Source: Candidatus Micrarchaeota archaeon
GTDB lineage: Archaea > Micrarchaeota > Micrarchaeia > Anstonellales > Anstonellaceae
Direction: 5' to 3'
DNA length: 22,883 nucleotides
Assembly (NCBI GenBank): GCA_013331805.1
Contig: DUFS01000070.1
Location: 1-22,883 of the forward strand
In this document: positions 1-22,883 of the stretch, piece by piece
Position numbering within the stretch: position 1 is the first letter of the stretch
Layout of the letters: each line of letters starts with the position of its first letter
Notes under the pieces: model-generated
Told to the model about the DNA's origin: nothing
The model's input: only the letters and a program-made list of their open reading frames with translations
Databases searched by the model: none
Position numbers and translations under genes: made by a program

Positions 1-108
1 ATACTACATCCGCAACTTTTAGCGGGAATCGGGCTGCAGCCCAATCCGGTCCGCTTGGAAGATTTATTTTGGGATAAACTTATATTCCTTCGAGCTAAAG
101 GTGAAGCG

Positions 109-618
109 ATGGAACTTCGTGGGCAGGGCGCGTCGGAATACCTCGTCTTACTCGGGGCGGTGCTTTTGGTTGCCCTGACTGTGGTGGTCCTCCTCAGCTA
201 TTTTACCGGATTTACCGGCGAGCTTACCGAGACCGAGTCCAGGACTTACTGGGCGGGCTATGCGAAGCCGTTTGCCATTTATGACGCAGTCCACAACCCT
301 TCAGGAGGGATGTGCGGCGGCGGAGGCCAGCAGGTCGAGCTTGTGATCAAGAACGCTGACAAATACCCCCTGAACCTGACCGCGATCTACCTCAACTCTG
401 ACACCAACCTCACCATATGCTCGCCTCCGAATACTGCGACCAGCCCTCCGTTCCGCTTCGCGCCCAACGAGGAAAAGGTGGTGGCCGTCAGGGTGGCTTC
501 CACCTTTTGCGAAGGGAAAACAAGGAACACTGTATGGGTGGTGCTGAGGTACGACAGCCCTTACATCCCCAACAGGGCGCAGAACGGCACCATCGAGCTC
601 TATGTGAACTGCGCCTGA
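109..618 (+). CDS. Class III signal peptide (archaeal type IV pilin-like) protein
   Basis: ATG at 109 with GGTGA SD at 100-104. N-terminus MELRGQGASEYLVLLGAVLLVALTVVVLL fits the K/R-G|Q-x-x-x-E plus hydrophobic helix class III signal. Beta-rich C-terminal domain with 4 Cys. Confidence 0.8.
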   Translation: MELRGQGASEYLVLLGAVLLVALTVVVLLSYFTGFTGELTETESRTYWAGYAKPFAIYDAVHNPSGGMCGGGGQQVELVIKNADKYPLNLTAIYLNSDTNLTICSPPNTATSPPFRFAPNEEKVVAVRVASTFCEGKTRNTVWVVLRYDSPYIPNRAQNGTIELYVNCA

Positions 619-658
619 GCGGGGCGCAATTAAATGCCTTTCTTGCGGAAAGTGCCTT

Positions 659-1084
659 ATGGCATGGAAAATTGACGAAACCGACCGCAAAATAATGGAA
701 ATCCTGCGGGAAAACGCAAGGATTGCGAATGAAAAGCTCGGGGAAAAAATCGGGCTTTCCGAGCCTGCGGCAAGAAGGAGGGTGGCCAACCTCATTTCCC
801 GCGGGGTGATCAGGCGCTTCACTGTGGACATTGAGGAAGGGGGCGCTGTGAGCGCCCTGGTCTACCTTTCAACCTCCCCGCATGCCAGCTCTGACAAGGT
901 TTTCAGGCAGCTTAAGGGCCAGGACGGCGTGGGAAGCGTCTGGGAGGTCTCGGGTGACATGGATTTCGCCCTGACTCTTGCGGCACAGGACATGGACGCC
1001 TTGAACAGGAGGGTGGACGAGCTTCGCGCGCTGGACTCCATCAGGAAAACCAAAACCAGCATAATCATGAAAAAATGGAAATGA
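659..1084 (+). CDS. lysM: Lrp/AsnC family transcriptional regulator, LysM-like lysine-responsive regulator
   Basis: AsnC HTH (IDETDRKIMEILRENAR...GLSEPAARRRVANL..GVIRRFTV) plus RAM domain (VWEVSGDMD...TKTSII); directly upstream of the lys genes. The symbol refers to the archaeal Lrp-type LysM, not the peptidoglycan-binding domain. Confidence 0.85.
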   Translation: MAWKIDETDRKIMEILRENARIANEKLGEKIGLSEPAARRRVANLISRGVIRRFTVDIEEGGAVSALVYLSTSPHASSDKVFRQLKGQDGVGSVWEVSGDMDFALTLAAQDMDALNRRVDELRALDSIRKTKTSIIMKKWK

Positions 1085-1130
1085 AAAAATTCGCGAAGAA
1101 TTTTTTCAGAAGTGGAAATGGACTTTCCAC
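1082..1130. repeat. Two tandem perfect inverted repeats after the regulator stop codon (possible terminator or operator)
   Basis: TGAAAAAATTC-gcgaa-GAATTTTTTCA (1082-1108) and GTGGAAA-tggac-TTTCCAC (1112-1130). Confidence 0.6.
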
Positions 1131-1250
1131 CAGGATAGCTATTTTTTCAGAATTGGAGCGAGCAACGCGAGCTTTGGTAAGATGAAGAAATGAAAGTAGG
1201 AATTCCCCTTTTTGGCGCATTTGATACATTTTGTCCCATTTGGATCGGAC

Positions 1251-1260
1251 TTTTTAAATA
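1251..1260 (+). promoter_or_regulatory. Putative TATA box of the lysX paralog
   Basis: TTTTTAAATA ending 22 nt before ATG 1283, with no clear SD; spacing typical of a leaderless archaeal transcript. Confidence 0.55.
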
Positions 1261-1282
1261 AGGGGAAAGACGACTCATTGCC

Positions 1283-2134
1283 ATGAAACTTGGCCTATGC
1301 TACACAGTCATTTCTCCCGAGAACAAGATGCTCCTTGAGGCAGCTGAAAAAAGGGGGGTTGAGTTCGTCAGGATTGTGGATGGCGAGTCTGTGCTGCAGC
1401 TCAGCGGGAAGCCGAAAGAAGAGCTGGACGTGCTTCTGCAGCGGTCGGTCTCGTATTCCAGGGGGCTGTGCCTCGCCTATTACTATGAGAAGTCCGGCTG
1501 CCAGGTGATAAACAGCTACCAGGCGGCAAAGGTGTGCGGGGACAAGATGCTCTCCTCCCTTGAGCTTGCTTCGGCGGGCGTGCCCACTCCGAAAACAAAT
1601 GTGTGCTTTTCGCCCGAGGCCGCAATGGATGCAGCAGAGGACATCGGGTTTCCGATAGTGATGAAGCCTGTGATGGGCTCCTGGGCAAGGATGGTGAACC
1701 GGCTCAATGACCATGAGGCCCTTTCTATGGCAGTGGGCTGCAAGGAGGAGATGGGAAACCCCTGGCAGAAGATCTACTACCTGCAGGAGCACATAGACAA
1801 GCCGGGGAGGGACATCCGGGCTTTTGTCGTGGGGGAGGAAGTGGTCGCGGCGATTTACCGGAACTGCACAAAGGAATCGGGCTGGGTTTCAAATGCTTCA
1901 AGGGGGGGGCATCCCACGGAATGCGCTGTGACTTCCGAACTATCCGAACTCTGCCTGAGGGCGTCCAAAATCGCAGGAGAGGGCATTTACGGCGTGGATT
2001 TGATGGAATCCGGAAACGGGCTGGTGGTGCACGAGATAAACCACACGGCCGAGTTCAAAAGCTGCGCCTCTGCCACTGGCATAGACATTGCCGGCTCGAT
2101 AATCGACTACGCGGTATCGCGCGCAAAAAGTTAA
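1283..2134 (+). CDS. LysX/ArgX-family ATP-grasp [LysW]-amino acid ligase, divergent paralog (copy 1)
   Basis: RimK/LysX motifs CGDK, KPVMGSWAR, QEHIDKPGRDIR, GVDLME, EINHT. Colinear with 2489-3340 (192/283 identical aa by hand count), but the loop reads WVSNASRGG. Confidence 0.9.
   Translation: MKLGLCYTVISPENKMLLEAAEKRGVEFVRIVDGESVLQLSGKPKEELDVLLQRSVSYSRGLCLAYYYEKSGCQVINSYQAAKVCGDKMLSSLELASAGVPTPKTNVCFSPEAAMDAAEDIGFPIVMKPVMGSWARMVNRLNDHEALSMAVGCKEEMGNPWQKIYYLQEHIDKPGRDIRAFVVGEEVVAAIYRNCTKESGWVSNASRGGHPTECAVTSELSELCLRASKIAGEGIYGVDLMESGNGLVVHEINHTAEFKSCASATGIDIAGSIIDYAVSRAKS
1744..1854 (+). repeat. 111-nt exact direct repeat shared with 2950-3060 (lysX paralogs)
   Basis: Base-by-base identity at offset 1206. 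Other exact blocks: 1529-1557, 1658-1696 and 1979-2046. Confidence 0.9.
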
Positions 2135-2244
2135 GACCTGGCAGGGCATTTTGGCGATTTTAGCAATAAAAGCACAATAAAACAACTAAAATAGGAATAT
2201 TTCATACAAAATGTTCGATATATTGCATAAATTTGGCGGAATGC

Positions 2245-2252
2245 ATATAAAA
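2245..2252 (+). promoter_or_regulatory. Putative TATA box of the lysWXYZJK operon
   Basis: ATATAAAA in an AT-rich intergenic region; AGGAGG SD at 2282-2287 precedes the lysW ATG. Confidence 0.5.
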
Positions 2253-2296
2253 TGAGCGATGCACAAGGACTATCTCAGGTCAGGAGGATTGATGGA

Positions 2297-2467
2297 ATGG
2301 GAAACGCAGAATGCCCGGAATGCGCAGGGATACTAAGCCTGGCGCCGAACACCGAGGCAGGCGAGATAATGTCCTGCCCTGACTGCGGCGCGCGGCTGGA
2401 AGTGCGCTCGGTCAATCCGCCCCAGCTTGCGGCAGCGCCGAAAGTGGAGGAGGACTGGGGCGAGTGA
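2297..2467 (+). CDS. lysW: Amino-group carrier protein LysW (56 aa)
   Basis: ATG 2297 after AGGAGG; CPEC...CPDC zinc ribbon and the diagnostic C-terminal EDWGE. Confidence 0.97.
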   Translation: MGNAECPECAGILSLAPNTEAGEIMSCPDCGARLEVRSVNPPQLAAAPKVEEDWGE

Positions 2468-2488
2468 GCGCCTGGCAAGTGGTTTAGG

Positions 2489-3340
2489 ATGCGCATTGGA
2501 ATTTGCTACACTTTAATCTCGGCGGAAAACAAGATGCTCTTTGACGCCGCAAAAAAGGGCGGGGTCGGGCTGCAGCGCGTTGTGGACAGCGAGTCGCTCC
2601 TGCCCATCACCCAGAAGGAAAGCAAGGAGCTGGATGTGCTGCTTCAGCGGTCGGTATCCTTTTCGCGCAGCCTGTGCCTGACCTATTATTTCGAAAGGCT
2701 GGGCACTGACGTGATAAACAGCTACAAAGCTGCCAAGGTGTGCGGGGACAAGATGCTCTCCTCATTTGAGCTTGGCGCATCAGGGGTTCCAACTCCTAAA
2801 ACATTCGTGGCATTCACGCCCGAATCCGCCCGCCTTGCGGGGAAGAGGCTTGGCTTTCCGCTTGTGATGAAGCCTGTGATGGGCTCCTGGGCAAGGATGG
2901 TGCACAAGATAAATGACGAGGACGCACTTGACGCGGCGCTGGAGTCTCGGGAGGAGATGGGAAACCCCTGGCAGAAGATCTACTACCTGCAGGAGCACAT
3001 AGACAAGCCGGGGAGGGACATCCGGGCTTTTGTCGTGGGGGAGGAAGTGGTCGCGGCGATCTACCGGAACTCGACTGAGAAGTCTGGCTGGATAACCAAC
3101 ACGGGAAGGGGGGGCACGGCAAGCAAGTGCGAGGTAACACCTGAATTGCGCGAAATCTGCCTCAAAGCAGTGAAAATAGTGGATGAGGGCATTTACGGCG
3201 TGGATTTGATGGAATCCGGAAACGGGCTGGTGGTGCACGAGATAAACCACACCACCGAGTTTAGGAATTCCATTGCCCCGACCGGCGTGGACATAGCGGG
3301 AAAGATGATCGGGTACGTTATTGCGAGGGCAAAAAAATAG
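2489..3340 (+). CDS. lysX: Alpha-aminoadipate--LysW ligase LysX (copy 2)
   Basis: ATP-grasp motifs with LysX-type signatures WITNTGRGG and EINHTTEFRN; lies between lysW and lysY. Confidence 0.93.
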   Translation: MRIGICYTLISAENKMLFDAAKKGGVGLQRVVDSESLLPITQKESKELDVLLQRSVSFSRSLCLTYYFERLGTDVINSYKAAKVCGDKMLSSFELGASGVPTPKTFVAFTPESARLAGKRLGFPLVMKPVMGSWARMVHKINDEDALDAALESREEMGNPWQKIYYLQEHIDKPGRDIRAFVVGEEVVAAIYRNSTEKSGWITNTGRGGTASKCEVTPELREICLKAVKIVDEGIYGVDLMESGNGLVVHEINHTTEFRNSIAPTGVDIAGKMIGYVIARAKK

Positions 3341-3344
3341 GGGG

Positions 3345-4403
3345 ATGCTGATCGTGGCAAAGAAAATTTCAATCATTGGTGCATCTGGCTACACCGGAGG
3401 GGAGCTTCTGCGCTGGGCTCTGATGCATCCTGAAATGGAAGTGTTCCAGATAACGTCCGAAAGGTTCGCAGGGCAATCTGCATACAAGCTCAACCCGAAT
3501 TTGCGCGGCTTCACAACACTCGCCTTTTCGCCTGTGAAACAGCTGTCCACGGACGTTGACGCGATATTCATCTGCACCCCGCACAAGACAGCCGCGCCCT
3601 ATGTTGCGCAATTCCTCGAGACCGGGGCAAAAATAATCGACCTGTCAGCGGACTTCAGGCTGAAAAACAAGGACACCTATGCAAAATACTATGCAGTGCA
3701 TCCGCATCCCGAGCTTCTGGAAAAGGCCGTTTACGGCATCCCCGAGCTTCACCGCGAGGAAATCAAAAACGCCAAGCTGGTGGCATGCGCAGGCTGCCTT
3801 GCAACATCAGTGATACTGCCGCTTGCCCCGCTTATCAAAAACAAATTGATATTGCCCGAGGGGATAATCGCGGATTCGAAAATCGGCTCGTCCGCAGGGG
3901 GGGCGGGCTTTGACATTTCCACCCATCACCCTGAGCGAAGCGGGACAGTGCGTTCCTACAAGCCTTCGGGCCACAGGCACACAGCGGAAATAGAGCAGGA
4001 GCTTTCGGCATTGGCACTCTCGCAGGTTTCAGTCGGGCTCACCCCCCACGGAATAGAGATGGTGCGCGGCATACTTTCCACTGTGCATGCACGGCTTTCA
4101 GGAAAAGCCGCGGACATCGACCTTTGGAAAGCCTACCGATCGTTCTTTGCAGGCTCGCCCTTTGTGCGGCTGGTCAAGGACCAGAACACCCTTTACCGCT
4201 ATCCTGAGCCAAAGCCACTGGTGGGCACCAACTTTGCGGACATAGGATGGGAAATCGATCCTGAAAAAGGAAGGGTAATTGTGATGTCCGCGATCGACAA
4301 TTTGGTAAAGGGAAGCGGGGGCCAGGCAATACAGTGCTTCAACCTGATGAACGGATTGGACGAAAAAACCGGCTTGTGGCACCCGGGGTTCCACCCGCTT
4401 TAG
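3345..4403 (+). CDS. lysY: [LysW]-aminoadipyl-phosphate reductase (ArgC family)
   Basis: IIGASGYTGGEL Rossmann motif, IIDLSADFRL, catalytic AGC, DNLVKG. Start is ATG 3345 or GTG 3354. Confidence 0.95.
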   Translation: MLIVAKKISIIGASGYTGGELLRWALMHPEMEVFQITSERFAGQSAYKLNPNLRGFTTLAFSPVKQLSTDVDAIFICTPHKTAAPYVAQFLETGAKIIDLSADFRLKNKDTYAKYYAVHPHPELLEKAVYGIPELHREEIKNAKLVACAGCLATSVILPLAPLIKNKLILPEGIIADSKIGSSAGGAGFDISTHHPERSGTVRSYKPSGHRHTAEIEQELSALALSQVSVGLTPHGIEMVRGILSTVHARLSGKAADIDLWKAYRSFFAGSPFVRLVKDQNTLYRYPEPKPLVGTNFADIGWEIDPEKGRVIVMSAIDNLVKGSGGQAIQCFNLMNGLDEKTGLWHPGFHPL

Positions 4404-4411
4404 TGATTCCC

Positions 4412-5197
4412 ATGCTTGTGCTCAAAATCGGCGGCAGCATGGCTGAGAGGTCAGGGCGCCTCGCAGAGGAAATTGCGGCCTTGGGAGAGAAAATTGTCAT
4501 AGTGCACGGGGGCGGACCGCAGGTCAGCGCGCTTGAAAAGGCCACTGGAAGGGAGCCGAGATACGTTTTTTCCAAGGACGGCTTCAAGACCAGGCATACC
4601 GATTCGGGCACAATGGAGAATTTCGTGATGGCGGTTGGCGGAGGGGTGAATTCCCTGCTGGTGAGGCAATTTCGCAAGGCGGGCGTGAACGCCGTTGGAA
4701 TTTCGGGCGCAAGCGGCATAGTGTTTGCTAAAAGGAAAATTCTGGTGAGCTTTGAAAACGGCAGGGAAAAAATCATACGCGATGATTTTTCCGGGAAAAT
4801 CCAGGAAATCGATTCTGCCCCCCTGCTTGCGCTCTTGCAGGCCGGCTTTGTTCCCGTGGTATCCCCCATTGCGCTTGGCGAGGAGTTCGAGGCATTGAAC
4901 GTGGACGGCGACCGCGCGGCTGCTGCAATGGCGGGCAGACTCAAGGCCGAAAAGCTCCTGCTGTTCACTGACGTGGAGGGCTTTTTTTCTGATTTCCCGA
5001 ATGGGTTGGTAAGAAGCGCAAGGAAATCCGACATTGCGGAATTCCAGAAAAAAGCATCCGCAGGCATGAAAAGGAAGCTGGTTGCCGCAGGGGAAGCGCT
5101 TGAAGGCGGCGTGCAGGAAGTTGTCATCTGCTCGGGCCTGGGGGAAAATCCCATGAAAAAAGCGCTTGAAGGCGGCGGGACGCACATTACAAAGTGA
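4412..5197 (+). CDS. lysZ: [LysW]-aminoadipate kinase (ArgB family)
   Basis: Starts MLVLKIGGS at ATG 4412; VIVHGGG, LNVDGDRAA, TDVEG, GMKRKL. Confidence 0.95.
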   Translation: MLVLKIGGSMAERSGRLAEEIAALGEKIVIVHGGGPQVSALEKATGREPRYVFSKDGFKTRHTDSGTMENFVMAVGGGVNSLLVRQFRKAGVNAVGISGASGIVFAKRKILVSFENGREKIIRDDFSGKIQEIDSAPLLALLQAGFVPVVSPIALGEEFEALNVDGDRAAAAMAGRLKAEKLLLFTDVEGFFSDFPNGLVRSARKSDIAEFQKKASAGMKRKLVAAGEALEGGVQEVVICSGLGENPMKKALEGGGTHITK

Positions 5198-6369
5198 TTG
5201 GCGTGGACACAAACGAAATAATCGGGCTTGAAAAAAAGTACGAGATGAACCTCTACCCCAAGCGCGGCATAGCCCTGGCAAGAGGGGAGGGCGAGTTCGT
5301 ATGGGACACGGAAGGCAAAAAGTACATCGACTGCACCACCGGAGTGGGAGTCGCAATACTGGGACATGCGCACCCTTCGGTGATCGCAGCAATTGAACGG
5401 CAGTCCAAGGCGCTGATGACCTGCTACCAGCCCTTTTGCCATGAGGAAAGGGCCAGGCTTGAGCAGAGGCTGGTTTCTCTTTTCGGAGTTAACGGAAAGG
5501 TAATGCTTTCAAACAGCGGCACAGAGGCAGTGGAAGCCGCGCTCAAGCTTGCGCGCAGGCATACCAAAAGGAAGGGATTTGTTTCGGCAATGAACGCCTT
5601 CCACGGAAGGAGCTCGGGGTCGCTTGCGCTCACCTTCAAGGAAAAATACCGCTCGCCCTTTGAGCCGCTGATTGGGCCGATAGCCCGCGTCCGCTTCAAT
5701 GATGCTGAATCGCTGAAAGGCGCGGTCAATTCCGATACAGCCGCGGTTTTCCTGGAGCCTGTGCAAGGCGAGGGGGGAATCCGGCCTGCAAGCCAGGAAT
5801 ACCTGAAGGCTGCGCGCGACATCTGCACTGACAGGGGCGCGCTTCTCATTATGGACGAGGTGCAAAGCGGCTGCGGCAGGACCGGCAAGTTCTTCGCATT
5901 CGAGCATTTCGGGGTGCAGCCTGACATTGCCTGCCTTGCAAAGGGCTTGGGCGGAGGGATGCCGATCGGGGCCACAATTGCCAGGGATGAGGTGGCGACG
6001 TTTGGCCCAATGGAGCACGGAAGCACGTTCGGGGGCAATCCGCTTGCCTGCGCTGCAGCCAATGCAGTGCTGGGTACAATTGAAAAGGATAGGCTGCTTG
6101 AAAAGGTGGCTTCAGACGGCGAGTATTTGTCGCATCGGCTAAAGGCTGCACTTTCCTCAAAATCCGAATTCCGAGAGGTGCGGGGCATGGGGCTCATGGT
6201 TGCAATAGAGCTCAAGGTCCCTTCAAAGGAGCCGCTTGCCTCGCTTGTGCAAAACGGGGTGCTGGCGCTCCCCGCAGGCGAGCAGGTGATCAGGCTGCTT
6301 CCGCCATTCATAATATCCCGGGCCTCGCTTGACACTGTTGTGCAAGCCATTGCAGGTGTTGTAAAATGA
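5194..6369 (+). CDS. lysJ: [LysW]-aminoadipate semialdehyde transaminase (class III PLP, ArgD family)
   Basis: NSGTEAVEAALK, FHGR, EPVQGEGG, DEVQSG, AKGLGGG (PLP Lys), HGSTFGGNPLACAAA; GTGA overlap with lysZ. Confidence 0.95.
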   Translation: MIGVDTNEIIGLEKKYEMNLYPKRGIALARGEGEFVWDTEGKKYIDCTTGVGVAILGHAHPSVIAAIERQSKALMTCYQPFCHEERARLEQRLVSLFGVNGKVMLSNSGTEAVEAALKLARRHTKRKGFVSAMNAFHGRSSGSLALTFKEKYRSPFEPLIGPIARVRFNDAESLKGAVNSDTAAVFLEPVQGEGGIRPASQEYLKAARDICTDRGALLIMDEVQSGCGRTGKFFAFEHFGVQPDIACLAKGLGGGMPIGATIARDEVATFGPMEHGSTFGGNPLACAAANAVLGTIEKDRLLEKVASDGEYLSHRLKAALSSKSEFREVRGMGLMVAIELKVPSKEPLASLVQNGVLALPAGEQVIRLLPPFIISRASLDTVVQAIAGVVK

Positions 6370-7430
6370 AGAGCATGGATACAGTCGAATTCCTGGACAG
6401 GCTGATTCAGACTCCAAGCCCGTCCTTCCACGAAAGGAAGGCAGCCGAACTCTCTTTATCCTACCTCAGGCAGTTCTCATTCGAGCGCGCGTGGATTGAC
6501 GCGGCGGGAAACGCTGTTGCAAGCAACTACGCGCATAAAAAAGGGATGCGGCCAGACCTTCTCCTGTTCGGCCACCTGGATACCATTGCCTCGCCCATGC
6601 CCTACTGGCGCGAAAGCGACAAGATACACGGAAGGGGCGCGGTGGATGCCAAGTCCTCGCTTGCAGCCCTTTTTTCAGCGGCAGGCACGGCGGACGTCCC
6701 TTACAGGCTGATGGTTGCCGGAGTAACAGAAGAGGAGGCGACGACTTCAAAGGGGACGCACCACCTGCTCACCTACGCGAGGCCGAAAATGGCGATTAAC
6801 GGAGAGCCTTCGAACACCAACGGGGTGACCGTGGCATACAAGGGCAGGATGGTGGTGGAATGCCGCACGCACGGCAAGGCCTCGCACGCTGGCATGGCAT
6901 CGGAAAACCCGATTGAGAGGACCTTTGAGTACTACGCCAAGCTGCGCGAGCATTTCCCGCTTCACAAGAACCGGTTCGAAAACGTGATACTCAACCTCAC
7001 GCACATATCGGCAGGGTCGCAGGACGCGCTCAATGTGGTGCCGGAAACGCTGGATTTTTTCATAGACGTAAGGCTTCCGCCCTCGATGAAGAACAGCGAG
7101 GTGGGGAATGTTTTCAGGCGCCTTGCCCCGCAGGGCGTGAGCGTGAAGGTGCATGAGAGCCTGCCCGGAGTGGAAACAGACGTCAACCATCCGCTTTGCC
7201 GCTCATTGGTGGGCGCGATACGCGACGCGGGCCTTCCCCCCCGCTATGTGAAAAAGCACGGCAGCGCGGACATGAATGTCACCATGCACGCAGGGATACC
7301 CACCATTGCATACGGGCCGGGGGACTCGTCACTGGACCACACGCAGCACGAGTTCGTGCTCTTGAAGGATTACGAAATGGCGATAGGGGTTCTGAAAAAG
7401 GCGGCAAAAAACCTCGAAGTTTATTTTTGA
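6366..7430 (+). CDS. lysK: [LysW]-lysine hydrolase (M20/ArgE family)
   Basis: GHLDT, GRGAVDAKS, TEEE, GEPS, YGPGDSSLDHT; overlaps the lysJ stop. Confidence 0.93.
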   Translation: MKSMDTVEFLDRLIQTPSPSFHERKAAELSLSYLRQFSFERAWIDAAGNAVASNYAHKKGMRPDLLLFGHLDTIASPMPYWRESDKIHGRGAVDAKSSLAALFSAAGTADVPYRLMVAGVTEEEATTSKGTHHLLTYARPKMAINGEPSNTNGVTVAYKGRMVVECRTHGKASHAGMASENPIERTFEYYAKLREHFPLHKNRFENVILNLTHISAGSQDALNVVPETLDFFIDVRLPPSMKNSEVGNVFRRLAPQGVSVKVHESLPGVETDVNHPLCRSLVGAIRDAGLPPRYVKKHGSADMNVTMHAGIPTIAYGPGDSSLDHTQHEFVLLKDYEMAIGVLKKAAKNLEVYF

Positions 7431-7435
7431 AAAAA

Positions 7436-8035
7436 TCAGACGCTCCTTATGAAATCCTTGAATATCTCAACGAGCCTGAGGTAGTCTGACTTGGAGACCC
7501 ATTCCTTGTCGGTGTGCTCGCCTCCTGAAAGGGGCGCGATTGACATTGTGGGCATGCCGGATACGGCGAGCCTGTTGTCGTCCGCAACCGAGGTGCCGTA
7601 CACGAACGAGACGCCGCCTGACTTTTTCTTTGCGGCCTTGGCAAGGAGCTTCACATACTTGTTTTCCTTGGGTGTCACGTAGGGGGCAAGGTAAGGGGTT
7701 GCCCTTTCCTTGAGCCTCACGGTTATCCTCTTCCCGTCAATCGCCCTGAACCTGCCTTTTTTGTAGAGCTTTTCTACGAAGCGCTGCGTTTCGGAAAGCG
7801 CGCTTTGGGGGGTCTGCGGGCTGACCAGGTGCCTGTCCAGCTCGATTGTTGCGCTGTCCGGGATGGAAAGCGAGGTGCTCTCTGCCGAAAGCTTGCGGAC
7901 GAACTGTGTGGGCTGGGGAAGCAGCTTGTGCGAGCCAAGGTTTCCATTCAGCTGCTCAAGCTCCTCGACCAGCCGTGCGGATTCCACTATTGCCGAAATG
8001 CCATTTTCCCAAGCGCGCCATCGTAGTCCACGCTC
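7436..8035 (-). pseudogene. 5'-truncated M20/ArgE-DapE family metallohydrolase (dimerisation and C-terminal part only)
   Basis: Open frame from an in-frame TAG (8038-8036): ENGISAIVESARL...IPDSATIELDRH...SVADDN...GGEHTDKEWV. The N-terminal HxD/DxK/EE metal-binding half is absent. Confidence 0.7.
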
Positions 8036-8133
8036 CTAACGCTTTTAATAATGCAGTGCATGCCAGTTCGCCCGGTCCTGTTTTGTTTTATTGAAGCGGC
8101 CTTTCCAGCCAATGCAGCGTCGCCATAAGCGGA

Positions 8134-9126
8134 TTACGCCAATAATGAGATTATCTTTTCCACCATTTCGCTGGTTTTTGCGCTGCCGCCAACGTCCTTT
8201 GTCTTTACTCCGAGTTCGTAGCACTTGAGGATGGCTGCGCTGAGTTTTTCACCTGCGAACTTTTCCCCGATGTGCTCAAGGAGCATGGCAGTGGAAAGAA
8301 GCATTCCTGTTGGGTTCACGACATCCAGCCCTGTGTATTTGGGCGCGGAACCGTGCACTGGCTCGAAAAGCGCGTGTCTTTCACCGTAGTTGCCGGATGG
8401 TGCCATGCCCAGTCCTCCGATGAGCGCGGAGGATTCGTCCGAAAGTATGTCGCCGAAGAGGTTGGTGGTGACAATCACCTGGAACTCTTGGGGGGATTTG
8501 ACAAGGCGCATGGCTACTGAGTCAACGAGTGCGTCTTCGCAGGCTATGCCCTGATAGCCGCTGGCTACTCTGCGGGCTGTTTCCAGGAATAATCCGTCCG
8601 TCATGCGAAGAACGTTTGCCTTGTGCACAATCGTTACTTTTGAAAACCCTTTTCTCTTTGCGTACTCGAAGGCAAAGCGCGCAATCCGCTCGCTGGCGTT
8701 CTTTGTGATTACGCGGGTGGCTGTTGCTTTGTCGCCTTGCTGCGATTCAATGCCGGAATACATGCCTTCGGTGTTCTCCCGGACTATGGCAAAATTCAGC
8801 TGGGGGAAAGGCACTGGAACGCTTGGAAGAGAATGGATTGGGCGGAGGTTGGCGTACAATCCCAGCTCCTTGCGGAGAGCGACTATGGCACTCTTGTAAT
8901 TGGGGATGCTTGGAGGGGTGGTGACTGCGCAGAATAGTATGGCGTCCGAGGATTTGGCAAGGTCGATTGTTTGTTGCGGGAGGGACGTTCCTTCCTCCTG
9001 GAATGCAGCATAGCCAGCCTCCCCTTTCACCCATTCCACTTTTGCAAGCGAATCCACTGCCCTGCGCGCATGCGAAACCAGCCCGGGGCCAACCCCGTCG
9101 CCTTCAATGTAGAGGATTGTTTTCAT
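8134..9126 (-). CDS. Homoisocitrate dehydrogenase (isocitrate/isopropylmalate dehydrogenase family)
   Basis: Starts MKTILYIEGDGVG at ATG 9126; LYANLRP, RENTEG, VHKANV, NLFGDILSD, EPVHGSAP. Substrate inferred from context. Confidence 0.88.
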   Translation of the reverse strand: MKTILYIEGDGVGPGLVSHARRAVDSLAKVEWVKGEAGYAAFQEEGTSLPQQTIDLAKSSDAILFCAVTTPPSIPNYKSAIVALRKELGLYANLRPIHSLPSVPVPFPQLNFAIVRENTEGMYSGIESQQGDKATATRVITKNASERIARFAFEYAKRKGFSKVTIVHKANVLRMTDGLFLETARRVASGYQGIACEDALVDSVAMRLVKSPQEFQVIVTTNLFGDILSDESSALIGGLGMAPSGNYGERHALFEPVHGSAPKYTGLDVVNPTGMLLSTAMLLEHIGEKFAGEKLSAAILKCYELGVKTKDVGGSAKTSEMVEKIISLLA

Positions 9127-9136
9127 GCTGCCGCCC

Positions 9137-9634
9137 TCAGGAAACCAGGCGCCCAATATCATCTATCTTGTGATTCTTGAGGAATTCTAGGATGCCGCCT
9201 TGCTCCTTGAGCGCAAGAAGCATTGGGGAGATGGAAGCTGGAGTTCTTGCGCCGGTGGTCAGATTGACTGCCTCGTCATTCTCAATTTTCAGCTGGTGGC
9301 TTTCCTCAACGTCCTGGGCGAATTTCTCATCGACAACCACCAGCACCAAGCCCTGGTTGATTGCATTCCTGTAGAATATGCGCGCAAACGAGGGCGCGAG
9401 AATTGCCTCAATGCCGCACTCCTTAAGCGCACTCACCGCTGTTTCACGAGAGGAGCCGCATCCGAAATTCCTCCCAGCCACAATGAAGTCGCCCATCCTT
9501 ACGTTCGCAGCAAATTCCGGCCTGTGCTCTATGAATGCGATTTTTGCAAGCTCGCGCCTGTCAGTGGTGATGTTGTGCCTTCCAGGAGTGATGAGGTCGG
9601 TGTTTATCGAGTTTCCGAATTTCCAGACGCGCAT
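9137..9634 (-). CDS. Homoaconitase small subunit (LeuD/HacB/LysU family)
   Basis: VWKFGNSINTDLITPG, GRNFGCGSSRE, SFARIFYRNAIN. Confidence 0.92.
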   Translation of the reverse strand: MRVWKFGNSINTDLITPGRHNITTDRRELAKIAFIEHRPEFAANVRMGDFIVAGRNFGCGSSRETAVSALKECGIEAILAPSFARIFYRNAINQGLVLVVVDEKFAQDVEESHQLKIENDEAVNLTTGARTPASISPMLLALKEQGGILEFLKNHKIDDIGRLVS

Positions 9635-9643
9635 AATACCAGC

Positions 9644-10894
9644 TCATTTGAGATATGCCCTTGGGTCGGTTATTTTCCCAGTCAGGGCGGATGCTGCTGC
9701 TGTTGCAGGCGAGGCAAGGTATATTTTCGCCTTTGGGGAGCCCATCCTGCCTGTGAAATTCCGATTCGAGGTCGAAACGCAGACATCGTCATCGCCAAGC
9801 ACGCCCATGTGCCTTCCCAGGCATGCCCCGCAGCCAGGCGGGGCTATTGTTGCGCCCATTTTCGAAAATTCCATGAGAAAGCCGTTGAGAAGGCCCTGCT
9901 CGTATACTTCGCGGCTTGCAGGCGTGACTATGAATTTGACGCCCTCCTTCACCTTCCTGCCCTTCATTATCTTGTAAGCCACTGCCAGGTCCTCTATGCG
10001 GCAATTTGTGCACGAGCCCAGGAAAACCTGCGTTATGGGCGTGCCCTCCATTTCCGACACTGGCACGTCGCGGTCAATGTCAGGCGGGCAGGCGAGAGTG
10101 GGCTCTGTTTTGGAGATATCAATGTCAAGCACGCGCTCGAATAGCGCATCATCATCCGAGCGAAGCTCTTTGAAGGGCTGGTAGCGGTTCTGCCGTTCCA
10201 AATAGGCGCGGGTTTGGGAGTCGGCTGGCACTATGCCTGTCTTTGCCCCGATTTCCGCGCACATGTTGGTGAGCGTTAACCGCGAGGGAACGCCGAAATC
10301 CGGAATCGCGCTGCCTCCGAACTCCACGACACGGTAGTTCGCGCCCTCGCTTGAGAGTTCTTTCGCAATGCCGAGTATGACGTCCTTGGGGTAGGAGCCC
10401 AGCGGCAGCTTGCCTTCCAAGTTTATCCTGATTGTCTGCGGCACGCGCACCCAGATTTTTCCGGTTGCCATTGCTACAGCTGCGTCTGTGGAGCCAAAGC
10501 CCACGCACATCGCGCCAATACCGCCGCCGGTGGGAGTGTGCGAGTCCGCGCCAAGCAGGAAGGTATTCGGGTAGGTATAGCTCTCTGCCATCACCTGGTG
10601 GCACACCCCGTCGTAGTGGATTTTAACCCCCTGCTCGCGGCAGAAGCGCTCTATCTTGCGGTGCATCTCCGCCACCTGCAGGTTTGGCGCAGGATAAGCG
10701 TGGTCGAAGAAGATGAATATTTTTTTTGGGTCGAATACTTTCGCAGCTATCTGGCGGAAAGGCTCGATTGCCCACGCGGTCGTAGTGTCGTGCGCAAGCA
10801 CGTAGTCCACGTTGATGACCGCCATGTCCCCTACCGAAAGTGGCCTTCCGGCGTGCTCGGAAAGTATTTTTTGTGCAAGGGTTTCTCCGGACAT
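9644..10894 (-). CDS. Homoaconitase large subunit (LeuC/HacA/LysT family, [4Fe-4S])
   Basis: Starts MSGETLAQKI at ATG 10894; DH, GADSHT, GSCTN, CGACLG, STSNRNF. Confidence 0.93.
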   Translation of the reverse strand: MSGETLAQKILSEHAGRPLSVGDMAVINVDYVLAHDTTTAWAIEPFRQIAAKVFDPKKIFIFFDHAYPAPNLQVAEMHRKIERFCREQGVKIHYDGVCHQVMAESYTYPNTFLLGADSHTPTGGGIGAMCVGFGSTDAAVAMATGKIWVRVPQTIRINLEGKLPLGSYPKDVILGIAKELSSEGANYRVVEFGGSAIPDFGVPSRLTLTNMCAEIGAKTGIVPADSQTRAYLERQNRYQPFKELRSDDDALFERVLDIDISKTEPTLACPPDIDRDVPVSEMEGTPITQVFLGSCTNCRIEDLAVAYKIMKGRKVKEGVKFIVTPASREVYEQGLLNGFLMEFSKMGATIAPPGCGACLGRHMGVLGDDDVCVSTSNRNFTGRMGSPKAKIYLASPATAAASALTGKITDPRAYLK

Positions 10895-10909
10895 GGTTAA
10901 CACCAATGA

Positions 10910-11167
10910 TTACTGCTTGTTTTCCGTTGACTCAAGAACGATGTACGTAGTGGTTTCCTTGACGCCCCCGCACGCCCTTACGGCCTCCACCAGATTGTTT
11001 ATTTCATGGAGCGAGTCGCTTTGCGCGAAAATCAGAAGATCAAGCGTTCCGGTAAGCTCATATATGGTCTTTACCCCCTTGACGGGCCTTATGCTTGCCA
11101 CTATATTCGCGGTCTTGATTTTCTCGTCTGTTACAGCACCTATGAACACCGATATTCCGCTTTGCAT
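10910..11167 (-). CDS. Stand-alone Lrp/AsnC ligand-binding (RAM) domain protein, 85 aa
   Basis: GVKTIYELTGTLDLLI...GVKETTTYIVL RAM pattern with no HTH; GAGGTGG SD overlaps the hcs stop. Confidence 0.85.
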   Translation of the reverse strand: MQSGISVFIGAVTDEKIKTANIVASIRPVKGVKTIYELTGTLDLLIFAQSDSLHEINNLVEAVRACGGVKETTTYIVLESTENKQ

Positions 11168-11176
11168 GAAACCACC

Positions 11177-12253
11177 TCAGATTGCGAAATCAAACAGGTC
11201 CCGCTCCTTTTCCTTCAGGCGCGCGAGGGCCTTTTCCAGCTGCGGGTCCGACATTTTCATCCCCAGCGTTTCCGACAAGTAGCGCAGGATGTTCTTGCCG
11301 GAATAGCCGCCGACAACGAGCCTGCGCCTCCTTCCAATGCTTTCGGGCGAAAACGCCTCGTAGGATGCGCCCTCCTTGAGCACTGCCGCAAGGTGCGTGC
11401 CGCCCTTGTGGCGGAACACGTTCTCACCCACCACAGGCGAGAACGGGTCGGTCGGAAGGCCTGAGTGCTTGGAAAAGGAAGCCGAAAGCTCGACCAGCTT
11501 TTCCACTTTTATGTCCTTTCTCTGGCCGTAAAGCACCTGGAGAGCCATTGCCACTTCGGCTACTTTCGGTATTCCCGCACGCTCGCCAGCCCCGTTCACA
11601 GAAGCGTGTATGCAGTCCGCCCCTGCCTCCACGCCGGCAAGCGCATTTGCAAGCGCGAGCCCCAGGTCGTTGTGGCAGTGCACGTCAATGCCAGCGTCCG
11701 TGGCTGCGCGAACTTCCTTTACCACCGCGAACATGGCGGCAGGAGTCATTATGCCCACCGTATCGGTGATCGAAATCCTGTCCGCCCCGGCTGCCGTGGT
11801 CCGCCTGACCATCTCAAGCAGATAGTCCAGCTCGGTCCTCGAGGCGTCCTCGCAGGTGAAACGGAGCTTCAGCCCATGAGCCTTGGCAAACTCCACCATT
11901 TCCACGCCGTGTTCCAGCGCCTGCCCGCGGGAGAGGTGCAGCTTGTTTGCCAAGTGCATGTCTGAAGTGGAAAGGTACATTGCTATGAAGGAAGCGTCAA
12001 GGTCAAGCAATGACTCTATGTCCTCCTTTTTCGCCCTGCAGTGGAGCACCACAGTCGCACGCGGCTTTTCTGCCATCAGCCTGCGCGCTATCTCACGCTG
12101 CTTGTGACCGACTATGGGAGACACTTCAATGAAGTCAACGCCTGACTGGTCGATTTGGCTGGCAAGCTGCAGCGCCTCGCTTTCGGAGAAGTGCACAAGG
12201 GGCGCCTGCTCGCCCTCGCGCAAGGTGGAGTCCAGCAGAAGGGTCTTTCCCAT
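11177..12253 (-). CDS. Homocitrate synthase (DRE-TIM metallolyase)
   Basis: Starts MGKTLLLDSTLREGEQ at ATG 12253; HCHNDLG, GAGERAG, HKGGTH. No LeuA-type regulatory domain; context supports HCS. Confidence 0.9.
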   Translation of the reverse strand: MGKTLLLDSTLREGEQAPLVHFSESEALQLASQIDQSGVDFIEVSPIVGHKQREIARRLMAEKPRATVVLHCRAKKEDIESLLDLDASFIAMYLSTSDMHLANKLHLSRGQALEHGVEMVEFAKAHGLKLRFTCEDASRTELDYLLEMVRRTTAAGADRISITDTVGIMTPAAMFAVVKEVRAATDAGIDVHCHNDLGLALANALAGVEAGADCIHASVNGAGERAGIPKVAEVAMALQVLYGQRKDIKVEKLVELSASFSKHSGLPTDPFSPVVGENVFRHKGGTHLAAVLKEGASYEAFSPESIGRRRRLVVGGYSGKNILRYLSETLGMKMSDPQLEKALARLKEKERDLFDFAI

Positions 12254-12270
12254 AGGTTGCTTGTGGTGGC

Positions 12271-12360
12271 ATTTGTTTATAAATAATTCGTTAAAAAACA
12301 ACTAAAATCAAATATTTATAAATAAAATATAACTAAATTCGTTAAAAAAAAGAAATATAT
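12271..12360. promoter_or_regulatory. AT-rich divergent promoter region for the hcs operon and malic enzyme
   Basis: Palindromic TTTATAAA at 12276-12283 and 12315-12322; 14-bp direct repeat AATTCGTTAAAAAA at 12285-12298 and 12336-12349. Confidence 0.65.
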
Positions 12361-12445
12361 GACTATAAAGATCATGCCATGCCGCATCAAGTGGAATGAT
12401 GCCCATTATAATATTGCCATGAGGGATTTTGAAGGAGTTGGGATT

Positions 12446-13672
12446 ATGGCTGAGGAATTGGACAGGCGTGCAATCGAGCTCCACAGGAAAAACAGGGGCA
12501 AGCTAGAGGTGAAAAGCAAGGTGGACGCCTCCACCCGCGAAGGGCTTTCCCTCGCATACACTCCTGGCGTTGCCGCTGTTTGCAATGAGATTGTGAAAAA
12601 TCCCGATGCTGTTTACGACCTTACCATGAAATGGAATTCCGTTGCGGTGGTGTCGGACTGCACGCGGGTGCTTGGGCTTGGGAACATAGGCCCGCTTGCA
12701 GGAATGCCGGTCATGGAAGGCAAGGCAGTCCTGTTCAAATCGTACGCGAACATAGACGCATTTCCAATCTGCCTCTCCTGCCATTCTGCGGACGAGATTG
12801 TGGCAACTGTGAAGAACATCTCTCCGGTTTTCGGGGGGATAAATCTTGAGGACATCGAATCCCCGAAATGCTTTTCAGTGGAAGAAAGGCTGAAAAAGGA
12901 GCTGCCCATCCCGGTTTTCCATGACGACCAGCACGGAACCGCAGTGGTGGTTCTGGCAGGGCTCATAAATGCGCTGAAAGTGGTTGGCAAGAACAAGAAG
13001 AGCGCGAGGATCGTGGTGGCTGGGGCTGGAGCCGCAGGGTGCGCGATTGCCAAGCTGCTTGTTGCCGATGGCTTTTCCGATGTGCTGGTGTGCGACAGCA
13101 AAGGAATACTTTCAGATTCCGAGGGATTGGCGCCTTACAAGCGCGAATTGGCGAGACTGACCAATAGGAGGGGGAAGACCGGGACGCTTGCCGATGCCAT
13201 GCAAGGGGCGGATGCGCTGATTGGATTGTCTGCGCCCAACATAATTAGCTCAGAGATGGTAAAATCCATGGGGGCATCGCCGATAATTTTCGCACTTTCC
13301 AACCCAGTACCTGAAATCGCCCCTGAGCTTGCCAAAAAGTCGGGAGTAAAAATTTTCGGCACTGCGAGGGCCGACCTGCCCAACCAGGTGAACAACGTGC
13401 TTGGCTTCCCTGGGATTTTCCGGGGTGCCCTTATTGTGCGCGCAAGGCAGATAGACGAACGGATGAAGCTTGCGGCCGCATACGCCCTTGCCTTCGTGGT
13501 TGGGGAAAAGGAGCTCTCGCGGGATTTCGTGCTTCCTTTTGCATATGACCGGCGCGTGGTTCCTGCTGTTGCCACTGCCGTTGCCAAGGCTGCAATGAAA
13601 AGCAATGTTGCAGGGCTGAAAAAAAGTGATGCTGAGATCCGGAACGAGCTTGGGGCGCTCGGGCTCCTCTGA
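12446..13672 (+). CDS. NAD(P)-dependent malic enzyme
   Basis: ATG 12446 after AAGGAG; AYTPGVA, VLGLGNIGP, MEGK, NLEDI, DDQHGT, GAGAAG, NNVLGFPGIFRG. Confidence 0.93.
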   Translation: MAEELDRRAIELHRKNRGKLEVKSKVDASTREGLSLAYTPGVAAVCNEIVKNPDAVYDLTMKWNSVAVVSDCTRVLGLGNIGPLAGMPVMEGKAVLFKSYANIDAFPICLSCHSADEIVATVKNISPVFGGINLEDIESPKCFSVEERLKKELPIPVFHDDQHGTAVVVLAGLINALKVVGKNKKSARIVVAGAGAAGCAIAKLLVADGFSDVLVCDSKGILSDSEGLAPYKRELARLTNRRGKTGTLADAMQGADALIGLSAPNIISSEMVKSMGASPIIFALSNPVPEIAPELAKKSGVKIFGTARADLPNQVNNVLGFPGIFRGALIVRARQIDERMKLAAAYALAFVVGEKELSRDFVLPFAYDRRVVPAVATAVAKAAMKSNVAGLKKSDAEIRNELGALGLL

Positions 13673-13727
13673 GCTGCAAACGTCATTCTTTTAAATGGAA
13701 AAGCACCATGCATCCACGGTGAGGTGC

Positions 13728-15713
13728 ATGAGGTTTTGGGTCTTGGCCGCAGCATTGTTTCTTGCGCTTATTGGAAGCGCTCATGCGGGCTTCACCTACC
13801 TGTACTCGATAAATGGCTCCAACCCTCTTGATTCGGACGACTTCTACAAGTTCTACCAGCCGACCGGGCTTCTTTACGAGCACGGCAAGCTCTATGTCGC
13901 TGACGGGGGCAAGAACGCGCTTTATATCTTGAACGGAAGCTTCAGGGAAAGGGTGCTGCTTTCAACCTCAAGCGTCAACCCTTTTGACAACCCCCTCCGC
14001 ATGACCTACGAAAATGGCACGCTCTACATAGCTGACGGAATTTCCACTGTGGTGAAGACCTATAATGGCGAAGGGTTCAATGTCCTGGAATGGAACAAGA
14101 AGGAGGGCTCGAACATGGAAAAGCCCTCTGGGGTTGCGCTGGATGAGAGATACGCCTACATAACCGACAATGCACAGGGAAGGCTCTACCTCTATTCACG
14201 GGAAAATGAAATGTATGCCAGGGTGGGAATCGAAAAGGGCGGCTCGGATGGCCTCTTGCAGTCGCCCGCGGACGTGGAGATTTATCATGACAAGATTTTC
14301 ATATCGGACCAGGTCAAGGGACTGGTCTTCGCCTACGACTCCAACCTGTCCTTCCTTTACACCATAGGCAGGGGGCTTGGGGGGGTGGACCTTTCTTCGC
14401 CCAGGGGGATAGAGATTTTCGAGGACAGGATATATGTCGCGGATTCCACGAAAAACAGCGTGTTCGTATTCACATTGGACGGCTTTCCAATAGACAGGAT
14501 CGGCGCGGGCATTGCGAATGGCAGCCTGTCCCTGCCCGAGGACGTGGCAATAGGCGACGGGAAGATTTTTGTTGCGGATACCGGCAGCCGGAGGGTTTTG
14601 GTCTATGAGCTCAACAGGACCGTGGGGAACGACACTGTCAAGGAGCTCATTGATGCTGCCAACCGCTCGCTTGCGCAGCTTTACATTTATGCCCCAGTTG
14701 CAGCCAAGCTGAACCTCTCCTTCAGCGAGGGCAGCGCAGCTTTGGAACTTGCGACCGCCTTGACAAGTTACGACAACTTCATGTTCACCGACGCATCGGC
14801 GCTTGCGCAAAAATCCCTGGACCAGACAGTGGCCCTCCAGCTCAATCTCACGCAGGCAATCGAGCTTCGGGCAAGGCAGCTTGTGAAGGCAGAGACCGGC
14901 AGGATTGCCCCCTTCCGAAGGCCGGGCCTCGAGGGAGCAGCCCTTTCCAAGCTGACGCAGTTTGACAACATGGCATCAGACATAAACGCAAAACTCTCCG
15001 GCAAAGCATATGGGCTTGCCGCGGATGCCATACTGGAGCTCCCCGCCGTTGCCGACGAATACATCGCGCTGATTGGGCAGGGGGAACGGATGGAAGAGGA
15101 GCGGGAGGCCAACCGGACAGCTGGCGATTTTGGCATTCGGATTTCCGCGCTTAGGGTGAGGCTGGAGCGGCTCGGCGCGAATTCTGCCAAGTACAGGCAG
15201 AACGCCAATCTCACTGGCTCGCAGGAGCTTCTTGCGGCCGCTTCCGGCCAGGCTGCTGCGGGGGAATACGACTCTGCCAACAGCTCGATTGGCCTGGCAG
15301 AGTTCGAGATATCCTCCCAGGAGGCTGTGCTTCGGCAGGCGGCTGATGAAATCGACAAGGGGCTTGCCAACATAAGCTTGATAGAATTCGGCTTCAACGC
15401 AGCCGCAGGCAGGCAGATGCTCTTCCCGCCAGACCTTGCCGGGGAGAAATCGCAGATGCTGCAGGCAAAGGACATGGTTTACACCAATCCGCTGCTTGCG
15501 GTTGCAATGGCTTCCAAGGCAGCCGAATCCGCAGTTGAAAAATCGAACAGTGCGCAGGCTGTCTCGACAGCCGCTGCCGGGGTGCTGGTGATGCTTGCGC
15601 TCATAGGCCTGATTGCCCTTGTGTTCTCGTTCCACATATACTCAAGAAGGAAAAAGATGCGTGAGGAGAAGGCTGCGAGGGAAGAGCCCAAGCGCATAAT
15701 CTGGAAGGGATGA
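13728..15713 (+). CDS. Membrane-anchored surface protein with NHL-repeat beta-propeller and helical stalk
   Basis: ATG 13728 after GGTGAGGTG; signal peptide MRFWVLAAALFLALIGSAHA; about 6 P.G/D..(I/L)Y(V/I)AD repeats; Ala-rich helical region; C-terminal TM plus RRKK; many N-x-S/T sequons. Confidence 0.8.
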   Translation: MRFWVLAAALFLALIGSAHAGFTYLYSINGSNPLDSDDFYKFYQPTGLLYEHGKLYVADGGKNALYILNGSFRERVLLSTSSVNPFDNPLRMTYENGTLYIADGISTVVKTYNGEGFNVLEWNKKEGSNMEKPSGVALDERYAYITDNAQGRLYLYSRENEMYARVGIEKGGSDGLLQSPADVEIYHDKIFISDQVKGLVFAYDSNLSFLYTIGRGLGGVDLSSPRGIEIFEDRIYVADSTKNSVFVFTLDGFPIDRIGAGIANGSLSLPEDVAIGDGKIFVADTGSRRVLVYELNRTVGNDTVKELIDAANRSLAQLYIYAPVAAKLNLSFSEGSAALELATALTSYDNFMFTDASALAQKSLDQTVALQLNLTQAIELRARQLVKAETGRIAPFRRPGLEGAALSKLTQFDNMASDINAKLSGKAYGLAADAILELPAVADEYIALIGQGERMEEEREANRTAGDFGIRISALRVRLERLGANSAKYRQNANLTGSQELLAAASGQAAAGEYDSANSSIGLAEFEISSQEAVLRQAADEIDKGLANISLIEFGFNAAAGRQMLFPPDLAGEKSQMLQAKDMVYTNPLLAVAMASKAAESAVEKSNSAQAVSTAAAGVLVMLALIGLIALVFSFHIYSRRKKMREEKAAREEPKRIIWKG

Positions 15714-15714
15714 C

Positions 15715-16395
15715 GTGGATATTTTCAGGGATTCCCAGGCAGCGCTCGCTGTGCTTGCAACAGCCCTCTCGGCCGCAGGCTTTCTGTTTTGCCTCGGCGG
15801 CTACTTTTTCTTCTTCCTTTTCATCAGCAGCCTGGATAGCTCGATTTCGCCGCAGATCGAGTCCGCCGAGGCGGCATTGAAAGGAGCCGGGGAGATTCTT
15901 TCCGGAGCCGAACAGTCCGCTTCCTCAGCCTCGCAGGGCCTTTCGGAAGTATCTTTTGCGCTTTCCGCGTATTCCGGATCCACCGGAAGCATGGCTGACT
16001 CGCTTTCGAGCGTGGCGGCTATTCCCCCTTTTTCGCTTGACAGCAGGCTTTCCTCCGCGGCCGGCAAGCTCAAGGAGGCATCCGGGCATTTTGCTTCAGC
16101 CTCGTCCTCCCTAAATAATTCCTCAAGCTCGATATTGAACGCCACTGGCTCGCTTAGGTCGACTGCCGGGGACCTTGGCAAGGCGAAGGGTTCGCTTGGG
16201 CAGGCAAAGGCGCTTTTCAAGGACGCGCTTTCAAAGCTCCATCTTGTGGCCATAGCAATAGCCCTTGCGCTCGCATTGCTTTTTTCCTCTGTCTTTTCCC
16301 TCTCCCTCTCCATTCTTCTTCCGCATTACCCCCGGCTTTTTTCAAAGGAAAAGAAGGATGAGGATGGGAAAAAGAAGCCAGAGGAAAACGATTAA
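15715..16395 (+). CDS. Hypothetical two-TM membrane protein with Ser/Ala-rich heptad coiled-coil loop
   Basis: GTG 1 nt after the upstream TGA; hydrophobic segments at both ends; heptad-like central region; charged tail. Confidence 0.65.
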   Translation: MDIFRDSQAALAVLATALSAAGFLFCLGGYFFFFLFISSLDSSISPQIESAEAALKGAGEILSGAEQSASSASQGLSEVSFALSAYSGSTGSMADSLSSVAAIPPFSLDSRLSSAAGKLKEASGHFASASSSLNNSSSSILNATGSLRSTAGDLGKAKGSLGQAKALFKDALSKLHLVAIAIALALALLFSSVFSLSLSILLPHYPRLFSKEKKDEDGKKKPEEND

Positions 16396-17171
16396 TCCTG
16401 CTTTGACTTTAGCGCTTCAAGGATTTCCTTGTGCTGCAATCCATTGGAGGCGAGAAATTGCTGAGTCGTTAGTGACCAGGCCCTTCCTTCAAAATCAGTG
16501 ACTTTCCCCCCTGCCCGCTCCACTATGAATGCAGCGGCGGCAAAATCATAGGGCTTGAGCTTGAAATGCAGCGCGGCGTCGGCAATCCCGCATGCGACAT
16601 AGCCCATGTCGTAGATTGCCGAACCGATGAAGCGCGTGTGCTGGCTCATGCGCTCAAGGGCAATGATGCCTTTCATAAAGCCCTGGTCCTCAATTGTGTG
16701 GAGCCTGCTGTCGCACATCAGGAAAAAATCCTCAAGCCTTCGGATCTTGGATACTGAAATCCCCCTCCCGTTCAGCGTGGGGCGCTTCCCCTTTTCCGCA
16801 TAATAGAGCTCTTTTTGGGGAACCAGGTATATCCCGCCTGCGGTCGGCTTTCCCAAGGAAAAGTGCGCAATCGATATCCCGTACAGCGGGATGTTCTGGA
16901 TGAAGTTATGCGTGCCGTCAATCGGGTCGACCACGAAAAGGGATTCTGCCATAAGGTCGGCTTCCAGGTGCGATTCCTCGGAAAGCACTATTGAATCCGG
17001 ATGGCTTTTTTGTATCCTGCCGATTATTTTTTTCTCAGAGGCGAAATCGGCAGAGGTTGCCATGTTGTTCCTTTCCTTGGCTGTTATGGTCAGCCCCCTC
17101 TTTCTTTCGCGGCCGATCTCAACAGCAGAATCCAAAAGGCAACCTTCTATGAATTTCCTAATCGTTGACAT
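16392..17171 (-). CDS. Inositol monophosphatase family (SuhB/IMPase-FBPase-like)
   Basis: T.AD..SE, LSEE, VVDPIDGTHNF, IGSA, YDFAAA, AGGKVTD. Confidence 0.9.
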   Translation of the reverse strand: MSTIRKFIEGCLLDSAVEIGRERKRGLTITAKERNNMATSADFASEKKIIGRIQKSHPDSIVLSEESHLEADLMAESLFVVDPIDGTHNFIQNIPLYGISIAHFSLGKPTAGGIYLVPQKELYYAEKGKRPTLNGRGISVSKIRRLEDFFLMCDSRLHTIEDQGFMKGIIALERMSQHTRFIGSAIYDMGYVACGIADAALHFKLKPYDFAAAAFIVERAGGKVTDFEGRAWSLTTQQFLASNGLQHKEILEALKSKQD

Positions 17172-17188
17172 GGGGAATCCGCTCCAAG

Positions 17189-18199
17189 CTATTCTGCTTT
17201 TGCCTGCGGGCTTGCGCCAAATGCAGAAAGCACCTCTGCGAAATCAGAGTACTGGAGCGCGCCTGCGAACACTATTCCCAAGCCCGCGCCCTGCACTTCG
17301 ACTGTGTTTACGGGCAGCCTGAACTGCGAATACCTTGCGGAAAGCGCCTGCGCCTCCTCTTGCGCCTTTTTCCTAGCCGCCTCATTTGCGCCTGACTTGG
17401 AGAACACTAGGAAGGAGGGGGTTGCCCTAACTCCCACGGACGCTGCCTCGGCTGCCTGTGCCGCCACTGCCTGCGCTGTTTTGTTCGATCCCAGGCAGGA
17501 GTCGAATTCCGCCTGGTCCAAAGAAAGCCCAAGGGCGTATTCCTTGAGTGAATCGACCGAAAGTGAGTTCTGGCTGGCAAAAAGCCCGTCATGCATCTCC
17601 CAGAATTTCCCCTGCAGGCCAGCGCACTCTGCCGCCTCTGCCGCTTTCCCTGCAGAAGGGTGGCTGGCAAGCGGATAATTCCTGAAAACATGCTTGATTT
17701 GGGGATAGTCCTGCCTTATTTGCATCAAGGTGGGCTGCGCCTGGGCGCAAAATGGGCACTGGAAATCCGAGTACTCCACCATGATTATTTCCGCCTCCGC
17801 ATTCCCAAGGAAGTGCGCATTGTCATAGGTGGCAGACGATACCGGCCCCGCAGGCTGAGGCTCAGGCAGGGCAGGCTGTTGCGCAGGCGGTTCTTTCTGG
17901 ATAGGCACGCTTTTCAGGGGCGCGACCGGCTCGCCGCCTGATGAAAGGCTGATAAATAGCATGCCTGCTGAGAGTATGAAAACCAATGCCATTGCTGCCC
18001 AGAATATGGTGTCTGGCTTTTTTTCCTTTTGCGCCTGCTGTTCGGCAGAATAGGCTGCAGTTGACTTTACTTCAAAAACTGGAGTTGGCTTTCTGAACTG
18101 GGATCTTGCTTTCCTGAAGGTTGCCGCTTTTCCCTTAGCCACACGAGTTGGCCTGGTTCTTTTTTGCCTGGGTTTAGACTTGTTTTTCCTTTTGGCCAT
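17189..18199 (-). CDS. Membrane-anchored DsbA-like thioredoxin-fold protein (CPFC)
   Basis: EYSDFQCPFC, FRNYPL, AAECAG.QGKFWEMHD, GVRATPSF; basic N-terminus, then TM and a Pro-rich linker. Confidence 0.88.
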   Translation of the reverse strand: MAKRKNKSKPRQKRTRPTRVAKGKAATFRKARSQFRKPTPVFEVKSTAAYSAEQQAQKEKKPDTIFWAAMALVFILSAGMLFISLSSGGEPVAPLKSVPIQKEPPAQQPALPEPQPAGPVSSATYDNAHFLGNAEAEIIMVEYSDFQCPFCAQAQPTLMQIRQDYPQIKHVFRNYPLASHPSAGKAAEAAECAGLQGKFWEMHDGLFASQNSLSVDSLKEYALGLSLDQAEFDSCLGSNKTAQAVAAQAAEAASVGVRATPSFLVFSKSGANEAARKKAQEEAQALSARYSQFRLPVNTVEVQGAGLGIVFAGALQYSDFAEVLSAFGASPQAKAE

Positions 18200-18228
18200 G
18201 CAAAAAAACCTCCGCTAGGACAGGGGGA

Positions 18229-18262
18229 AGAATAAATAAAAAGGAGGGCCCCTTGCGGGGCC
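18229..18262 (-). terminator. GC hairpin plus T-rich tract after the CPYC DsbA-like gene
   Basis: On the minus strand: GGCCCC-GCAA-GGGGCC followed by CTCCTTTTTATTTATT. Confidence 0.55.
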
Positions 18263-18273
18263 GGATTTGGCTA

Positions 18274-19092
18274 TTACTGGCTGGCAAGCAGCGAGTCGAC
18301 GTAAGACTTCAGCGAGGCATACTCCGCCCCGTTGGGAAGTATCTGGCCGTTTACACCAAAAGAAGGTGTCCCCTGCACCCCCACGCCGTTTGACTGGGCT
18401 GTGCTCTGGGCAACCAGGCTGTCATACTTGCCCGAGTCAATGCAGGAAGCCATCGCGGCGCTGTTGAAGCCCGCCTCTGCGGCAAACTTCTTGAGGTTGG
18501 CCTTGCTGAAAGTGCCCTCATTTTCCCCCTTCTGCTCGTCGAATATCTTGTCGTGCATCTTGAAGAACGCCTCGTCCCCTCCGATCTCACGCGCGCAGTA
18601 TGCCGCGTTTGCCGCATCCACGCTTTCCTGGCCCAGGAATGCCATGGGCTGGTAGACGAACCTCACCTTTCCTGCCTTGGCATATTCCTCCACAATCTTG
18701 GTGGCTGTGCCGCGGATGGGATCATAGCGCGTTCCCCCGATGTCAAGGCCGTAGACAATGCCGCAGTACGGGCACTGGAAGTCTGCGAATTCGATCACCG
18801 TGACCTTTGCGTCCTTGGGCCCTATCGAGGGAGCGTCAACCACCCAGGACCAATCGCCCTGCGAAGCCTGCGCCTGGGCGGCTGGCTGCTGAGCACCGGC
18901 GGTTGCGCCTGCCTGCTGGGCGCCGGCAGCAGCCGCGGCCGCAGCTGGCGCCGTTAACTTGATGCCCGCAATCGCCCCCTTCAGGTCGCCCACCCCGACA
19001 TAGATTGTTGCCGAAACCAGAAGAGCTGCTAGTATAATTGCTATGCCAATGACATACTCGCCCTTTTCCAATGAACCGTTCTTGTCCGCCAT
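18274..19092 (-). CDS. Membrane-anchored DsbA-like thioredoxin-fold protein (CPYC)
   Basis: GGAGGTGG SD; N-terminal TM; Ala/Gln linker; EFADFQCPYC, AAYCA, GVQGTPSF. Confidence 0.9.
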   Translation of the reverse strand: MADKNGSLEKGEYVIGIAIILAALLVSATIYVGVGDLKGAIAGIKLTAPAAAAAAAGAQQAGATAGAQQPAAQAQASQGDWSWVVDAPSIGPKDAKVTVIEFADFQCPYCGIVYGLDIGGTRYDPIRGTATKIVEEYAKAGKVRFVYQPMAFLGQESVDAANAAYCAREIGGDEAFFKMHDKIFDEQKGENEGTFSKANLKKFAAEAGFNSAAMASCIDSGKYDSLVAQSTAQSNGVGVQGTPSFGVNGQILPNGAEYASLKSYVDSLLASQ

Positions 19093-19232
19093 TCATCCAC
19101 CTCCCATTAAGCAGAATGCGCGTGCCTCCTTTCTTTTTGCCAATATTTTTAAACCACACCCCTTCTGTTAGGCGTTGAGGGCCTTGAGGCTAAAGCCAAA
19201 GTTTTTATTCTGTGCTTTCGAACCCCTAGCGT

Positions 19233-21203
19233 ATGCTTTCGCTTTCTGCGTTTGACCTCACCCCATCGCAGGCAAAATTGCGCGAGTGGCTGATGCCTTG
19301 CGGAACTGGAGGCTTCGCCTCATCCACAGCAATAGGCCTGAACACGCGCAAGTACCACGGCCTCCTGATCGCGCCCATTTCCGGAGGGCAGAACCGGCAC
19401 GTCATGCTTTCCAAGATGGAGGAAACCGCCAAAATAGGCGGGGCGGAATACCCCCTTTCCACCAACACTTATCCCGGCGTGGTATACCCAGAGGGATTCC
19501 GCCACCTGGTGGGATTTTCCTTTGCAGACCATCCTCTTTTCACCTATTCGCTCGGCAGCGCCAGGCTGGAAAAATCGGTCCGCGTGCTGCACGGGAAAAA
19601 CGCGGTGGTGGTTTCCTACAGGCTGGCTGCGGGAAGGGAGGCTGAGCTTCGTGTCAGGCCGCTTCTTGCCCCGCGCCCGATGCATTCCGACCCTTCCCTA
19701 TGCGAGCCTGCAGGGCAATTCGAATCCGACCGACACGGATTTTCAATTTCCAAGCCCGCTTCCATGCGCGTGTGCGCCTATGGGGCGACCTTCACTTCTT
19801 CTCCTGAGAAGTACCGCAACATGGAATACAGGGTGGAGCAGGAAAGGGGCTACCCCTATTCCGAAACGCTTTGCTCGCCAGGCTATTTTTCAGCGCAGCT
19901 TGAAAAGGGAGACGAGCTCCACATAGTCTCCTCTCTCGAGGGATTGCAGCCATCCGAGGCGCTGGACATCCTGGACAGGCAGGCGAACCGCTATTTCCAT
20001 CTTTCGCGCGGCTTTTGCCAGCAGAGCGGGATCGAGCTTACGGATTTTGCCGACACCCTGCTTCGCGCCGCGGATTCGTTCGTGGTCGCTCGCAGGGGGA
20101 AGCACGGGCTGTTGGCAGGCTTTCACTGGTTTTCCGAGTGGGGCAGGGACGCGAATGTGTCCCTGCCGGGCATACTCCTCTGCACAGGCAGGCACGCCCT
20201 TGCATTTGAAATCCTCTCAGAGCAGGCAGCCATGATGCGCGAAGGGCTTCTTCCCAATTTCGTGGATGAGAACAATCACGCGCACTATGGCTCGGCGGAT
20301 GCCTCGCTATGGTTCGTGAACGCGGTGCGGGAATATGCCGAGTGCACCAATGACTACTGGTCTGTGGAGCAGGAGCTTTGGAAGCCCCTGCGCTCCTTCC
20401 TTTCCTCGTATGTCCAGGGAAATTCGCTTGTCCGAATGGACTCGGACTGCCTGTTATATGTTAAGGAGCCTGCTGCCACCTGGATGGATGCGAAAATAAA
20501 CGGAGTTGCAGTAACCCCGAGAAAAGGCAAGCCTGTTGAAATAAACGCCCTTTGGTACTCTGATTTGCATTTCCTGCTTTCCCTTGCCGAGAGGTTCGAT
20601 GACAAGAAAACCGGCTCGGTAATCGCCCCGATCATCGAAGGCATTGATTCCTCCTTCCAGAAGTACCTGTCTGCAGAGGACGGAAGGCTCTTGGATGTCC
20701 TGGAGCCCAATGACTCGACGCTTCGCCCCAACCAGATTTTCGCAGTCAGCCTGCCCCACTCGCCCTTGAACGAGCTTCAGAGGCGGCATGTGTTCAACAT
20801 CGTGCGCTCAAGGCTCTACACGCCGTTCGGCCTTCGCACCCTTTCCACTGATGATTCCCGCTACCACGAGCGCTATTGCGGCAATCAGGAGGAGCGCGAC
20901 TCCGCATACCACCAGGGGGCTATTTGGCCCTGGCTGCTGGGCGCGTTCTACGATGCGCAGCTGCGCGTGCACCCAGGATGCGAGCAGCAGGTGCTTGCTT
21001 CATTGCGCCCGCTTGCAGATGCCATGCGCTCAGGCTGCCTGGGATCGCTGCCCGAGCTTTATGAGCCCGCCTCAATGCAGCCTGCAGGCGCAATTTCGCA
21101 GGCCTGGTCAGTGGCAGAAGTGCTTCGGACTTACGCCAAGGTCAAAAGGGCAGCTTCCGAAAAAAAAGAAATCTATTTGCAAAAGTCGACGCTTCTTGCC
21201 TAA
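19233..21203 (+). CDS. Glycogen debranching enzyme (archaeal-type amylo-alpha-1,6-glucosidase)
   Basis: EWL..G.GGFASST, TRKYHGLL, WFSEWGRD, TWMDAK, RPNQIFA, YHQGAIWPWL, QAWSVAE; TATA-like TTTTTATT at 19202-19209. Confidence 0.92.
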   Translation: MLSLSAFDLTPSQAKLREWLMPCGTGGFASSTAIGLNTRKYHGLLIAPISGGQNRHVMLSKMEETAKIGGAEYPLSTNTYPGVVYPEGFRHLVGFSFADHPLFTYSLGSARLEKSVRVLHGKNAVVVSYRLAAGREAELRVRPLLAPRPMHSDPSLCEPAGQFESDRHGFSISKPASMRVCAYGATFTSSPEKYRNMEYRVEQERGYPYSETLCSPGYFSAQLEKGDELHIVSSLEGLQPSEALDILDRQANRYFHLSRGFCQQSGIELTDFADTLLRAADSFVVARRGKHGLLAGFHWFSEWGRDANVSLPGILLCTGRHALAFEILSEQAAMMREGLLPNFVDENNHAHYGSADASLWFVNAVREYAECTNDYWSVEQELWKPLRSFLSSYVQGNSLVRMDSDCLLYVKEPAATWMDAKINGVAVTPRKGKPVEINALWYSDLHFLLSLAERFDDKKTGSVIAPIIEGIDSSFQKYLSAEDGRLLDVLEPNDSTLRPNQIFAVSLPHSPLNELQRRHVFNIVRSRLYTPFGLRTLSTDDSRYHERYCGNQEERDSAYHQGAIWPWLLGAFYDAQLRVHPGCEQQVLASLRPLADAMRSGCLGSLPELYEPASMQPAGAISQAWSVAEVLRTYAKVKRAASEKKEIYLQKSTLLA

Positions 21204-21487
21204 AGGAATTGGACGTTCGGATAGTGTTTTTTCAGTATCGTCAGGATATCCCCTTTCCTATGAGATTTGAGAGAGATGTGAATCTGTCCTGTCTTATTCA
21301 ACCATGTGATTAGACCTTCATTTGCCAGTTCTTTTGCCAAAGCTTCTGCTTCATGCTGGTGTTCCTTTGGAATGGCTGAACGAACATGAATTAGTTCCGT
21401 ATGCGTGTCCCCCCACCGCCTGTGCCTCGAAAGTTTGTAGAGAATATGCGCCTTGAGGCGTTCTCTGGAAATGTCCGCGTTTTGAAT
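21200..21487 (-). CDS. Small basic hypothetical protein (probably winged-helix-like); start uncertain (ATT 21487 vs TTG 21535)
   Basis: Open frame ILYKLSRHRRWGDTHT...AKELANEGLI...ISL with no in-frame ATG or GTG; GGTGA SD 4 nt before the in-frame ATT. Confidence 0.6.
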   Translation of the reverse strand: MQNADISRERLKAHILYKLSRHRRWGDTHTELIHVRSAIPKEHQHEAEALAKELANEGLITWLNKTGQIHISLKSHRKGDILTILKKHYPNVQFL

Positions 21488-21543
21488 GAAATCACCCGTT
21501 AGATGTCCACACCGGGTCGCCGCCCAATATTTCAATATATAGA

Positions 21544-21551
21544 TTTTTAAA
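21544..21551. promoter_or_regulatory. Putative shared bidirectional TATA box
   Basis: TTTTTAAA / TTTAAAAA between two divergent small genes. Confidence 0.45.
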
Positions 21552-21583
21552 CATTATAGTTCAATAAAACGTATGGTGATCAG

Positions 21584-21949
21584 ATGGGGAAAGGAGGCTT
21601 GGGAACGTCCCTCTTTTTGCAATTTTTCGGGGACAAACCGAAATTTCGCATAATAGATTTCTTGCTGGATAACGAATTGCAGGACTTCACAAAAACAGAA
21701 ATTGCAAAGGGGGCTGGATTGAGCTGGGCTGCCCTGTTTTCGCATTGGGGCGGCATGGAGAAAAAAAAGATAGTGAAGCTGACAAGAACCGTGGGAAGGG
21801 CAAAGCTGTATCAGCTCAATGGAAAATCCCCCCTGGTAATGCTTCTGAAGAACATTGAGATGACGCTCATAAGAGAAGCAGCTGACGCGGCAGAGGAGGA
21901 AGCCTCGATGAAGGTAAAGGCAAGGAACGGCACGAGGCAGAAAAAATAG
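21584..21949 (+). CDS. Winged HTH DNA-binding protein
   Basis: GGTGA SD; FGDKPKFRIIDFLL...FTKTEIAKGAGLSW...IVKLTRTVGRAKLYQLN is a typical archaeal wHTH pattern. Confidence 0.8.
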   Translation: MGKGGLGTSLFLQFFGDKPKFRIIDFLLDNELQDFTKTEIAKGAGLSWAALFSHWGGMEKKKIVKLTRTVGRAKLYQLNGKSPLVMLLKNIEMTLIREAADAAEEEASMKVKARNGTRQKK

Positions 21950-21953
21950 CTGC

Positions 21954-22304
21954 CTAAAGTAGCTTCAGCTCCTTCGTGAACTTGTCAATTTTCGCCTCTT
22001 CTGCAGGGCCCGCACCAAAGCAGGTCAGAGTCCCGGGCTCAAGCTGCGTGTGCCCTGCGTCGCGGATGAGTGCGCACGGGATTTCCCTTTTCATCCGCTC
22101 GTACAACTGCAGGAGTTCCGCTTCGCTTGCCACTTTCAATACGACTTTTTTCTGCCCCTCTGCCTCCCACCTGCGCGCCACCCACTTGTCAGCCAACTCT
22201 GCCTTCCGGAAGGCGGAAAGGGAAGCGTGTGAAACCTGCGCTGCGGTTTTCCCCCGCCCCATATCCAGGTCGCTTCGGACGACTATTGCCTGCTTGAGTG
22301 GCAT
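21954..22304 (-). CDS. pth2: Peptidyl-tRNA hydrolase Pth2 (archaeal/eukaryotic type)
   Basis: ATG 22304; KQAIVVRSDLDMGRGKTAAQVSHAS, GQKKVVLKV, IRDAGHTQLEPGTLT, LKLL. Confidence 0.96.
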   Translation of the reverse strand: MPLKQAIVVRSDLDMGRGKTAAQVSHASLSAFRKAELADKWVARRWEAEGQKKVVLKVASEAELLQLYERMKREIPCALIRDAGHTQLEPGTLTCFGAGPAEEAKIDKFTKELKLL

Positions 22305-22338
22305 GGAAATTAAAAGTCCTCTCAATATTATATCCCTT

Positions 22339-22883
22339 ATGCTTGACTCGGGATTGGAAGAGATCGCACAGAGGATTGCGGCCAGCGAAAGGGCGAGGGC
22401 AGACCTTGCAAAGCGGCTGCGTTTCAACTCGGGGAAGATGGAATACGCCGAAACCCTGGAAAAGGAGCTGTTCTGCCCTGTGGAAAAGGCTGAAGTCCAA
22501 GGCTCGGTGGCGGCAGTGGACAGCGGCATTGCGGGCGAGGAGCTCCACGGGTTTGACTTTCTCCTCATGCGCTCGGTCGGCGTGGTGTTCGATTACAAGG
22601 GCTCCAAGGTGGCTTCCCACAAATATTTCCCCTCTTCGCTTCCGAAAATGGAGTACGACGTCCGGAGCGGATTGGATTCACACGACGTGATGTGGCACAA
22701 GTCCCTCTTCAGGCTCAGGGGCGAGCTTTCCTGCGCCAGCAGCCTGATTGGGAAACACTCGCCTGCCTACATGCTCATGGACGGCTCGATTGCCCCGCTG
22801 CTTTCGGACAAGCCGTCAGAAGAATCCGAAATCCGCCCGCTTTACAACGAAGTGGTCAGTGAGTACAGGAAGCTGTACGAAAC
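22339..22883 (+). CDS. nurA: DNA double-strand break repair nuclease NurA (5' part, runs off window; not in the ORF track)
   Basis: Hand translation from ATG 22339 is open to the window end: MLDSGLEEIAQRI...VAAVDSG...RLRGEL...MLMDGSI, matching the two NurA acidic motifs. Confidence 0.8.
   Translation, partial: MLDSGLEEIAQRIAASERARADLAKRLRFNSGKMEYAETLEKELFCPVEKAEVQGSVAAVDSGIAGEELHGFDFLLMRSVGVVFDYKGSKVASHKYFPSSLPKMEYDVRSGLDSHDVMWHKSLFRLRGELSCASSLIGKHSPAYMLMDGSIAPLLSDKPSEESEIRPLYNEVVSEYRKLYE

Follow-up and report, generated by a model that had tools for sequence, protein, structure and literature searches.

Which amino acid does a second LysX-family ligase load when it sits beside a LysX and the two have a single carrier protein to share? 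In the accepted model, a bifunctional ancestor gave rise, in a single split, to separate carrier-protein pathways for lysine and for arginine, and ArgX and LysX are old paralogues. The locus that raises the question lies in a window of 22,883 nucleotides (the whole stretch of DNA analysed) from a groundwater archaeon of the Micrarchaeota, in a cluster for lysine synthesis by the aminoadipate pathway.

Two LysX-family ligases flank a single lysW gene

An earlier note on this DNA had described two gap-free paralogs of 283 residues, about 68% identical, on either side of a single lysW, and this description held throughout. Both ORFs (1283-2134 and 2489-3340, plus strand) are stop-free and encode 283 aa; BLASTP aligned their products, copy 1 and copy 2, with 192 identities in 282 positions (68%), no gaps and an E value of 1e-153, far above chance level. 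A search of the whole genome recovered one full lysW. The cluster contains the following features:

659..1084, plus strand: LysM-like regulator of the Lrp/AsnC family, the next gene upstream of copy 1; 124.1 bits on the LysM model NF040947, below its cut-off of 180
1085..1282, plus strand: AT-rich spacer of 198 nt before copy 1, read from the sequence
1283..2134, plus strand: copy 1, LysX-family ATP-grasp ligase with F181-I191-A205-S260-C261; candidate glutamate-LysW ligase
2252..2467, plus strand: lysW, amino-group carrier protein with the tail EEDWGE
2489..3340, plus strand: copy 2, canonical LysX (F-I-T-NS), predicted aminoadipate-LysW ligase
3321..4403, plus strand: lysY/argC reductase, sole copy in the genome
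4334..5197, plus strand: lysZ/argB kinase, sole copy in the genome
5194..6369, plus strand: lysJ/argD aminotransferase
6366..7430, plus strand: lysK hydrolase
8134..9162, minus strand: homoisocitrate dehydrogenase-like gene
9137..10906, minus strand: homoaconitase small (9137-9634) and large (9644-10906) subunits
10910..11167, minus strand: stand-alone Lrp/AsnC ligand-binding (RAM) domain protein, 85 aa
11177..12301, minus strand: homocitrate synthase-like gene (LeuA/HCS family)

The lysW product scored 64.9 bits on TIGR01206 (cut-off 53.2); its true start is probably the ATG at 2297, which is preceded by GGAGG. A weak LysW-like zinc ribbon without an EDWGE tail was seen on another contig (C59), amid Ig-like and DUF7343 genes. 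The M20 fragment at 7436-7987 was considered as a LysK duplicate and ruled out.

Copy 1 belongs to the LysX/ArgX family by model score, two-domain architecture, invariant residues and the adjoining EDWGE-tailed lysW and lysYZJK genes. On the NCBIfam LysX equivalog model TIGR02144 (cut-off 275.6), copies 1 and 2 reached 312.2 and 311.2 bits, and the Pfam domains PF22626 and PF08443 placed the LysX_preATP_grasp domain of copy 1 at residues 3-84 and its RimK ATP-grasp domain at residues 87-276. The fold is certain from the sequence (E 1e-66 against a solved LysX). An alignment of 13 family sequences has 52 invariant columns, and copy 1 (P0001) conforms to every one of them; they include the KPVxGSW lysine, the GRDIR block and both the E and the N of E-x-N. 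Certain of these invariant residues we take to be catalytic or ATP-grasp residues.

The tandem layout cannot be put down to misassembly of the MAG, because a public-run contig independent of it bridges the 3' end of copy 1, lysW and the 5' end of copy 2 (2017-2893) with one differing letter. Contigs from four runs of four studies were compared; none covers the whole stretch, and they break or cross over at tracts identical between the two copies. Coverage holes in these contigs were given no evidential weight. None of the listed public runs holding the stretch is an RNA run. The spacer before copy 1 carries TTTTTAAATAA, a TATA-like element (1251-1261) some 27 nt ahead of the ATG, and is possibly a separate promoter for this gene. 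Among relatives, 12 loci extend far enough to show what precedes the cluster, and 9 of them have an orthologue of the regulator there.

Specificity loops, phylogeny and gene conversion

Four stretches within copy 1 matter for its specificity and history:

1744..1854, plus strand: 111-nt gene-conversion tract, the same letter for letter in copy 2 (2950-3060); it stops shortly ahead of loop 1
1883..1909, plus strand: specificity loop 1, WVSNASRGG, residues 201-209, with A205 in place of the LysX Thr
1979..2046, plus strand: 68-nt tract shared without a difference with copy 2 (3185-3252), lying between the two loops
2033..2068, plus strand: specificity loop 2, EINHTAEFKSCA, with S260-C261 in place of the LysX Asn-Ser

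Translation gave WVSNASRGG and EINHTAEFKSC for copy 1 and WITNTGRGG and EINHTTEFRNS for copy 2, exactly the loop strings quoted before. The proposal that these two loops carry residues distinguishing LysX from ArgX agrees with the specificity sites that the available text of PMC12998189 gives for Thermus thermophilus LysX (TtLysX), F182, I192, T203, N258 and S259. Alignments to PDB sequences placed these sites at residues 181, 191, 205, 260 and 261 of P0001. The same text describes three motif types: F-I-T-N(S/T) for LysX, I-Y-V-GF for ArgX and Y-I-T-NA for the bifunctional enzyme. Copy 2 carries the LysX signature (F-I-T-NS). Copy 1 reads F-I-A-SC, which differs from strict LysX at three of five sites, matches canonical ArgX at none and shares only the Ile with the bifunctional type; the genome, moreover, has two ligases. 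The earlier statement that copy 1 fits neither signature therefore extends to all three published types, but it is less striking than it seemed, since the motif varies widely in the family (27 types among 93 homologues).

Copy-1-type proteins form a conserved clade of 21 rows, about 19 of them distinct. A comparison of these with 74 close rows of the F-I-T-NS type found fixed differences, at the 80% level, at just 7 of the 283 positions (202, 205, 209, 256, 259, 261 and 273), and six of the seven fall within the two loops. Position 205 is Ala in 21/21 copy-1 rows and Thr in 74/74 close LysX rows; position 260 is S, G or A in copy-1 rows versus N in the F-I-T-NS rows, where it is set by the motif definition. 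Within the clade, site 258 (Thermus numbering) is S, G or A and site 259 is C or L.

Phylogenetic analysis showed that the copy-1 clade (SH-aLRT 99) nests inside the LysX of the genus, and placed canonical ArgX basally in the family. Joining the clade with the six ArgX-type rows made the tree 65.9 lnL units worse (AU test, p-AU 7.7e-5), so a common clade of copy 1 with canonical ArgX is rejected. The grouping with canonical ArgX that had been named as a refutation of the earlier proposal was thus absent, and the suggestion that copy 1 arose from this lineage's own LysX was upheld in the form that it is derived from that LysX or homogenised to it. The tree references came from a profile scan of genome contigs that yielded 80 loci, mostly from Chloroflexota and none from Sulfolobales; canonical ArgX is represented by genomes in the order of G041 (reached via a Pyrodictiaceae match), with loop strings identical to those of PDB 3VPB, and the trees hold no haloarchaeal sequences. 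A first quick tree of 92 rows split the copy-1 type into two groups. This split was a search artefact; the constrained tree was 15.6 lnL units better (p-AU 0.657), for a grouping that had been named after the tree was viewed. Two proteins that looked like evolutionary intermediates, P0005 (F-I-A-NS) and P0016 (an F-I-T-NS 'sister'), were rejected as such: each is a mosaic in which copy-1 and copy-2 alleles meet at the identical tracts, and we took them for chimeric assemblies or recombinants rather than a type of their own.

The identical tracts stop short of the loops. Synonymous divergence between the copies (pS) was 0.07-0.11 over codons 151-195 versus 0.4-0.8 elsewhere, and public contigs contain assembly joints at 1743->2950 and 3061->1856. 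Gene conversion between the copies homogenises the DNA around the loops, and the differences between the paralogues sit nearly all in the loops.

Arginine genes and the slot upstream of lysW

The search of the genome (G000) proposed in the earlier note recovered carA-argF-carB, argG and argH, located elsewhere than the cluster, and no second EDWGE-tailed carrier. ArgJ was found in none of the 23 genomes of the genus. Because argF, argG and argH are present, ArgJ is missing and G000 has one LysY and one LysZ, ornithine, if made at all, would be made via LysW.

Ornithine carbamoyltransferase (OTC) scored above its cut-off in all eight genomes with two ligases, four with the copy-1 type and four with other types (three of them directly beside argF), and in none of the six genomes with only an F-I-T-NS ligase. 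This co-occurrence amounts to some two to three independent contrasts, the six single-ligase genomes representing two lineages on the copy-2 tree. In G001, LysX is located at the edge of a contig. OTC is also an unclean reporter, because six genomes of the genus (G004, G009, G012, G016, G018 and G019; 87-100% complete) hold OTC, argG and argH without LysX or LysY.

Relatives show three forms of the interval from regulator to lysW: an empty slot (in genomes without OTC), a slot with copy 1, and a slot with an argW-argX-argF module. All six single-ligase genomes have the order regulator-lysW-lysX. The order regulator-copy 1-lysW-lysX was found in three of the four copy-1 genomes, the locus of G015 giving no regulator match. 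The third form, regulator-argW'-argX'-argF-lysW-lysX, occurs in G006, and G023 has the same order from argW' onward. In all four copy-1 species copy 1, lysW and lysYZJK follow in the same order, and no extra downstream genes accompany copy 1. Neither homocitrate synthase nor homoaconitase gave a match, even at E 1e-10, in five genomes: G010 and G007 (copy-1 type), G014, G017 and G022. The pathway context is in flux.

Candidate substrates of copy 1

We lean, if only slightly, towards reading copy 1 as an independently evolved glutamate-LysW ligase, a functional analogue of ArgX that came from the lineage's own LysX. Its substrate pocket would have been re-tuned by T to A at T203 and NS to SC at 258/259 (Thermus numbering). 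By analogy with the family, copy 1 would use ATP to activate the single LysW at the gamma-carboxylate of its C-terminal Glu and link this carboxylate to free L-glutamate, through the alpha-amino group of the latter, in place of 2-aminoadipate. The shared LysZ, LysY, LysJ and LysK could then convert LysW-Glu to ornithine, and the products of carA-argF-carB, argG and argH would take ornithine to arginine, while copy 2 would continue to load aminoadipate for lysine. Among the outcomes put forward earlier (a convergent ArgX, a ligase for another amino acid or one for another acceptor), comparative genomics favours the convergent ArgX, and nothing indicates a new acceptor or a new chemistry.

The direction of change in copy 1 resembles that of glutamate-loading enzymes, with Thr203 lost, site 258 small and site 259 non-hydroxyl. 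Thr203 is replaced by V or I in canonical ArgX, and relatives' argF-linked ligases have L or H there; glutamate loaders have G (Sulfolobales-type ArgX) or A (Natrinema ArgX) at site 258 and F or L at site 259. Similarly to this locus, Sulfolobus/Sulfurisphaera ArgX (PDB 3VPB) is a second LysX-family ligase beside LysX, with a single carrier and a single LysZYJK set serving both arginine and lysine, and it departs from LysX at the same pocket sites 203, 258 and 259. Unlike copy 1, for which glutamate loading is a prediction, it is a glutamate-LysW ligase; it carries I-Y-V-GF instead of F-I-A-SC and branches basally. Copy 1 is no nearer to StArgX than copy 2 is (151 versus 160 bits), which counts against the glutamate reading, as does the fact that Ala, Ser and Cys are small and would not obviously shrink the pocket in the way ascribed to the V/G-F set.

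The best solved relative of copy 1 is T. thermophilus LysX (PDB 3VPD, 1UC8; 228 bits). In the accessible part of PMC12998189, replacing T203 and N258/S259 together with I192Y moved this enzyme towards glutamate, and the strongest shift came from joint changes at 203, 258/259 and 192. Copy 1 likewise departs at T203 and N258/S259 and keeps F182 and I192; its natural residues are A, S and C where the engineered ones are V, G and F. ArgX of Natrinema gari, a haloarchaeal glutamate-ArgW ligase (PMC10433800, as far as its text is available), sets a precedent for glutamate specificity with a motif unlike that of Sulfolobus, ending in Ala-Leu; P0022, P0024 and P0037 of the copy-1 clade have A or G at 258 and L at 259. 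The same source indicates that the five-residue motif is insufficient to set specificity, as Natrinema ArgX with LysX residues stays glutamate-specific. The haloarchaeal system differs in being arginine-only; it has a separate carrier and lacks a LysX beside the ArgX. In Thermococcus kodakarensis (PDB 5K2M) one carrier and one enzyme set also serve lysine and ornithine, but there a single Y-I-T-NA ligase does both. Literature searches returned nothing on LysW in Micrarchaeota; the only match for LysX in DPANN archaea concerns, by its title and the start of its abstract, aminoacyl-tRNA synthetases, and PMC12998189 was the only phylogenetic work found on the amino group carrier protein and ArgX.

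Should copy 1 load glutamate, one DPANN genus would have returned a specialised LysX to the role of entry enzyme of an arginine pathway, by three pocket substitutions unlike those of Sulfolobales or haloarchaea, with gene conversion preserving the similarity of the two genes elsewhere. This would parallel, in nature, the recent Thermus LysX engineering, and the compact pair (68% identical, 7-8 discriminating sites) would serve to dissect glutamate versus aminoadipate specificity beyond the five-residue motif. The answer also bears on the extent of amino-acid autonomy in Micrarchaeota.

It is rather unlikely, though a reading to be reckoned with, that copy 1 still loads aminoadipate, as an isozyme with other regulation or kinetics or as a promiscuous aminoadipate/glutamate enzyme like the Thermococcus LysX, its loop changes modulating affinity only; the finding would then be routine. 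F181 and I191 remain of LysX type, the scores against TtLysX are similar (228 bits for copy 1, 226 for copy 2), the upstream spacer would allow separate regulation, and the available text of PMC12998189 reports that all single-site Thermus LysX variants, and several combined ones, retained aminoadipate activity. An isozyme, however, would not need all its discriminating sites in the pocket, with A205 and T205 invariant in their respective groups, nor does it account for conversion tracts that spare the loops or for the split in OTC between single-ligase and two-ligase genomes. We regard it as improbable that copy 1 loads neither glutamate nor aminoadipate, and give equally little credence to its most concrete form, a third dicarboxylic amino acid (aspartate or 2-aminopimelate, for example) that the shared LysZYJK would turn into a third diamino product. 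No characterised enzyme has the Ala/Ser/Cys combination, and residues this small could make the pocket larger instead of shorter; G010 and G007 keep both ligases yet have no aminoadipate synthesis genes. Against this, glutamate and aminoadipate are the sole LysW-ligase substrates named in the available text of PMC12998189. The genome also has an unmet need for a glutamate loader, and copy 1 brings no downstream genes of its own in any of the four species. From other sources, too, we know of no LysW-ligase substrate except these two. With a third amino acid or other acceptor, these DPANN archaea would make a third diamino compound, and the amino-group carrier system would have a novel role in primary metabolism.

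Another reading concerns origin only: copy 1 may be an old ArgX-type paralogue that repeated conversion by the neighbouring LysX has overwritten, still loading glutamate. We think this improbable as well. Conversion between the copies is demonstrated by the 111-nt and 68-nt tracts; over residues 1-150 copy-1 orthologues are 58-69% identical to one another, hardly above their 59-66% to copy 2 proteins, and over residues 256-283 copy 1 is 50-61% identical to the ArgX-like P0117 and P0122 versus 39-61% to the LysX of the genus. Outside the tracts, however, paralogue pS is near between-species values, so any overwriting must be old and nearly complete; the loops of copy 1 are more LysX-like, with 19-27% identity to the relatives' argF-linked ligases over residues 196-232, and the AU test stands against a shared clade with canonical ArgX. 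That copy 1 is a decaying or non-catalytic duplicate is very improbable. Nothing speaks for it directly, although copy 1 orthologues (66-72% identical) diverge faster than those of copy 2 (74-80%). The 283-aa ORF is intact in all four species, every family-invariant residue is kept and the derived motif is conserved. The copy-1 clade is under purifying selection, its orthologue pairs giving dN/dS of 0.06-0.15 with dS saturated.

The ligase pair within the lysine cluster

The window is contig C57 of an archaeal MAG of 1.19 Mb in 83 contigs (G000; completeness 91.5%, contamination 1.3%), and the closest public proteins to those it encodes carry Candidatus Micrarchaeota or Anstonellaceae labels. 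A complete lysine cluster of the aminoadipate type spans positions 659-12301:

659-1084, + strand: Lrp/AsnC regulator
1283-2134, + strand: copy 1, LysX-family ligase
2252-2467, + strand: lysW
2489-3340, + strand: copy 2, LysX-family ligase
3321-7430, + strand: lysY, lysZ, lysJ, lysK
8134-12301, - strand: homoisocitrate dehydrogenase; homoaconitase small and large subunits; RAM domain; homocitrate-synthase-like gene

Both ligases passed the LysX equivalog model (312.2 bits for copy 1, 311.2 bits for copy 2; cut-off 275.6). An earlier note had described them as gap-free 283-residue paralogs, about 68% identical, flanking a single lysW; alignment gave 192 identities over 282 positions with no gaps (E 1e-153), the loop strings quoted there were exact in both copies, and one full lysW was found in the genome. 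A genome search for further EDWGE-type carriers returned none besides lysW, the weak match on contig C59 having no EDWGE tail. A contig from an independent public run joins the 3' end of copy 1, lysW and the 5' end of copy 2.

Several smaller features were recorded. The C59 match (7002-7139, - strand; L116:3997-4149) is a 50-residue LysW-type zinc ribbon (PF21344, 34.8 bits) ending in ...KED, flanked by a DUF7343/CarboxypepD_reg protein on one side and an Ig-like-domain protein on the other. The lysW ORF has 71 codons counted from its first ATG; the family match begins only at residue 19 and GGAGG precedes an internal ATG at 2297, the true protein probably being 56 residues long. The stand-alone Lrp/AsnC ligand-binding (RAM) domain of 85 residues (10910-11167, - strand), encoded between homoaconitase and homocitrate synthase, may serve as a small sensor of amino acids. 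A 183-residue ORF at 7436-7987 (- strand), convergent with lysK, matches only the M20 peptidase dimerisation and C-terminal part and is possibly a truncated gene; duplication of LysK was ruled out (34% identity over just 44 residues). Two neighbouring thioredoxin-like proteins at 17189-19092 (- strand) gave a sub-cut-off match to the Rcas_1661 (seleno)lipoprotein family.

A conserved ligase type and its origin

Excerpts of PMC12998189 describe a signature of five residues (F182, I192, T203, N258 and S259 in Thermus LysX), reading F-I-T-NS in LysX, I-Y-V-GF in ArgX and Y-I-T-NA in the bifunctional Thermococcus enzyme. HMMER alignments of copy 1 (P0001) to 3VPD, 5K2M and 3VPB placed these sites at its residues 181, 191, 205, 260 and 261 and recovered all three published motifs. 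Copy 2 reads F-I-T-NS. Copy 1 reads F-I-A-SC, which differs from the published types, and the earlier statement that it fits neither the LysX nor the ArgX signature is therefore correct.

The copy 1 motif recurs. Among 139 aligned rows (database matches of at least 250 residues and ORFs from relatives' loci), 95 carried F-I-T-NS, and in 21 the third motif residue was Ala and the fifth Cys or Leu: F-I-A-SC (10 rows), F-M-A-SC (5), F-I-A-GC (3), and F-M-A-AC, Y-M-A-GL and F-M-A-GL (one each). Two locus rows duplicate database rows, so about 19 of the 21 are distinct. When these copy-1-type rows were scanned against 74 close F-I-T-NS rows at the 80% level, only seven of 283 positions showed fixed differences (202, 205, 209, 256, 259, 261 and 273), six of them within the two loops. 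Residue 205 was invariantly Ala in the 21 rows and Thr in the 74, and position 260 was Ser, Gly or Ala in the former and, by motif definition, Asn in all the latter. Cys261 is unlikely to be catalytic, because two members of the type have Leu at this position.

A 74-row tree (the 92-row set minus 32 redundant rows plus 14 from the order of G041) was built by IQ-TREE quick search under LG+C20+F+G4 by PMSF, with SH-aLRT as the only support measure. The 16 copy-1-type rows formed one clade (SH-aLRT 99) deep within the LysX clade of the genus itself. Rows of canonical ArgX, identified by I-Y-V-GF and loop strings identical to 3VPB, lay at the base, and argF-linked ligases of other Micrarchaeota formed a separate clade. 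Grouping of copy 1 with canonical ArgX was rejected: forcing its clade together with six ArgX-type rows cost 65.9 lnL units (p-AU 7.7e-5). Monophyly of the copy-1 type was not rejected, the constrained tree lying 15.6 lnL units above the first quick tree (p 0.657). The two copies scored alike against solved structures, with 228 bits (copy 1) and 226 bits (copy 2) for TtLysX, and 151 and 160 bits for StArgX. Copy 1 is a LysX/ArgX family member outside the canonical ArgX clade and without the strict LysX signature.

The nested position supports the earlier proposal that copy 1 derives from the lineage's own LysX, with the caveat that the same tree would result if copy 1 were an older paralogue that LysX had almost completely overwritten, since gene conversion between the copies is demonstrated and region-wise identities over residues 1-150 hardly separate the paralogues. 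Compared by Nei-Gojobori, the window copies gave pS 0.52, pN 0.19 and dN/dS 0.26. In 30-codon windows pS was 0.4-0.8 across most of the gene, dropping to 0.07-0.11 at codons 151-195 and 0.31 at codons 226-255; in these dips lie identical tracts of 111 nt (1744-1854 = 2950-3060) and 68 nt (1979-2046 = 3185-3252). The tracts flank loop 1 and end short of loop 2, as would arise if conversion made the genes alike and selection held the loops apart, making the pair an example of pocket loops kept distinct despite gene conversion. Copy-1 orthologue pairs had dN/dS of 0.06-0.15 with saturated dS; orthologue identity was 66-72% for copy 1 vs 74-80% for copy 2.

Joints in public contigs fall exactly at the identical tracts (1743->2950 and 3061->1856). 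Two public clusters, P0005 (F-I-A-NS) and P0016, were rejected as intermediates; each joins copy-1 to copy-2 alleles in a mosaic that switches at these tracts. They are probably chimeras of assembly, by which motif surveys could be misled.

The arginine route and a possible glutamate ligase

According to excerpts of PMC12998189, Sulfolobus uses one LysW and one LysZYJK set for both lysine and arginine, the only pathway-specific steps being LysX (AAA) and ArgX (Glu), and in Thermococcus a single ligase covers both. The search for argF, argG and argH proposed earlier found all three in G000, argF within a carA-argF-carB operon on contig C21. LysY/ArgC and LysZ/ArgB occur exactly once each, both in the window cluster, and neither ArgJ nor LysA was found in any of the 23 genus genomes. 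Ornithine, if made at all, must therefore go via LysW, which calls for a glutamate loader. G000 has two argG-family matches over cut-off (C32:29733-30926, 467 bits; C19:11419-12489, 311 bits), as do most genus genomes.

Relatives agree in pattern. OTC was over cut-off in all eight genomes with a second ligase: four of copy-1 type (G000, G007, G010 and G015, out of 23 GTDB species representatives of the genus), three with an L-KS type directly beside argF (G006, G013, G023), and one whose H-GF type lies 1.2 kb away from argF (G035). It was over cut-off in none of the six F-I-T-NS-only genomes (G003, G008, G014, G017, G020, G022); G001 (55% complete, OTC present) was left unscored, its LysX lying at a contig edge. 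One syntenic slot has three fillings: regulator-lysW-lysX in all six single-ligase genomes; copy 1-lysW-lysX in all four copy-1 genomes, preceded by the regulator in three and without a regulator match in G015; and, in G006, regulator, second carrier, L-KS ligase, argF, lysW and lysX, an order shared by G023 from the second carrier onward. Because kin share states, this co-occurrence represents perhaps two or three independent events. Six genomes of the genus (G004, G009, G012, G016, G018, G019; 0.8-1.0 Mb, 87-100% complete) have OTC, argG and argH though no LysX or LysY was found in them, which suggests that they rely on imported ornithine; OTC alone is thus no proof of endogenous ornithine.

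Residues follow a similar trend. Glutamate-linked ligases have lost Thr at site 203 (Val/Ile in canonical, Leu/His in argF-linked types) and have a small side chain at 258 and one lacking a hydroxyl at 259, Gly-Phe in the canonical type and, in excerpts of PMC10433800, Ala-Leu in Natrinema ArgX. In the copy-1 type the three sites are occupied by Ala, Ser/Gly/Ala and Cys/Leu, which would agree with glutamate loading. Against the motif as determinant, the same excerpts report that Natrinema ArgX given LysX residues stays glutamate-specific, and those of PMC12998189 that single-site Thermus LysX variants retain AAA activity; the five-residue motif is insufficient to set specificity. Moreover, the pocket need not shorten with residues as small as Ala, Ser and Cys. 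Judging from sequence, we lean modestly towards copy 1 being a glutamate-loading LysW ligase for arginine. The earlier interpretation, which had also allowed another amino acid or a different acceptor, holds in part, with gene content, synteny and residue trend favouring its convergent-ArgX option.

The second LysW-like carrier (tail EEDFGE; L024:2365-2664, - strand, in G006; L025:1257-1442, + strand, in G023) lies directly 5' of a divergent LysX-family ligase (L-V-L-KS or F-I-L-KS) and argF, and resembles an argW-argX-argF module whose K-S motif type is undescribed. Of the 23 genus genomes, only six yielded homocitrate synthase orthologues (E 1e-60). In G010, G007, G014, G017 and G022 (75-92% complete), which retain lysW-lysX-lysYZJK, neither homocitrate synthase nor homoaconitase was found at E 1e-10, indicating that the lysine branch is eroding in some relatives; these five may salvage aminoadipate or use the LysW line differently.

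Second ligases elsewhere

Second ligases serving arginine have precedents, and haloarchaeal ArgX enzymes with non-canonical motifs are already in the literature. We found no paper on a second LysW ligase in Micrarchaeota/DPANN in a search mostly outside subscription journals. The two copies offer a clean natural comparison for testing Glu vs AAA specificity. Motif diversity in the family is wide (27 types in 93 homologues), and lineage-internal pairs occur elsewhere in the trees (Acetothermia and Neomarinimicrobiota 'x' copies; in G089 and G098, an L-M-Y-GL copy beside T-I-T-NV), so the repeated derivation of second ligases may be common. In bacterial tandems of an Acetothermia MAG (L062) and a Neomarinimicrobiota MAG (L039), an F-I-T-NS LysX accompanies a second ligase (F-A-A-ES or Y-T-V-GN) that clusters beside its own partner, parallel to the Micrarchaeota pair. 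Among loci L029-L107, mostly from Chloroflexota, many LysX-family genes end the five-residue motif with T-M, T-A or T-L instead of N-S (I-M-T-TM in 15 loci, for example), another uncharacterised motif class.
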